A stretch of DNA of 64,000 nucleotides from a bacterium UBP4_UBA6127. Its GTDB lineage: Bacteria; UBP4; UBA4092. Made by a program: the position numbers and the translations under genes. Shown piece after piece: positions 1 to 64,000 of this stretch. How positions within the stretch are numbered: position 1 is the stretch's first letter; each line of letters opens with the position of its first letter. The stretch covers positions 34,486 to 98,485 of the forward strand of contig DIVR01000021.1 of the NCBI GenBank assembly GCA_002428325.1. Direction: 5' to 3'. The notes under the pieces are model-generated. The model was not told where the DNA came from. It searched no databases and saw only the letters and a program-made list of their open reading frames with translations.

Positions 1-1217
1 AGCTTCCCATAAAATTACATTCAGCCCATTTCTTCCAATCGGCAACGATATATCCTAATACCAAAAGCCCGGTACAATAACTCATCAGGTTCATAAACCC
101 AATAGCTTTACTGGGGGATTCAAAACTCCACCCCAGTAAAAGGATATACAATATCGCTCCCAGAAAACTAATTAAAGCATAAGTATTCCAGTTTTTTCGG
201 GCGCAGGAAACTACAGAAACCAACGTTATCCCAAACCCATATAAAAGCAATGTAATATCAGGAAGAGATTCTGCAGTGAAATGATACAAGGAAGTAACCC
301 CAGCCCCAATCGCCAAACCTCCAATTACCGCTAAATTTTGGACAATAGCCCAATTTTCATGATGACTGACCCATACAGCACCCAAGGTAATAACAAAACC
401 ATAAGAAAGATAACTCAGGTAAGGGTCAGAAGGCGCTTTCAGAAAGAAGGGGGTGAGATAAGAGCCTAAAAAACCAATAACCCCAATAGCTTCATGTTTA
501 TATCTCATTGCAAAGAATACCCCGCTGACTGTAGTTCCAGTTAAAAAGACCCAGGCCAAGGATCGGGGTATCAGATGGTAAAATCCATATGCGGCATAAA
601 AGCTTAAATATAAAATGGCCAGCCCGCCCCCAGTCAGGACATGGGCATAATTCAAATATTTCTTTTGCTGATTAAAATACTCTCCTAAACTTAGCAAAAC
701 CAACCCGGCAAGCCCCCCCAGGGCCACTCTGACGACTTCATTGATCCATCCCATTTCGAAAGCATATTTAAACAAGAGGGTTAACCCGATAAAGAGAGCA
801 GCAATTCCTATCTTACTCAACCAGTTTCCCCCGATTTCCGTTTCCAAGTCAGTCATTTTATCTGTAACCGCTTCAGAAGTATTATTTCCTTCTTGGGAAA
901 TGCTCTGAATCGATTCCGGCCTGTTGATAGAATCAATGGAAAAAGAGGCTGTTTCATGTAACCCGCCGGAAAAGGCCTCTGGAGCATCTGAGGTTGCATC
1001 AATAGCACGAACGGCAGGAAGAGGGGAAATAACAGGGACCTCTGTTTGAACTTCTATATTCTCTTTATCTTTGGGAATAGAAGATAAACCCTGTAATTCC
1101 TTTTCCAGTGTCCAGATTCTCTGGATTTGGATTTGCAAGATGCTTGTCAGTTCCTCAACCTGTTTTTTCAGGTTTTGGATTTCCTGCTTGATAATGTCGA
1201 ATTCTTTTGTACTCATC
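1..1217 (-). CDS. Partial membrane protein, DUF2339-like: N-terminal coiled-coil followed by many transmembrane helices. Truncated by the window edge.
   Basis: Reverse-strand reading from an ATG at 1217 (MSTKEFDIIKQEIQNLKKQVEEL...) stays open to position 1 with no stops. The coiled-coil N-terminus is followed by long hydrophobic stretches (LSKIGIAALFIGLTLLF..., GGLAILYLSFYAAYGF...). It is not in the ORF track because it runs off the edge. The translation was done by eye. Confidence 0.45.
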
Positions 1218-1421
1218 AGGGCCCATTATTACATAAGGTTATTGGGTTGACAAGAAAAGATAGCTTTTCATCTATCCCTTTTATTTATAATAAGTTGGCT
1301 AATATTAATAACAGCTCAGTTCATAAATGCTTTCATCTTGAATAAAAAAGCCTTTCGGGTTAAAGTCCCAATCTAAAGATTGGAGACTAACCAGAATGGC
1401 TTGGACTAAAATAACTGATTT

Positions 1422-2594
1422 TTATATTTCGATACAGTTGGACCCAGAACAAGCCGGAGTCACATAAATATCAGGGGACTTCCCTGACTGTTGGGAATAT
1501 TTTTTAGAAAGCTCAAAAACAAATCCCTCGACTGTCTCAGGCTGGACCAAGGCGACAGCACAACCACCAAAACCACCCCCGGTCATCCGGCACCCATAAC
1601 ATCCGGGAATATCGGCAGCAATTTTCACAATCATATCCAGTTCCTGGCAGGAGACCTGATAATCATCCCTCAGGCTGGCATGGGATTGATAAAGAAGCTC
1701 CCCGGCCCGGTTAAAATCACCGGCAGCCAAGGCTTCTGTAAAATCAACGACTCTCTTATTTTCTGTCAGGTTATGCCGAACCCGTTTTATGACATTTTCA
1801 GATAACTCAGACTGGTATGTCTCAAATATATCCATAGGAATATGGCGAAGAGAAGGAAAATCCTTACCTGCCAGGTTCTGTAGTTTCTTCAGTCCCTCTT
1901 CACATTCAGTCCGACGTTGGTTATATTCAGAATCAACTAAACCTCTTTTTTTCATTGAATTGATAATCACAATACTGGCTTTATCTGAATCAAAAGGAAT
2001 TAATTCATATTCCAGTGTATGGCAATCAATTTTCAAGGCTTTATCTTTTGACCCCAAAGCCGAAATAAACTGGTCCATGATCCCGCATTTAACTCCCACA
2101 AACCGGCTGTGTTCTGCAGCCTGAGAAAGAAGAGCAATAGACTTATTGGTTATCTCGGCTTTCGTTACCTCGGATAAAAGCATACCCACACATACTTCAT
2201 AGGCAGCCGAGGAGGAAAGCCCTGCCCCCAAAGGAACATCTCCTTCCAGACAGATGTTCATTCCCGGTAAGGGAATGCCTCTTTCCTGGAACTGAGCGGC
2301 CACAGCCAGAAAATAATTAACCCAGGTTTGGGTATCCAGCGGGTCCAATACCTGGTCTAATTGAATAACAACCTCAAAATCAAAATTGCCTGAATACAGA
2401 TGGATGGTATTATCGTTTCGGGGAGCAGCTGCCATTTTCATCTCCCGATTTATAGCTGCTGGAAGTACATACCCCCCATTATAATCAGTATGTTCTCCAA
2501 TCAAGTTTACCCGCCCTGGGGCCCTGGCTATCCATCTTGGACCACAGCCAAAAACATCCCTGAAAAGCTCACAAATATGTTCATTCCGAATCAT
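1422..2594 (-). CDS. galK: Galactokinase
   Basis: GHMP kinase. Galactokinase signature GRVNLIGEHTDYNGGYVLPAAI near the N-terminus; ATP motif PLGAGLSSSAA; C-terminal GGGFGGC. Confidence 0.9.
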   Translation of the reverse strand: MIRNEHICELFRDVFGCGPRWIARAPGRVNLIGEHTDYNGGYVLPAAINREMKMAAAPRNDNTIHLYSGNFDFEVVIQLDQVLDPLDTQTWVNYFLAVAAQFQERGIPLPGMNICLEGDVPLGAGLSSSAAYEVCVGMLLSEVTKAEITNKSIALLSQAAEHSRFVGVKCGIMDQFISALGSKDKALKIDCHTLEYELIPFDSDKASIVIINSMKKRGLVDSEYNQRRTECEEGLKKLQNLAGKDFPSLRHIPMDIFETYQSELSENVIKRVRHNLTENKRVVDFTEALAAGDFNRAGELLYQSHASLRDDYQVSCQELDMIVKIAADIPGCYGCRMTGGGFGGCAVALVQPETVEGFVFELSKKYSQQSGKSPDIYVTPACSGSNCIEI

Positions 2595-2606
2595 TGATAA
2601 CCCTTT

Positions 2607-3650
2607 CTATCCCTGTTTCCGATAATGGACTAACGGCATGGTTCGAATACGTTCCGCGGCCGATTCAGCTGTGATATCCCGTTGGGGTGTCGCCAACATT
2701 TCAAAACCAACCATAAATTTCTGGACAGTCGCCGATCGCAAGAGGGGGGGGTAAAAATGCAGATGCAGATGCCAGAAAGGATATTCCTTACCATCTACCG
2801 GCTGGTTATGGAAACCCATTGTATAAGGAAAAGAGACTTCGAATAGATTATCATACTGGGTTGTTAATACTTTCAAGGCATTGGCCAGTCCTTTATTTTC
2901 GATTTCAGTCATCTGTCCAAGATGAGCTAAATGTCTCTTGGGAAGCACCATAGTTTCGAAAGGCCATTTTGCCCAGAAGGGAACCAGCACCACCCATGCA
3001 TCATTTTCAAAGACCAGCCGGTCTTTGAGATGTAACTCTGCTTGCAAGTATTGGCATAAAAGGCACTGGCACGAGTGTTCTTCATAATGTTTCTTTTGAT
3101 GGATTAATTCCTTTTCAGGTTCCAGGGGAATAGTCTGGGTTGCCCAGATTTGTCCATGGGGATGAGGATTACTGCATCCCATGATAGCTCCTTTATTCTC
3201 AAAAATCTGAACATAAGAGATATCCTTGTTATCGCCCAGCTCCTGATATTGTTCCCTCCATAAACCAATGACACGATGGATATTATCCTCTTCCATTTCA
3301 GCCATTGTTAAGTCATGCCGGGGAGAATAACAGAGGACCCGGCATATCCCTTTTTCACTGTGGGCCACCAGGATACCCGCTTCATTAAAATCCTGGCTTC
3401 CAGACTCAGGCAATAAAGCAGCAAAATCATTTTGAAAAATAAAATTTTCAGTATAGGCAGGATTTTGTTTTCCCCCAGCCCGTTGATTGCCGGGACAAAG
3501 ATAACACTGAGGATCATAAACCGGCCTATTTTCCGGAGTACGGCTTTCAACTTTTCCCTGCCAGGGTCGTTGGAGCCGATGGGGGCTTACCAACACCCAT
3601 TCCCCAGTAAGGGGGTTATAACGCTTATGCGGGGTTTGAAAAAAAGTCAC
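2607..3650 (-). CDS. galT: Galactose-1-phosphate uridylyltransferase (HIT superfamily)
   Basis: Zinc/His motifs CYLCPGN and [22 protein letters not shown] (the HPH nucleophile region). About 347 aa. Immediately upstream of galK on the same strand, consistent with a galT-galK operon. Confidence 0.9.
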
Positions 3651-3735
3651 AACACTACCTCTTCCTTTTGATATAGATTATCTCAACCGTATATATTTTA
3701 CCGTATCAGGGAACACCATCAAGTAACGGGAGGGC

Positions 3736-4353
3736 TTATTTACAAAACATGGCCAGGAATGGAACCAGAAAAGGAACAATCAAGGTAATAATCAATCCCT
3801 GAAAAAAAGCTATAAAAGCATATTCGGCGCCACTGACCCGATTAATCAGAATCAAGGTTGAATCCATAGTGGTAGCCCCCCCCATGGCAATTCCTGGAAT
3901 CGTTAATTTCATCCGGTGCAACAGGGGAAAACACAACATGGTTAGCATTTCCCTGATCACATTGGATAGAAATGCCAGGGCTCCCATCTCGGGCCCCATC
4001 CATTTATCCATTAATACAGAGGTTAATGAATACCACCCTAATCCTCCCGTCAGGCACATCCCTTTCATGAAAGGAAATCGTAACAGTACCGTCGCAATGA
4101 CCCCTCCGGCAAAAGAACCCAGTACCACAGCAATCGGCAGTACCAACATCTGAAATCCGACTGTTTTTAGTCTTTTCCAGATATGGTTTATACCCAAATC
4201 TATCCCTACCAGAAATATCAATAATTCCAACAGCCACCAGGCAAGGGAATCTACCCGAGAAATCACTTCTACCGATACCAGTCCAGTGGCCCCCAGGAGA
4301 ACTCCGCCAACAATACAAATAAATATTCCCAGAGTTATCAAAATATCTCTCAT
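3736..4353 (-). CDS. LysO-family (DUF340) exporter, large subunit
   Basis: 205-aa polytopic membrane protein with a GGLGWYSLTSVLM motif. Overlaps the upstream 100-aa membrane ORF by 4 bp (translational coupling). This matches the split LysO pair arrangement. Confidence 0.55.
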   Translation of the reverse strand: MRDILITLGIFICIVGGVLLGATGLVSVEVISRVDSLAWWLLELLIFLVGIDLGINHIWKRLKTVGFQMLVLPIAVVLGSFAGGVIATVLLRFPFMKGMCLTGGLGWYSLTSVLMDKWMGPEMGALAFLSNVIREMLTMLCFPLLHRMKLTIPGIAMGGATTMDSTLILINRVSGAEYAFIAFFQGLIITLIVPFLVPFLAMFCK

Positions 4354-4652
4354 GGCTGCTTTTTCCCGGGGAGCTTTCTCATGACACCATATCCTCCCAA
4401 AGCGCTTCCAAGAGTGGTCAAGGCTGCAAAAGTGGCTCCTTTAAATCCAATAGATTTCAGGTTTCCCATCACCCGGGGGGAACTACCAATTTTCAATCCC
4501 AACACAAATATCAGGGTAAACAGACCCAAGACACCCAGCCGCCGTGACCATTTAAGCCAACCGGCTTCAGGATTTGATTTATGCCCAATCCACAAACCTG
4601 TACCCAGAATGGGAAAAAGAATCAAAATGTTGAAAATATCTTGCCAAGTCAT
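4350..4652 (-). CDS. LysO-family (DUF340) small membrane subunit
   Basis: 100 aa, about 3 TM segments, ends ...GFKGATFAALTTLGSALGGYG. ATGA overlap with the large subunit. Confidence 0.5.
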   Translation of the reverse strand: MTWQDIFNILILFPILGTGLWIGHKSNPEAGWLKWSRRLGVLGLFTLIFVLGLKIGSSPRVMGNLKSIGFKGATFAALTTLGSALGGYGVMRKLPGKKQP

Positions 4653-4821
4653 ATTAATATCAAACCAATACTATCCTTTAGGGAGTAGAGTTATACTCTC
4701 TACCCATTGAGTTATATATTATATCTTTTATGCCAACTATCGAGTAGGAGGCGGCTGATTATTTGTACATCCAGCTTGCACTGGTTTTTTACTATCTACA
4801 ATATGAAATCTCCAGGACAAA

Positions 4822-4861
4822 AACTAAAAAAGCGTCCCTTTACTCCAAGTAAAGGGACGCT
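4822..4861 (-). terminator. Rho-independent terminator for the 4888..6366 gene
   Basis: On the minus strand a 13-bp stem (AGCGTCCCTTTAC / GTAAAGGGACGCT) with a 5-nt loop is followed by TTTTTTAGTTTTTG, about 25 nt after the stop. Confidence 0.7.
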
Positions 4862-4887
4862 CATAAATAATTCAAAGGATATTGGGA

Positions 4888-6366
4888 TTATTCGTATAAC
4901 ATCCACTCTTTAGATGTGCCAGTAACAAAGAATGAACCACCCATAACCGTCTGTTTAGTCTCCAAAACAAAGTTATTAGGACCATCCGGAGGTGAATAAA
5001 CTCTGAGCAACTCGCTGATACTATCAGTAATATAAACATTGCCCACTGCATCCAGATCAATAGCTCTCGGAGTAGCACTAGCCCATGGTACCAGGGTCAA
5101 TTGGGTACTCAGATTTCCCAAAGGAAGAGGCAACGGACAAGATCCCAGTCCAGGGCCACCTTCTGTTAAGGCAAAAAGCATTCTTCCATGGTTTTCATCC
5201 AGAGCAAATCCACCAATCATTCCTCTGATGGGATCAGGAGTTGTATTACTATTTCCTGTTGAAAGGGAATCCCACAAAAGAGTTGACCCTGTAGAATCAA
5301 AAACCACTAAGCAGGGATAATCAGTTCCCGCAGAACGATAATTAGCTACATACCAATTCCCGGCAGAGTCGCGACGGACAGTTCCCGGGGTAGAATTAAC
5401 TAAGATACCTAAAGTAGAATCCCCCGGATAGGTTGTAAAGGTACTGTCGTTAATAGCTACTGTTGGAGCGGTAGTCCATGGAAAGGGTCCATTCCCCACA
5501 GGATATTTCCAAATGCTGCATTGCTGAATATCTCCAGCGGCAGGTAAATCTTCATCCTGGGTATAAAGGACCGTCTGGGTACCTGTTCCTTCTACATATA
5601 CCCCGGAGACGCTTCCATGCAGACCAGCGACCAATCCGGATGACAACTGTCCAGTGGTATCAAAGACCATCGTGAAATTACCGGACAAATCAGGTTCCGC
5701 CAAAAAAACATTTCCATGAGAATCTGACCAGTCAGCAATCCAGAGTCTACCGTCCGGACCCACAAAAAGGTGATAGGGACTGGATGTACCACTTGTCCCC
5801 CAATTAATACCTCCAGAACGGGCCACTGTTCCAATCGAAAGAGGATCAGACCCATCAGGATATAAGGCATATATGCCATCACCCATTAAACGGCCTGAGG
5901 CTGTCGGAGTCGTTCGGGTGTTGGTAATATAAACCATACCAAAATAGGGATCACCGCTATTTTTATTAACAGCACATCCTCGAGGACTCTCAAACTGGAA
6001 GATACTTTCAGCATCATTGGAAATAATATTCCATGTAGTATGCCCCACATTATCCACAGCAATAATCCTGAAACCATAATTGGCTGTCGTAGTGGCTGAG
6101 CCTCCCTCTGTTTTACCATCCCAGAATACTTGGTTATATCCTTTGAAAGGTGTACTTTCCAAGTTGCGAACAACAGTGGTATCTGGTAAAGGGCCATATA
6201 TTTGAACAGTTACAGCACTACAGGTTTCGTTTAATCGATAAGTAATTTTGGGAGCCACTCCGGTTGTGTTAACCGAAACAGAAAAAGGCATGACATTCGC
6301 AAAAACTGCACTGGTGAAAATTAACAATAAAAATACGCTCAAACAACATACAAAAATCTTTTTCAT
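4888..6366 (-). CDS. Secreted hypothetical protein, probable beta-propeller fold
   Basis: Signal peptide MKKIFVCCLSVFLLLIFTSAVFA. Gly/Ser/Thr/Asp-rich with repeated motifs (...GRLWIADWSDSHGNVF..., ...GNWYVANYRSAG...). No catalytic motif recognised. Confidence 0.55.
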   Translation of the reverse strand: MKKIFVCCLSVFLLLIFTSAVFANVMPFSVSVNTTGVAPKITYRLNETCSAVTVQIYGPLPDTTVVRNLESTPFKGYNQVFWDGKTEGGSATTTANYGFRIIAVDNVGHTTWNIISNDAESIFQFESPRGCAVNKNSGDPYFGMVYITNTRTTPTASGRLMGDGIYALYPDGSDPLSIGTVARSGGINWGTSGTSSPYHLFVGPDGRLWIADWSDSHGNVFLAEPDLSGNFTMVFDTTGQLSSGLVAGLHGSVSGVYVEGTGTQTVLYTQDEDLPAAGDIQQCSIWKYPVGNGPFPWTTAPTVAINDSTFTTYPGDSTLGILVNSTPGTVRRDSAGNWYVANYRSAGTDYPCLVVFDSTGSTLLWDSLSTGNSNTTPDPIRGMIGGFALDENHGRMLFALTEGGPGLGSCPLPLPLGNLSTQLTLVPWASATPRAIDLDAVGNVYITDSISELLRVYSPPDGPNNFVLETKQTVMGGSFFVTGTSKEWMLYE

Positions 6367-6740
6367 TCCTTTTTACCTCCATTCATTTGTAAATGATAAA
6401 TTAAATAACACAATCCTCACTGGGTGATTTATGATGCTTTTTTCCGAAACCTCCTTTCATAAAACCCACACCCAGTAATCTATCTCATTTTATACAGCCA
6501 CCCCTGTTTTTTGTCAATATATTTTTATCGTACCCAGCACCCAGTAAATAGTCATCCAGTATATTCATTTCAAGGGTTTCATTTTACTAATCAACAAGTT
6601 GGAAGATCTTCAGGCTCTTATGGAAGAAAAAGATTTTTCTTATATTCAATTGCTAAAGAATCATATTTCGACAGTTATCAAATTTAGTCAATGAATAATA
6701 CCAGATAGTCATCATTTCCATGCTGTCAGCACCCATTATA

Positions 6741-6774
6741 ATTATGTTCAAATAGAATGCGGGGCCTGCTTAAG
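6741..6774 (-). terminator. Putative terminator hairpin after the 6813..8624 gene
   Basis: GC-rich near-palindrome GCGGGGCCTGCTTAAGCAAGCCCCGC lies 40 nt past the stop and is followed on the minus strand by ATTCTATTT. The U-tract is weak. Confidence 0.4.
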
Positions 6775-6812
6775 CAAGCCCCGCCATAAGTATCGTAATG
6801 CCAAAATAAATA

Positions 6813-8624
6813 CTATTCTTTGATCAACGGTGCATCAGTGGGAGTCACTGAAACCGAAGCTGACGCAGACCATCCATTGACCGACTCAGCAGTAACCTGA
6901 GCAGTACCAAGAGTAGTCCCCAAATTAATTGTCGCAGTATCACCTGAAGCCACACCAATAGCAGCTATCTCTGTACTGCTGGAGACCCAGGTTAGATGGG
7001 CTCCATTAGGAGCATATCCCGCCACACCCTTCAAAGCAGAACTGCCTGAACCGGCTGTTGCATAAGCGGTGTTGGTAACATTCAGATATTTACCACCCAC
7101 AGCGGTTAATTCGGCATTGGAATTAGGCTGACCGGTAATGCTTTTCGGTAGAACCTGCAAAGAAATATCATCAAAGCTGACCGACTGGAAGGAAGGATCC
7201 GCAAAAATATTATTGGTCAGAGTCAAAGTCCCTGCCGTTGTGGAACGATTAATCCCAGCATCTGTCGCTGTTGCCAGAAAATAGGATCCTGTCGTAACCA
7301 AAGCACAATTTGTGATAGAAAGGTTAACCGCCGGAGTTGAGAAATCAATCAGGTTGTTAACTGTAGTGCTGGAACCGGCAATCCCTGAACCAGCAATAAC
7401 TGAATCAGAAATTGTAACCGATCCTGTTCCTGTCCCTACATTCGCAACTGTCAACCGAATAGGGCCATTCACACTGGTTTCCAATGTAGAAGTCCCATTT
7501 CCATAAAATGTACAATTAGTGAAATTCCAAGTTCTCTTCATTTCATCGGCCGGATAAAGTCCATTTCTCACATTACCGGCAAAAATACAATGGTCAAAAG
7601 TAATTCCAGGGAGTGAATCAGCATCATCGGCAAACATCCCAATCACACCTTCCTGGTTATTATTCACTACATAAACATAATGAAGTTCATAGGCTCGAGC
7701 AGAATCACCGTTGTCATCCGAGAACAATGCTAATGCGCCATTACCTGTGCTTAGATAACCATTTCCCAGAATCCAGATGGGGGTGGTGGCTGTTCCAAAC
7801 ATCTTAACGACTGTAGAGTCCGTGGCAATTTGAATACCCACTCGATCCATATAAGAAAACACACAGGGACCATACATAACCAATTCCTGGCCATTGTCAG
7901 GAACCCAAATCATACCATCAGGCGAATTAAGTCCACCATGCTGATTGGTGGAAATAAACTTAGTGATTGTGCAATAAGAATAATTACCTGCCAGGTTCAT
8001 ATGGTCATCTCTGAAGGTTGTGCCGGAACCAATAGCCACATAAGTCATTCCATCTGTAGATAAAGGTGCATTAGAACCATCATTCCCGGTAATCAGTATA
8101 TCATCTAAAATTAACCCAATGGTTGCCGTTGGATCTAAACCAGTGGCATTTGTATTGGACCGAATCCCTCTTAAGGCAGCATTCCCCATTTGAGGAATAA
8201 TGCTTAAGTTTTTCAAGACCACATCAATGTTAGCTCCACCTGTAGGAATAAAGATAGCAACACCAGAATCATTGACAGAACTGGCTAATCCGGCAGTTTT
8301 TCCAGCCACAATCACTGGACGGTAATTCAACCCTTGAATAGTGACACTTGTCTGAATCGGCACTCCAGTTGCTTCTATATAGGGTCCACCACCAGTAATA
8401 TTAATAATATCCGGAGTAGAAGCATCTGCTGTTACCGCTGAATAAGCTCCACTGATGGTAGTATAATTACTACCTGATTGAGGTTGGGTATCATTAACTG
8501 TAACCGTCTGAGCACAAGCAAATGAAACCATAACCATGGAAGCTATTGACAAAAATAATTCCCTTTTCATTGTGAATTTCTCCTTTATATTTTTATTACA
8601 ATAATTCATAACCTCATTACTCAT
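6813..8624 (-). CDS. Secreted protein with parallel beta-helix-like repeats and a C-terminal Ig-like (Big_2-type) domain
   Basis: The signal peptide begins at the internal Met (MKRELFLSIASMVMVSFACAQT), so the likely true start is about 8570. The sequence is Gly/Asn/Thr-rich with repetitive beta-strand periodicity. The C-terminal about 80 aa (...VTAESVNGWSASASVSVTP...) resembles a bacterial Ig-like domain. Confidence 0.5.
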   Translation of the reverse strand: MSNEVMNYCNKNIKEKFTMKRELFLSIASMVMVSFACAQTVTVNDTQPQSGSNYTTISGAYSAVTADASTPDIINITGGGPYIEATGVPIQTSVTIQGLNYRPVIVAGKTAGLASSVNDSGVAIFIPTGGANIDVVLKNLSIIPQMGNAALRGIRSNTNATGLDPTATIGLILDDILITGNDGSNAPLSTDGMTYVAIGSGTTFRDDHMNLAGNYSYCTITKFISTNQHGGLNSPDGMIWVPDNGQELVMYGPCVFSYMDRVGIQIATDSTVVKMFGTATTPIWILGNGYLSTGNGALALFSDDNGDSARAYELHYVYVVNNNQEGVIGMFADDADSLPGITFDHCIFAGNVRNGLYPADEMKRTWNFTNCTFYGNGTSTLETSVNGPIRLTVANVGTGTGSVTISDSVIAGSGIAGSSTTVNNLIDFSTPAVNLSITNCALVTTGSYFLATATDAGINRSTTAGTLTLTNNIFADPSFQSVSFDDISLQVLPKSITGQPNSNAELTAVGGKYLNVTNTAYATAGSGSSALKGVAGYAPNGAHLTWVSSSTEIAAIGVASGDTATINLGTTLGTAQVTAESVNGWSASASVSVTPTDAPLIKE

Positions 8625-8748
8625 TTGTATCCACCTCCTCCACTGTTAAAAATGCAAATATCTGTTATAAAAAAATCTTTTACCTTAATTCTAAATTCAT
8701 GTCAAGTCTTCTATCCCTAATAATTAGAATATCAATAATCTATGAAGA

Positions 8749-8787
8749 TTAAAAATCCCCCGGGGTAGTTTAGTCCCCCGGGGGGAT
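8749..8787 (-). terminator. Rho-independent terminator for the 8820..10376 gene
   Basis: A CCCCCGGGG ... CCCCCGGGGGG inverted repeat forms a GC stem and is followed on the minus strand by ATTTTTAATC. Confidence 0.6.
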
Positions 8788-8819
8788 ATAAGAAGTTTTA
8801 CCCTTCTTCTCGCGAAAAT

Positions 8820-10376
8820 CTATTCAAACAATTCATAGATTGATTGACGGGCCAGGGGGGCATTGGTTGCTAATACCGTAATATCTTTGGTCCCCTGATG
8901 CCCATTGGCATCGGTGCAAGTAACAGTCACCACACCCACTTCAGGTCCTGTGGTTAAGGTTGCTTGGTTACCTGTTTCATTAGATATTGTTCCCATGGTT
9001 GAGGAGGAAACACTCCACGTGTAGGGAGCTGTTCCATCTCCGGTCTCTTCCAGGATAATCTGCTGCCCGACTCCAATTTCAATGGCATTGGTCGGGGAAA
9101 TCTCAATTCCTTTGATGGAAATAGAATTGGTGCAATCCAGATTCCCGGATGTATCCTGAACCACTACAATGGCACGCCCTTTGGCGGTCGGAGTAAATAA
9201 TCCGGTGGAGGATATCGATGCAGCCCCAGCAAGGACTTCAATACTGTATGAAGCACTGCCATCCCCGCCGTTTACAGTAAATTGAATAGTGGTTTCATTA
9301 GCCCAAATCTCATTCACAGGAAGGATGGTGTTGGGGACCAGGGTAATATCCCTGCGCAAACGGACAATATCTCCATCATAGGCATTGGTCATCATGCATT
9401 CTGTATCATTGGCAAGCATCTGAGACATGGCCGGAGTCCGGAAATTAGCACCCACAGTTAAAATAGAGCTGGTCGGCAGCATATCCCCATAGACCGCATC
9501 AAAGAAATAAATCCCGGTAGTATCGGCTGTCTGCACTGCATAAGGGGCATTATAAACCGCCACCACCCTGCTTTCATCAGGGCTCAAAGAGATATTTCTG
9601 AAACCATATCCTGAATTCTCGACCGCATTATGAATATCGATAGTAGTGAATACAGGATCCGGACTGTACCCGGAAGCGATACTGCCAGTATATTTGTAAA
9701 TCTTATTCACATAACGAGCGGCAATATACACCGAGTTGGAATCCTTTTTAGCAACACTGCCTTCCCAGACATAACCGCCTCCATTGGCCGTGTCCACATC
9801 AAAACTCTGTAGAGGACTGATCTGTGTTCCATTCCAGGTGCTGGGATGAGAATAAATCTCTACCCGTTTCTTATTAATGCTGGTCAGGTTGGAATACTGG
9901 AAAATGTAATAATTTACGTAGATTCGACCCTGGTCATCGCAACTGACCCCATAAACTCGGGCATTGGTGGTAGGAGTCGGCACCACGGGCGTCATGGTCT
10001 TGGGATTCAAATCCATATCCCAAGAATAAAGCCGACAATTCACATTATCGGCCACCACCACCCAACCGTCCGGGGTGACTGTAATTCCACGTATTCCCGA
10101 AGTATTTCCCGAGCCCAGGGTAGTCCCTGTACCCCAATTGGTTGCGGTCGTGATGACATAAGTGGTATTATCGGAAAAAACCATCTTGTGAATATATCCG
10201 GCATTAATGTTAGCTTCAAAAAAGGTGGTGTCATTGACCCTGCATAATCCCCACCCTCGGTTTGCATCTACATACTGATTCGCAACCTTCCAAGATGTAG
10301 TCAGGGCCTGTTCGGCGGCGGCCATGGAGACCATGACAAACAACGCCAAAACCATCATTACTATTACTTTTTTCAT
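8820..10376 (-). CDS. Secreted protein with two C-terminal Ig-like (Big_2-type) domains
   Basis: Signal peptide MKKVIVMMVLALFVMVSMAAAEQA. Beta-rich N-terminal domain. Two C-terminal repeats of about 80 aa (...GAASISSTGLFTPTAKGRAIVVVQD...; ...GTISNETGNQATLTTGPEVGVVTVTCTD...) typical of Big_2 surface/adhesin domains. Confidence 0.55.
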   Translation of the reverse strand: MKKVIVMMVLALFVMVSMAAAEQALTTSWKVANQYVDANRGWGLCRVNDTTFFEANINAGYIHKMVFSDNTTYVITTATNWGTGTTLGSGNTSGIRGITVTPDGWVVVADNVNCRLYSWDMDLNPKTMTPVVPTPTTNARVYGVSCDDQGRIYVNYYIFQYSNLTSINKKRVEIYSHPSTWNGTQISPLQSFDVDTANGGGYVWEGSVAKKDSNSVYIAARYVNKIYKYTGSIASGYSPDPVFTTIDIHNAVENSGYGFRNISLSPDESRVVAVYNAPYAVQTADTTGIYFFDAVYGDMLPTSSILTVGANFRTPAMSQMLANDTECMMTNAYDGDIVRLRRDITLVPNTILPVNEIWANETTIQFTVNGGDGSASYSIEVLAGAASISSTGLFTPTAKGRAIVVVQDTSGNLDCTNSISIKGIEISPTNAIEIGVGQQIILEETGDGTAPYTWSVSSSTMGTISNETGNQATLTTGPEVGVVTVTCTDANGHQGTKDITVLATNAPLARQSIYELFE

Positions 10377-10646
10377 AACTCTTGTCTCCTATTTTAGTTT
10401 TTTAATGGTTCTAAGTACTTAATACATTAAATCCACTTCTAAAACATTTGAGTAAAACAAGAACTTTTATCTTTCACCTCCTTCTATTTTTTCGTTGCTT
10501 GGAAGAATATTTCTGGTCATTACAACTCTTCCAGTCCTCTGTTACGCGTAGTATAAAACGACCCCCTATCCCTGTCAAGCAAAAATGTAGATTATTATTC
10601 AAAACTTAACTATTTTGTATTATTCAATTCAGTTCACTCATATTAA

Positions 10647-10683
10647 GACAGAAAAGCCCGGTGAAGAAAATCTCCCCACCGGG
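10647..10683 (-). terminator. Rho-independent terminator for pseudopilin gene 1
   Basis: Stem GCCCGGTG / CACCGGGC followed on the minus strand by TTTTCTGTCTT, immediately after the stop. Confidence 0.7.
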
Positions 10684-10705
10684 CATCAAAATCAGCGTTT
10701 GTATA

Positions 10706-11326
10706 TTACTCTTCAGTTACTACACCTTTTTGAGAACGAATAATATCTCCATTTGAAACCGTTCCGTTACTAGGGTCATAAACCGCTAAACCATCAAAAA
10801 AACCATGGCCGGCAGCATCTGTATAAGTTGCCACTCGATCCGGTCCCGCTGAACTTAATCGCCAAAAACCATATTTACGAATCGCCGTTTGAACCTCTAC
10901 TGTATCGCCTGGATGCGGAAACCAAGCTTCAGCCTGGGCAGAATTATGCCCTTTCAATTCCGCGTCATAATTAATATAACGATACCGGGTTCCCGGAGTC
11001 CCCGGAATTGCTGATGGCATTCCCTGCCGGAATAGATCATTGATTAATCCAGTAGAAATATAGGCAATAGGAGTAGAAATAACAGAGGGCAGATACCAGG
11101 GCCAGCCAGTCGGGTCAATATCATCAGGATAAACATTATAGTCCACAAAATAAGATTCTAAAGCTGTTGTTAAAGTCTGTTCTTCTCCTTTGACCCGCGA
11201 TACCCTGGCTCGCGTCTGGGCAGCTAAAAAGTTCGGGATAGCAATCGCCGCCAAAATAGCAATAATCGCCACAACAATCAATAATTCAATTAAGGTAAAA
11301 CCACTTTTTTCACTTTTCTTCATCAT
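10706..11326 (-). CDS. GspG-like prepilin/pseudopilin (prepilin-type N-terminal cleavage/methylation domain protein), paralog 1
   Basis: N-terminus MMKKSEKSGFTLIELLIVVAIIAILAAIAIPNF matches the class III signal peptide with the G^FTLIELL cleavage/methylation motif. GspG-like ...SSAGPD... segment. C-terminus ...YDPSNGTVSNGDIIRSQKG is shared with the two neighbouring paralogs. Confidence 0.8.
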   Translation of the reverse strand: MMKKSEKSGFTLIELLIVVAIIAILAAIAIPNFLAAQTRARVSRVKGEEQTLTTALESYFVDYNVYPDDIDPTGWPWYLPSVISTPIAYISTGLINDLFRQGMPSAIPGTPGTRYRYINYDAELKGHNSAQAEAWFPHPGDTVEVQTAIRKYGFWRLSSAGPDRVATYTDAAGHGFFDGLAVYDPSNGTVSNGDIIRSQKGVVTEE

Positions 11327-11433
11327 TACACCTCCTTCCCTGAAAACCTAATAAGTATCACAAGCATCCGCTTCCGTCAACAATTTATTTCATAATCACA
11401 CTACAAAATTGCTTAAATCTTTCCTATCATTAA

Positions 11434-11468
11434 CAAAAAAGAGGCATTCCCCTTTAGGAAATGCCTCC
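11434..11468 (-). terminator. Rho-independent (bidirectional-looking) terminator for pseudopilin gene 2
   Basis: Stem GAGGCATT / AATGCCTC flanked by A6 / T6 runs. On the minus strand the hairpin is followed by TTTTTTGTT. Confidence 0.75.
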
Positions 11469-11487
11469 GAAAAAAATTTACATAATA

Positions 11488-12066
11488 TTACCGAGGGCTG
11501 GAATCTTCATTAGGATTTTTCTGAGACCTCATGATATCCCCATTGGAAACGGTTCCATTGGTTGGATCATACGGAAAAAGAATGTTGTAGGAATATCCTT
11601 GATAAGATAAATAACCTGTCGGCCCAAAAATCCGGTCTGGACCGGATGAACTCAATCTCCACTTCCCATAAAAACTACCATAAGCCTCTGCAGCCGCACT
11701 TCCCTTGATATACAGCGAATCCACTTCCATATAACGGTATCTCATGTAGGTAGCTGCACTGTCTGGAGCCCGGAAAGGGTCCAAAAAGGAATTAGAACTT
11801 AAATAGGCTATCGGTGTGGTGATCACATTGGGGACATACTGAGGCGCTGTCACAAAAGGCTCAACACACCAAGGGTATTCATTATTATCAACAAAATAGC
11901 TCTCTAAAGCGGTGGCCAATGATTGCAACTCTCCCTTAGCTCGTGATACTTTAGCTCTGGTCTGAGCGGCCAAAAAGTTGGGAATAGCAATGGCCGCCAA
12001 AATCGCAATAATCGCCACGACAATCAACAACTCAATCAGGGTAAAACCTTTTTTATTACTTTTCAT
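11488..12066 (-). CDS. GspG-like prepilin/pseudopilin, paralog 2
   Basis: N-terminus MKSNKKGFTLIELLIVVAIIAILAAIAIPNFLAAQTRAKVSRAKGELQSLATALESY is nearly identical to paralog 3. C-terminus ...YDPTNGTVSNGDIMRSQKN. Confidence 0.8.
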   Translation of the reverse strand: MKSNKKGFTLIELLIVVAIIAILAAIAIPNFLAAQTRAKVSRAKGELQSLATALESYFVDNNEYPWCVEPFVTAPQYVPNVITTPIAYLSSNSFLDPFRAPDSAATYMRYRYMEVDSLYIKGSAAAEAYGSFYGKWRLSSSGPDRIFGPTGYLSYQGYSYNILFPYDPTNGTVSNGDIMRSQKNPNEDSSPR

Positions 12067-12564
12067 TCAATATTCACCTCCTCTATTTTTTTATGTTTAA
12101 TTAACTGTCTTTTTCGAAATTGCTTAGAATTTACCAATTTTGTAACCTTCTGTCAATAGTCCTACAAAAAAGAATCTTCTCATCAGGTTTACCGGAATGG
12201 GAAATACTGATGTAGATATTTTATATATTATTGAGATAATAGTGGTTACGAGATACTCACCATTCTCACAAATACTCCTTGAAAAAACAGCATAATAATC
12301 ATTTTTATTAATATAGACTCAATAGACCTATTAAGGCATAAATCTTTTTTCTGATTAATAGACAGGGGATGATGACCACAAGCGTATACCGAGAAAGCAA
12401 TATAGGTTTCACCTTCAGCCTCCATCAGATTCTAGAGGGAAAAGCCTCTCATTGAAGTATCCTTCAACAAAAGGAATTTGTTCGGAGAGGTAACGGAGAG
12501 GGTCCGACCCTCTTTCCCTTGTTAAGCGACCTAGATCATAATGGTAATGAAACACATTGAGCCA

Positions 12565-12596
12565 TAAAAAATCGGCATCCGTTAATGGATACCGAT
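12565..12596 (-). terminator. Rho-independent terminator for pseudopilin gene 3
   Basis: On the minus strand ATCGGTATCC-attaac-GGATGCCGAT is followed by TTTTTTATGG, about 25 nt after the stop. Confidence 0.7.
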
Positions 12597-12619
12597 AAAT
12601 CAACAGGGTATAGAATGAA

Positions 12620-13225
12620 TCATTCATAATTATTCGGGTGTTTCTGGCTGCGAATGATATCTCCATTGGAGACAGTTCCATTACTGGGGTCATAAGCTAT
12701 GGTAATGTCCCATAAACCAAAAGGGGTACCTTTCCCATCCGCATCCGGAGTATAGCCTTTATCCGGCCCCAGAGAAACTATACGCCAACCCCCAAAAGCG
12801 TTTTGGTAAGTTGCTGTATAAATATTCCTCCATCCTAAGGAACCATCTCCGGTATTAGAATATCGATATCGAGTTAATAAAGGGTCATCTCCAGGATTTA
12901 ACGATCCCCGGAAAGGGTCTTTCAATAAATTGGATGAAATATAAGCTATCGGAGTGGTTACCTCATTGGGCATATACCAATAATAAGCTTGATTCGACCA
13001 TGTTTCTGATCCATCCTGGGGCCAAACATTATTATCCACATAATAAGATTCCAACGCTGTTGCCAATGTCTGCAGTTCTCCCTTAGCCCGGGAGACTTTT
13101 GCCCGGGTCTGGGCCGCCAGGAAATTAGGAATTGCTATCGCCGCTAAAATGGCTATGATCGCCACCACAATCAACAATTCAATCAAGGTAAATCCTTTAT
13201 TCTTTCTTTTCATGATCTTAAGCAC
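12620..13225 (-). CDS. GspG-like prepilin/pseudopilin, paralog 3
   Basis: The ORF starts MLKIMKRKNKGFTLIELLIVVAIIAILAAIAIPNF; the real start is probably the MKRKNKGF Met at about 13213. ...VSLGPDKG... segment and C-terminus ...YDPSNGTVSNGDIIRSQKH. Confidence 0.8.
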   Translation of the reverse strand: MLKIMKRKNKGFTLIELLIVVAIIAILAAIAIPNFLAAQTRAKVSRAKGELQTLATALESYYVDNNVWPQDGSETWSNQAYYWYMPNEVTTPIAYISSNLLKDPFRGSLNPGDDPLLTRYRYSNTGDGSLGWRNIYTATYQNAFGGWRIVSLGPDKGYTPDADGKGTPFGLWDITIAYDPSNGTVSNGDIIRSQKHPNNYE

Positions 13226-13476
13226 CTCCTTTCCAGTTATTTAATTTCTCACTTAATCACTATCTACATCTCTTTCCTCATTATCAGAATCCCTCTTCCT
13301 TTTGTCAAGTCTCTTATCTAAAGAGTCCATTTAATCACCCTTTTTTACCTATTTTCCTGTGGTATAATTCAAGGAGAAATATTGATAAATTCAGTCAATA
13401 ATAGAGTTTTTTTCCAAACCCAAGCAGCGGGGAAGAAAAAAGGAGCTGTTTAGGGAAGGAAGAGAGGGATCCAGGA

Positions 13477-15045
13477 ATGAAAGTCACCCTGATTACGCCA
13501 TGTCCGGCGGACATAGCCGCTTATGGGGTTCGAGCCTTATCGGCCTATATAAAAGAAAAGACATCTCATCAAGTGAATTTAATCCTTCTGCCTGGGGGGT
13601 TGGAATTACTGGATTCAGAGAATTTTGCCCAATATCGGTATCCCCAAAGGGTCTTGGAACAGATTGGGGAAATATGCCGGGATTCCGGATTCATTGGAAT
13701 ATCTTTCATGACTAATTATTACGACCGGGCAGTGGAAGTAACCCATTACCTCCGGGAAAGATATCCTGATAAACATATCAGCTGGGGAGGTACCCATCCT
13801 ACCATCAAACCCCTGGAAGCTCTTGAGTTTGCCGATTCGGTCTGCCTGGGGGAGGCCGAAGAATCTCTGGTGGAACTATTGGAAAAGATGGAGGCCGGTG
13901 AGAATTTTACCGGAACCCGAAACTTCTGGTTCAAGGATCCCTCCCATCCAGGCCAATACCTGAAAAACACCAAACGCCCCCTGTTACAGGACCTGGATAA
14001 GATTCCTCCTTATGATTATGAGCTGGATAACCAGTACTTTTTTGACCATCTAAAAGGGGAAATCATTCCCCTGGATTATGAGACCTTCCATAAGGCCAGT
14101 AATGTCCTGCCTTATTTTGATAATAAACTCCTTAAATCTTATCGGACCATGACCACCCGGGGGTGCCCTCACCGTTGCAATTATTGCAGTAATTCCTGGT
14201 TGAGGGATATGTATGCCCCAGAACACTTTTTTCGGCACCGGGGACCGGACCATTGCATCCGTGAGTTGAAAGATATCAAAACCCGTTTCCCCTTTATTGA
14301 GATTATCCAATTTTTTGACGATACCTTTTTTGCCCATTCCTCCAAATGGCTGGAAGAATTCCTGCCGAAATACAAGCAAGAAATCGGGCTACCTTTTTAT
14401 TGCCAATGTTCACCCGCCACGGTCTCTGAAAAGAAAATGGAGATGATGTTGGATGCCGGGATGTGTTATGTAGAAATGGGTATTCAGACCGGTTCTGATT
14501 CCATTCAGAGGCTTTATGACCGGCGAACCCCTAAAGAACTCATCGTTAAAGCCACCCAAATTATTAATAAATATGTGGACCGGCTGATTCCGCCTACATA
14601 CCATTTTATTATTGATAACCCCTGGGAATCCCACCAGGAAACCCGGGAAACTATTGACCTGTTAACGCAGATACCCAAACCGTACAATCTGGTATTATCG
14701 AGTTTGCTGTTTTATCCGGCGACAGCCTTGTTGGACAGGGCTATGAAAGAGGGATTGGTGACCGATGAATTGAAACAAGTCTATCGACAGCCTTTCCTGA
14801 ATCCAAAACCCAATTATCTGAATGCCCTGATGTATGCTTCCCAGTATGGGACTCTTCCCAACCCCCTGATAAAGACCCTTTCAACCAACAGGGTTATTCA
14901 GGCCATGGATAAAAAAGGATTATCTCCCTTCTATGGGATGGTCTTTAAAGCAACCGACCTGGCTCACCTGTTGAACAGGGGACGTTGCGCAGTCATGGCG
15001 GGAGATTTTGGCCGGATCGTCAACTACTTCCGGCGGATAAAATAG
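13477..15045 (+). CDS. B12-binding domain-containing radical SAM protein (class B radical SAM), paralog A
   Basis: N-terminal Rossmann-like B12-binding region. Radical SAM cluster motif RGCPHRCNYCSNS (CxxxCxxC). 522 aa. The AGGAG-like sequence aaaaaggagc lies upstream of the ATG. Confidence 0.75.
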   Translation: MKVTLITPCPADIAAYGVRALSAYIKEKTSHQVNLILLPGGLELLDSENFAQYRYPQRVLEQIGEICRDSGFIGISFMTNYYDRAVEVTHYLRERYPDKHISWGGTHPTIKPLEALEFADSVCLGEAEESLVELLEKMEAGENFTGTRNFWFKDPSHPGQYLKNTKRPLLQDLDKIPPYDYELDNQYFFDHLKGEIIPLDYETFHKASNVLPYFDNKLLKSYRTMTTRGCPHRCNYCSNSWLRDMYAPEHFFRHRGPDHCIRELKDIKTRFPFIEIIQFFDDTFFAHSSKWLEEFLPKYKQEIGLPFYCQCSPATVSEKKMEMMLDAGMCYVEMGIQTGSDSIQRLYDRRTPKELIVKATQIINKYVDRLIPPTYHFIIDNPWESHQETRETIDLLTQIPKPYNLVLSSLLFYPATALLDRAMKEGLVTDELKQVYRQPFLNPKPNYLNALMYASQYGTLPNPLIKTLSTNRVIQAMDKKGLSPFYGMVFKATDLAHLLNRGRCAVMAGDFGRIVNYFRRIK

Positions 15046-15069
15046 GTTTATTCAAACAAGGAGCAATGA

Positions 15070-16590
15070 ATGAAAATCGTATTAATCTCCCCGTTTCCCA
15101 CCCTTTCTGCCCTTGGGGTAAGGGGACTCTCATCCTGGCTGAAACAAAATGGACACCAAGTCCAGGTTTTCCATATGGCACGCCCTTCAATGGAATTCTC
15201 GGATAAACTTGAATATAGGCTTCAATATCCCGATAAAGCCTATGACCAACTGGCTGAATTATGCAAAGATTGCCAGTTAATTGGAATCTCCCTCTTCACC
15301 CAGCACTATGAAGGAGCTCTCCATATCACGGAAGCTTTAAAGAAAAGGATTCCCCAAATTCCTGTTATCTGGGGTGGCATCCATCCCACGGTAAAACCGG
15401 ATGAATGTATTGAACATGCTGATTTCATCTGCCGGGGTGAAGGAGAAGAAAGCCTGTTGGAACTGGTTACCCGGATGGAAAAAGGTGAAAACCTGACAAC
15501 CATCCCCGGTATCTGGGCCCGTAAAGGAAAAGATATCTTCAAAAATCCTGAATGGCCCCTGGTTGAAGACTTGGATCGATATCCAATCTATGATTATGGC
15601 ATAGATGACCATTTTATCTACCTGGAAAATGAAGAGAAAATCACCCCCATGACTTGGGAGCTTCTGAAAGACCATATGGACAAGGATGCCCTTGATTCCA
15701 AAAAAGGCTCTCAGGGTAAGGGGACACTGTATTCCACTCTTGGAACCCGGGGCTGCCCTTTAAATTGTTCTTATTGCTGTAATAATGCTTATCGAAAACT
15801 CTATCCCCGCCAGAAATATGTCAGGCATAGAAGCATTGGTCATATTATCAGTGAATTGGTCTGGGTCCGGGAACATATGCCCTGGGTTACCATGGTCTGT
15901 TTTGAAGATGATTCCTTCCTGACCGCCTCTATTGAGGAAATTCAGGAATTCGCCCGGCTTTATAAAGATAATGTAGGGCTTCCCTTTCGCTGCCTCCATG
16001 AACCACTGACTTTTAACCTGGAAAAAATGAATGCCTTGCTGGAAGCTGGCTTGGTGGGTATTCAAATGGGCATTGAAACGGCTGCCCCCAATACCCTGAA
16101 AATGTACAACCGGGGAGGTCTGGGTAAGAAAATCATGGAAGCGGCCCAGATTCTGGCCGATGTTTCAAAAACTTCCCAGAAGCCTTTCTATATCCTTTAT
16201 GACTTGATTATCGATAATCCCTGGGAAACCGATGATGACCTTCTGGAAACAGTGAAATTTGTTGTGGATCTGCCGGGTAATTTCCACTTAAATATCTTCA
16301 GCCTGGTCTTTTATCCCGGGACAGAACTCTATGAACGAGCCAAACGGGAAGGCCTCCTGACAGATGAAACTAAACAGATTTACCGGAAAACTCCTGATAT
16401 TAAAAAGCAGACTTATATTTCTTTCCTGCTGATGCTTCTGAAAAAAAGAGTTCCTCATTTCATCTTAAGACCCCTGGTCCATCCTGCTGTGGTAAAAGTT
16501 CTCAATTATAAAAGATTCCGCTGGATTTACCAGTCTATTTTCAAAACCATCCATATCCTTCGTCAGGTCCCCCAAAGAACAGGAATCTGA
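15070..16590 (+). CDS. B12-binding domain-containing radical SAM protein, paralog B
   Basis: Same architecture as 13477..15045, with clear similarity along the whole length. CxxxCxxC motif RGCPLNCSYCCNN. Separated from paralog A by only 24 nt. Confidence 0.75.
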   Translation: MKIVLISPFPTLSALGVRGLSSWLKQNGHQVQVFHMARPSMEFSDKLEYRLQYPDKAYDQLAELCKDCQLIGISLFTQHYEGALHITEALKKRIPQIPVIWGGIHPTVKPDECIEHADFICRGEGEESLLELVTRMEKGENLTTIPGIWARKGKDIFKNPEWPLVEDLDRYPIYDYGIDDHFIYLENEEKITPMTWELLKDHMDKDALDSKKGSQGKGTLYSTLGTRGCPLNCSYCCNNAYRKLYPRQKYVRHRSIGHIISELVWVREHMPWVTMVCFEDDSFLTASIEEIQEFARLYKDNVGLPFRCLHEPLTFNLEKMNALLEAGLVGIQMGIETAAPNTLKMYNRGGLGKKIMEAAQILADVSKTSQKPFYILYDLIIDNPWETDDDLLETVKFVVDLPGNFHLNIFSLVFYPGTELYERAKREGLLTDETKQIYRKTPDIKKQTYISFLLMLLKKRVPHFILRPLVHPAVVKVLNYKRFRWIYQSIFKTIHILRQVPQRTGI

Positions 16591-16610
16591 GTTCATTTCT
16601 ACCAATACAA

Positions 16611-16657
16611 AAGACCCCATGAGTCCTAAAAAAGGGTTCATGGGGTCTTTATATTAA
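16611..16657. terminator. Bidirectional intrinsic terminator between convergent genes
   Basis: 11-12 bp stem AAGACCCCATGA / TCATGGGGTCTT with a 15-nt loop. Flanked by A-rich sequence on the left and TTATATT on the right. Lies between the + strand radical SAM gene and the - strand 16679..17518 gene. Confidence 0.6.
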
Positions 16658-16678
16658 TAAACTTAGATGGTTTTCAAG

Positions 16679-17518
16679 CTAATCTGTATCAGGGTCTCCA
16701 GGGGAACGGAGCTGGCCCCGGACATCACCAAATAAAAGGACACCCCTGACCACAGCTTCCAGGGGAACCAGTTCCTTATCAAACCAAACCTCAATATTTC
16801 CATCCCGGGATTCAAACAAGTCATCATCCATTCTTATTTTGACCAAAAACTGACGATTGGCATATTCCGTTTCTTTTCGAAGGCGGTTCTGAGCCTCTTC
16901 AATAGATGCAATATTGAGCCGAATCCGTTTTTCCTTTTTATCAGGACAGGTTTTCACATCAACAATTTTCCCTGGTTCGACTGTGCCATACACTCCAAAC
17001 CGGAGGTTATAAAAAGCACATAGAGGGTCATCATAATAAACCCCTTCAGGGATTGGATGGGTTCCATGCCCTACCAGTTTCCCTTTTTTCCATTTTTGCC
17101 AGTTCACCAGGCGTTTCTCGTAGTCATATTCAGTAATCAGCTGCCGGGAAATCTTCCCGCTCCGAATAGTGATATTCTCAAATTTTTGGGAAATCAGCCT
17201 CTTTCCATCAGGTGATACAATTACATGGGAAATGATTTTTTGAGACATATTTCTAAATAACAGTATCCGGATGAGTTTTGAGACTTTGGCTTCTAATGTT
17301 GCCACATATCCATGTTTAACAGTCGAATCTGGTTTAAAACTGAATTCAGCCTTGGCCGCATTGGGGAAAGGGAAAAAGCTCACACTATATTTCAGAGATT
17401 CTCCATCAAAATGGCTGCCAATATTTCTATGGTTTTGATATTCAACCGAATTTCCCGGCACTCCGGCCAGTAAAATCCAGACAAATAAAGACAAAGATAA
17501 AATTATTCGAAATTTCAA
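16679..17518 (-). CDS. Exported hypothetical protein (DUF3108-like)
   Basis: Signal peptide MKFRIILSLSLFVWILLAGVPG. The GESLKYSVSFFPFPNAAKAEFSFK segment resembles the GExLxYxVxxxxxPxAxxAxF pattern of DUF3108 proteins. It is the last gene of the minus-strand glycan operon. Confidence 0.45.
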   Translation of the reverse strand: MKFRIILSLSLFVWILLAGVPGNSVEYQNHRNIGSHFDGESLKYSVSFFPFPNAAKAEFSFKPDSTVKHGYVATLEAKVSKLIRILLFRNMSQKIISHVIVSPDGKRLISQKFENITIRSGKISRQLITEYDYEKRLVNWQKWKKGKLVGHGTHPIPEGVYYDDPLCAFYNLRFGVYGTVEPGKIVDVKTCPDKKEKRIRLNIASIEEAQNRLRKETEYANRQFLVKIRMDDDLFESRDGNIEVWFDKELVPLEAVVRGVLLFGDVRGQLRSPGDPDTD

Positions 17519-17603
17519 TACATTACTCCTGTGGGCATTAAAACATAATGCAGATAATTATATCTATTTTACCATCATTTCTGGGGATTCCTTAATCCTC
17601 AAC

Positions 17604-19199
17604 CTACGGTTTAAAGACAAGAACCTGTCTTCCCTCATATCCCATAACCTGAGTTTTCCCTCCCACCTGTTGTTGGAATATCGGTAAATGGTCTTTTTCA
17701 GATAGTAGTATATAGGTTCGTTTTGATGTTATGGTGGTAAAAACAAGGTCTGACCATTCATTGATATAACAGACCTTAGCGTTGGCTGGTAAATAGAAAC
17801 TGGCAGACCATCGATTTTCGGAATGGACAAGGATACCATCCTCTGGCCGAAAGTCTTTCTGAATAATCCGGCATAATTCCCGAGTGGAGTGATAATAGGT
17901 ATAATCAGTCAAAACTCCCCAATGGGATATATATGTAAAAACCAGCACCAAGACTATCATCACCCCACCAAAAGCCCATCGGTTTCCTCGAAACCATAAT
18001 CCAATATAGGGAATGATTCCCATTAAGCAAAGAAAAACAGCCTCCTGCCATAAAGGACGGCCGGTGGTTTCTATGGCTTTGGCCATCAGAATACGAATCG
18101 GCTCAATAAAATCAGCTGCCAGTATCCCAGCTCCTATTAATATCAGGATTCCGCTGAATAATTTCAACGCAATTCTATCTTTATCCCATATTTCATCCCA
18201 ATAACCCCCTAAAAGTAAGGCCAATGGCACCAAATAAGGGAGAATATAAGTGGGTAGCTTGGATTTTGAAAGTGAGAAAAAGATAAATCCGATCAGGAAC
18301 CAGATAACACATAAAAACTTATTGTCATCCTGAAACCAGCGGATTAGTTTTCCCTCCCGGTCTTCTGTTTTCAGGGTTCGCCACAGAAATAGGCTCCAGG
18401 GAAATATCCCGAAAAATACTATGGGAATGAAAAAGTAAATCGGCTCAGACCGTCTATGGATTTTGGTCAGGAATCTCAGAAGATTCTCCTGGATAAAAAA
18501 GAAATACAAATAACCGGGAAACCGCTGTTCTGCCAGTAAATACCAGGGCAGAGAAATGATAAGAACCACCAGGATTCCCCAACCCAATTTCATTTCCTTC
18601 CATCGGGAAAACTGATGGGTCTTCCATAGATAAGTTATAAGAATCAAACCCGGAAGAGCAATTCCCACCGGACCTTTGGTTAACATGGCCAATCCGCCAA
18701 AAACATATCCAACCCAGTAAAACCCCTGTTTCCGGAATTTTAATCCTCCCAGAAAACAAACAATTAATCCAGTCATGAAAAAGGTCAACGCCATATCGGT
18801 TATGACATACCGGGACAAGGTATAAAACTCCGGAAACACCATTAATATCAAGGCAGAAAGAAACCCGGTCCGAGAGTTCCACAACCAGCACCCCACCAGA
18901 TAGGTAAGCACGAGGGTTCCTAAGGCCATGAGCAGGGGAATCATCCTGGCTCCCAGCTCATTGATTCCAAAGACGTTCATGCTCAAAGCTACCATCCAGA
19001 CAAAGAAAGGAGGCTTGTCCAGATGGGGTTGATGATTCAACCAGGTAACCACCCAATCCCCAGTCTCCAAGATGGTCTTTGCCATGATGGAATATCGGGT
19101 CTCATCCCTGTCGGTCAGAGGTAATTGACTCATCCCTTGGGAAAGAAATATCATCCCTAAGATTAAAACCGATAGAATCGCATAAAAATGCTTCTTCAT
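17604..19199 (-). CDS. GT-C family membrane glycosyltransferase, ArnT/PMT-like (GT83/GT39)
   Basis: First periplasmic loop carries the ArnT-family motif DRDETRYSIMAKTILETGDW (DExRY) followed by KPPFFVWMVALSM. About 12 TM helices. The ORF track extends to 19250, but the MKKHFYAIL Met at 19199 has an AGGAG 6 nt upstream and avoids overlap with the upstream gene. Confidence 0.8.
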   Translation of the reverse strand: MKKHFYAILSVLILGMIFLSQGMSQLPLTDRDETRYSIMAKTILETGDWVVTWLNHQPHLDKPPFFVWMVALSMNVFGINELGARMIPLLMALGTLVLTYLVGCWLWNSRTGFLSALILMVFPEFYTLSRYVITDMALTFFMTGLIVCFLGGLKFRKQGFYWVGYVFGGLAMLTKGPVGIALPGLILITYLWKTHQFSRWKEMKLGWGILVVLIISLPWYLLAEQRFPGYLYFFFIQENLLRFLTKIHRRSEPIYFFIPIVFFGIFPWSLFLWRTLKTEDREGKLIRWFQDDNKFLCVIWFLIGFIFFSLSKSKLPTYILPYLVPLALLLGGYWDEIWDKDRIALKLFSGILILIGAGILAADFIEPIRILMAKAIETTGRPLWQEAVFLCLMGIIPYIGLWFRGNRWAFGGVMIVLVLVFTYISHWGVLTDYTYYHSTRELCRIIQKDFRPEDGILVHSENRWSASFYLPANAKVCYINEWSDLVFTTITSKRTYILLSEKDHLPIFQQQVGGKTQVMGYEGRQVLVFKP

Positions 19200-19233
19200 G
19201 AAATACTCCTGAAACACAACAAATTGACCGGTC

Positions 19234-20283
19234 TTAATCCTTACGCGCAATCACGATGATTTCATTTCGATGAGCCGGTATCCGGCTCAGAATATCTCTT
19301 TTCCATCGGGGGATGGAAATAGTCGGGTGTCGAAACATCTCTTGGTTAAACCCATTAAAAATAATTTCTTGATAAATGACTTTTTCAACCTTTAGCCCGG
19401 CTTTTTCCAGCATAATTCTAAAATCCCATTCGGTAAAAAACCGGTTATGTCCCCTCCAGAAACTGAAGGTCATGGCTGAAGTCTCATGAACGGCATCATA
19501 TACAAAGGGATGTAATTCCAGAAATCCGGAAAATCCTTCCCACCGATAAGCATTATCGGTAGAAAAAATCGCCACCCCATCTTTCTTCAAAACCCGGGTT
19601 ATCTCTTTAATAATTTCAAAAGGGTGATAGAGATGTTCAATCACATGGGCCATCAAAACCATATCCACTGAATTATCAGACTCCTCGAACTGTGAGGGAA
19701 TATCAGGCAACCTGAGGTCTGGCAACACATACTTATCCAGATTCACATATTCCACATCAATCCCCAATTTCGATAGAATCTCCCGCCAAGACTCCTCCAC
19801 CGGCAAGTTGGCAGTAGCTTTTATCTTCCCCTGATACCCATAAAATTCCCTCATCAGCACATCCAGTGAATAAGGATGGGCCCCAACATCCAGAAACTGA
19901 TGATTAGTTCCCTCTTTTAAATAGGGCTTCAGGGCTTCCATGGTTAACCAGAGTCGATGGGTCTGAGATACCATATAATTAGGGGTTTTCAAATAATAAC
20001 GTTCATCATAGGGAATGCCTTCGAAAGGAAGAGCCTGATGATCATCGATATATCTTACAAAATCCGGAGATGGACAGTTTAACCAATCTAAAGAAGAATC
20101 ATTAAGGGATATTTCCTCTTTTTGAGAAAGCAGCTTTTTTAAAGGGATATCTCCAAAAACTTCAACAAAAGTTCCCTGGGAAGAACCTTCAGCATATCTT
20201 GATGGCGAATCTATCCTTCCCCACATCTTTTTTATCCACTGTTTTATCATAAGTACCTCAGTACGCAAGCAGCAACTCATCAT
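19234..20283 (-). CDS. Class I SAM-dependent methyltransferase
   Basis: Motif I-like FLDVGAHPYSLD and post-II VLKKDGVAIFSTDN. An alternative start at MIKQWIKK (about 20250) is preceded by GAGG. Confidence 0.6.
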   Translation of the reverse strand: MMSCCLRTEVLMIKQWIKKMWGRIDSPSRYAEGSSQGTFVEVFGDIPLKKLLSQKEEISLNDSSLDWLNCPSPDFVRYIDDHQALPFEGIPYDERYYLKTPNYMVSQTHRLWLTMEALKPYLKEGTNHQFLDVGAHPYSLDVLMREFYGYQGKIKATANLPVEESWREILSKLGIDVEYVNLDKYVLPDLRLPDIPSQFEESDNSVDMVLMAHVIEHLYHPFEIIKEITRVLKKDGVAIFSTDNAYRWEGFSGFLELHPFVYDAVHETSAMTFSFWRGHNRFFTEWDFRIMLEKAGLKVEKVIYQEIIFNGFNQEMFRHPTISIPRWKRDILSRIPAHRNEIIVIARKD

Positions 20284-20382
20284 CTCGGGATAAAGATTCC
20301 CCCTCAGGAGAAACAGAAACTTCCATCCTAAAATGATTTTATCTTATAAACGATAGCATTAATTAGTTCTACCCATGATTCA

Positions 20383-22122
20383 TTATTCAGGTTTACGAGC
20401 TTTTATATAAAACAAATAACAGCTGTCAATTTGGTCTGAAAAATAAGGCTGTTTAACTATTTCCTCCGGTGCAAATTGCCCGGAAGCCTGAGATTCAGGC
20501 AAAGGCAGTAACCCCTTTTCTTCCATAATTTCAAATCCATGTTTTTGAAGTTTTTCCTTCAACTGGGAAGGGGTGTATTCAATTTTATGTTCAGGATGAA
20601 TGAGCCTGTGAGGAGATTCCAACCGGGTAATCAGTCGATTCGGCGTATCCAGGCAGAAATACCCCCCGGGTTTGAGTATCCGCCAGACTTCCTGAAGGCA
20701 CTGTTCACCTTCATTCTCACTGATATGTTCTATGCTTTCTCCCGACCAGACCATCTCAACTGATGAATCAGGAATAAATTCAAGTTTCGACATGGAGGAG
20801 TAGTGATATTCAATACGATTGCATTTACCATAATCGGTAACAACTCTCGCCTGCTCCGTTGCCTTCAACATTCTAATCGCTGGAGGAAGATCCACAATGA
20901 TTAACATTGACGCTTGATGGGGATATCCCATGCCATACAGGCATCCTTCCTGCCAGGAAGGAGAGGCTCCCCCCAAGTCCACAATCACATCCGCTGCGGG
21001 AAGAAGGGTTTGTATCATCTCCAGCCTTGCCTTATGAATATATTCCAGAATATTAAACCGGCCTCGCTCATATTCTTTTGATTCAAATAGTAACTGAGGA
21101 ATATCCTTTCGAGAAATCTTATCCGTTTCCAGCAAATTCTGATAATAAGCCAAGTCCTCCGCATTCGCTTTTCGACTCAGCAGGAGCCTGAAAACCATAT
21201 CAATGTATTGAGCATCATTAAAAAGGATGGGATCCATGGGAAGATATCCATCAGGCAGTATCATTAATCGTTTCTGAAGGGCCGCCAATTTATGCTGAAC
21301 CATCTGTTTTGCCCGAGAGACTTTATAATTGCTTTTTTGTGTAGGCTCTTTCACATCATTCTCCTTTTTCAACAGGACAATCATCCGTTCAATATAAAGG
21401 TCTTCCTGCCGAATTCCCTGAGTTTTTTCTGGGAGGATTTTCTTTTCAAACGCTGCCAGTTTTCGAGTCCTGGGTAAATGTTGGTAATCTTTCCAGACGG
21501 GATAAAGTCCTGCCTCTTTCCAGTGGGTTTCAAACTCGGAGACTGTCAGCCGGTTCAGTGTTACATAATGGTTCCAAGTCCAATCCTCAACGTTTTTTCG
21601 GGATTTAATTTCTTCATCAGGCAGTATCAAATGTACCCAGGGAAACTCTTCCCGGGGATAATAGTTCCATAAATGAGACCCGATTGGGCTGAAATACATT
21701 GGCACCACACTGATCAGGATAATTCCCCCCGGTGCCAGAAGTTTTGATGCGGTCAGCAGGGCTTCCCGGGGTCGGGAGATATGTTCCCAAACATCATACG
21801 AAAATATAATATCAAACTTTCTATCCCCCAATAGTTTCGGGTCTTCTATATTATCTTCAATAAATTCCAGTTTAAAAATATCTATCTTATAATGGGCAGC
21901 CAGGGTATCCAAATGGCTATCCCCATAATCGCCCAGATCAATGTCCACACCGACAGCTTTATCTGCACCCAGATAAGCAGCGGCTAATAACCCATTCCCG
22001 GTTCCGCACCCGATATCAAGGACTGTTTTCCCTTTAAAATCGATTTCAGGGCAAAACCCACCAATACTATGGAACAGGTCCATTATCCCTCGAAATCTGT
22101 TTTCCGCATCATGATACAACAT
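20383..22122 (-). CDS. Fused protein with two class I SAM-dependent methyltransferase domains
   Basis: N-terminal domain motif I VLDIGCGTGNGLLAAAYLGA...VGVDID and motif IV/post-II IIFSYDVWEHI. C-terminal domain VIVDLGGAS..., IIVDLPP and LKPGGYFCLDTPN. A helical linker of about 150 aa lies between them. Confidence 0.7.
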   Translation of the reverse strand: MLYHDAENRFRGIMDLFHSIGGFCPEIDFKGKTVLDIGCGTGNGLLAAAYLGADKAVGVDIDLGDYGDSHLDTLAAHYKIDIFKLEFIEDNIEDPKLLGDRKFDIIFSYDVWEHISRPREALLTASKLLAPGGIILISVVPMYFSPIGSHLWNYYPREEFPWVHLILPDEEIKSRKNVEDWTWNHYVTLNRLTVSEFETHWKEAGLYPVWKDYQHLPRTRKLAAFEKKILPEKTQGIRQEDLYIERMIVLLKKENDVKEPTQKSNYKVSRAKQMVQHKLAALQKRLMILPDGYLPMDPILFNDAQYIDMVFRLLLSRKANAEDLAYYQNLLETDKISRKDIPQLLFESKEYERGRFNILEYIHKARLEMIQTLLPAADVIVDLGGASPSWQEGCLYGMGYPHQASMLIIVDLPPAIRMLKATEQARVVTDYGKCNRIEYHYSSMSKLEFIPDSSVEMVWSGESIEHISENEGEQCLQEVWRILKPGGYFCLDTPNRLITRLESPHRLIHPEHKIEYTPSQLKEKLQKHGFEIMEEKGLLPLPESQASGQFAPEEIVKQPYFSDQIDSCYLFYIKARKPE

Positions 22123-22143
22123 CGGCTATTAGTTCCCTCCCCA

Positions 22144-23262
22144 TCAATCAATCATCCGATGATAGACCTCTAATGTCTGTCGGGCTGTTCTATCCCAGTT
22201 AAACCGGGCCGCTTGCATCGGGCCTTTTTGTCGAAGTGTTTGGGCTAGTATATCATTCCCCAGCACCAGAGAAATCCCTGATGCAATCTCTTCCGGAAAA
22301 TCAGGATTCACCAGGCAAGCCGCATCTCCCGCAATCTCAGGCAAAGAAGTCCGGTTACCCGCCACCACCGGCACACCACAAGCCATCGCTTCCAGTATCG
22401 GCAACCCAAATCCCTCATATAGAGAAGGAAATACAAATAATCCAGCCCCGGCATATAAAGAGGGCAAATGGGCCTGGGGTACAAATCCGGTAAACAGTAT
22501 ATCTTTCGACCAGGGAGAACGCCGGATGGATTCAGTCAGCCCATCAGCTTTCCATAAAGGAGCTCCGGTTATGACTAAAGGCTGTGAAGTCTTTTTCTCA
22601 TCCCTCAGTAGATTATAGGCTAATATTAACCTGTCCAGATTTTTCCGGGGTTCTACAGCTCCCAGGCAAAATAAATAACCCTTTTTCAAGTGATATTGAG
22701 CCAGGACTTTTTGCAGAGATTCGTCATCCTGTCCTGTCTTAAATTCTTCTGAAGGCGCCAGGTAAGCTACGGAGACCTTTTCGGAGTCGGTGGGATAATG
22801 AGATAACAATTCCTGCCGGGTAAATTCTGAATCACAGAAAATATGGGCGGCCTTCCGGCATAAGACCCTCGCCTGGATTCGACTGATGACACGATGTTTC
22901 CAGCTGACATATTCCGGCCGAAGCAATGGAATTAAATCATGCAGGGTCACCACCATCGGAATATTCGGAAACAACGGCGCATCAAAATTAGCCATCGCAT
23001 GGTATAAAGAAATCCGGTTTGCTTTTAATGCAGGGGGCAGCCCCCTATTGGACCAGACAAATCGTTGCCGGATGGGAATAGTCACCGGGTGCAGGTTGGT
23101 TGGAAGAGATTCACCCAGCTTATCCCGGGTAAACAAATAATAATCCGTTTCTGAATCCAGTTTTGCCAGCTCCAGGATTAAACGTCGGGTATAACTGGAA
23201 ATCCCGGTTCCGGCCGGATCATAGAGCCGGGCATCTAAACCGATTCGGGGAGAATTGTTCAT
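22144..23262 (-). CDS. Glycosyltransferase family 4 (GT-B, retaining)
   Basis: Signature PSLYEGFGLPILEAMACGVPVVAG (EX7E region). 372 aa. Confidence 0.85.
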   Translation of the reverse strand: MNNSPRIGLDARLYDPAGTGISSYTRRLILELAKLDSETDYYLFTRDKLGESLPTNLHPVTIPIRQRFVWSNRGLPPALKANRISLYHAMANFDAPLFPNIPMVVTLHDLIPLLRPEYVSWKHRVISRIQARVLCRKAAHIFCDSEFTRQELLSHYPTDSEKVSVAYLAPSEEFKTGQDDESLQKVLAQYHLKKGYLFCLGAVEPRKNLDRLILAYNLLRDEKKTSQPLVITGAPLWKADGLTESIRRSPWSKDILFTGFVPQAHLPSLYAGAGLFVFPSLYEGFGLPILEAMACGVPVVAGNRTSLPEIAGDAACLVNPDFPEEIASGISLVLGNDILAQTLRQKGPMQAARFNWDRTARQTLEVYHRMID

Positions 23263-23268
23263 CCCGGC

Positions 23269-26200
23269 TTACCTTTTCTTTCCCCGGGAAATTAAATCCC
23301 GGTAAAACTTCACAGTGCCTTCAGCAGCTTTCCGAAGCGAAAATTCTGTTTCAACTGATATCCGAGCCTGGTTTCCCAGAGTCTTTCTCAGTTGAGTATC
23401 CCGGGCCAGGCGAAGAATAGCTTCAGCCAGTTGGTTACTATCTTCAGGGTCCACCAGCAGTCCGGTTTTATTATCATGGATAGTCTCAGGAACAGCCCCG
23501 GCTCGAGTCCCGATAACTGCTTTCCCCAAAGCCATGGCTTCCAAAAAGATTATCCCGAATGATTCATACAGGGAGGGTGAAGTAAAAATATCACACTGGG
23601 CATAATGCGCCCACTTGCTCGGCTCATCTACTTCCCCTTCAAAATGCACTTGGGCAAACCAGGAATCTCGGCTGTGTTTTTCATAAAATGAATCTTTAAA
23701 ATATTTTCCGTTGGTAAAATCCGGGGTATCTTTTCCAACAATTATAAATTCAATCTCCGGCATGGACTTCATAACCTGAGGGATAGCTTCCAGTAAAGTA
23801 TGAACACCTTTCCGGCGTTCCAACCGTCCGACAAACAAAACCCGAACAGATTTATGATTATCCGAAACAGTCCGGGAAAGGAGTGATTCCGGCAGCTGAA
23901 TTCCCAGGGGAATAACCCGGTTTAATATTCCATTATAGGAAACCTGGTATTCAGTCCTAATGGTCTCAAGGATACTCCGGCTGATGGCAATAATGCCATC
24001 TGAGGATTCAACCAGCTTTTTTTCCAATTCTGCTGACAGGGATAAATCAGGGTCGGCTGTCCATTGATGAGTCTCTATCATCTTCTTCAAAGGGGATGAA
24101 AGCCTTAAAACCATGGGGGCAATCTTCTTCTGGGAATAAACCAGCCCTTCAATATCCCAGATGGGAGTTTCTATCACATCAGGAGGATCCATCCCAAAAA
24201 GGTCACTGATCCGTTTATTCAGCTCAAATCCGTAAGCCAGATTTTTACGGGTCACCTGATATTCGGCAGGAAGCTCAAATGGCAATCTCCCTTTACTGTT
24301 AAGAGGATGCATCTGAACCCCTTCATCCCAATAAGAAGGATAATGGGAGGTAATGACATGAACTTCATGCCCCAATCTCACCATTTCCCTGGCAAGGTCC
24401 TGAGTATAGGTTGCAATTCCCCCAAATCCCGCTGGGGGATAATTCTGGCTGGCCATGACAATCCGAAGGGGACGGTCTTTGACCTTTATCTGATTCACCT
24501 GGCGCTCCAGGAATGGTTGAAACTCCATTTCGGGATTCAGTAATTTTTCTTTGGGCTGGCAACGGGGAGGGATAAACAGGCCGGCTCCCCATCCCCAGAG
24601 GATCCCCTTGATTGAACGGCTGATAAATTTCAGAATACTGCTTGGCCGCAGAGAGCCTGGCTGTCGAAAAAAGACCATGCTCCAGAATCGAAGATAATTC
24701 CGGTAAAGGTTTTTTACCATGACATAAGGCAGACTCCGGTTACGGTGCTTAATACTGTAATAAAAGTTATCATGAATAATGATATCGAAACGCCAATCCT
24801 GCTCACTTTCCCGGATAAAACCTTTGGCAAAATGATGGTACATGACTGCCCGGGGATGATGATGGACTCTGTAACCTCTCTGAATAAGCCGGGTGCAGAT
24901 ATCTCCATCATCCGCAAAGAAACGGATATGCTCGTCAAATCCACCCAGTTCTACCAGGAGAGTCCTTCGGAAAGAACAGTTGGTTCCCATCAAGTAATTA
25001 AAGAATTCTCCCTTGGGATCATCTGGACTGATAGAGGTTGGATTCACCGGTAAAGATTGGGCAAACCGGGTGATTTTCCCCCGGCTAAACTGAACGACTT
25101 CAGAGGTAGTTCCCTTATAGACAATTCCCCCAACCGCGCCAACTTTCGGGTTACGGTATCCTTCCAAAAGGTCTGATACCCAATGAGGGTCTGCCACAGC
25201 ATCATCATCCTGAAATGCCACAATATCCCCAGCCGCCGCCATGATGCCCAGATTTCTGGAAATGGAAAGATTGTTTTTTTCATTGGGAACACGCTTGGCT
25301 CTGGGGTATGCCTCCAGGACTTGCAATGTCTCCCGGTCATTGGGATCATGGACCACTATCACTTCCATCTGGGGATGAGTCTGACGGCTTAATCCCCGAA
25401 GCGTATGCCGAAGCAACTCTGGCCGTTTGAGAGAACAGACGATCACTGACACCTTCAAATTCTGATAAGCGATTTCCTGGGATTCTCCTGAAACCATGCA
25501 AAAATCCAGGATAGATTTTATTTCTTCTTTCATCCGGTCTGGTCGGTACCGTTCCAATTCCCGGTTCTGCCGTTCCTGGGTTTCCTCTCGGAGGGATTTA
25601 TCCGTCAGTATCTTTTGCATCAGATCACTGGTTATATCCCAGTTTTTATCATTGAAAAGAAAACCGCCTTCACCCAGGGCTTCAGGAACACCCCCGGCTG
25701 AATAGGCTAAAACAGGTATGCCATGAACAAAACTCTCTACAATGGGAACACAAAATCCTTCATGTTCACTGGCAGAAATAAATAAATGGGCTGTCTTATA
25801 CAGGGCAGTCAGTTCTTCAAACCTGATTTTGCCGGTCAACAGAATTGAATCCCCCAACTTTTTCTCATTGATAAGCTGGATCAGAGACAGGTAATAAGGG
25901 TCATCCTCTTCATATTTCCCAGCCAGGATAAGTCTGGCATCTGATTGATATTTTCCCCGGTACACTTCGAATAGACGAATTAAATCATCCTGCTTTTTAT
26001 TGGGTGCAATCCTGCCTACAAATAATATATTGGTTTTGCCATCATTAAACCGGGTCTCTGTTTGAGTATCGGAAGGGGCCCGCCGCATCTTTTCAATATC
26101 CAGAACTATGGGCAGGACTCGGGTCTGTTTGAATCCGACAGATTCCAGTTCCTGCCGATTAAAATCAGAATCTCCAATCCCGGCATCAAACAGGTAAGGC

Positions 26201-26553
26201 AGTTCTTTTAGCTGCTCCCGACCCCGGGTGCAATGGTAATATACCTCTTCATTGATTCCCTTGAAATAGTCGGCCGGAGTGATATTGTGATAAATGAGAG
26301 CCCGTTTACCGGGGAAGGATTCCGCTATCGGGATTAAATCATTGTCATAATGGAAATGGAATAGAAGTAAATCTTCAGGAGTCCCTTGGCACTCTTCCAG
26401 AGGGCTATAATATTGGGACATCCGGGAATCATGGAACATGGCGCAGATTTTTGACTCATATCCCATTTGTAGAAAATATTGATGAAGCTGGACCGCATCC
26501 TGGCTGACCGCATCCCCGTAATCTAATGCTGGAATAAGCTGAAATATTCTCAA
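23269..26553 (-). CDS. Multidomain glycosyltransferase: GT4, GT2, GT4 (WbdA-like polymerising glycosyltransferase)
   Basis: 1094 aa. Domain 1 GT4 signature SEHEGFCVPIVESFVHGIPVLAYSAGGVPEAL. Domain 2 GT-A/GT2 signature VSVIVCSLKRPELLRHTLRGLSRQTHP...VVHDPND...FQDDDAV (DxD). Domain 3 GT4 signature SLYESFGIIFLEAMALGKAVIGTRAGAVPETI. Confidence 0.85.
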   Translation of the reverse strand: MRIFQLIPALDYGDAVSQDAVQLHQYFLQMGYESKICAMFHDSRMSQYYSPLEECQGTPEDLLLFHFHYDNDLIPIAESFPGKRALIYHNITPADYFKGINEEVYYHCTRGREQLKELPYLFDAGIGDSDFNRQELESVGFKQTRVLPIVLDIEKMRRAPSDTQTETRFNDGKTNILFVGRIAPNKKQDDLIRLFEVYRGKYQSDARLILAGKYEEDDPYYLSLIQLINEKKLGDSILLTGKIRFEELTALYKTAHLFISASEHEGFCVPIVESFVHGIPVLAYSAGGVPEALGEGGFLFNDKNWDITSDLMQKILTDKSLREETQERQNRELERYRPDRMKEEIKSILDFCMVSGESQEIAYQNLKVSVIVCSLKRPELLRHTLRGLSRQTHPQMEVIVVHDPNDRETLQVLEAYPRAKRVPNEKNNLSISRNLGIMAAAGDIVAFQDDDAVADPHWVSDLLEGYRNPKVGAVGGIVYKGTTSEVVQFSRGKITRFAQSLPVNPTSISPDDPKGEFFNYLMGTNCSFRRTLLVELGGFDEHIRFFADDGDICTRLIQRGYRVHHHPRAVMYHHFAKGFIRESEQDWRFDIIIHDNFYYSIKHRNRSLPYVMVKNLYRNYLRFWSMVFFRQPGSLRPSSILKFISRSIKGILWGWGAGLFIPPRCQPKEKLLNPEMEFQPFLERQVNQIKVKDRPLRIVMASQNYPPAGFGGIATYTQDLAREMVRLGHEVHVITSHYPSYWDEGVQMHPLNSKGRLPFELPAEYQVTRKNLAYGFELNKRISDLFGMDPPDVIETPIWDIEGLVYSQKKIAPMVLRLSSPLKKMIETHQWTADPDLSLSAELEKKLVESSDGIIAISRSILETIRTEYQVSYNGILNRVIPLGIQLPESLLSRTVSDNHKSVRVLFVGRLERRKGVHTLLEAIPQVMKSMPEIEFIIVGKDTPDFTNGKYFKDSFYEKHSRDSWFAQVHFEGEVDEPSKWAHYAQCDIFTSPSLYESFGIIFLEAMALGKAVIGTRAGAVPETIHDNKTGLLVDPEDSNQLAEAILRLARDTQLRKTLGNQARISVETEFSLRKAAEGTVKFYRDLISRGKKR

Positions 26554-27134
26554 AGCTTACCCTCCCGGGAAGAAACATCCATTTTATTTTTTAATTCAGC
26601 TATTTGAGCTTCCAGCCATATTCGTTTCCGGTCCATGGCCGCCAGATCATTTTCCATCCGGTATTGTAAATCATTAATTCGGGTTTCCACCGCCTGGACG
26701 GTCTTTAAGGTTTCCTCATGATAATTTACCAATGTATCCAGCAAATCCCGGAGTTGGTCCCGAGTGACCCATTCCCCAGTGATTTTCTGATTTTCATCCA
26801 ATTGTTGTTTAAACTGTTTCAGGACTTCTATGAACTGGGCATTCAATTCCCTTTGAGCCTGAAATTTGCCGGATAACGGAGCTTTCACCACCGGTTTTAA
26901 TAGTTTCTTAGTGCCTACAATCATTTTCCCCAGGACAGGCCGATGAGAATGAAAAGGACGGTCATCTCCCATAAACCAGGTTTTCATTAATTTGTTCCAT
27001 GCCCGGTCAAAAGGGGTATTAACCCGTTTTGTTGACAGGGAGGATTCATTGCTTTCCCCATTACGGTTCAGGTTTTCATGAATTAATTCAATAATGCGGT
27101 CGGCATCTAAAGGTCCATTGGCTGGCTGACTCAT
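26550..27134 (-). CDS. Coiled-coil protein of the glycan export operon (candidate chain-length/terminator accessory protein)
   Basis: 194 aa. The C-terminal about 100 residues are heptad-rich (...LNAQFIEVLKQFKQQLDENQKI...RINDLQYRMENDLAAMDRKRIWLEAQIAELKNKMD). It overlaps the glycosyltransferase start by 4 bp and lies 5 nt after wzt. No enzymatic motif. Confidence 0.45.
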   Translation of the reverse strand: MSQPANGPLDADRIIELIHENLNRNGESNESSLSTKRVNTPFDRAWNKLMKTWFMGDDRPFHSHRPVLGKMIVGTKKLLKPVVKAPLSGKFQAQRELNAQFIEVLKQFKQQLDENQKITGEWVTRDQLRDLLDTLVNYHEETLKTVQAVETRINDLQYRMENDLAAMDRKRIWLEAQIAELKNKMDVSSREGKL

Positions 27135-27138
27135 ACTA

Positions 27139-28725
27139 TCACTCCTGGGAAGAAGATGTCCGGGGAGTACTGCCCGGCCGTTCTATTTCCAATTTCCATT
27201 GATGGTCAGGCCGGATGATCCCTTTTTCCAAGGCTGATGACTTCACGGAAAATGAATATCGGCTGACTGGCTGATCCGGTATATCTGCCGGGTCATCCGC
27301 GGATTGAATCTCTAAAAAATAATCTCCGCTTAATAAGGGTAATGATTTCATCTCAAAATTCAAAATTCCCTGGGTGGCGGTTGATGGGATTTCAACCGCT
27401 TCAGCATGGGTATCTGTCTCATAGACACAAAACCCATCATCCCGAAGGATTCTTAGGGTAACAGTTGCCTTGGACGGCCGTGATAAATCCAATGAATAGG
27501 GAATCTGGATATTCATCCTCTCCCCGGTGGTAAAGAGAGTGGTTGGTGTATCTTTTCCATTCACCATCTGAATGGAGTCAATCTTAATCTGGGTAACAGA
27601 AACAGTTGTGTCTGCAGTCAATTTTTCCGTTGTGGTTAATCGAATCAATTCAGCTTCGGGAAGAGGTGTGGCTTCTGCTAACACCGGAGGCAGGTATTGA
27701 TACTGCTTATCATGGGCAAATATCCCATAATAATAGGGTTGCCCATTGGTCAGGCTCCCATCCACACATTCGGTCCCGTTAAACCAATAAACCGGTGTTC
27801 CATCTTCATGATGGATAGGATATCGGTCGGTACGGCGTACGATTTTGGTCGCCATATAATCCTTCAGGGGAGGATTGACCCAGGCCAATCGAACACATTG
27901 ATCGCCTGGCTTAGCCTTGAACCCCATGGTCTGCTGGAGCCGGGTCAGGTCTTCCGGGGCAACTCCTTCGGGGAGCAACCCTGTTTGCCGTACATAGCGT
28001 TCGATAGCCCGGAGAGCTTTATCCTTGCAAATCATATTTCCATCTATTAATAAAACGGCATCATCACACCATCGTTCCACAGCCCCCATATCATGGGTTA
28101 CCAAGATTATGGTCTTATTTTGTTCCTTAAATTTCCGCATCCGGTCTTCACACTTCCGGACAAAAGCCCCATCACCGACCGCCAGCACTTCATCAATCAA
28201 CAAGATATCGGCATCCACATGGGTGGCTACGGAAAAAGCCAACCGCATATACATCCCGGAAGAATAGGTCCGCACCGGACTGTCAATGAATTCAGATAGT
28301 TCCGCAAAATCGACAATCTCATCAAATTTTTCCTTGATTTGCTGCCGGGTCAATCCAAAAATGGACCCATTAATAAAGATATTTTCCCGGCCGGTAAAAT
28401 CAGGATGAAATCCGGCTCCCAGTTCCAGAAGGGCCGCCACTCTGCCCTGCACTTCAATCCGGCCATTATCCGGTTTCAATACCCCGGCCAGGATTTTCAA
28501 CAGGGTGCTTTTACCTGAACCGTTTTTGCCGATAATCCCCATAAACTGGCCTCTTTTTACATCAAAGGAGATGTTTTTCAAAGCCATCAAAGAGGTTTTA
28601 TCAGAAGGGTGCCGGTCCGAGGATCGAAACAGGTTGGCTACCGCCGTTTTAAGGGTACCATATTCCCCCCGTTGATACCGGCGCCGATAGGTTTTTGAGA
28701 CATTTTCGATTCGAATCACATTCAT
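27139..28725 (-). CDS. wzt: Polysaccharide ABC transporter ATP-binding protein, Wzt/KpsT-like, with extended C-terminal (Wzt_C-like) domain
   Basis: Walker A GKNGSGKST, signature YSSGMYMRLAF, Walker B ILLIDEVLAVGD. A C-terminal extension of about 270 aa is rich in beta strands. The start is taken at MNVIRIENVSKTY (28725) rather than the track's 28815, which would overlap wzm by 74 nt. Confidence 0.85.
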   Translation of the reverse strand: MNVIRIENVSKTYRRRYQRGEYGTLKTAVANLFRSSDRHPSDKTSLMALKNISFDVKRGQFMGIIGKNGSGKSTLLKILAGVLKPDNGRIEVQGRVAALLELGAGFHPDFTGRENIFINGSIFGLTRQQIKEKFDEIVDFAELSEFIDSPVRTYSSGMYMRLAFSVATHVDADILLIDEVLAVGDGAFVRKCEDRMRKFKEQNKTIILVTHDMGAVERWCDDAVLLIDGNMICKDKALRAIERYVRQTGLLPEGVAPEDLTRLQQTMGFKAKPGDQCVRLAWVNPPLKDYMATKIVRRTDRYPIHHEDGTPVYWFNGTECVDGSLTNGQPYYYGIFAHDKQYQYLPPVLAEATPLPEAELIRLTTTEKLTADTTVSVTQIKIDSIQMVNGKDTPTTLFTTGERMNIQIPYSLDLSRPSKATVTLRILRDDGFCVYETDTHAEAVEIPSTATQGILNFEMKSLPLLSGDYFLEIQSADDPADIPDQPVSRYSFSVKSSALEKGIIRPDHQWKLEIERPGSTPRTSSSQE

Positions 28726-28741
28726 TTTAGTTACAGTAACC

Positions 28742-29527
28742 TCATAATATTTCGGCAAACCGGTCTTTATGCCGGTCAAAGACCCAGAATCCAGCGGCCA
28801 GGATAGCCACCGCAATTATTCCCACTTTACCTAATGCCAGCCAATCAGGCATCTGCCCATTAAATAAAACATCCTGATAAACTCCTATCAGGGAGGACAT
28901 GGGATTGGCAACCAATATCCATTGGTATTTTTCAGGCACCATTTTTACCGGATACAGGATCGGTGTTACAAAAAACCAGAGAGTTATCAGATTGTTCAAT
29001 AAATGCTGGATATCCCGATAAAAAACATTTAAGGCGCTGGCCATTAAAACCAGCCCTTCAGTCAAAATGAATTGGATAAGTATCACAATCGGGACAACCA
29101 CCCAGGTAATGGGATGGACATGTATCCCTGCCACAATCAGAAAAACAGCTAAAATCGGCAGGCTGACCAGATAATTAAACCCAGCAGCAATGACACAGAC
29201 GGTGGGAAGAACCCTGGCTGGAAACATGGATTTGGTTACCAGCGACCCGCCCATCACAATCGAATTGGTTCCTTCTGTCAGGGATTGGGCAAACCAAAGC
29301 CAGGGTAATAGTCCGCAAAAAAGAAAGATGGCATAATTCTGCATCTCAATTCTTACATAAACGGAAAAAACCAGGCTGTAAACCAGCATCAACAACAAAG
29401 GACTCATTAAAGTCCAAAGAAAACCCAAGACTGACCCCCGGTAACGTTCCTTGAGATGGCGCGCCACCAGAGACCCCAGTAACTGCCGGTATTGATAAAT
29501 TTCCCGGATATCCTGAATGATATTCAT
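28742..29527 (-). CDS. wzm: ABC-2 type polysaccharide transporter permease, Wzm/KpsM/TagG-like
   Basis: N-terminus ...YRQLLGSLVARHLKERYRGSVLGFLWTLMSPLL is the classic Wzm family start. 6 TM helices. 261 aa. Confidence 0.85.
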   Translation of the reverse strand: MNIIQDIREIYQYRQLLGSLVARHLKERYRGSVLGFLWTLMSPLLLMLVYSLVFSVYVRIEMQNYAIFLFCGLLPWLWFAQSLTEGTNSIVMGGSLVTKSMFPARVLPTVCVIAAGFNYLVSLPILAVFLIVAGIHVHPITWVVVPIVILIQFILTEGLVLMASALNVFYRDIQHLLNNLITLWFFVTPILYPVKMVPEKYQWILVANPMSSLIGVYQDVLFNGQMPDWLALGKVGIIAVAILAAGFWVFDRHKDRFAEIL

Positions 29528-29810
29528 ATTCTGTTAATTCCTGTTATATTTAAAGGGAATAGACTGGCTAAGGAGAGGCCTCTGGCGTTGAAGGGATTTT
29601 TGGACTACTCAAATCCCGGTAATTCCAGAAAAAAACCAACCCCTTGCTCGTATTTTCACCCTTGTTAATGACAAAGGCATTAAATTAAGAGTATAGCGAT
29701 AAACCCCATGCGGGTCAATGAATTGAACCTCTTTCGAAGGAGGTTGGAACGGATATTCTCTTCCTCCCTTAAGGGTTTAGGGATATGTTATACTCTACCC
29801 TCATCTGATT

Positions 29811-30731
29811 ATGAAAACATTGATTCAGGAATTAGCCCGATGGGCCTATTGGTTTCCTTTCCGATGGCTGGTTGAAAGGCTCCCCATGGGACTGACTCGC
29901 CGATTGGCAGTTTTACTTGCCCGGCTCAGTCTTTTTATCCCTCAGGGGAAGTTTGCCAAACTCCATCAGGAATTGAAATCTTCCTTCCCCGAAAAATCCG
30001 ACCCTAAAATCCGGTCTCTGGTCCATAAAACCATTGAGAATTATTACCTAAATTCATCTGAGGTCTTTCTCTATCCTTACCTGAATCCTCGGAAAATGAA
30101 AGAATTGATTGAATACCAGGGGTTGGACAAAATACAGGCCGCCCTTCAAGAAGGTAAAGGGGTCATCTTGGCCCATGGTCATTTTGGCAATGAAGAACTT
30201 CTGATGCCGGGTATCGGGTATATGGGATTCAAAACCCATCAATTAGGCAGCCGATGGGAGCCGCCTGCCCATCAGGGATGGGGTGCTTCATTGATTAATA
30301 AAATCAGAAAAAGCGCCTGGCGGCGTCGAATTGGGTATCGGGAGACATTCCCGGTTACTTTCCATTATGTGGACCATTCCCCCAGGTCGGCTATCCGATG
30401 CTTGAAATCAGGAGAATGCCTGTTGCTGGCTGTGGATGGCAGAGAAGGCCATCAATGGCTGGAAATGGATTTTCTGGGCAGAATTGCAAAGTTCTCTCCG
30501 GGATTACCTAAAATTGCCCGATTATCGGAAGCTGTAGTGTTGCCTGTCTTTATCCAGAGAATCAGCCTGACCCGTCATCGGCTTATCGTCCATGACCCCA
30601 TCCCCACTCAAAACCGGGCTGATGAGGTGATTCTTAAAGATTTCCTGGTTATCCTGGAATCCTATATCCGGAAAAATCCTGAACAATATGCCAAAGTCTA
30701 TTACCTGGTCAGAGATTTCTTTGTCGAATAA
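29811..30731 (+). CDS. Lipid A biosynthesis acyltransferase, LpxL/HtrB (lysophospholipid acyltransferase) family
   Basis: Catalytic HX4(D/E) motif in KGVILAHGHFGNEELL (HFGNEE, compare HxGNWE in LpxL). 306 aa. Divergent from wzm. Confidence 0.7.
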   Translation: MKTLIQELARWAYWFPFRWLVERLPMGLTRRLAVLLARLSLFIPQGKFAKLHQELKSSFPEKSDPKIRSLVHKTIENYYLNSSEVFLYPYLNPRKMKELIEYQGLDKIQAALQEGKGVILAHGHFGNEELLMPGIGYMGFKTHQLGSRWEPPAHQGWGASLINKIRKSAWRRRIGYRETFPVTFHYVDHSPRSAIRCLKSGECLLLAVDGREGHQWLEMDFLGRIAKFSPGLPKIARLSEAVVLPVFIQRISLTRHRLIVHDPIPTQNRADEVILKDFLVILESYIRKNPEQYAKVYYLVRDFFVE

Positions 30732-30820
30732 CCCGGCCATCTAAACAAGCCCCTGCTTTTATCTTCTTATGGGCCTCATAGGTCCAATAATCCTCATGAG
30801 TCCTATAGGGCCCATTGATT

Positions 30821-31651
30821 TTATTCTTTCCAGTTAAAAACCAGTTGATTCCTCTTGGGAACTCGCTGATAAGGGTATTTAGGATACCCTAAGAGCATGG
30901 AGTATTGGGCTTTATACCCTTCCGGCAACCCCAGGCTTTCCCTTAATTCAGGAGATTCATTCAAACCAATTTGAACCATTCCTGCCCAACAGGTTCCAAT
31001 CCCATAAGAAGGGGCCAATAAATCAAAATATGACAAAGCGATTATGGAATCAACAAAGCTGATGGGGTAATCTTTTTTTCCATAAGCAATCATTAAATGC
31101 GGGGCATTTCGACAAATAGGGTCCAGTCCCTGATCCCAACTCCTGACTAAACTGGGAAAAGTAAAAGACAAGGGATGTTCCATCCCAGTTTTGACTGCAA
31201 ACCTCATCCATTCAATAGTCTTTTTAGCCAGGTCTCTGACTTTTTCCTTTTCATATATCCCCAGCCAATGGACCGACTGTCCATTTACCCCGGTCGGGGC
31301 ATAATGGACGACTTTGATGATTTCTTCCAAAATCCCTTTCGGTACTGGCTTATCCTGATATTCCCGAACCGACCGGCGCATCAAAATCTGACGGCTCATC
31401 TCCTCAGGACTTGGAAGTTTACCGTTTCCTTTGATATCAGGCACTTCTCCAGCCTCAGGGTAATCCAGTTGAACAGCTCCACCCGGGCAGACAGCCTCGC
31501 AATGGCCACAATGGATACAATAAGCCAGCCGTTCCTGATTAATAGCGGGTGTTTCTTCGTTTTCATTCAGTTCTAAAATACTATAAGGGCAAACCTCCAC
31601 ACAGGCGCCGCATTTATTACATAAAATCGAGTCAATAGTTAACTTTGTCAT
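30821..31651 (-). CDS. 4Fe-4S dicluster ferredoxin domain fused to a nitroreductase-family domain
   Basis: N-terminal CNKCGACVEVCP and CIHCGHCEAVCP (2 x [4Fe-4S]). The remaining about 200 aa are nitroreductase-like (...RRSVREYQDKPVPKG...). Confidence 0.65.
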   Translation of the reverse strand: MTKLTIDSILCNKCGACVEVCPYSILELNENEETPAINQERLAYCIHCGHCEAVCPGGAVQLDYPEAGEVPDIKGNGKLPSPEEMSRQILMRRSVREYQDKPVPKGILEEIIKVVHYAPTGVNGQSVHWLGIYEKEKVRDLAKKTIEWMRFAVKTGMEHPLSFTFPSLVRSWDQGLDPICRNAPHLMIAYGKKDYPISFVDSIIALSYFDLLAPSYGIGTCWAGMVQIGLNESPELRESLGLPEGYKAQYSMLLGYPKYPYQRVPKRNQLVFNWKE

Positions 31652-31766
31652 AGATATCTCCTACACCTAGGCAGTTCAGAAAATCATATCATGAGAAATG
31701 GATACTTCCCACTTTGAGAAGACTCTTTCATCTTCACACAGAGGGTTATCTTTCCCGCTTAATTAG

Positions 31767-31792
31767 AGTCTTTTGACAGCTGTCAAAAAACT
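31767..31792. repeat. Palindromic motif AGTCTTTTGACAGCTGTCAAAAAACT (copy 1 of 2)
   Basis: The 18-bp perfect palindrome TTTTGACAGCTGTCAAAA sits in the intergenic region upstream of the ferredoxin-nitroreductase gene. A second copy lies at 58406..58429. Confidence 0.6.
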
Positions 31793-31873
31793 GGATAGCT
31801 CATTTTAAAGAAGTTAGGTAAATCAGGCGGTCGTTCGACCGGGAAAATATGCAGGTAAAAAGAGGGTTAAAGA

Positions 31874-32590
31874 CTACTGAATGATGCCATTTTTAAGAGC
31901 AGGAATTCGGTCTGAGACGCTTAACTTTGAACAGTATTCCAAATCCCCTTCCATCCCCAGGGATGCCAGGTATCTGCCATGTTCACAAGCCTTTAACAGT
32001 CCCAGAATATCCTGTTTGTAATGGCCCCAGAGTATCAATCCGGATTGGGCACTGTCCGTTAACTCTAGATCTTTCCGAATTTCACAAAGCTTTTCAATCA
32101 TCCCACCGGCGCAGACTACATCTTCCAGACAAAACTGGTTCAATTTCCCGGCAGCAAAAAGGTGAATATCCGTCTGGACATCTGCCAGCCTGGCGACAAT
32201 AGCATCCATATTTCGATAACAGCCAATCAGAATGTCTTGGGCAACCGAGGCATAGACAATGGCCCGAGTCCCATTGGTTGAACAAATCATGATATTCATT
32301 CCCCCAACCAACTCAGATACATATTCCAAAGGGGAGTTCCCCAAATCAAAACCCTCTATTTTTATCCCCCCCCGTTCTCCGGATATCAAGACCGGTTCAG
32401 GGGCATATTGGGCCTTAAGTTTCATGGCCTGCTCGGGTTCGGATACGGGAACAATCCGTTTAGCCCCATTGGTTAAAGCTTCTAATATAGTAGTACTGGC
32501 ACGCAAGGCATCAATCACAACAACCGTTGCGTTTTTTAGGGAATCCCGTAATTCGGGCTGAGGAAAGGGAACTACATTAATTACTGGCAT
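31874..32590 (-). CDS. 2-phosphosulfolactate phosphatase (ComB) family protein
   Basis: N-terminal VVVIDALRASTTI resembles the ComB family motif. About 238 aa, typical of the family. Confidence 0.65.
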   Translation of the reverse strand: MPVINVVPFPQPELRDSLKNATVVVIDALRASTTILEALTNGAKRIVPVSEPEQAMKLKAQYAPEPVLISGERGGIKIEGFDLGNSPLEYVSELVGGMNIMICSTNGTRAIVYASVAQDILIGCYRNMDAIVARLADVQTDIHLFAAGKLNQFCLEDVVCAGGMIEKLCEIRKDLELTDSAQSGLILWGHYKQDILGLLKACEHGRYLASLGMEGDLEYCSKLSVSDRIPALKNGIIQ

Positions 32591-32663
32591 ACCTAGAAAG
32601 CTTAACTGATTTGGGGGCTTTCGGTCAATGGGGGGGACATAAAGGTTAGCAGGGAATTATGTT

Positions 32664-33935
32664 TCATTCTTTGTTCAAAATAGTTAATTGCTTAGCCGGG
32701 ATATCATATTTACAGGTATCTATTTTCCCCATTTTATTACACCTAAAGTAAATCATCTTTGAATCAGCAGAAAATCCCATAAACGTGGCATATTCCTTTT
32801 TCACTGAATCATGGGAAGCAAGGTAAACAGCATCGGCTTTTCTTGTTTGAAGATGAAGCAGATAGATATTATTACCAATATTGCCTGCCAATAATTTTCC
32901 ATTATTCGATATCTTCCAATTTTCCATTGTCAGCTCATATTCACCCGCAAAAGGGTCAACAAAACCCCAGCGAATCACCTTTTTTTGCTTCAGGCTCCCC
33001 GGAATCCACTTTTCCAGAGAATAATTTCTCTTGTTATTCTTACCCGTTTCAGCTGACAGAATATAACCAATGCCCTTAGACAGAAAAAAAGTTTTCTCGG
33101 AAGATTCCAACTCTGCTCCTGTTGAAGATAACCAATTTCTGCGAAGGGTATCTTCTGTTGTTTCACCAGTGAGGAGGTTGACTCGGAATAAAGATTTTAA
33201 AATGTAAAATGATTCCTTCCCGTTGAATAAATAGGGATTATAAGGCTGCATAGGATCCAGGGCATAACTCACGGGAGGGTTGGCATTGATTATTTCTTCC
33301 GGGATGGCATCAATGGATACTGTTGTAAAATAAACATTATTAGGTTCTAATGGGTCCAGACAGTAATGAAATATATAATCCTTTATATCTTTTGTCAGTA
33401 TCTTATTTTCCCCCGTCTTGGTATCAAGGAGATACAGGGTATCCCGGTGAGTTGAATTGAAATGATTATAGATTCTGATAAATTCGGGATCAGATGATAT
33501 TAATGAATGCCATTTATCAGGCAGTTTTCCATCCTTGGGGAGCATTGAACGAAGGATAATATGCCGAGAATCAAAACACCAGTCAGCCTCAAAGGGTGCT
33601 TCCGATTCCCACACTGTTTGTAACTCGTTTGCCTGTATATCAAAGACTTTAAGAACGAATTTCTTATATTGTCTTTCCCCATAAATCCCCGGGACCCCGG
33701 TTGTTCCATCGGTATATACGATAAATATTTTTTGATGATTGGGTGATAATTCTTCATCCCCAAACCATATGGGGAGCACCCATCCCTTATCGGGCTTTAT
33801 TACATGAACAGCTCCTTTATCATCAATGATATTAACTTCATCTTTTTCATTGATGACGAATGTATTCCCAATGGTTAACTGGTATAACAGTAGGATACAG
33901 ATAAATTGAATTTGAATTTTAAACAATTTCCCCAT
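32664..33935 (-). CDS. Secreted hypothetical protein
   Basis: Hydrophobic N-terminal signal (MGKLFKIQIQFICILLLYQLTIGNTFV). 423 aa. No recognisable catalytic motif. Beta-rich, so possibly a propeller. Confidence 0.45.
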   Translation of the reverse strand: MGKLFKIQIQFICILLLYQLTIGNTFVINEKDEVNIIDDKGAVHVIKPDKGWVLPIWFGDEELSPNHQKIFIVYTDGTTGVPGIYGERQYKKFVLKVFDIQANELQTVWESEAPFEADWCFDSRHIILRSMLPKDGKLPDKWHSLISSDPEFIRIYNHFNSTHRDTLYLLDTKTGENKILTKDIKDYIFHYCLDPLEPNNVYFTTVSIDAIPEEIINANPPVSYALDPMQPYNPYLFNGKESFYILKSLFRVNLLTGETTEDTLRRNWLSSTGAELESSEKTFFLSKGIGYILSAETGKNNKRNYSLEKWIPGSLKQKKVIRWGFVDPFAGEYELTMENWKISNNGKLLAGNIGNNIYLLHLQTRKADAVYLASHDSVKKEYATFMGFSADSKMIYFRCNKMGKIDTCKYDIPAKQLTILNKE

Positions 33936-34072
33936 ATTGCTTCCCTCCCTGTCTTTTTACTGCACTTGGCCATCACCGAGGAATACAATGGGTAATTCGA
34001 ATAATTCATAAAAATATCAGGCTCATCAAAATGTCTTTTTTACTTCTATTTACTCCATTCTTTTAGGGCTCT

Positions 34073-34603
34073 TTATTCAATCTTCTTAACCTGGATATTA
34101 TAAATTGCGGTAAACCCCACCATCATCCAACCCAAAAAAACAAAGAACATTGTCATCGAAGAATAGTAAAGGATATCCTTCAGATGGAAATAATCTATTT
34201 TTTCCTGGAGAGATAAATACATATTAGCGAAGGATAGGATAGGCTTCACCATAAAACCTATTCCTAAAAAGATAAAATACATGATGATAAATGATACGCC
34301 ATAATTTAGTCGAGAAGGAACCGGTATGTCTTTAACCGCTGGATATACTGATAAAAGTTCCTTTGCTTCCCGGTACATCCTTTTTGATGTTGCCGCTGTC
34401 ACAGTTGTTCCGATAGCTAAAGCTATCAATGATGGCAATAACTCTATGAAAGTACTGTATAGGTATAATATTAGCCCGTACTCTAATAAGAATAAAATGA
34501 GGATGAAGAATTTTAAGATATAGCCATCAAGAATATCTTTCCTGTCTATAATCTGATGCTTATAGGCCATCGGTTCAAATAATATTTGAGCAAGCTTTTT
34601 CAT
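34073..34603 (-). CDS. Hypothetical membrane protein
   Basis: 176 aa with 4-5 hydrophobic helices. No motif recognised. Confidence 0.4.
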   Translation of the reverse strand: MKKLAQILFEPMAYKHQIIDRKDILDGYILKFFILILFLLEYGLILYLYSTFIELLPSLIALAIGTTVTAATSKRMYREAKELLSVYPAVKDIPVPSRLNYGVSFIIMYFIFLGIGFMVKPILSFANMYLSLQEKIDYFHLKDILYYSSMTMFFVFLGWMMVGFTAIYNIQVKKIE

Positions 34604-34804
34604 TTTATTTTCCCTCAGTTTCCCTATCCCCTTTGTTACCTTCCCTTATCAAGATAAAATAACACTTTATATCTGTCAATCTTTTTCAACCTTGGCAAGC
34701 CCCTGGGCCGGAAAAACCTTCCCTGGAAAACCAATTTCTCTATAAAGAACTCATTTCTGAGGAGTTATCTTCATTTTTCGTCCCAAGAGCCATCGGAGTG
34801 AGAC

Positions 34805-34872
34805 CCAGGCTGTAGCCATCAGGTTGGGTCCCGCTTCGTTGTAAAAGGAGACTGAAATAGGATAAAGGGAGT
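34805..34872. repeat. Conserved intergenic element, copy A (GAGACCCAGGCTG-N8-CAGGyTGGGTCCC followed by a GA-rich tail)
   Basis: About 65 nt, highly similar to 45191..45258. Contains an imperfect inverted repeat CCCAGGCTG / CAGGTTGGG. Confidence 0.5.
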
Positions 34873-34981
34873 GGAAACGGAGGGGACTGGCAGAAAATCC
34901 CCCATATCCTGGGCAAAAAGAGTTCACAGAAAAGAGTGATTCTGAGAAAATGGGATAAACAAATCAGGATGGAACCCTTGG

Positions 34982-35365
34982 ATGGAACGCAAAGAATTCG
35001 ACAAACTGGTTGAAGAAGCCCTGGCTCGGCTCCCCCAGGATTTCAGGGAAAAGATGATAAATGTGGCGGTCTATGTGGAAGATTATCCCACCGGAGACAT
35101 GCTGAGGAAATATGGGCGGCAGGGTCTCCTGGGGGTCTTCATCGGAGTTCCGATAACCGTCCAAAACTGGGAGGGCGGATATCATCCCCACCGAATCATC
35201 CTGTACCAGAAAAATATTGAATCTTTCAGCCGGAATGATGAGGAAATCAGGGAGCAAATCCTGACCACTGTCATCCATGAGGTCGGCCATTATTTCGGGA
35301 TTGGCGAAAAACGGATTCGAGAACTTCAGGGACTTCCCCCTGAACCGGGAGGAGGCTCGGATTAG
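34982..35365 (+). CDS. Metallopeptidase family protein (COG3824/DUF1025, MMP-like minimal Zn protease)
   Basis: 127 aa. FDKLVEEALARLPQDFREKMINVAVYVEDYP and the HExxH site TVIHEVGHYFG match this small family closely. Confidence 0.75.
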   Translation: MERKEFDKLVEEALARLPQDFREKMINVAVYVEDYPTGDMLRKYGRQGLLGVFIGVPITVQNWEGGYHPHRIILYQKNIESFSRNDEEIREQILTTVIHEVGHYFGIGEKRIRELQGLPPEPGGGSD

Positions 35366-35446
35366 ATTTCCCCATTGCGTCAGCCGTCCCTCTCCCCCTA
35401 AAATGAATAACACTTAGGATAAAAACTCAAGATTGATAATAAACCC

Positions 35447-36652
35447 ATGCGATTTATTCTTTATTACCCTCGAAACAGGCTTCATTCGATAAATGTCCTG
35501 GCAGGGGCCCTGGAAACAGAGCCTCGGCTCGGAGATATGGATATCCGGTTTTGCCGAGGTGAAGAGACTTTTCATGCTGAGATGGAGTCTTCAGCCAAAG
35601 AAAATATCCCCTCGGTCATTGGATGTTCCTTATTTTCAGTTGAATTTGCCAAGTATTCCCGGTTGATAAATGGGTGCAAACAGAAATATCCAGCCCCCCC
35701 CTTTCTCTATATTGCCGGAGGGCCCCATGCCACCGCCGAACCGGAAGACACTCTTCGGGGAGGATTTGACCTGGCCTTCATCGGGGAAGCTGAGAAAACC
35801 CTGGTGGATTTTTTCCTCTGCCTTCGGGAAAACAGAGACTATCGGTTTTTGAAAGGTTTGGCATGGATGGAGGGAAATCAGTTTCATCATTCAGGCAGGC
35901 CCGACCCGGTGAACCTGGACCATTACCCTTTCTACTGCACCCGATACCGGAAGCTTAACCCTATCGAGATTACCCGGGGCTGTATCTATGCCTGTAAATA
36001 CTGCCAGAGCGCCTATCTGCATAAAGCCAATTTCAGGCATCGTTCGGTGGAGAATATCTGTGAACTGCTGAAAACCATGAAGACCAAAGGACGGGTGGAT
36101 GTCCGATTCAGCACTCCCAGCGCCTTGTCTTATGGTTCCAGCAACACTCAGGTCCATCTGGAGAGGGTTGAACAACTGCTGAGTTCCATCCGGGAAGTGG
36201 TCCAGGAAAAAGGCCGAATCTATTTTGGCACTTTTCCTTCGGAAATCAGGCCTGAACATATCACTTTTGAATCCCTGCGGCTCATCAAAAAATACTGCAA
36301 TAACGATAACCTTATCATCGGCGCCCAGTCCGGCAGCCAGAAAATCCTGGACCTTTGCCATCGGGGGCATACGGTGGAAGATGTCCGAAGGGCTGTCAGG
36401 CTTTCCCGGGAAGCCGGTTTCGGGGTGAATGTGGATATCATCTTCGGACTCCCGGGGGAGACTGACCAGGATGCCCGGCTTACCCTCAAATTGATGGAGG
36501 AGTTGATCTCCTGGGGAGCCTGGATTCACAGCCATTATTTCATGCCGCTGCCGGGAACTCCTTACCAGAATGCCTCTTCTGCCGAGTTGTCCGATGAGAC
36601 CCTACAACTGATTCGGAAAGCCGAACATACCGGGAAATTTTACGGCCATTGA
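35447..36652 (+). CDS. B12-binding domain-containing radical SAM protein (third copy, shorter)
   Basis: Rossmann-like N-terminal half, then radical SAM motif RGCIYACKYCQSAY (CxxxCxxC). 401 aa. Confidence 0.65.
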   Translation: MRFILYYPRNRLHSINVLAGALETEPRLGDMDIRFCRGEETFHAEMESSAKENIPSVIGCSLFSVEFAKYSRLINGCKQKYPAPPFLYIAGGPHATAEPEDTLRGGFDLAFIGEAEKTLVDFFLCLRENRDYRFLKGLAWMEGNQFHHSGRPDPVNLDHYPFYCTRYRKLNPIEITRGCIYACKYCQSAYLHKANFRHRSVENICELLKTMKTKGRVDVRFSTPSALSYGSSNTQVHLERVEQLLSSIREVVQEKGRIYFGTFPSEIRPEHITFESLRLIKKYCNNDNLIIGAQSGSQKILDLCHRGHTVEDVRRAVRLSREAGFGVNVDIIFGLPGETDQDARLTLKLMEELISWGAWIHSHYFMPLPGTPYQNASSAELSDETLQLIRKAEHTGKFYGH

Positions 36653-36809
36653 AAAAAACAGGTTCAGCTCTCAGAACACCTGGAATTCAAGCAGAAATCT
36701 AAAGCCTCTTCAGGATAAATCCCCGCGCCTGATATTCCCTTGATTTGATAAAATCTCTTCACTGAACGTAGAATAGGATAAAACAGCAGCAGAAGGAGAT
36801 TTTGACTCC

Positions 36810-37553
36810 ATGGCAGATAACCTAAAAAACCTTTTACAGGATAAACTGAGCCAAAACCGTTCCAGCCTGATACTGGCGGCGGGAATCATTATGGCATCCC
36901 TGATTTTCGGCTTGTTCTTTTATGCTACCCGAACCACCCAGGGAACCCTCCGGGTTATTGGTTCGGCCACCCAATCCTATACCTCTGATGTCATTAAGTG
37001 GCGGATGAGCATCGGGAAAGTTGTCTCCCAGGATAATGCTAAAGCCGGATATGTCCAACTGGATAAAGATTTGGATACCTTGAAAGAATTTCTGAAAGCA
37101 GGCGGGGTCAAGGATTCTGAAATCAGCACCCAACCCATCACCTCTTACCCAACCTACAATAATCAAGGACAGCAGACTGGCTATAACCTACAACAGAATA
37201 TCTTTATTATTTCCAAGGATGTCGAGAAAATTGAGAAGATGGCCCTTAGCCCTAAAGCTCTCTATGAAAAAGGGATTGTGCTGCAAAATGCCAATATCAG
37301 TTATTTCTTTTCCAACCTCCCCTCCATCAAAAAAGACCTGCTGGCAAAGGCCACTCAGGATGCTTTGGGAAGAGCCGGTGAAATAGCTAAAAATGCCCAT
37401 GTCACTCTGGGAAAAATGGAATCGGCCAGAACAGGAGTCTTTACTATCACCGAACCTTATTCCAGCGAAGAAAATACCTATGGGGGATATAATACAGCAA
37501 CCCGGACCAAAGATGTGACCATTACGATGTACGTGAATTTTTACTTACAATAA
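36810..37553 (+). CDS. SIMPL domain protein (DUF541, BP26/YggE-like periplasmic protein)
   Basis: N-terminal TM anchor, then LRVIGSATQSYTSDVIKWRMSIGKVV...LDKDLDTLKEFLKAGGVKDSEISTQPITSYPTY, which follows the SIMPL family pattern. 247 aa. Confidence 0.55.
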   Translation: MADNLKNLLQDKLSQNRSSLILAAGIIMASLIFGLFFYATRTTQGTLRVIGSATQSYTSDVIKWRMSIGKVVSQDNAKAGYVQLDKDLDTLKEFLKAGGVKDSEISTQPITSYPTYNNQGQQTGYNLQQNIFIISKDVEKIEKMALSPKALYEKGIVLQNANISYFFSNLPSIKKDLLAKATQDALGRAGEIAKNAHVTLGKMESARTGVFTITEPYSSEENTYGGYNTATRTKDVTITMYVNFYLQ

Positions 37554-37563
37554 ACTGCAGGAA

Positions 37564-38466
37564 TCAACCCTCTTCACTCAATGATTCTAAGGCTAGAATC
37601 AAGGCTTGGGTGCCTGATTTTCCATGGCCCATCTCCTGCAGGCGAAGATAGAGTTGCTGAACCTTTTCCAGTCCGGGAAGCTGGATACCCATTCGGGCGG
37701 CTTCTTCCAGGGCAATCCCCATATCCTTCACAAAATGTTCCACATAAAATCCGGGAGTATAATCACCCTTCAAAATGCGGGGTGCCAGATTCTCCAGAGT
37801 CCAGCATCCGGCCGCTCCCTGGCGAATGGCTCCCAGCAAAGTCTCCGGGTTTAACCCTGACTTTTTAGCATAAAGCAGGCTTTCACAGACCCCAATCATG
37901 GTTCCGGCAATCACAATCTGATTGCACATTTTGGCATGCTGTCCCGAACCAGGACCTCCCTGGTAAACAATGTTTTTTCCTAGAAGCTGAAACAGGGGGA
38001 GGAGACTGTCCACAATATCCTTCTCACCACCGGCCATGATAGAAAGGGTGGCATTTCTGGCGCCGATATCCCCTCCTGATACGGGAGCATCCACGGCATG
38101 AGCCCCTTTATTGAGGGCGGACTCGGCAATACGAATGGAAAGGCTGGGCTGGGTGGTCGTCATATCCACCAGAATAGAATTGCGTTTCAGCGAACTAAAT
38201 ATCCCCTTCTTCCCGAAATAAACTTCTTCCACATCCTGAGGATAACCCACCATGGTAAAGATGATTTCTGATTGGGATGCCAATTCGGCAGGGGTATCTA
38301 CCCATCGGGCACCCTGCTCCAATAAGGACGAAGCTTTGGAGGCCGTACGAGTATATACGACCAGTGGATAACCGGCCTTCAATAAATGACTTGCCATGGA
38401 AAAGCCCATCACTCCTGTACCTATCCAGCCAAGAGTTTTCCCGGATAATCCACCCGATGAATTCAT
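37564..38466 (-). CDS. NAD(P)-dependent oxidoreductase, 3-hydroxyisobutyrate / tartronate semialdehyde reductase (HIBADH) family
   Basis: N-terminal dinucleotide motif LGWIGTGVMGFSMASHLLKAGY. HIBADH-type catalytic region ...GGPGSGQHAKMCNQ... 300 aa. Confidence 0.8.
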   Translation of the reverse strand: MNSSGGLSGKTLGWIGTGVMGFSMASHLLKAGYPLVVYTRTASKASSLLEQGARWVDTPAELASQSEIIFTMVGYPQDVEEVYFGKKGIFSSLKRNSILVDMTTTQPSLSIRIAESALNKGAHAVDAPVSGGDIGARNATLSIMAGGEKDIVDSLLPLFQLLGKNIVYQGGPGSGQHAKMCNQIVIAGTMIGVCESLLYAKKSGLNPETLLGAIRQGAAGCWTLENLAPRILKGDYTPGFYVEHFVKDMGIALEEAARMGIQLPGLEKVQQLYLRLQEMGHGKSGTQALILALESLSEEG

Positions 38467-38469
38467 GCT

Positions 38470-39864
38470 TTATTTCCTTTCAGAAGATTCTTTCTCTTCT
38501 TTGATATCCGGCAGCCGTTTTCGAAATAGTTCTGCTAACCCATAGCCTGCTAGCATTATCAGATAAGGTTCTACCGGCATCCGGTACCGCTGATGCCCTA
38601 CAATGAAAATGGCATACAAGGCGGCCACCGAGATGAATACGCCAACCAGAAAAAGAGTATCCAACCACTTGTCACGAATCCCATAATAAACCCCGATCAG
38701 GCATGATATCAATAAAAGAGCATATGGAAATCCAAATACCTTTTTATATAAAACAACCTCTCGGGATAGCATCTGACGAGGAGGAAACCAGGTAAAGTAC
38801 CAGAGTTTGTCAACAAATAATTGAACAAACCGGGAGGGATTTTCCTGGATAAAAACCTTGGCTTCTTTCATCAATAAATCATCCTGCCGAACTTCTGATA
38901 TATCAAAATTCTCCTTAAAAGTATCAGGAATCAGGGTCTCAATGGGTTCCCCATTGGCTTTATAGAAGGTGCCGGTTCCTTCAGGATGGTTGCCCAGGTA
39001 AAAATTCAATCCCATGGTGGATTTAAACATGGGGAATTTCTGGAATATCAGGTAATTTCGAATCAACCAGGGCGAGACACATAGAAATATCAAACCCAAG
39101 ACAGCCCCCAAGACCTTCATCTTTCCGGCAATCGAACCTTTCCAGAAAAAGACCCATATCCCAATGACGGGAAGAATGGGTATCAATACATTGGAATTTA
39201 ACATTGTGATTCCAAACAATAAGCCGGCTCCGACCAGTAATTTCCAATTAGGAATTTCCCGATACAGGCAAAGACTGTAAATTCCCCCGATAAGGAAAAA
39301 GGTAAAAAAAGGTTCAGGAGTCAGCCGGGCGGCTCCAATAATAAATCCGGGAAAAACAACACTGCCCCAGCCGGCAATCCTGCCAGCCCAAGGACTAAAT
39401 ACCTTTCTAGCCGCTAAACAAATCAACACACAGGTCAATGCGGATATCCCGGCTTGCAGAAGTTTCATCATCCATTGCGCCATATGTTCAGGAAATATCC
39501 CATACACTCCTGCCAGCAATAAAGTAAAAAAAGGAAGTTGATTGGCAGTAGGACGGTAAACCCCGGTTTCAACAGCTTTCTCTCCTATGTGAAAGCCCTG
39601 AATCACCGGAGCGCTGTAGCCATACCCTTCCAGGACAGACCGGGCAATCACCCCATACTCATAATCCATCCCCAACGGAGCATTCGGCAATAGTAAATTA
39701 CTGGCAATTACAAACAATACCCTCAGAATGAATGCCACTAAAAATATCACTACCAGCTCATTTTTAATTCTGAATTTTCCAAAACCAATAGACATTAATA
39801 AAGTCCTTAATTGAGAGAATAGCCGCACCGACAAACAGCTGCTTGGTGGTATGCACCCCTTCAT
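38470..39864 (-). CDS. Polytopic membrane protein, probable GT-C glycosyltransferase (PMT_2/ArnT-like)
   Basis: 464 aa, about 11 TM helices. First loop acidic motif ...LGMDYEYGVIARSV... (DExxY-like), with a large hydrophilic loop near the C-terminus. Resemblance to the GT39/GT83 fold is moderate. Confidence 0.45.
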   Translation of the reverse strand: MKGCIPPSSCLSVRLFSQLRTLLMSIGFGKFRIKNELVVIFLVAFILRVLFVIASNLLLPNAPLGMDYEYGVIARSVLEGYGYSAPVIQGFHIGEKAVETGVYRPTANQLPFFTLLLAGVYGIFPEHMAQWMMKLLQAGISALTCVLICLAARKVFSPWAGRIAGWGSVVFPGFIIGAARLTPEPFFTFFLIGGIYSLCLYREIPNWKLLVGAGLLFGITMLNSNVLIPILPVIGIWVFFWKGSIAGKMKVLGAVLGLIFLCVSPWLIRNYLIFQKFPMFKSTMGLNFYLGNHPEGTGTFYKANGEPIETLIPDTFKENFDISEVRQDDLLMKEAKVFIQENPSRFVQLFVDKLWYFTWFPPRQMLSREVVLYKKVFGFPYALLLISCLIGVYYGIRDKWLDTLFLVGVFISVAALYAIFIVGHQRYRMPVEPYLIMLAGYGLAELFRKRLPDIKEEKESSERK

Positions 39865-40001
39865 TTTCCCTTTATCTTACAAGGTAAGTCAACCTGAATA
39901 TCAGAATAATTTCCCCTGAATGATTCTCCATAAGTTTTCTTGGCATAGTTAAATCAGATAAGGTATACTTTTTTCAGGATATCCTTTGGGAGGGCCTGCC
40001 C

Positions 40002-41459
40002 ATGAAGCGATTGCAAATAAACCGGACTTCATATCATAATATATTTTCTTTTTTCCTCATCATCTTGTTTGGATTGGCGACTTGTTCAGTAACCCTTTCA
40101 GCGACTCTGGAAATAACAAATGATGCTTCCCAATCTTGGGGGACTATTAATCCCTGGGTCTGGGGAACCTATATGGGAAATCAGGAAGAGGGCGCCACCA
40201 CAGCTCTTTTAATCATTGAATTAAACCGGGATTGGGTCTTCCCGGTCAGCCAGAATCCTAAGGCGGATCCCGATGACCCTTCGGAATACAATTTTTCTGA
40301 CATGGATTATCGAATTTATGATGCCATAAAAAAAGGCATTACCCCCCTGGTCAAATTCTCTACCATTACGCCAGTGATTTCTAAATATAACAGTGAAGCC
40401 TCCCCCCCCAAAGATTACTCTCAATACCAGAAAATGATGGGAAATGTCATCCGCCACCTGACCCAGGGCTGGGGAAAGGGATACCATTTACCGATTCGCT
40501 ATGTAGAATTATGGAATGAGCCGGATTTGCAGGCTAAAGTATTCTGGAAGGGTTCACAGGAAGAGTTTTATAAAACCTATGCAGCTGCCGCCAGAGGAAT
40601 TAAATCAGCTGATAAGCAGATTGCAGTTGGCGGCCCAAGTTTTGCATGGATTTATTACACCCGGCAGGAACCCATGATAAAGGGGTTTCTGGATTATTGC
40701 CAAACCCATCAGGTACCCCTGGATTTCCTTTCCTGGCATCAATATGACCTGGTCCCGGGGGCCTATTATGATAAAGCCCAGAAGATTGATGCTTTACTGA
40801 AGAATTATCCCCGGTTAAGCCCCCTTTTCGGGAAACCCCTTAGCTTTAATACCGAGTGGAATAACATTGTGGGAATTATTATGCCCCAGGTGGCAGAGCA
40901 GTTCACTCCCATGGAAGCAGCCGCCCATAACATCTCGTCTATTATTATGATGGCAAATGGGGGAGTTTCGGCTGCCTATCGAATCCCGGCACCTCCGGTC
41001 TGGCCAATGTCTGCTCAGCAAGTTATGCAAAAGATGACCCGAACTCTGGACCGTATCTCCTCTCAAGGAGGAGATACTTTCGGTACCACCTCCCTGGCAG
41101 GGAAAAGCAAAGATAACAAAGAAGTTCAGGTTTTGGTTAGTGTTTATAATACTGGACATCTAAGCCAGAAGAAGGGTTTTATGCCCTCAGATATGTATTC
41201 CTACCAGGATGCTCTTCGAAAACGGATGGTTACACTTAACCAGAATAAAGCAGAGTCCCCATACACTAATCTCAGGCTAAAACTGGAAAAATTACCCTGG
41301 GCAGGTACAGGGAAAAGCACCTGGATTTATCATTATAAAGTGACTGAAACAGGATTGGTCCAGATGGATGCTAAGAAAGTTGGCACCTCTGCCTCAATTA
41401 TTGTTGAATACCCCATTCAGTCGCCCTCAATTCACCTGTTCAGAGCCGTTGGTGAGTAA
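40002..41459 (+). CDS. Exported glycoside hydrolase, clan GH-A (GH39-like)
   Basis: Signal/anchor peptide. Acid/base motif YVELWNEPDL (NEP) and candidate nucleophile LSFNTEWNN (TE) at the expected spacing of about 110 residues. 485 aa. Confidence 0.55.
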   Translation: MKRLQINRTSYHNIFSFFLIILFGLATCSVTLSATLEITNDASQSWGTINPWVWGTYMGNQEEGATTALLIIELNRDWVFPVSQNPKADPDDPSEYNFSDMDYRIYDAIKKGITPLVKFSTITPVISKYNSEASPPKDYSQYQKMMGNVIRHLTQGWGKGYHLPIRYVELWNEPDLQAKVFWKGSQEEFYKTYAAAARGIKSADKQIAVGGPSFAWIYYTRQEPMIKGFLDYCQTHQVPLDFLSWHQYDLVPGAYYDKAQKIDALLKNYPRLSPLFGKPLSFNTEWNNIVGIIMPQVAEQFTPMEAAAHNISSIIMMANGGVSAAYRIPAPPVWPMSAQQVMQKMTRTLDRISSQGGDTFGTTSLAGKSKDNKEVQVLVSVYNTGHLSQKKGFMPSDMYSYQDALRKRMVTLNQNKAESPYTNLRLKLEKLPWAGTGKSTWIYHYKVTETGLVQMDAKKVGTSASIIVEYPIQSPSIHLFRAVGE

Positions 41460-41537
41460 ACCCCTCTTTCATGATAAAGAGGTTCCCTGTTAGAATTCCA
41501 TATCAATGAAAGTGAATATCCAGATAAATCTAAACTT

Positions 41538-43016
41538 ATGACACAGAAATCAACCACGTTGGAAGGATGGAACAACAAAGTATCTCAGTCGCCCCTGTTT
41601 ATGGGGGGGGCTGTCTTATTGGGTATTTTACTGGGTATCTGGGGTTTTATTTATCCCAGTTACCTGACCCTTATCATCCCGGCTCTGCTGATTGGATTAA
41701 CAGTTTTATTAATTCGGCCAGACTGGGCCTATCTTCTGGCTGTAGCTTCCTTACCGGTCTTAGGTCTTTACTATGTTATCCCTGTTTCTTCCAAGGGTAT
41801 CCCCGTGGCGGTATATCCCCTATATATTTTAATTATTCCAACCCTGGCCGGCTGGTTTCTCTGGCGGTGTGCCCGATTAGCCCCCTCCGCTAGGCCATCA
41901 GGATGTGAAGGCCCCCTGTTTTGCCTGGGAGGATTAACAGCCATATCCCTGTTATGGGCCCCTGTACACAATTTCAGCCGATGGCAGGTTTTGATGTTGT
42001 TTGTGAATATGTCCATCTTTTTGTCTGCCGGCTTTTATATTCAGGACCGAAAAATGATATCAAAAGTATTTAATGTCCTGGTTGTGATGGGGGTTGTCGC
42101 TTCCCTGTTTGCTTTACTCTCCAAATTCATCGGATACCATTCAGAATCGCTATTTCCTGAAACAGGCCAGACTTTTATGGCAATCTTATACACTGGGATC
42201 GCCAGCCCCGGCCAGAATGGGTCCACCGGCATGTCCGGCCGAGCCGGTGGATTGGATATTCATAACCATATAGCCACCTATCTGAATTTCTACATATTTT
42301 TAACCTTTGCCCTTTTCTGGAATCAAAAAGACAGGAATCGTCGGATTTTCTTAGGGAGCAGCCTGGGGTTAATGCTTGTTGCCCATCTGATGACCTACAG
42401 CCGAGGGGGATTACTGGGATTAATGGGGGGAATCTTTGTTTTTATGTTGCTGCAACCGGAATTTCGGAATAATTTCATAAAATATTCCAGTTATGCCTTT
42501 ATCGTGTTGGTGGTGCTTTTTATATTGATTTATGGCAAAAACTTCGGCCAGGCTTTACAAAGAATTACTGCTGTATTTGGGGAAACAGGGGTCAGCGGCA
42601 CCAGTTCCCGGAAAGAAATCTGGTTAGATGGATTCAAACTTCTCAAAGAGTCTCCCTTGCTGGGAGCAGGAATTGGGGGATTCAGGACAATTTATCATCA
42701 CCCTCATGCCCATAATATCTATTTTTCTGTTCTCTTTGATTTAGGCCTGATTGGCTTCATGATATTGGGATGGTTCATCAGCAGACTGGTTAGAATTGTT
42801 CACTTAAGTTTAGCTACAATCCGGCAGGCAGAAGACTTGATGATGGCAAGGGCTTTCACTGGAGCTTTAGTAGCCTTTTCCATTCATGCTCTGGTAGATT
42901 TTGATTTCACCTGGGTCCAGTTTATCTGGGGAATCCTGGGTATCGGACTGGCCATGCTCAGGCTCAGCCGGGAAGAGGCAACTTCCAGCCCTTTTAACGA
43001 TTCCCCTGCCAACTAA
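41538..43016 (+). CDS. O-antigen ligase / polymerase family protein (Wzy_C domain)
   Basis: 492 aa, about 12 TM. Conserved Wzy_C region MTYSRGGLLGLMGGI and HAHNIYFSVLFDLGLIGF (compare HNSYLE..GIIG in WaaL/PglL). Confidence 0.7.
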   Translation: MTQKSTTLEGWNNKVSQSPLFMGGAVLLGILLGIWGFIYPSYLTLIIPALLIGLTVLLIRPDWAYLLAVASLPVLGLYYVIPVSSKGIPVAVYPLYILIIPTLAGWFLWRCARLAPSARPSGCEGPLFCLGGLTAISLLWAPVHNFSRWQVLMLFVNMSIFLSAGFYIQDRKMISKVFNVLVVMGVVASLFALLSKFIGYHSESLFPETGQTFMAILYTGIASPGQNGSTGMSGRAGGLDIHNHIATYLNFYIFLTFALFWNQKDRNRRIFLGSSLGLMLVAHLMTYSRGGLLGLMGGIFVFMLLQPEFRNNFIKYSSYAFIVLVVLFILIYGKNFGQALQRITAVFGETGVSGTSSRKEIWLDGFKLLKESPLLGAGIGGFRTIYHHPHAHNIYFSVLFDLGLIGFMILGWFISRLVRIVHLSLATIRQAEDLMMARAFTGALVAFSIHALVDFDFTWVQFIWGILGIGLAMLRLSREEATSSPFNDSPAN

Positions 43017-43021
43017 TTCAG

Positions 43022-44014
43022 TTACAGGTTTTCTTTCATTCTATCCGGAAACAGGTAGGCTAATCCCAGGGGAATAATGACAGGATATAAAGGCATCAGC
43101 AGGCGAGCCTCCTTCCATGACCCCATTACCAGAATCGCCAGGAAATAACAGACTCCCATTCCCACTGTTCCCCGGACAAAACCTGGAGCTTTCTTGAATC
43201 CCGGAAACATCCAATACCAGAAGAAACCAAACAAGAGTCCACATTTAATGGCTGAACGGACAATGGTTCCCGGCTGCAGGTTAAGCTGTATCAGTTTCCC
43301 CAACCCCATAACATGGGGAGCCCAACCCAACCCTATCCTCAGCCCTGTATAAAGAAAAAACCAGAGCACCCACCATCCCACCATCGGCAAGAAAGGTTTC
43401 CACTGAAACGCTGCTTTTCGATCCCAAACATTTTTAATATCCTGCCGGGTAAATAGATAGGCTAACGGCAGAAATAAAGCCGTTTCCCGGTTTAAGGTAG
43501 CAATAACCATCAAACCGGTAAACCACCGATACTTTTCCCGATGCAACAGCCAGAATCCCAGGGATACAAAAGCCGCTTCATACCAGGACCAGGGAGATAA
43601 TTCATGGTCCCGAAGAGCTATCATCATAGTGGCCCCGGCCAGAACCACGCCTAATAAAGCTGTCTCTTTTTTAAACCATTCCCTCAGATAAAGATACAAA
43701 CACGATAAAGCCAGAAATATCCCGGCAGTATCAATAAGGGTATAGCTTAAAATGAACGATTTTGGGAAAGGAATAACCACTCCCAGCAGGGTCATCAACC
43801 CCTGGGCAATCCAGGGCATTAAGACTCGGTAACGATAGGGAGAAAGAGCGCTCCCGGATACGATCAGGTCATGGAGAATGATTCTTTCCTTCAACATGGG
43901 CAGGCCAATATAAAACAGGTAATAATAACTGACAGCTCCAGCCACTCCCAATATCAACAACAGACTCTGCCATTCCCATCCCGAGGGTTTATTTGATTTA
44001 GCTTTAGAATTCAT
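43022..44014 (-). CDS. Hypothetical polytopic membrane protein
   Basis: 330 aa, 8 or more hydrophobic helices. No motif recognised. Confidence 0.4.
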   Translation of the reverse strand: MNSKAKSNKPSGWEWQSLLLILGVAGAVSYYYLFYIGLPMLKERIILHDLIVSGSALSPYRYRVLMPWIAQGLMTLLGVVIPFPKSFILSYTLIDTAGIFLALSCLYLYLREWFKKETALLGVVLAGATMMIALRDHELSPWSWYEAAFVSLGFWLLHREKYRWFTGLMVIATLNRETALFLPLAYLFTRQDIKNVWDRKAAFQWKPFLPMVGWWVLWFFLYTGLRIGLGWAPHVMGLGKLIQLNLQPGTIVRSAIKCGLLFGFFWYWMFPGFKKAPGFVRGTVGMGVCYFLAILVMGSWKEARLLMPLYPVIIPLGLAYLFPDRMKENL

Positions 44015-44100
44015 AGAGTTCTCTCCGACATTGTTATGAAAAGAGTATAACCTTACTAACCCTTTTATGAGAATAGCGGCTGACTTGAAAATTACCCCAC

Positions 44101-44128
44101 AAAAAAACCGGGAGGATGATCCTCCCGG
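44101..44128 (-). terminator. Rho-independent terminator for the 44164..45078 gene
   Basis: CCGGGAGGA-tga-TCCTCCCGG hairpin followed on the minus strand by a T7 run. Confidence 0.65.
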
Positions 44129-44163
44129 TTAAAAACATAAACTTGATTTTTTTGAATCAGTGA

Positions 44164-45078
44164 TTAATAAAGATTCCAGTCACGAACATCCAGTGCTGAA
44201 TCAACACCTGTCGCATAACCTGTTTTATAGGTTGTATTATTATAGACACCGCTACGCCACATCTTAAAATTACCACCGCCTAAATAAACAACGGAGCAAA
44301 AGTAGTTACGCGAGTCATTCCAGGTTCCGGCGGTTCCAAGAGAACCGACATTGTTCACAGGGAATTCAGCGCTGGTGAAGTTATAACCATCTGCTGAAGT
44401 CGAATAATGAAGAGCAGTATTATATGAATAAGACCATAACCGCCAATCATTATCGCCGATTTTAACCAGAGAACACGGCTGCTCACTGATACCTGTCATA
44501 GCTGGGGCTAATCCAGTGGTACTGAAACTAACACCATCATATGAGGTAGCAATAGCGAAAGTGCTACTGGGACCCGCCAGGATCATCCGGTAAATACCAT
44601 TATCATAATTTACCGCATGACCATCAGCATATTGTCCCCCGTAACTCAAGGTAGTCGTATCTTCAGTGAAGGTCACACCATCACTGGAAACCGCAGTACG
44701 GTTGGGGTAAGGAGACACATTCGTGGTGTAATAGATCCGATAAGGCTTGGCAGCAGAGGCAACATAAATCACATTCGGCCGACTACCGGTAATATTGAGT
44801 CCTGTACACGTTCCATCACCCAAGGTAGTCCAAGTGATTCCATCTGAAGATTCAGCTACTCCTATCACTCCATTATAGCTGGCTGTATCAAACCACATTT
44901 TATATGGTTTGGTCCAAGAAGCATTATAAACCACTGAGGGCATATAAGCTCTTGAAAATCCGGACGGTATTGGAACGGTTAAGGGATTGCTGGCATAATC
45001 AGTCCAGGTGATATTCTGGGCGGCAAAGGCTCCCACAGCTAAACAGGCAATCGCTAAAAAAGAAATTACTTTCTTCAA
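44164..45078 (-). CDS. Secreted protein with repeated beta-propeller blade-like motifs (GH43/GH32-like or BNR-like fold, function unknown)
   Basis: Signal peptide MKKVISFLAIACLAVGAFAA. Recurrent motifs ...KPYKMWFDT..., ...KPYRIYYTT..., ...GIYRMILAG..., ...DWRLWSYSY..., ...NFKMWRSGVY... suggest five blades. Confidence 0.4.
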   Translation of the reverse strand: MKKVISFLAIACLAVGAFAAQNITWTDYASNPLTVPIPSGFSRAYMPSVVYNASWTKPYKMWFDTASYNGVIGVAESSDGITWTTLGDGTCTGLNITGSRPNVIYVASAAKPYRIYYTTNVSPYPNRTAVSSDGVTFTEDTTTLSYGGQYADGHAVNYDNGIYRMILAGPSSTFAIATSYDGVSFSTTGLAPAMTGISEQPCSLVKIGDNDWRLWSYSYNTALHYSTSADGYNFTSAEFPVNNVGSLGTAGTWNDSRNYFCSVVYLGGGNFKMWRSGVYNNTTYKTGYATGVDSALDVRDWNLY

Positions 45079-45190
45079 TTATTTCACCCCCTTTCCTTGA
45101 GGCAGTCAAATTTCTCGATATTTTAACATAAATGTTACATATATGTTAAATCTATGTAAATTTTATATAGAAAAGGAACGGAGGAGAAAG

Positions 45191-45258
45191 GGAGCCAGAC
45201 CCAGGCTGATGGTTACAGGCTGGGTCCCAATCCGTCAAAGAAGGGGAAAGAAATAAGT
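45191..45258. repeat. Conserved intergenic element, copy B
   Basis: gagccagacccaggctgatggttacaggctgggtcccaatccgtcaaagaaggggaaagaaataag. Same orientation as copy A and intergenic. Confidence 0.5.
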
Positions 45259-45356
45259 GTGAAAAGGGGGTTCAGAGGAAGTAAACCCTTTCATCTTAAA
45301 CAACTTATATAGTTGTTATCATTAGCGTTATGTAGCATGTAACATGATTAAGAGAA

Positions 45357-45839
45357 TCAATCCAGACCCGTCTTAAGGACTTGAACAGGTGTTTTGGCCA
45401 GTTCATCCAGGATTTGTTGTTTTAGAGCGCGGGATTCATCAGATGAAGGGCCATAAATTTGGGGATTCAGGTAGTCAGGCTCACACTGCCAGACCGGGAG
45501 AAGCGGCTGGGGATCATTAAAATGCCGGGGAAATAGATGCCAATGGATATGGGATACCTGGTTTCCCAGGAGTTCATAATTCAATTTTCTGGGATTAACC
45601 GCTTTGAAAACAGCTTCCGAGAGGAATGTTAATTCTTCCAGGAAATGAATTCTAAAATCCCTATCAAGGAGATGTAGTTCAGCAGAATCCACCTTACAGA
45701 GAAAAATGGTATATCCCCTATAAAACTGGGAAGGACCCAGCATGGCAAACCCGGTTTCAAGTTCGGCAATCAGCCGGGGATGTTTATTTTCCCGGATAGA
45801 AATAATTTGGCGGCATATTTCACATGGAACAGAAGACAT
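45357..45839 (-). CDS. HIT family protein (histidine triad nucleotide hydrolase/transferase)
   Basis: N-terminal CEIC zinc motif and histidine triad VSHIHWHLFPRH. 160 aa. Confidence 0.8.
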   Translation of the reverse strand: MSSVPCEICRQIISIRENKHPRLIAELETGFAMLGPSQFYRGYTIFLCKVDSAELHLLDRDFRIHFLEELTFLSEAVFKAVNPRKLNYELLGNQVSHIHWHLFPRHFNDPQPLLPVWQCEPDYLNPQIYGPSSDESRALKQQILDELAKTPVQVLKTGLD

Positions 45840-45991
45840 AAAATAAGAGTCCTTTATCGATGGGTTGATATTTTGATTACCATTTTATATTAAAACCCAT
45901 GAAATAATACTCGAGTGGATAATCATATCAAGAAAAGAAGTTTTTTTCCGGTTCCATATTGACAGCCCAACTCTTTTAAATAAAAATACAG

Positions 45992-46585
45992 GTGTCAACA
46001 AGGTTTACTGAGATCCGATGCCAACAATGGAGTGAGGATGGAATAATGCCAAAACCGGTACGGCATCCCACTGTAGAGCATACCCAGAGAAGCTATTCCC
46101 GGAATGTCCGGGGATTATCTCTGGGATCCAGGAGCCAGGATTATTATGCCTCTTTCAAGGAGGCAGTTTCCCCGGCAAACAAATCCAGGCGAGCCTATCG
46201 GTGGGTCTTCTTCGTTCTGATTATCTCAGCCCTCTTAGTCGCCGCCACAGATGCAATAGGAGCGCTAGCCCTCCTTTTTTTGGCATTTTTCCCCAGCTTT
46301 TTATTATGGTTGATATTAATCGGAACCAATGGGGACTCCATCCGAAACCGATATTCCCATTGTTTTTTGCTGGGCAGTGGATTTATTGCCTGCTATGCTT
46401 TTTTTCATCCCATCGTAGCCTTGTACCTGATGATTTCCTTATCAGGCATTTTCTTTATTTATCACCGATTTGACCGGGATGAACTGGTCCGAGGATTGCT
46501 GATAATCTTTGCCGTTGGAGGAATCTTCAGCGCTATCATAACAGCTATCCGGTTTACTATGCGTTTCAACGGACATCTACTTTAA
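45992..46585 (+). CDS. Hypothetical small membrane protein (paralog of the next gene)
   Basis: Basic, hydrophilic N-terminus followed by 4 TM helices. ...IFFIYHRFDRDELVRGLLIIF... aligns with ...IFMLYHEFTKPEMEETFIKTG... of the next ORF. The start is uncertain (MPKPVRH is an alternative). Confidence 0.4.
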   Translation: MSTRFTEIRCQQWSEDGIMPKPVRHPTVEHTQRSYSRNVRGLSLGSRSQDYYASFKEAVSPANKSRRAYRWVFFVLIISALLVAATDAIGALALLFLAFFPSFLLWLILIGTNGDSIRNRYSHCFLLGSGFIACYAFFHPIVALYLMISLSGIFFIYHRFDRDELVRGLLIIFAVGGIFSAIITAIRFTMRFNGHLL

Positions 46586-46605
46586 TTTCTGAAAGGGCCA
46601 GTGAA

Positions 46606-47091
46606 ATGCACCCTGAACATAAAAATGAAAAGCGACCCCGGGAAGGGACCCTGAACTCCAGGAAAAACCTCTATAACCTCCGCTGGATGTTTTTGTTATT
46701 GGGAATTACTCTCCCTAATTGGATAGTCGCTTTTTTTGGCAATAACAACTTGCAGGGACAGCACATTTCTCTGGAAACTCATTTATTTCTATATTTTTTG
46801 GCCTGGGGGTTCTTCGGAATAGGGGGAGGGATTCTTTGGGTATTGGTCAACTGGATTCATGGATACACTCAAAGGAATAAATTCTGGGTGGCAGGATTGA
46901 CTGCGGCCCCCTGGTTTTGGCTATTGATAGGGTTTGGGGAAGTCTTTGGGGTGTATCTTGACCTCTGCCTGATTGGAATCTTTATGCTTTATCACGAATT
47001 CACCAAGCCTGAGATGGAAGAAACTTTCATAAAAACAGGAATGGTCCTCTTTACCCTGTTTATCAGCGGATTATTTTTAGCTTTATTATGA
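46606..47091 (+). CDS. Hypothetical small membrane protein (paralog of the previous gene)
   Basis: 161 aa. Same architecture and local similarity as the previous ORF. Confidence 0.4.
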   Translation: MHPEHKNEKRPREGTLNSRKNLYNLRWMFLLLGITLPNWIVAFFGNNNLQGQHISLETHLFLYFLAWGFFGIGGGILWVLVNWIHGYTQRNKFWVAGLTAAPWFWLLIGFGEVFGVYLDLCLIGIFMLYHEFTKPEMEETFIKTGMVLFTLFISGLFLALL

Positions 47092-48024
47092 AACAATGGG
47101 AATTGTTTCTTTTGGAGATTCCGCTCGAAGAGGCAACTCCGATAGCAACATGGCCCCCAGCATAATAATAGCTCCCGCCCACTGACGCAGGTTTAATAAT
47201 TCCCCTAATATCAGGTACCCTAAAACAGCAGCAAAAACAGGTTCCATCAGGTAAATCAAGGCGGCCTTATGGGTTTGGGTCCATCGCTGGTAAACAGCCT
47301 GAATCCCCATAGCGACTGTTGTGCCTAAGATTCCCAGCAGGATAATCATCGTAAACTGGGAAGCATCAGGCATCACCCATTTCCCTGAGTCGAAGAAAAG
47401 AGATGCTATAAAAAAGAAGACAAACTGAATCATAAACTGGAAACCCGCTACTATCATGGGGTCATGAATCCTGGTAAACCGGGTAGTATAGATAATATGG
47501 AAAGAAAAGAGAAAAGCGCAGACCAATACCAAGATATCTCCGGGATTGATTTTTAAATCAGCCGTCAAGGAAAACAACATCAATCCCATTAAAGCCATGG
47601 CAATACATCCCCAGGCTTTTAAATCAGGTTTATGATGCCCCATAAAGGCCATTAAAACAGGGACAATCACTACATTTAACCCGGTAATAAAGGCAGCATT
47701 GGTCGCTGTTGTCGTAATCATACCTGTCGTTTGGGCCACTAGACCTCCCCAAGACAACAGACCCAATATCAGCGAAGATTTAAAAAGGGAACCAAGACTT
47801 CCCTCTTCTTTTACCTTCACAATCCTGGGATATAACCAAGGTATCAGTACCAGAGAAGCAAAAGCAAACCGAATCGCCAACATTTCATAAATCGGCATCT
47901 GGGTTACCAGCCATTTCACTGGAATAAAAGTAGCACCCCAGATAAAAGTGGCTAACACAAGAAATCCGGCGGCTCTCTGGGGGCTAACCGGAATTTTTAC
48001 CTTATTTAAGGAGGTATTTTCCAT
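47086..48024 (-). CDS. EamA/DMT-superfamily transporter
   Basis: 312 aa, 10 TM arranged as two EamA-like halves (...LATFIWGATFIPVKWL...; ...ILLGILGTTVAMGIQAVYQ...). Confidence 0.7.
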   Translation of the reverse strand: MENTSLNKVKIPVSPQRAAGFLVLATFIWGATFIPVKWLVTQMPIYEMLAIRFAFASLVLIPWLYPRIVKVKEEGSLGSLFKSSLILGLLSWGGLVAQTTGMITTTATNAAFITGLNVVIVPVLMAFMGHHKPDLKAWGCIAMALMGLMLFSLTADLKINPGDILVLVCAFLFSFHIIYTTRFTRIHDPMIVAGFQFMIQFVFFFIASLFFDSGKWVMPDASQFTMIILLGILGTTVAMGIQAVYQRWTQTHKAALIYLMEPVFAAVLGYLILGELLNLRQWAGAIIMLGAMLLSELPLRAESPKETIPIVS

Positions 48025-48145
48025 CAGTTATTCCATTATAGCTGAGCCGGACAATCATAGGGTAAAGGAAAGGAATTCTCTCTTTTTTTAGTAATGGACC
48101 CATCCCCCCTGCAAAAGAAATGTTATGCTAATCTAGGAAATAATT

Positions 48146-50428
48146 ATGATGGACACCAGCAAAATAAAAAGGGTTCAGGTCAAGGTAAGCGGACGAGTCC
48201 AGGGAGTTGGCTTCCGCCCGACTGTTTATCTGTATGCCACTGAACTGGGATTATCAGGTTGGGTAGAGAATTCCACCCAGGGAGTCCTTCTGGAAATTGA
48301 AGGGCCGGAGGAAAAGATTGAAATATTTATTAAGAAATTAAAAGATTCCCCTCCCCCATTGGCTCTGGTCAAAAAAATTACGGTTACAGTCATCCCTTCC
48401 ATCGGAACCCCTGATTTTGTTATCTGGGAAAGCAGCCCACAGGGAGAGTCCGTAACCCTGATACCTATAGATACCTCTTTATGCAACCAGTGCAAAAGGG
48501 AAATGGATAACCCAGAAGACCGAAGATACCAGTATCCTTTTACTAATTGCACCCACTGCGGTCCCCGATATACCCTGATTGAAGATTTACCTTATGACCG
48601 GCCCCTGACCACCATGAAACATTTTCCTATGTGCCCCCAATGCCATGAGGAATATACCAATCCAGCTAATCGAAGATTCCATGCTCAACCGATATCCTGC
48701 CCTCATTGCGGGCCTCAGCTGAAACTATTGGGCCCTGAGGGTGAGATAATAACAGATTCTCCATTACAAAAAGCCATCGAATTATTGAAGAGTGGAGCTA
48801 TTTTGGGAATCAAAGGGATCGGGGGATACCATATAGCCTGTGATGCTACCAGTACTGAGGCTGTAAATAAACTCCGCCAAAGAAAACACCGACCCGATAA
48901 ACCTTTTGCTTTAATGATGCCGGATATGGAGACTATCCGGGACCTCTGCCAGGTTACCCCTGTGGAAGAATCCTTACTTACTTCTGCCCAGGCCCCTATT
49001 GTCCTGTTGGAAAGAAAACCCGAACATCTGCTGGCGGCTGAAGTTGCCCCCGATAATGACCGGCTGGGAGCCATGCTGCCTTATACTCCTCTGCATAGGC
49101 TGCTGATGAAAGATTTTATAGCCCTGGTCATGACCAGCGCCAACCTGTCGGAAGAACCTCTTATCAGCCAGGAAGAAGAATTAACAGAAATGCTGGGAAC
49201 AGTCATGGATGCAGCTCTCATCCATGACCGTTCCATTGCCCATAAATGCGATGATTCCATTATTAAGGTAATGACCGGGAAACCGGTCATGATACGCCGG
49301 GCCAGGGGATATGTCCCGGACCCTTTCACCCTTCCATATAATGGACCTAAAATCTTTGCGGCTGGCGCTGAGTTGAAAGCAGCTTTTGCCCTCACTCGGG
49401 ATAATTCAATCTATCTCTCCCAGCATTTAGGAGATTTGCAGAATTATAAGACCCTGGAAAATTACCAGTATGAATACCAATCCCTGACCCGACTCCTGGA
49501 AATTGAGCCAGAAGTAGCAGTCCACGACCTTCATCCTGATTATGGCTCCAGCCGATTTGCCCTGCAGCTGCCAGTTTCCAAGTTAATCGCCGTCCAGCAT
49601 CATCATGCCCATCTGGCAGCCTGTATGCTGGAAAACAAACTAACCGAACCGGTCATTGGGATTTGTTTTGATGGAACCGGATATGGGACAGATGGGCATA
49701 TCTGGGGAAGTGAATTCCTGGTGGGAGACTTTAGGAGTTTCACCCGGCAGGCTCATTTTGAATACCAGCCCATGCCGGGAGGAGATAAAGCCGCCGAAGA
49801 ACCCTGGAGGATGGCCCTGTCTTATCTGTATTCCGCCTATCAAGAAAATTGGCAGGAATCCAATCTGAAATGGCTGGATGAATTTCCTACCACTGATTTA
49901 ACGCTCATTAAACAAATGCTTGCTCTAAAAATAAATACCCCCCTGACCTGTGGTTTAGGCAGGCTTTTTGATGCCATTTATGGAATATTAGGCCACACGG
50001 GAAAAAGATGCCATGAAGGCCGAGGAGGAATGGTTCTGGAATCAATCGCCAATCCGATGATAGAAGAGAGTTATCCCCTCAATATCCTCCCTGATACGGA
50101 TGGCTGGACAATTTCTCCCCTTCCTATGGTCAGGGAGATATGCCAGGATATTAAATCCTCGCTGCCCTCTTCAACCATCTCCGGGAAATTTCATCAGACC
50201 CTGGCTCTGTCTTCTGCCAGAATCTGTGAACTTATAAGAGAAAAAACAAGCCTTCATAAAGTAGTACTAACCGGTGGATGTTTCCAAAATTCACTTTTAA
50301 CTTTTAAGACTAAATCCATTCTGCAAGTCATGGGGTTTGACGTATATACCCACTCCCAAATTCCTCCCAATGACGGGGGGATATCTTTTGGGCAGGCAGG
50401 GGTTGCATTAGACCAGTTACATAAATAA
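48146..50428 (+). CDS. hypF: [NiFe]-hydrogenase maturation carbamoyltransferase HypF
   Basis: N-terminal acylphosphatase domain (VKVSGRVQGVGFRPTVY...GWVENSTQGV). Two Zn-finger repeats (CNQCKREMDNPEDRRYQYPFTNCTHCGPRYT; CPQCHEEYTNPANRRFHAQPISCPHCGP). A YrdC-like domain, then a Kae1/HypF carbamoyltransferase domain. 760 aa. Confidence 0.95.
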   Translation: MMDTSKIKRVQVKVSGRVQGVGFRPTVYLYATELGLSGWVENSTQGVLLEIEGPEEKIEIFIKKLKDSPPPLALVKKITVTVIPSIGTPDFVIWESSPQGESVTLIPIDTSLCNQCKREMDNPEDRRYQYPFTNCTHCGPRYTLIEDLPYDRPLTTMKHFPMCPQCHEEYTNPANRRFHAQPISCPHCGPQLKLLGPEGEIITDSPLQKAIELLKSGAILGIKGIGGYHIACDATSTEAVNKLRQRKHRPDKPFALMMPDMETIRDLCQVTPVEESLLTSAQAPIVLLERKPEHLLAAEVAPDNDRLGAMLPYTPLHRLLMKDFIALVMTSANLSEEPLISQEEELTEMLGTVMDAALIHDRSIAHKCDDSIIKVMTGKPVMIRRARGYVPDPFTLPYNGPKIFAAGAELKAAFALTRDNSIYLSQHLGDLQNYKTLENYQYEYQSLTRLLEIEPEVAVHDLHPDYGSSRFALQLPVSKLIAVQHHHAHLAACMLENKLTEPVIGICFDGTGYGTDGHIWGSEFLVGDFRSFTRQAHFEYQPMPGGDKAAEEPWRMALSYLYSAYQENWQESNLKWLDEFPTTDLTLIKQMLALKINTPLTCGLGRLFDAIYGILGHTGKRCHEGRGGMVLESIANPMIEESYPLNILPDTDGWTISPLPMVREICQDIKSSLPSSTISGKFHQTLALSSARICELIREKTSLHKVVLTGGCFQNSLLTFKTKSILQVMGFDVYTHSQIPPNDGGISFGQAGVALDQLHK

Positions 50429-50546
50429 TAATAAGGGCAGTATATTTTATAGTTTCCTTTAGATAAGATAGCATTAAGGGTTAAGAGACAGTTGAATAAT
50501 AAGAGGGGAGATTCTTTCGATTTGAATCGAAGGAAATGAATGACAC

Positions 50547-52382
50547 ATGAAAACAACAGCAGGGAAAACCCTTCCAAAAGTAAAATCAGGTACTAATAAG
50601 AAGAAATCAACTAAATCTGAAAATAGTTCCACCCTGGTTCAGTATCCTGTATCATCCCATTTACTAGAACTTATGACCGAGAAAGCTCCCTATGGCCTCT
50701 ATATCTATAACCTCCAACAAGCCAGAAATATCTATGCCAATAAGCAAGCTGAAGCCATTTTCGGTTGTACCCAAAAAGAATTATTGAAAGAACGTTCGGA
50801 TTTCTTTATTAAGCGAATCCATCCTGATGATTTACATGTTCTGGAATCTTTTCCCAAGCAAGTTAAAGAAGCTAAAAAAGGCGAAACAATCTGTAATTCC
50901 TATCGAATCAAAACCAATACGGGAAGATGGCGCTGGATCCAAAGCCGGGAAATTGTCATTACCCGGGATAAAAAGGGTAAACCCCTGGAACTTCTGGGTA
51001 CGGCTATTGATATTACCAAACAAAAAAATGCCGAAAATAAAATTCAAATATATCAGCAAAAGCTGGAAGAACAAGTTGATAAAAGAACAAATCAATATAA
51101 GGAAGCCAGTCTGAAACTGAAAACCAGAAATCAGGAATTATTAAAGCTTCAGACCCAGGTCAAAATATCAGAAGAAATGCATCGAAATCTGGTGAATTCG
51201 GCTAAAGACATCATTTTCACCCTGGGAAAAGAGGGGATTATTCTTTCCTTGAATCCAGTTTTCGAGAAGGTTACCGGGTGGAAACGAAAAGACTTTCTGG
51301 GAAAACCTGTATATTCAGTGATTCACCCTGAAGAAGAAATTGCCATTCGTAATTCCTTGAAAAATTACCGGGCTTTCAAACAATTACCCCTGCAATATTA
51401 TCGACTCCGTAAAAAAGATGGTAAATACCTGGTTATGGAAGTTACCGGAAATTGCTTAAAAGTAAAAGATGGTTCTCGACAGGTCTTGGGAGTAGCCAGA
51501 GATTTGACTGAGCGGATGTCTATCCAAGATGCTTTACAGGATAGTGAAGCGATTAATACAGCTTTATTGAATGCCTCCCCTGATGGGGCTATGATTGTTA
51601 ACAAGGCTGGGGAAGTCCTTTCTTTGAATGATACTATGGCCACCCGGATAGGACTGCCTCGAGAGAAACTCATTGGGATGAAAATCCTGGATTATCTCCC
51701 TCCGGCTATATCCAAAGAGCGCACTGACCAGATTCGTAAAGTGATTGAATCCACCCAACCGACCTGGTTTGAAGAAACTAAAAATGGCACCCATTTGAAT
51801 GTCGTTATCTATCCTATTGTGGATAAAAACAAATCAGTGGAAAAGGTCGCCATCTTTGTCAGAGATATTACAGAATTCAGAAGAATTGAAGAAGCTTTAC
51901 GATCCCTTTCACTTCTGGATGATTTGACCAGTCTGCATAATCGGAGAGGCTTTGTGAACTTGGGTAAGCAATTTCTAAAAATGGCCCAACGACAGGGTAA
52001 AAATCTGGTATTATTCTATGCCGACCTGGATGGGATGAAACATATCAATGATGAATATGGCCACCGAGAAGGAGACTGGGCCTTAAAAAAAGTGGGAGAT
52101 GTACTCAGAGATTCCTTCCGAAAATCAGATTTACTGGCCCGAATCGGTGGGGATGAATTTGTGGTCCTTGCCATGGAATCCCAGGATTTCCGGGTGGATA
52201 GTGTAGTAGAGAGGATTAAATCCGGGTTGAATGATATCAACAAAACCAGCGGTAAGCCTGTCCAACTCTCCTTGAGTGTCGGATGGAAAAAGTATGACCC
52301 TGCTAATCCAGCCCTGATTGATGACCTGTTGGAAGCAGCTGACCGGGTCATGTATGAGGAAAAAAAGAAAAAGAAAGTTTAA
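50547..52382 (+). CDS. PAS-domain sensor diguanylate cyclase (GGDEF)
   Basis: Three PAS-like modules, then a GGDEF domain with an intact active site RIGGDEFVVL and an upstream RxxD-like region. 611 aa. Confidence 0.85.
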   Translation: MKTTAGKTLPKVKSGTNKKKSTKSENSSTLVQYPVSSHLLELMTEKAPYGLYIYNLQQARNIYANKQAEAIFGCTQKELLKERSDFFIKRIHPDDLHVLESFPKQVKEAKKGETICNSYRIKTNTGRWRWIQSREIVITRDKKGKPLELLGTAIDITKQKNAENKIQIYQQKLEEQVDKRTNQYKEASLKLKTRNQELLKLQTQVKISEEMHRNLVNSAKDIIFTLGKEGIILSLNPVFEKVTGWKRKDFLGKPVYSVIHPEEEIAIRNSLKNYRAFKQLPLQYYRLRKKDGKYLVMEVTGNCLKVKDGSRQVLGVARDLTERMSIQDALQDSEAINTALLNASPDGAMIVNKAGEVLSLNDTMATRIGLPREKLIGMKILDYLPPAISKERTDQIRKVIESTQPTWFEETKNGTHLNVVIYPIVDKNKSVEKVAIFVRDITEFRRIEEALRSLSLLDDLTSLHNRRGFVNLGKQFLKMAQRQGKNLVLFYADLDGMKHINDEYGHREGDWALKKVGDVLRDSFRKSDLLARIGGDEFVVLAMESQDFRVDSVVERIKSGLNDINKTSGKPVQLSLSVGWKKYDPANPALIDDLLEAADRVMYEEKKKKKV

Positions 52383-52527
52383 CTCCGTCTCATCCTTTCT
52401 CTGATTCAGTTATAATAAGATTTTGAGGAAAGGGTCCTTCTGATATTATTCATCCAGCCTTTTTCTTTTGTTCTAAATAAATACTCTGTTTTTTATCCAA
52501 AATCCTTTTTAAAGGAAGTTTTTTATT

Positions 52528-52743
52528 GTGTGTTTAGCCATTCCTGCCAAAATCGTTGAACTGCTGGATAACCAGATGATTCAGGTCGATTTTTCCGGCA
52601 ACCTCAGGGAAGTCAGCGCCGCCTTGATTGATACTCCTCAGGTGGGAGAATATGTCCTGGTCCATGCAGGCTTTGCCATTGAAATATTGGATGAGCAAAC
52701 AGCCATCCAAATCAAGAAAGACATTGAGGCCCTCCAACAATGA
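52528..52743 (+). CDS. hypC: Hydrogenase maturation factor HypC/HupF
   Basis: Starts MCLAIPAKIVEL (the essential Cys2 motif). 71 aa. 4-bp overlap with hypD. Confidence 0.9.
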   Translation: MCLAIPAKIVELLDNQMIQVDFSGNLREVSAALIDTPQVGEYVLVHAGFAIEILDEQTAIQIKKDIEALQQ

Positions 52744-53852
52744 CCCATCCTCTGGATATGGTAAGAAACCCTCAATGGGTCAAAGCTCAAATTACTGAAC
52801 TCCATGAATTATCAAGAAAGCTGAAAGATCGTTCCCTGAGTTTCATGGAGGTCTGTGGGACTCATACGATGTCTGTCTTCAGGAATGGAATCCATTCCTT
52901 ACTTCCTGATAACATCCATCTGGTTTCAGGACCCGGTTGCCCTGTCTGTGTAACCCCTTCTTCTTTGGTAGATATGGCATTGGAACTGGCAGCCCAACCC
53001 AATGTAATTGTAACCACCTTCGGGGATATGATGAAAGTCCCAGGTAAAGTTACCAGTCTTTCCCGGCAAAAAGCTTCAGGGTCTGACATCCGAGTAGTCT
53101 ATTCTCCCCTGGATGCTCTGGCTCTGGCAAAAGATTATCCTGACCAGGAGATTGTCTTTATTGGGGTGGGATTTGAAACCACAGCACCAGCCATCGGGGC
53201 AACCATCCAAATCGCCGCTCAAAATAATATTCAGAATTTTTCAGTCCTTTGTTCCCATAAAACCATGCCCCGAGCCATGCGGGCAATTGTGGAAGCAGGA
53301 GAAATCAATATCAACGGCTTTCTTTGTCCAGGCCATGTCAGCGCTGTAACTGGCTCTAACCTGTTTAATTTCATCCCGGAGGATTATCATCTTCCCTGTG
53401 TCGTGGCTGGTTTTGAAGCCGGGGATATCCTGCAGGGGTTGGTTATGTTGACCCGCCAAATTCTGGATAATAGAGCTGAAGTAGAAATCCAGTATCAACG
53501 GTGTGTAAGTTTGGAAGGCAATCTTAAAGCCCAGGCAGTGATTCAAGAAGTTTTTGAACCCTGTGATACCGAATGGAGAGGATTTGGGATTATCCCCGGC
53601 TCAGGATTAAAAATCAAAAAATCTTATTCCACCTGGGATGCTGAAATCAAGTTTGCCCTGATTGCTCCTGAATCAGTTCCAGTTCCCGGCTGCCTTTGCG
53701 GAGAAATACTGCGAGGGGTCAAAACCCCGGCTGATTGTGCCTTATTTGGGACTCGATGCACTCCTGAAGACCCCGTAGGTGCCTGCATGGTCTCTAATGA
53801 AGGGACATGCGCTGCCTATTTCAGATATCACCGGGATTTCCTTTCTCGTTAA
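52740..53852 (+). CDS. hypD: Hydrogenase maturation factor HypD
   Basis: Motifs EVCGTHT (CGxH), GPGCPVC, GFETTAP and C-terminal CxCGEIL...CALFG..C. 370 aa. Confidence 0.9.
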   Translation: MTHPLDMVRNPQWVKAQITELHELSRKLKDRSLSFMEVCGTHTMSVFRNGIHSLLPDNIHLVSGPGCPVCVTPSSLVDMALELAAQPNVIVTTFGDMMKVPGKVTSLSRQKASGSDIRVVYSPLDALALAKDYPDQEIVFIGVGFETTAPAIGATIQIAAQNNIQNFSVLCSHKTMPRAMRAIVEAGEININGFLCPGHVSAVTGSNLFNFIPEDYHLPCVVAGFEAGDILQGLVMLTRQILDNRAEVEIQYQRCVSLEGNLKAQAVIQEVFEPCDTEWRGFGIIPGSGLKIKKSYSTWDAEIKFALIAPESVPVPGCLCGEILRGVKTPADCALFGTRCTPEDPVGACMVSNEGTCAAYFRYHRDFLSR

Positions 53853-53932
53853 TTTCTTATTATAATAATCAATATGGTTCATATTTCATCAGGTAACTCC
53901 ATCTATCTACCGATTATTTCTTTCCTGGCAAT

Positions 53933-53990
53933 CAGGTCCCGATAAGCCAGTCCCAGGAAAAGTGTATCTACTCACCGGGACCCTTTTTAC
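53933..53990 (+). terminator. Putative intrinsic terminator after hypD
   Basis: GGTCCCG ... CGGGACC stem enclosing a structured loop, followed by CTTTTTAC. The long loop lowers confidence. Confidence 0.4.
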
Positions 53991-54060
53991 TTCACAAATA
54001 AGATTCTCCTAAATTATCACCATCGGCTTAAGAACTGCATTTTCTAAATGAAGTATTCTT

Positions 54061-55506
54061 ATGCTCCAATTTGTATCCTGGGAAAATATTCTCCCAGGCA
54101 TGAACAGGATTTTAAGAATGAAAACATATAATACTACCGAAGAAATATCCATTACAGGCCTTTTGAAGCTGGCAGGCCCTGTCATGTTATCTCAAGCAAC
54201 AGTTTTTTTATGCGGTATCACTGATTTAATTTTTATTAAAAGTTTCGGCAGCGTTGCCATCAGCGCTGTTTCTATCGCTAACGTTCTGGCATTTACTCTG
54301 TTAAGTTTCTTAGAAGGATTAAGAACTACCACCACCGTGTTTATCAGTAAATCCAGAGCAATGAATAAAACAGAAGAAGCAGGCAATACCTTTTCTTTTG
54401 CGTTACTCATAGGGTCTCTGATTGGAATTTTCTTCCTGGCAACCGCCTGGCCTCTCAGCCATCAAGTCTTTTCCCAGATAGGGAATGGAGAATATATGCG
54501 GTATGGCAAAGAGTATCTTTTTTATGAGTTTTCTGCTTTCCCCTTATTTCTATTATTCATGGTATTAGCAGGATATTTTCATGGGATTCATGATACCCGC
54601 TCTCCACTCATAGCCACTCTGATTATTGGGTTGTTGAACGGAATCCTGGATGCTTTATTCATCACAGGAGTAGCCGGCTGGAAAGGATTTGGAGTTCCGG
54701 GTTCTGCCCTTGCCAGCCTAATATCCCATGCAGCCGGTGTTTCCTATCTGGGTAGCAGATATTATCAGCTCTTGCAAAAAAAGGACCCCAGAGGGATTCC
54801 ACTCTCCAAGCCATGGAAAACAACCCAACGAAAGTATCTGAAAATGTGTTTTGAAGTGGGGTTCTATACCGGATTGATGAATCTTGCGCTATTTTTCTTT
54901 GTAGGAATAATCAACCAGTTGGGTCCGGATGCTCTGGCTTCCCATCAAGTCAGTTTCCAGATTTTCCTCCTGTCTTATCTACCAGGGACCGGTTTTATGG
55001 TTGCAGCCACCATTCTCCTCCCTGCGCTGCAGCAAAAGAACAAAACGCAATTATTGATTCAGGGTGTTTGGCGGATTCTGAAACCCAGTATCATTTTGGC
55101 TGCATTTGTAGCTGCCATTCTGGAAGTTTCGGCACCCTGGATAGCAAATTTTTTTCTACCGGGGAATCCTGTTGCCATTGGTTGGACAACCCATACACTT
55201 AGAATTGTGGGGTTAATTCAATTGTTGAGCTCAATTTACCTGGTCCTCAGGGGAACTCTGACAGCTCTGAGAGATACCCGGTATATTGCCGTCATGGGTC
55301 TGATAACGGGATATATCATTTTTCTTCCCATGGCCTGTCTTTTCACTGGCTTTATCAAAGGAGGAATTTCGGGAGGATATTGGGCCTTCCTGGGATGGTC
55401 ACTGGCTGATGTACTCTTCCTGGGATTCAGAGTCTTACACCAAATGAAGATACCTTTTTTAAATTTATTCATGAAAAAGAGTATTAAATCCATCATAAAC
55501 AACTGA
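54061..55506 (+). CDS. MATE family efflux transporter
   Basis: 12 TM. N-terminal LLKLAGPVMLSQATVF is typical of MATE. The true start is likely MKTYNTTEE at about 54118. 481 aa as given by the track. Confidence 0.7.
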   Translation: MLQFVSWENILPGMNRILRMKTYNTTEEISITGLLKLAGPVMLSQATVFLCGITDLIFIKSFGSVAISAVSIANVLAFTLLSFLEGLRTTTTVFISKSRAMNKTEEAGNTFSFALLIGSLIGIFFLATAWPLSHQVFSQIGNGEYMRYGKEYLFYEFSAFPLFLLFMVLAGYFHGIHDTRSPLIATLIIGLLNGILDALFITGVAGWKGFGVPGSALASLISHAAGVSYLGSRYYQLLQKKDPRGIPLSKPWKTTQRKYLKMCFEVGFYTGLMNLALFFFVGIINQLGPDALASHQVSFQIFLLSYLPGTGFMVAATILLPALQQKNKTQLLIQGVWRILKPSIILAAFVAAILEVSAPWIANFFLPGNPVAIGWTTHTLRIVGLIQLLSSIYLVLRGTLTALRDTRYIAVMGLITGYIIFLPMACLFTGFIKGGISGGYWAFLGWSLADVLFLGFRVLHQMKIPFLNLFMKKSIKSIINN

Positions 55507-55526
55507 TTCTGATATTTTATTTCCAT

Positions 55527-55552
55527 GAGGGAGCTTCTCTCCCTCTTTTTTT
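55527..55552 (+). terminator. Rho-independent terminator after the MATE gene
   Basis: GAGGGAG-cttc-TCTCCCTC followed by a T7 run. Confidence 0.7.
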
Positions 55553-55616
55553 CAATACTTTTAGCTGATTAATGATAAAATAATCCAATTATTTTCAGGT
55601 CGGTTATAATTCATAG

Positions 55617-56252
55617 ATGAAGATTAACGAAATATACACTTCCATCCAGGGTGAATCCACCTGGGCAGGGTTGCCTTGTGTCTTTATCAGGACATCAGGC
55701 TGTAATCTGCGCTGTAATTATTGTGATACCACCTTTGCTTATAATGAGGGGAAAGAGATGAGCCTTCCCCAAATATTGAGGAAAGTGGAATCATATGGTC
55801 TGCCTTTGGTGGAATTAACAGGAGGTGAACCTCTCCTCCAGCCTGAATCTCCCCAATTAGTCAGGGAACTCTGTGAGAAAAACTATACCGTCCTGGTGGA
55901 AACCTCCGGTAGTATCGATATCTCTTCCCTGGACCCTCGGTGTATCAGAATCATGGACCTCAAATGCCCTTCCTCAGGGGAAATGGAATCCATGCATTGG
56001 GATAATATCAGGCATCTTCGGCCTCGGGATGAGATTAAATTTGTCATTGGGGATGAAAGGGATTTTTACTGGTCTTTAAATGTCATTAGGCAACATCAAC
56101 TGGACCAGAAATGTTCTATCCTCTTTGCCTGTGTCTTTGGCACCCTCTCCCCTAAACTCCTGGCAGAATGGATGCTTCAGGAAAAGGTCAATGCCAGGCT
56201 CCAGCTCCAGCTTCATAAATATATCTGGGACCCAAAACAAAGAAAAGTTTAA
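55617..56252 (+). CDS. queE: 7-carboxy-7-deazaguanine synthase QueE (radical SAM)
   Basis: MKINEIYTSIQGES...VFIRTSGCNLRCNYCDTTF (CxxxCxxC) and LTGGEPLLQ. 211 aa. Confidence 0.8.
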   Translation: MKINEIYTSIQGESTWAGLPCVFIRTSGCNLRCNYCDTTFAYNEGKEMSLPQILRKVESYGLPLVELTGGEPLLQPESPQLVRELCEKNYTVLVETSGSIDISSLDPRCIRIMDLKCPSSGEMESMHWDNIRHLRPRDEIKFVIGDERDFYWSLNVIRQHQLDQKCSILFACVFGTLSPKLLAEWMLQEKVNARLQLQLHKYIWDPKQRKV

Positions 56253-56476
56253 GGGGAATCGCTGCATTCTTTTTTCTCATTGGTTCATGGGGCTGAAATC
56301 AATCCACCTGATCACCTCAAACCCTCGATTACCACTGTTATCTTAGACTGCCTGCAAGACTTTTTTTGAGAGGGCTGTCTGTGAAAAAGTTTCTCCCTTC
56401 TTCAATCAGAAATAAATAAAGCGATTGGTTTTACCCAATCACCCTTCTATATAGATAACAGTTTTACAAGTTATGC

Positions 56477-57139
56477 TTAGGACCATTTATACCAATAAGG
56501 CTTTATTCTCTTGAGTCTGTATTTTGTATAATGGGCTTTCTGAGGATTGTCATTTGATATATAAAGATGACCTCCTACTGAAAAAGGTCCATATCCACCA
56601 GTTAAAAACCTGATAATTAATGTACCATCCTCATTTTTATCGACAATAGCGCCATTAGCTGGTAATTCTAAAGGAGTTTCATAAAACGAATCAGCTTGAG
56701 GCTTTATTCTATGATTCTTAATATCGTCCGTCATCCTCTCAAATTCAGGAAAATGTTGATTAAATTGCCGTTCTTGTAATTGAGAATAAATACTGCCTCC
56801 CAACAACCCAATTATTGGTATAAACAATAGAGTAATAGCTAAAGGAAGCATATAACTCCAGATAATTCTATGTTTTTCATAATATCTTATTATTATTTCA
56901 ATACTGCCTAGGATAAAAAAGATCAAAATACTTCCAACATAAAGGCCAAAATAACTTATCCAAATCATTGAAATGGACATAAGAGGATTGTTGATTGGAA
57001 TAAATCCTAAAATAACTTCAATAAGGAATAATATTATTCCAATACTTAGCATAACAGTTGATAATACATTTATAGTTTTCATAATTCTATTCAGAATAAG
57101 CATACCAATGAGGTTTGATTTTACGAATCTTCCGATCAT
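56477..57139 (-). CDS. Membrane protein, candidate immunity protein for the adjacent Rhs toxin fragment
   Basis: 220 aa. 4 TM N-terminal half plus a soluble C-terminal domain ending ...GGHLYISNDNPQKAHYTKYRLKRIKPYWYKWS. AT-rich codon usage, unlike surrounding genes. Confidence 0.45.
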   Translation of the reverse strand: MIGRFVKSNLIGMLILNRIMKTINVLSTVMLSIGIILFLIEVILGFIPINNPLMSISMIWISYFGLYVGSILIFFILGSIEIIIRYYEKHRIIWSYMLPLAITLLFIPIIGLLGGSIYSQLQERQFNQHFPEFERMTDDIKNHRIKPQADSFYETPLELPANGAIVDKNEDGTLIIRFLTGGYGPFSVGGHLYISNDNPQKAHYTKYRLKRIKPYWYKWS

Positions 57140-57305
57140 CTATTAAGCCTATGCTCTTATCATCTGATAAATACAAATATCCACCTCTTAACTCTGGTAT
57201 TCTCCCAAAAGTGCAAAACTGAATAACCTGAGTAACCTGATTTCCATTACCTTTAATATTTGATAAAAATATCCTGTCAGCAGGAAACCCATATTGTATT
57301 AACAT
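57087..57305 (-). CDS. Short paralog/fragment of the immunity-like C-terminal domain
   Basis: 72 aa. ...GFPADRIFLSNIKGNGNQVTQVIQF...GGYLYLSDD...RKIKPHWYAYSE aligns with the C-terminal domain of the 56477..57139 protein. Confidence 0.4.
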   Translation of the reverse strand: MLIQYGFPADRIFLSNIKGNGNQVTQVIQFCTFGRIPELRGGYLYLSDDKSIGLIDDRKIRKIKPHWYAYSE

Positions 57306-57493
57306 ATCTATTCCTTAAACAATCGGTTTAACATTCTATTTGCTTGAGAATTAGTGGGTCCCGCTATTATTCCTTTATATGCATAAGGTAATCTTGTCCA
57401 CTGTTTTCTTATTAAACCCATTTTAGGACCCCAATTTTTATAACCAGAAGGATACCGAAAAGGATCACTCAAATAATGTATCTTGGGAGTAAC

Positions 57494-58252
57494 CTAATTA
57501 CCATTCCAAATAGACCTTGGACCACCCCATCGAACAGGTAACCAGTGAGAAAATTCCATTCCACTTTCCTTTACACCAGCAGCTTTTATACCAGCACCAT
57601 ATCCTAATAAGATATTCCATGCGACTCCAGACAATTCACCTGCTTTATATAATGAGGAACAATGATCAACAAAATCATCAGCTCCATTTGCTTTTCTTAT
57701 CACACGAGTCAAACCAAATGTAATATTATCAGCAAAACCTGCAGAGTAATCACCAGCATCTCTTAATATATCTTCCCAGTAATCAAGTCCATCAGGATCA
57801 TAACCATTGACCGGATCATTGAAACAGAACTGATACAGATTCGGCCCATCCAATCCCAAAGGTTCAGGGGAAAGCCATCTCCCCAATTCCGGGTCATACC
57901 ACCGGGCGCCGAAATAATAAAGGTCGATATACCCATCTTCCTGGCCTCTTTCATGGAGATGGAGGTCATTATCCGCATACCCGGTGGAAGATATTATATT
58001 CCCGAAAGCTTCCTGATTGTAAGTGGCAATAATACTACCCGTGGAATCAGAGATAAACAGCACATTTCCAATGGGGTCGGTATGGTACCAATAATCAATG
58101 CCGCCTTTACGGATACTGATGACTCGGTTCAGGGAAGAAGGCAGGCTATGGTAATAGGTATTGGAGACAGTGGCTCCCTGATAGATTTCTCGTTCTTGGA
58201 TGACATTATTCCCATCAAAGTAATATTGGTTCTGGGTCAGCTTTGCTTCAAC
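57494..58252 (-). pseudogene. 5'-truncated Rhs/YD-repeat protein C-terminal fragment (orphan Rhs-CT toxin cassette)
   Basis: The open frame runs from a stop at 58253-58255 with no ATG. The only canonical start is a GTG at 58063, in the middle of a YD repeat. YD repeats: ...GIDYWYHTDPIGNVLFISDSTGSIIATYNQEAFGN... RHS core: DLYYFGARWYDPELGRWLSPEPLGLDGPNLYQFCFNDPVNGYDPDGL. The variable C-terminal toxin domain is about 100 aa. Confidence 0.6.
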
Positions 58253-58405
58253 CTAACACATAAACTATTCAAAGAATCTTAGAACCATTTAACAGATACT
58301 TATTTATGGTTAAGCCTAAATATAGGGTAATGTCTGTGTCTTTACTTTTGGGCTTATCGGATAAAGACAGGTGTCAAAACAGAGATTTTGGTTATCGATA
58401 TAGTA

Positions 58406-58429
58406 TCTTTTTGACAGCTGTCAAAAAGA
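58406..58429. repeat. Palindromic motif TCTTTTTGACAGCTGTCAAAAAGA (copy 2 of 2, 24-bp perfect palindrome)
   Basis: Intergenic, between the aspS 3' end and the Rhs fragment. Same TGACAGCTGTCA core as copy 1. Confidence 0.6.
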
Positions 58430-58548
58430 CTTCTTATTGATTTTTATGGAGTTAGCAATATGGGATAGACACAGGGGAAAGGTTATAAATAAAAAACAGG
58501 GGAACCCTTGGTTAGAAGGTTTCCCCTGTTAGGAAATAACAGATAAAT

Positions 58549-60336
58549 CTATTCAACCACTTTTACATGGAGTTCTCTAAGCAGTCTTGCATCGGCTTCA
58601 CTGGGTGCAGAGGACATGGGGCATTGTGCCTTCTGGTTTTTTGGGAAGGCAATGACATCCCGGATACTCTTATTACCCGTCAGAAGCATAATAAACCTGT
58701 CCAACCCGATAGCCATCCCGCCATGGGGAGGTGCCCCAAACCGGAGAGCTTCCAGGAAGAATCCAAATTTATTGGCCGCTTCTTCTTTGGAGATGCCAAA
58801 TATCTGGAACATCTTGGATTGCAATTCCGCGTCATGGATACGGATGGAACCACCGCCCAATTCTGTCCCATTCAGGACCAGGTCATAGGCATGCGCCCTG
58901 GCCCGGGTGGGGTCTGTATCCAGAAGAGTCACATCCTCATCCAAAGGAGAGGTGAAAGGATGATGCCGGGCTTTAAACATCTTGTCTTCTTCCCTGTATT
59001 CCAAAAGCGGCATATCCGTGATCCAGAGGTAATTATAGACTCCAGGAGTCCGAAGTTTCAATTCATCGCCAAAATGGAGCCGTAATCTGCCAAGGACATC
59101 GGCTGCAATATCTTCCTTATCGGCAATATAGACAATCAAATCCCCCGGGTTAGCATTAAAAGCGGTTACCAGGGTTTTGATTTCTTCTTCTTTAAAGAAT
59201 TTAGCGATGGGGGTCTCTATACCTGTTTCGGTTACTTTCATCCAGGCCATTCCCTTGGCACCCATCTGCTTGGCATAATCAGTCAGCTTGTCCAACTGGT
59301 TCCGAGTATAGGTGGCACAACCGGAAGCACAGATACCTCTGACGACCCCTTTTGATTGGACTGTTTTGGCAAATACACCAAATTCCACATCTGCCACCAG
59401 TTGGCTGACATCCAGGATTTCCATACCAAACCGGGTATCCGGTTTATCAGAACCATATTTCAACATCGCTTCGGCATAAGGCATCCTGGGAAAAGGCTGG
59501 GGAATATCCATATTATGGATTTCCTTCATCACCCGGCAGACAGCCGGCTCCACCAAGGTAAAGATATCTTCCTGGTCAATGAAAGACAACTCAAAATCCA
59601 ATTGGGTAAATTCCGGCTGCCGGTCAGCCCGAAGGTCTTCATCCCGGAAACAACGGGCTACCTGGAAATATTTCTCCACCCCGGAGATCATCAGGGTTTG
59701 TTTGAGTTGTTGCGGAGATTGCGGCAAAGCATAAAACATCCCCTGATTGACCCGGCTGGGAACCACATATTCCCTGGCTCCGGTTTCAGGGGTACTCTTA
59801 TAGAGTACCGGGGTCTCGATTTCCAGGAATCCTTGCTCATCGAAATAATCCCTCAGGACTTTGATGACTTTATGCCGTAAGGCAAGATTTTTATACATCT
59901 CGGGCCGCCGAAGGTCTAAATACCGATATTTCATCCTTAAATCTTCAGAAGTATCGATATTATCTTCAATCAGAAAAGGAGGGGTCTCTGATTTATTCAA
60001 AATCTGGAGGCCTTCGCCCAACACTTCAATTTCTCCGGTAGCCAGATTGGAATTGATGGTACCTTCAGGCCGTTCCCGGACCAAACCCTTCACCGAAACC
60101 ACAAACTCTGACCGAAGTTTCTGAGCCTGTTTCTGGATTTCAGTATCCTGGGTCGGGTCAAATACAATCTGGACCAACCCCGTTCTGTCTCTCAGGTCCA
60201 CAAAGGTTAAACCACCGTGGTCACGAGTCCGCTGGATCCATCCGGTTAAATGGACTTCTTTTCCTACATGGGATTTTCTTAAATCGTTGCATGCATAGGT
60301 ACGCTTCCAAAACGCCATGAGATTAATCCTTTCCAA
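58549..60336 (-). CDS. aspS: Aspartate--tRNA ligase
   Basis: Class II aaRS motifs FRDEDLRADRQPEFTQLD, ...GGGSIR... and PPHGGMAIGLDR, with an N-terminal OB-fold anticodon-binding domain. The true start may be the MAFWKRTY Met, 6 codons in. Confidence 0.95.
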   Translation of the reverse strand: MERINLMAFWKRTYACNDLRKSHVGKEVHLTGWIQRTRDHGGLTFVDLRDRTGLVQIVFDPTQDTEIQKQAQKLRSEFVVSVKGLVRERPEGTINSNLATGEIEVLGEGLQILNKSETPPFLIEDNIDTSEDLRMKYRYLDLRRPEMYKNLALRHKVIKVLRDYFDEQGFLEIETPVLYKSTPETGAREYVVPSRVNQGMFYALPQSPQQLKQTLMISGVEKYFQVARCFRDEDLRADRQPEFTQLDFELSFIDQEDIFTLVEPAVCRVMKEIHNMDIPQPFPRMPYAEAMLKYGSDKPDTRFGMEILDVSQLVADVEFGVFAKTVQSKGVVRGICASGCATYTRNQLDKLTDYAKQMGAKGMAWMKVTETGIETPIAKFFKEEEIKTLVTAFNANPGDLIVYIADKEDIAADVLGRLRLHFGDELKLRTPGVYNYLWITDMPLLEYREEDKMFKARHHPFTSPLDEDVTLLDTDPTRARAHAYDLVLNGTELGGGSIRIHDAELQSKMFQIFGISKEEAANKFGFFLEALRFGAPPHGGMAIGLDRFIMLLTGNKSIRDVIAFPKNQKAQCPMSSAPSEADARLLRELHVKVVE

Positions 60337-60387
60337 TCTAAAGAGAAAACCGCTAATCAGCGGCCGTTATGACAAAACAAATTATCC

Positions 60388-61518
60388 TTAAGAGGTCAAA
60401 CCTCTGCTTTCCAGTTCTTGTTTAGCCTTTTCAAATCCATCGACTGCGGTCTGGCTGGCAACCCATCGGGTCAATCCTTCCATCCCGGTCTCAAAATCCA
60501 CAGAGATATTAAACCCTAATTTAGCTTTGATTTTAGAGATATCCGCATAACAATACCGGATATCGCCTTTCCGATATTTCCTGACAATTTCAGGTTCAAG
60601 CTGGCCTTTTTTACCCAGTTTATCGATCAAGACTTCAGCCACATATTTAATAGACAAAGAAATGCCGGACCCTACATTAAAGACTTCATAATCGGCTTCT
60701 TTCTTTTCCATGGACAGGATATTGGCTTTGACAATATCGGATACATGGATAAAATCCCGGCTCTGGAGCCCGTCTTCATAAACCACAGGCCCATGATTAT
60801 TCAGAATTCGGGAAGAGAAGATGGCCGCCACTCCGGTATAAGGATTGGAAAGGGATTGACGGTCTCCATAGACATTGAAATATCTCAATGCGGTCGTGGA
60901 TATTCCATAAGCATTTCCAAAGGCCAGGAACATTTCTTCATGGTCCCGTTTTCCAATGGCATAAATGGATGTGGGCATCAGGGGTTTGGTTTCATCGGTC
61001 GGCATCTTCTCCAGGGGAGACTGGCATTGGGGACAGAAAACTTCCCATTCCCCTCGGGCCAACTGGTCTTCCGGCCGAAGCCGGGGATATATTACTCCGC
61101 ATTTTACACAATGATATTTCCCTTCCCCATAAATAGACATGGAAGAGGCTACCACCAGTTTTTCCACTTTATTTTTCTCATTGGCCAGGATATCCAGCAG
61201 AGTCGCACCACCAACGGAATTTACATCAATATAATGGCGAATCTGGTACATTGACTGCCCTACCCCGACGGCAGCCGCTTCATGATAAACCACTTCAATA
61301 CCCTCCAAGGCTTTATGAAGGGTTTCCCGGTCCCGGACATCACCTTTTATAAATTCAACTTCGGGATTCAGATAATCAGGCTTCTTTGCTTCAGGCCCAT
61401 GGACCTGGGGATCCAGATTATCAAAAACTCGAACCTGATGGCCTTTGGCAATCAGTCCATCCACAATATGGGAGCCGATAAAACCTGCCCCGCCGGTTAC
61501 TAAAATATGTTTACCCAT
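60388..61518 (-). CDS. NAD-dependent epimerase/dehydratase (extended SDR, GalE-like) with a Cys4 zinc-ribbon insertion
   Basis: TGGAGFIGSHIVDGL Rossmann motif. Catalytic YAIGKRDHE (YxxxK). Inserted CVKCGVIYPRLRPEDQLARGEWEVFCPQCQ. Confidence 0.8.
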   Translation of the reverse strand: MGKHILVTGGAGFIGSHIVDGLIAKGHQVRVFDNLDPQVHGPEAKKPDYLNPEVEFIKGDVRDRETLHKALEGIEVVYHEAAAVGVGQSMYQIRHYIDVNSVGGATLLDILANEKNKVEKLVVASSMSIYGEGKYHCVKCGVIYPRLRPEDQLARGEWEVFCPQCQSPLEKMPTDETKPLMPTSIYAIGKRDHEEMFLAFGNAYGISTTALRYFNVYGDRQSLSNPYTGVAAIFSSRILNNHGPVVYEDGLQSRDFIHVSDIVKANILSMEKKEADYEVFNVGSGISLSIKYVAEVLIDKLGKKGQLEPEIVRKYRKGDIRYCYADISKIKAKLGFNISVDFETGMEGLTRWVASQTAVDGFEKAKQELESRGLTS

Positions 61519-61717
61519 TGAGCTACCTCTTCAGATGAATATAAATTAAATGAACCTGCGCCCCAAAATGAATCATTCTGAGCGGCAAAAGAGGAAAACA
61601 TCCTCTTGAGCCGGGAACGAAGGGATATAATCCAACCTGCTGATTTATGGAATCAGCAGGTTGGATTTTGTGAATACTATCGTATAGATTCTATCGTAGT
61701 GGGTTATCCAGAGGCAA

Positions 61718-63331
61718 CTAAAGCTCTGTCTTCTCCGGTTGAGAATCCTCTTTAATCCGAATAGCTCTTCGTTGCAGATAGGTGGTGCCAAAAACATCGG
61801 TGGTCTCCACTTCCACCATCCAGGTTCCCGGTACCAGTTTCAGCGGCAACAGGGCTTTCCATAAGTGAGTGGATTTCCGAGTCCGGAAGAGCGGTCCATG
61901 TTGAGAGGGTTTGGCGCTGTTGGTTTCATCAAATAAATACTGGTAAGAGGGGTCCACCCCTTCATATTGGGCCATGGGAATCCAGGGAGAATCTTTACCG
62001 ACTCTCATCCTGACTTTGGACTCATCAGAACCGGCAAACACATTCACCACCACTTCAGTGGTCATAATATCTTTCACCTCAATTTCACTGGGAGCAAAGA
62101 TATTCATCTGATAATCCGCCGGCCTTCGGGCTGCTTTATACTGGATTTTGAATTTGTTCCCTTCAAAATGGACCAGCGCATACCCATTGGGGGTCCCATC
62201 ATTCATCATACTGTGAGGGATACCCACTTCATCTTTCTGTCCGCCCCACCACATACCGCAGGCCGTACCATTAATAAAATGGAAATGGGGATTCGGGCCT
62301 TTCCAACCATCTTTTTCTCTTACGATCCGGAAATCCTGGGAATGGGTATGCCCGGAAATGGAAAAAGTATATGGCCGGTCAGCCAGCAGGTCATAGACTT
62401 CCTGTTTATTTTCCAGGTTCACCAGGGGGATATGCATCATCATGACAACCAGCCTATCCCTGGGTACCAGGGCCAGGTCATTTTTAATAAATTCCAATTC
62501 TTCCGGGACGACCAATCCCCGATAATGCTCCGTTGATTCCCCTGCCAAATAGACATCATCTAATACTATGAAATGCACTTTCCCATAATTATAGGAATAA
62601 TACGGAGGGCCAAAGAATTTCTGGTATGTTTCAGTGGAATACTTATCCCCGGCCACATCAAAATTCTCGTCATGATTGCCTAAAGTCGGATAAACCGGTT
62701 TTCCCATCAAGGCATAAGCCTGCCTCAAGGCTGGATAGACATCAAGCCGGTTGGCTCCGTTATCCCCCAGAGTGGCGACAAAAGAAGCATCTACGCCTGC
62801 TACTTCTTCCACAATATCATGAAGAAAATAATCGACATAAGGTCCGCTGCCGGTCTGAGGGTCTCCCAGAAAAACAGCCGTGAATTTATCATTTTCATAA
62901 GAAGCATAAAGAGGAAAATTGATTTTTGCAGGCAGGGGGCCGGTGGGAGATACTCCCGGATACTTCGTTTGGGGCGACCCTTCCGGCTTGTGAATATAAT
63001 AGAATTGGGGTTGATTGAGAGCATTCATCGGAGTCTTCCAGCCGGAAGGTTTAATGATAAAAATAATTGCGTTTTCTTCCACCGGGATTTGATATTTCCC
63101 CTGGGTATCTGTTTTTACCACTTCGATTCCGTTGGAGACACAGACATTGGCCAAACCCTTTTCCCTGGCATCCTGAATCCCATTTTGATTGGCATCATTA
63201 AAGACAACACCCTGAGCTGTCTGTATTGAAACAGATCCCCTATTTTCCTGGGCATATACCCCGCTGAGACTCAGCAGAATAACCAGGCAACCAAGACCTA
63301 TCATCCTTTTGTTTTTGAGGTTAATAACCAT
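61718..63331 (-). CDS. Secreted metallophosphoesterase (calcineurin-like phosphoesterase) with C-terminal accessory domain
   Basis: Signal peptide MVINLKNKRMIGLGCLVILLSLSGVYA. Motifs FLGDPQ, GDNG, LGNHDE and MHIPL characteristic of the metallophosphoesterase fold. 537 aa. Confidence 0.75.
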   Translation of the reverse strand: MVINLKNKRMIGLGCLVILLSLSGVYAQENRGSVSIQTAQGVVFNDANQNGIQDAREKGLANVCVSNGIEVVKTDTQGKYQIPVEENAIIFIIKPSGWKTPMNALNQPQFYYIHKPEGSPQTKYPGVSPTGPLPAKINFPLYASYENDKFTAVFLGDPQTGSGPYVDYFLHDIVEEVAGVDASFVATLGDNGANRLDVYPALRQAYALMGKPVYPTLGNHDENFDVAGDKYSTETYQKFFGPPYYSYNYGKVHFIVLDDVYLAGESTEHYRGLVVPEELEFIKNDLALVPRDRLVVMMMHIPLVNLENKQEVYDLLADRPYTFSISGHTHSQDFRIVREKDGWKGPNPHFHFINGTACGMWWGGQKDEVGIPHSMMNDGTPNGYALVHFEGNKFKIQYKAARRPADYQMNIFAPSEIEVKDIMTTEVVVNVFAGSDESKVRMRVGKDSPWIPMAQYEGVDPSYQYLFDETNSAKPSQHGPLFRTRKSTHLWKALLPLKLVPGTWMVEVETTDVFGTTYLQRRAIRIKEDSQPEKTEL

Positions 63332-63707
63332 TATTTATCCTCCCAGTAAATTATCCACATAATCATAACACCTTCATGATAATTTGGGGGAAACTAATGA
63401 AAAGGACAGGTCCTTTCATTAAGAAAAACACCTGTCGGGACAGGAATGGCCCCAGGCCAACCCCTCGAATTTCAGACAGTAGACAAAAACAGGTAGAGTT
63501 GATTTATAAAGGAGGGCATTCTTCAGGAACTGCAGGACTTAAGGAGTCCACCCAACAAAAGAATCCATAAAATCAGGGAGATGAAAGAAAAAGGGCTTTT
63601 TCTGGCTAATTGAAAAAGGGTTATCAGTCCAAGAACAACCACCACCAAGGCAGCCATTATGACAGATGTGATATCCATATTATTTTGAAACCTTCCTTTT
63701 AGGGAAG

Positions 63708-63998
63708 TTAGATTTCAAAATTCTTTTTAGCAGCAACCCTTTCTTTAGCCTGAAGGTACATAGCTTCCCACTGAGGGGAGCCGGGGGCATATTTATGGGT
63801 CAAGGGTTCCAGGATTCTTAAGGTTTCCTGTTCGATTTCGATTTCGGTCTGCTGGTCCTGGAAAATAATCCGGGATACGACCCGATATAAGGCTTTCCGA
63901 TGGACGGCGGTAGTTCGGAACATATCATTTTCATCCAGCTGGTCCACAATCTTTTGAGCTATATTCTCAATGCGTTCTTCTGTGAATCGTGATGCCAT
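63708..63998 (-). CDS. Small hypothetical protein (possibly DUF507-like)
   Basis: 96 aa, MASRFTEERIENIAQKIVDQL..., charged and helical. Family assignment is tentative. Confidence 0.3.
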   Translation of the reverse strand: MASRFTEERIENIAQKIVDQLDENDMFRTTAVHRKALYRVVSRIIFQDQQTEIEIEQETLRILEPLTHKYAPGSPQWEAMYLQAKERVAAKKNFEI

Positions 63999-64000
63999 AA

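Follow-up and report, generated by a model that had tools for sequence, protein, structure and literature searches.

An inactivated orphan Rhs island between aspS and queE in an uncultured bacterium

The interval between aspS and queE in the 64-kb window (the window being the whole stretch of DNA analysed, 64,000 nt) is very probably what erosion has left of an array of Rhs 'orphan cassettes'. The locus is an inactivated orphan Rhs island of the ordinary kind: its front end is gone, a stop codon lies within the toxin, and the antidote gene is gone. The two small genes beside the Rhs toxin remnant come from a different, earlier cassette. The locus leaves the current understanding of polymorphic toxin systems unchanged and is a routine example of Rhs array erosion, apparently by a point mutation, one homologous deletion and one microhomology deletion. 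It offers a worked case of cassette decay in which the order of events was reconstructed by comparison with two relatives, and it illustrates that adjoining a toxin tip does not make a gene the immunity gene of that tip. It also leads to uncharacterised families: an abundant one of toxins, served by two alternative immunity families, and a rare one of membrane-anchored candidate immunity proteins. The features of the locus are listed in Table 1.

Table 1. Features of the Rhs island, in window coordinates
Feature	Position	Strand	Basis
Intrinsic-terminator-like hairpin with U-run, 3' of aspS	58489..58530	-	strand folding
5'-truncated Rhs core fragment ending in the DPxGL cleavage motif (...NDPVNGYDPDGL)	57785..58252	-	TIGR03696
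Toxin tip, first 96 codons	57497..57784	-	family alignments
Nonsense codon TAG within the toxin domain	57494..57496	-	codon comparison with L001
Remainder of toxin tip, same frame, 61 codons and natural stop (57308-57310)	57308..57493	-	alignment
Chimeric 72-aa ORF	57087..57305	-	junction comparison of window, L001 and L007
Intact 201-aa membrane protein	56477..57082	-	AF2; family of 27 representatives
Terminator-like hairpin 3' of the membrane-protein gene	56418..56445	-	consensus scan

An earlier reading made from the letters of the DNA (the sequence-only reading) had described an open frame with YD repeats and an Rhs core, and this minus-strand frame is indeed open from 58252 to the TAG. 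The core matched the NCBIfam model TIGR03696 (Rhs_assc_core) over residues 82-156 (window 57785-58009) with an E-value of 1.7e-17 and 63.7 bits against a cut-off of 32.5, and it contains the PxxxxDPxGL autoproteolysis motif. Just 156 core residues are present; the long YD-repeat shell (>1000 aa), the N-terminal secretion/plug region and the start codon are absent. Stop codons lie upstream of 58252, and homology to the full-length rhs genes of relatives begins at about 58246 (..KLTQNQYYFDG). The first in-frame ATG, GTG or TTG is a GTG at 58063, in line with the earlier reading; contrary to its claim that the frame has no ATG, one late in-frame ATG exists (the M of GMEFSHW). A tblastn search found no other Rhs-like sequence within the 64-kb window. 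This agrees with the statement that nothing Rhs-like lies upstream, where aspS (58549-60336) and a strong terminator are found and where the relative contig L001 is syntenic.

The reading of a 5'-truncated orphan tip is supported, and a host-like core is followed by an AT-rich tip. The core has a GC content of 45.7%, whereas the region 56477-57799 has 33.1% compared with 43.6% for the window, placing it within the lowest 0.24% of windows of the same size and bearing out the AT-rich patch noticed earlier. Because the 2.4-2.7 kb around the cassette is 100% identical across three assemblies (ENA, JGI and Logan), an assembly artefact is excluded, and the proposed alternative of an rhs gene continuing across an assembly error is not what we find. 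The upstream edge of the island is the hairpin behind aspS, a terminator that insulates the cassette from aspS read-through; it has a folding energy of -20.6 kcal/mol (z -3.5), and none of 200 shuffled sequences folded equally well. The hairpin behind the membrane-protein gene marks the downstream edge. Beyond it lies the convergent queE gene (55617-56252, + strand), in synteny with L007 and L008. There is no tRNA within the 64-kb window that could represent an integration site.

The translated core is nearly identical to those of the 1439-aa Rhs protein in L007 and of P0010 and P0002, with 3.5 non-synonymous and 22.5 synonymous differences over about 146 codons. The tips on these near-identical cores differ, being of the DUF2380 type or beginning LLTIPFYGW.... 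The relative L007 has, at this very locus, what the earlier reading had suggested looking for: a full-length rhs gene whose core is the same and whose tip differs.

The tip had been described as a domain of about 100 aa ending at 57494. Instead, the frame contains an internal nonsense codon, and the domain is about 158 aa long and continues in frame to 57308. The first 96 codons encode an N-terminal half of helices, in which small residues recur in an invariant, glycine-zipper-like pattern, and strand 1 of a beta-hairpin (EFSHW). The TAG takes the place of a tyrosine in the conserved NGN-Y-V motif, between the conserved N96 and H103/D107, and the corresponding codon in L001 is TAT. P0001, which is 94% identical, reads ..WNGNYVTPKIHYLSDPFRY.. 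through this position; both P0001 and P0209 have Y there and their frames go on. The segment behind the TAG aligns residue for residue with P0001 and with the family members P0004-P0009. Since the domain runs in frame past the TAG and L001 has TAT, we conclude that a nonsense mutation has hit the cassette. As a stop, TAG is in normal use in the window, where it terminates 10 of the 36 long ORFs, and it is present at this position in all three assemblies. Compared with L001, the tip has a dN/dS of 0.20 before and 0.13 after the stop, values based on few substitutions (5 non-synonymous and 8 synonymous). As neither part has a non-synonymous excess, the lesion is probably recent. The tip is broken by this single-base change from TAT to TAG, which falls in the middle of its most conserved motif. 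In the mechanical ORF list, part of the second segment (57308-57472) appears as a separate 54-aa ORF starting with TTG.

The genes downstream of the tip had been taken for the immunity genes of this toxin. A comparison of related toxin loci points elsewhere: the first downstream ORF belongs to family A at 55 of 82 loci, to family B at 21 and to neither at the other 6, and a six-frame search found no match to the membrane family of the window at any of 85 toxin loci. Where the tip ends an open frame of 1000 aa or more, family A follows in all nine cases. Likewise, behind the 94%-identical toxin of the closest relative, in L001, stands a family A gene encoding 299 aa. Families A and B are mutually unrelated, and both lack hydrophobic segments, i.e., they are soluble. 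The immunity family tracks the toxin subtype, YRFM tips occurring with A and YPSG tips mostly with B. Scans of both families against Pfam, NCBIfam and PADLOC gave noise, the best match being SUKH_6 (E 0.07) to the C-terminal half of the 299-aa family A protein. The cognate immunity gene is missing directly downstream of the window tip, where 13 nt of a family A gene remain.

These 13 nt (57293-57305, encoding MLIQ; ATGTTAATACAAT) form the start of the chimeric 72-aa ORF, and the ribosome-binding site in front of it, AAGGAA, is the lost immunity gene's own. The remainder consists of the last ~68 codons of a 223-aa membrane-protein gene, joined in frame at codon ~156; the full-length gene is found in L007 (7346-8017). 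The junction shows CAAT/AAT microhomology when window, L001 and L007 are compared. The 72-aa ORF had been noted to align with the C-terminus of the 220-aa ORF, and it does so with 37.5% identity over 48 aa (E 1.7e-4 within the window, 1.8e-7 in blastp). The term 'duplicated fragment' is half right: the ORF is a fragment of a paralog of the larger protein, but it arose as the remnant of a deletion in the 223-aa gene and not by duplication. The 72-aa frame is thus a meaningless product of the deletion.

The history of the locus was read from two relatives. Window 63261-57783 corresponds to L001 1-5477 at 96.8% identity, and window 58008-57293 corresponds to L001 8050-8765 at 94.8%. The gene order in L001 is aspS, orphan 1, two genes, orphan 2 (P0001), the 299-aa gene and genes of 228, 218 and 204 aa. 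In L007 it is the 1439-aa Rhs gene (same core, DUF2380 tip), genes of 228, 218 and 201 aa, a core stub, genes of 223 and 208 aa, and queE. No main rhs gene lies upstream of the remnant in the window, aspS being there, whereas in L007 a full-length rhs gene precedes the 223/208-aa pair on the queE side. A homologous-recombination-type deletion between two core copies would have removed another orphan tip and two unrelated genes, which one relative still keeps. A microhomology-mediated deletion of about 4.4 kb would have joined the fifth codon of the family A gene to codon ~156 of the membrane-protein gene. The ancestral order was pieced together from L001 and L007, contigs of two other assemblies, and we infer both the 4.4-kb size and the direction of the core-core event from this composite. 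A different, older cassette, whose Rhs core is left as a frameshifted stub in relatives, would be the origin of both the truncated 223-aa gene and the intact 201-aa paralog.

The larger downstream gene was previously reported to encode a 220-aa protein with four transmembrane segments. It does encode a membrane protein, but one most likely of 201 aa starting at 57082 (alternative starts at 57103 and 57139 would give 208 and 220 aa) and modelled with three transmembrane helices and, at its C-terminus, a small beta domain (AF2 pLDDT 93.4). In the model, the beta domain is probably periplasmic. The gene has a very low GC content of 30.4%, and its dN/dS compared with L007 is 0.25, based on few substitutions (14 non-synonymous and 14 synonymous). 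The family is patchy and rare, with 27 representatives of about 200 aa and the same architecture among 1.84 billion sequences. Neither the 201-aa nor the 72-aa protein has a significant match in Pfam, NCBIfam or PADLOC, known immunity families such as SUKH/SMI1-KNR4 and the Imm families included. Among the 4 of 27 representatives whose neighbourhoods were looked up, P0174 starts 8 nt behind the Rhs orphan P0016, whose tip differs, while lipid A, nucleoside and sugar-kinase genes surround P0175 (L012) and P0176 (L013), neither of which has a toxin close by. Homologs in non-toxin contexts, proposed earlier as evidence against an immunity function, thus exist in part: two are among housekeeping genes and one is directly behind a different Rhs orphan. 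L012 contains tandem paralogs and fragments (an 84-aa piece, P0175 and P0173). Upstream of the 223/208-aa pair, L007-L010 have a decayed core stub (E 4e-11); no remnant of a P0016-type tip was found upstream of the membrane genes. An immunity role of the family is suggested because of the one clear toxin adjacency and the position behind decayed core stubs. The 201-aa protein is therefore probably a still-functional orphan immunity protein with an inner-membrane anchor and a beta domain outside, which would guard against a toxin of relatives that acts at the membrane or in the periplasm and is of the type seen beside the homolog P0174.

It is unlikely, but a serious alternative, that the 201- and 223-aa proteins are ordinary lineage-specific membrane proteins without an immunity role that merely neighbour rhs debris. 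The housekeeping surroundings of P0175 and P0176 and the lack of any Pfam, NCBIfam or PADLOC family would fit this reading. Against it stand the start of P0174 8 nt after an Rhs orphan toxin, the position of the gene pair directly behind an Rhs core stub in four assemblies, the very low GC, and the tandem paralogs, fragments and patchy rarity typical of orphan immunity islands. If the family does confer immunity, the pair might instead be a second, membrane-side immunity for the same toxin, as suggested by analogy with EsxX (PMC12744356). In its favour are the invariant glycine-zipper-like pattern of the tip, the solubility of the usual immunity proteins, and the place of the paralogous membrane pair a few genes downstream in the reconstructed ancestor. 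We nevertheless consider this very improbable: the membrane family is absent from the 85 other toxin loci, including the nine with frames of at least 1000 aa, three genes of the DUF2380-tipped Rhs and a separate core stub stood between toxin and pair, and the only clear partner toxin of the family has a tip unrelated to this one.

The sequence-only reading, which gave an orphan tip of ~100 aa the 220-aa membrane protein as its own immunity protein and took the 72-aa ORF for a duplicated piece of that gene, drew on the AT-richness of the whole patch and on two paralogous ORFs lying directly downstream. We now regard it as extremely unlikely. The toxin domain extends beyond the TAG, the first gene is of family A or B at 76 of 82 loci and the membrane family matches in no frame at 85, and the 72-aa ORF is the deletion remnant of a full-length 223-aa gene. 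Moreover, the near-identical L001 toxin is followed by a family A gene, of which the window keeps the start before switching to the 3' end of another gene. Least credible of all is that the cassette is still active as a toxin-antitoxin-like module, with the TAG being an error or read through and translation beginning at an internal start. Expressed orphans do have a precedent in a Salmonella orphan Rhs (PMC7043789), and the recent lesion and low dN/dS on either side of it would be compatible with activity. However, three independent assemblies share the TAG, which serves as a regular stop here, there is neither an ATG start nor a cognate immunity gene, a terminator lies upstream, and the truncation falls between N96 and H103/D107. 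A promoter scan of 56200-58650 gave 5 promoter-like matches compared with 9.5 expected by chance, and none in the spacer between aspS and the core (58253-58548). Judging from these sequence features, the window toxin is presumably not made, and its only remaining role could be as a substrate for recombination with a full-length rhs gene. The eroded-array reading is the one we adopt.

Jackson et al. reportedly described 'C-terminal displacement' of E. coli Rhs proteins in 2009. In Salmonella Typhimurium LT2, the rhs-orphan is a toxin/immunity module downstream of the main rhs gene (PMC3967940). The window piece resembles such modules in being 5'-truncated, with a partial conserved core as recombination handle and a divergent, low-GC tip after the DPxGL motif. 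In addition, the relatives L001, L002 and L018 carry arrays of several pieces, there is evidence of recombination between core repeats, and L007 has a full-length rhs gene of the same core at the locus. Unlike the known orphans, which are intact pairs that can be reactivated by recombination, the window copy is broken threefold (it lacks a start, has a stop codon inside the tip and is missing its cognate immunity gene), and the 64-kb window holds no main rhs gene. Orphan immunity has precedents in the Serratia Rhs NADase immunity (PMC10539506) and the T6SS Rhs arrays of bee-gut bacteria (PMC5727410). The 201-aa gene is similar in being immunity-like, intact and under purifying selection without a toxin, and its relatives show tandem paralogs, fragments, patchy distribution and low GC. 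It differs in that the candidate family matches none of the described immunity families and has two members in housekeeping neighbourhoods.

The first search with the tip recovered the family members P0001, P0004-P0006, P0008 and P0009. A profile search extended the family to 193 clusters, and a metagenome scan to at least 215 relatives. Its conserved polar motif is E-F-S-H-W-I-P-x-R-x-G-G-P-R-S-x-W-N-G-N-Y-V...H...D-P-x-R-Y, and the invariant glycine-zipper-like positions are G49, G53, G61, G65, A68 and A69. The window tip agrees with the family at all invariant positions but two: the stop takes the place of Y97, and L that of I82. All 120 listed protein matches were at most 313 aa long, and we suspected an 'orphan-only' family; this was rejected, as the tip ends frames of 1051-1905 aa at metagenome loci. 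The toxin domain had been called uncharacterised and without a recognisable fold, and we likewise found no Pfam, NCBIfam or PDB relative. Pfam, NCBIfam and PADLOC scans of the tip gave only noise, weak Gly-zipper Pfam matches occurring in single family members, and a PDB sequence search with tip profiles gave matches confined to residual Rhs core columns (teneurin, TcC and Rhs entries). The AF2 model of an intact homolog has a pLDDT of 87.6; its Foldseek matches are non-significant and include an HNH nickase and Cas9.

Two mechanisms of killing are candidates, a His-Me-finger (HNH-like) nuclease and a glycine-zipper membrane-depolarising toxin. The Pseudomonas aeruginosa Rhs effector Tse5-CT is a toxin of the latter type. 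Staphylococcus aureus EsxX is also a glycine-zipper toxin, neutralised in the cytoplasm by the soluble ExiAB and from outside by the polytopic ExiCD, which is kept as orphan immunity as well (PMC12744356). The tip family resembles these toxins in the invariant GxxxG-type pattern of a long helix, in a Gly/Ala-rich C-terminal helix and in having soluble neutralisers. In contrast to them, it resembles no solved chain in sequence, not even an Rhs entry, its strongly conserved polar motif is unusual for pore formers, and the 19-aa hydropathy of the zipper helix peaks at just 1.08, below the transmembrane threshold. The likeness to His-Me finger nucleases (colicin E9 DNase and the AHH, LHH and DUF2380-type tips) lies in a predicted strand-strand-helix unit, with the invariant H80 at the end of strand 1, N94/N96 in strand 2 and H103/D107 in the helix, at spacings of 16 and 7 residues. 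Because hhalign of the tip profile against colicin E9 DNase gave a probability of 0.1, the HNH idea stays at the level of a motif. Based on the zipper helix, the H...N...H strand-strand-helix arrangement, the unsolved fold and the two soluble immunity families, we tentatively propose that the tip may represent a widespread, undescribed Rhs toxin family, either a new nuclease with a membrane-entry module or a new pore former with chaperone-type immunity in the cytoplasm. The family occurs in Proteobacteria, Acidobacteriota and Myxococcota and in the uncultured anaerobe from which the window derives, whose habitat appears to be methanogenic enrichment cultures degrading hydrocarbons or chlorinated solvents.

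The toxin cassette, a Rhs core fragment followed by a toxin tip, lies on the minus strand between aspS and queE. The hairpin directly after aspS was missed by a simple consensus scan because of an internal loop in its stem, and about 240 nt of non-coding DNA separates it from the start of the Rhs frame. The GC content of 56477-57799 is 33.1% compared with 43.6% for the whole window, placing this patch among the lowest 0.24% of windows of its size; that of the Rhs core fragment is 45.7%. The AT-rich patch noticed in the sequence-only reading is thus real, and the label of an orphan Rhs tip in an AT-rich islet was right in general. A second low-GC stretch (37-38%) at 33000-35000 encodes minus-strand hypothetical proteins of 423 aa and 176 aa, the latter membrane-bound in appearance; as far as examined, no relation to the rhs island was found.

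Features of the rhs island (window positions)
Feature	Position	Strand	Remark
aspS	58549-60336	minus	followed by terminator-like hairpin
Strong intrinsic-terminator-like hairpin with U-run	58489-58530	minus	directly after aspS; dG -20.6 kcal/mol, z -3.5 (folding)
Rhs fragment frame	58252 to TAG at 57494-57496	minus	open frame
54-aa ORF	57308-57472	minus	downstream of Rhs fragment
72-aa ORF	57087-57305	minus	downstream of Rhs fragment
220-aa ORF	56477-57139	minus	downstream of Rhs fragment
Terminator-like hairpin	56418-56445	minus	3' of 220-aa ORF; queE convergent beyond

The RHS repeat-associated core model TIGR03696 matches residues 82-156 of the frame (E 1.7e-17; 63.7 bits, cut-off 32.5), and the match terminates in NDPVNGYDPDGL. 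The core, a GTG at 58063 as the earliest possible start codon and the lack of other Rhs-like sequence in the 64-kb window (tblastn) agree with the earlier reading. Similarity to full-length rhs genes starts at about 58246 (..KLTQNQYYFDG). The tip had been taken to be about 100 aa long, ending at 57494. However, the 54-aa ORF shares the frame of the Rhs fragment, and the TAG alone divides them. The closest homolog, P0001 (94% identical, on the syntenic contig L001), is uninterrupted (...RSIWNGN-Y-VTPKIHYLSDPFRYPSGYKNWGPK...RLFRE), with TAT at the stop site. Assemblies of three different data sets carry the identical TAG (an ENA 220-kb contig, a JGI TOLCLC 136-kb contig and a Logan contig; 100% identical across 2.4-2.7 kb), and TAG is an ordinary stop here, terminating 10 of the 36 long ORFs in the window. 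Therefore, the real tip is about 158 aa long (57308-57784) and carries a nonsense mutation. The tip differs from that of L001 by 5 non-synonymous and 8 synonymous changes in total, mostly synonymous on both sides of the stop, and judged from these few changes the lesion looks recent. Because the TAG sits between N96 and V98, the product would lack H103, D107 and all residues beyond, whether it is a nuclease or a membrane toxin. The cassette is a pseudogene, and the immunity gene that belonged to it is gone.

A profile search with the tip matched 193 protein clusters, and a metagenome scan revealed 215 relatives, of which 80 loci were retrieved. Nine loci have the tip at the end of open frames 1051-1905 aa long, besides the many short orphans that end in it, which makes it a genuine C-terminal toxin domain of Rhs proteins. 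Among the named sources are Chitinimonas, Marinobacterium, Rhodoferax, Massilia, Acidobacteriota and a Sandaracinus MAG. There was no consistent Pfam match among the members and nothing for the tip in NCBIfam, and PDB sequence searches gave matches confined to leftover core columns, so the tip has no recognisable relative, in keeping with the sequence-only reading that it appears uncharacterised. The remaining interest of the island lies in this abundant unannotated toxin family with two alternative immunity families, and in a rare membrane-anchored candidate immunity family.

In L001, the gene of a 299-aa protein begins 3 nt after the toxin gene; its product is homologous to those of genes directly 3' of distant toxin homologs (265 aa in L006, E 1e-40; 145 aa in L005, E 1e-14). 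The first downstream ORF belongs to family A, that of the 299-aa protein, in 55 of 82 loci, to the unrelated family B (about 120-166 aa) in 21, and to neither in 6. Family A also follows the tip in every one of the nine open frames that reach 1000 aa or more. Among the metagenome loci L019-L098, 27 of the 31 with tip subtype YRFM have family A, and 14 of the 18 with subtype YPSG have family B. No hydrophobic segments were found in families A and B. The downstream membrane genes of the window had been proposed as the toxin's immunity genes, but families A and B occupy that position in 76 of 82 loci and the membrane family in none; its profile had no match in six frames across all 85 toxin loci, with positive controls at E 3e-42 and 5e-23. 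Family A has short (about 145-155 aa) and long (about 265-306 aa) forms, the C-terminal half of the latter being weakly SUKH-like. A and B stand in tandem in two loci among L019-L098, and in three a third, membrane-type protein (YKYQFTSTVEDLLEAEEAER...) replaces them.

The DNA of the window and L001 is collinear as far as ATGTTAATACAAT, the 13 nt with which the family A gene begins. Past this point, the window reads ATGGGTTTCCTGCTGAC..., and its counterpart in the related locus L007 is ...CCCAATGGGTTTCCTGCTGAC, at about codon 156 of a 223-aa gene. A deletion at 3-4 nt of microhomology joined the start of the immunity gene, along with its AAGGAA ribosome-binding site, to the 68 final codons of the other gene in the same frame, and the fusion product is the 72-aa ORF. 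It is thus not the duplicated immunity fragment initially suggested. By comparison with a composite of L001 and L007, the window lacks about 4.4 kb: the gene of family A, the three Cys-rich paralogs of 228, 218 and about 204 aa, a core stub and two thirds of the 223-aa gene at its 5' end.

The probable start of the 220-aa ORF is M20 (57082), where its homologs begin, giving 201 aa. The AlphaFold2 model (pLDDT 93.4) comprises, besides three long hydrophobic helices, one more helix and a beta domain of five strands; this domain would face outward, judging by the positively charged loop RYYEKHR that follows helix 2. A word-based search found a 93%-identical ortholog only. Exhaustive HMMER searching yielded 27 representatives among 1.84 billion proteins, all of which are about 200 aa long, share one architecture and carry the motif GGY-Y-S-D...KIKP-WY at the C-terminus. 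An intact 223-aa paralog and the 208-aa ortholog stand in tandem just before queE in L007 and three other assemblies, immediately downstream of a frameshifted Rhs core stub (..YTQEAFGNII..LHLHERGQVDGYIDL*YFVARWY; tblastn E 4e-11). This pair stands where the immunity genes of a tip-less orphan cassette would. Elsewhere, family member P0174 begins 8 nt after the Rhs orphan P0016, whose unrelated tip has Gly-rich hydrophobic stretches. Two other members are placed among housekeeping genes, one of them within a row of three tandem pieces of the family in L012 (5461-7277: an 84-aa fragment, the 200-aa P0175 and the 138-aa P0173). This set, with no toxin gene nearby and flanked by lipid A acyltransferase and sodium-solute symporter genes, looks like an orphan immunity islet. 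The 201-aa gene has a dN/dS of 0.25 relative to L007 (14 non-synonymous and 14 synonymous changes). The immunity-like neighbours of the toxin belong to another, older cassette, and the 201-aa gene is not the partner of the adjoining toxin; with moderate confidence, we take it to be an orphan immunity gene for a different, probably membrane- or periplasm-acting one.

L001 carries two orphans, orphan 1 (193 aa, tip EWYDIREAQNYW...) and orphan 2, which is P0001. Window 63261-57783 aligns with L001 1-5477 and window 58008-57293 with L001 8050-8765, the two alignments overlapping by 225 nt within the core. Therefore, the window fragment takes its 5' core from orphan 1 and its tip from orphan 2, as would be expected from recombination between two direct core repeats. 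The orphans are separated by two minus-strand genes (L001 5581-7706; 352 and 339 aa) that are absent from the window, have no significant Pfam or PADLOC match and may be cargo inserted into the array. It is also conceivable that the difference arose in the opposite direction, by insertion in L001 instead of loss in the window.

Two mechanisms can be considered for the tip. An invariant polar block, E77-F-S-H80-W-I-P-x-R85...G-P-R90-S...N94-G-N96-Y-V...H103...D107-P-x-R110-Y, falls on strand 77-80, strand 95-98 and helix 100-106, with the same geometry and spacing (16 and 7 residues) as the H-N-H beta-beta-alpha-metal finger. At the motif level, the tip might thus be a nuclease; a Foldseek search gave non-significant matches to an HNH nickase and Cas9, the sole hints in this direction, and hhalign of the tip profile against colicin E9 gave a probability of 0.1. 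We regard as about equally likely, each being a tentative reading, that the tip is a glycine-zipper membrane-depolarising toxin, for which there is an invariant zipper-like pattern (G49, G53, G61, G65, A68, A69) on the long helix 44-68. The soluble immunity proteins are no ground against a membrane toxin, because soluble ExiAB acts in the cytoplasm to neutralise Staphylococcus aureus EsxX, a toxin of this type (PMC12744356).

The island is of a well-known kind, that of Rhs C-terminal displacement, orphan modules and orphan immunity (PMC3967940, PMC10539506, PMC5727410). A full-length rhs gene that shares the core but differs in the tip, anticipated earlier, is absent from the window but present in relatives: on the queE side of the locus in L007 (364-4683), a 1439-aa Rhs carries a DUF2380 tip (E 9.7e-10). 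Its signal-peptide-like hydrophobic N-terminus and the absence of PAAR or VgrG-related Pfam domains suggest that export depends on Sec and not on a type VI route. It is followed by three tandem Cys-rich paralogs (about 200-228 aa, with CxxC pairs; L007 4691-6732, L001 10082-12124), which are probably its immunity set; the 228-aa paralog, the one tested, had no Pfam match. The organism is an uncultured anaerobe, recurrent in methanogenic hydrocarbon-degrading and chlorinated-solvent-degrading enrichment cultures. Further orphan pieces are found on other contigs of the lineage (L002, L018). L002 (1-4400), from the same assembly as L007 (GCA_002382585.1), contains another array of decayed rhs pieces; the tips of two are weakly DUF6765-like, and a paralogous small membrane protein (about 126-129 aa) comes after each.
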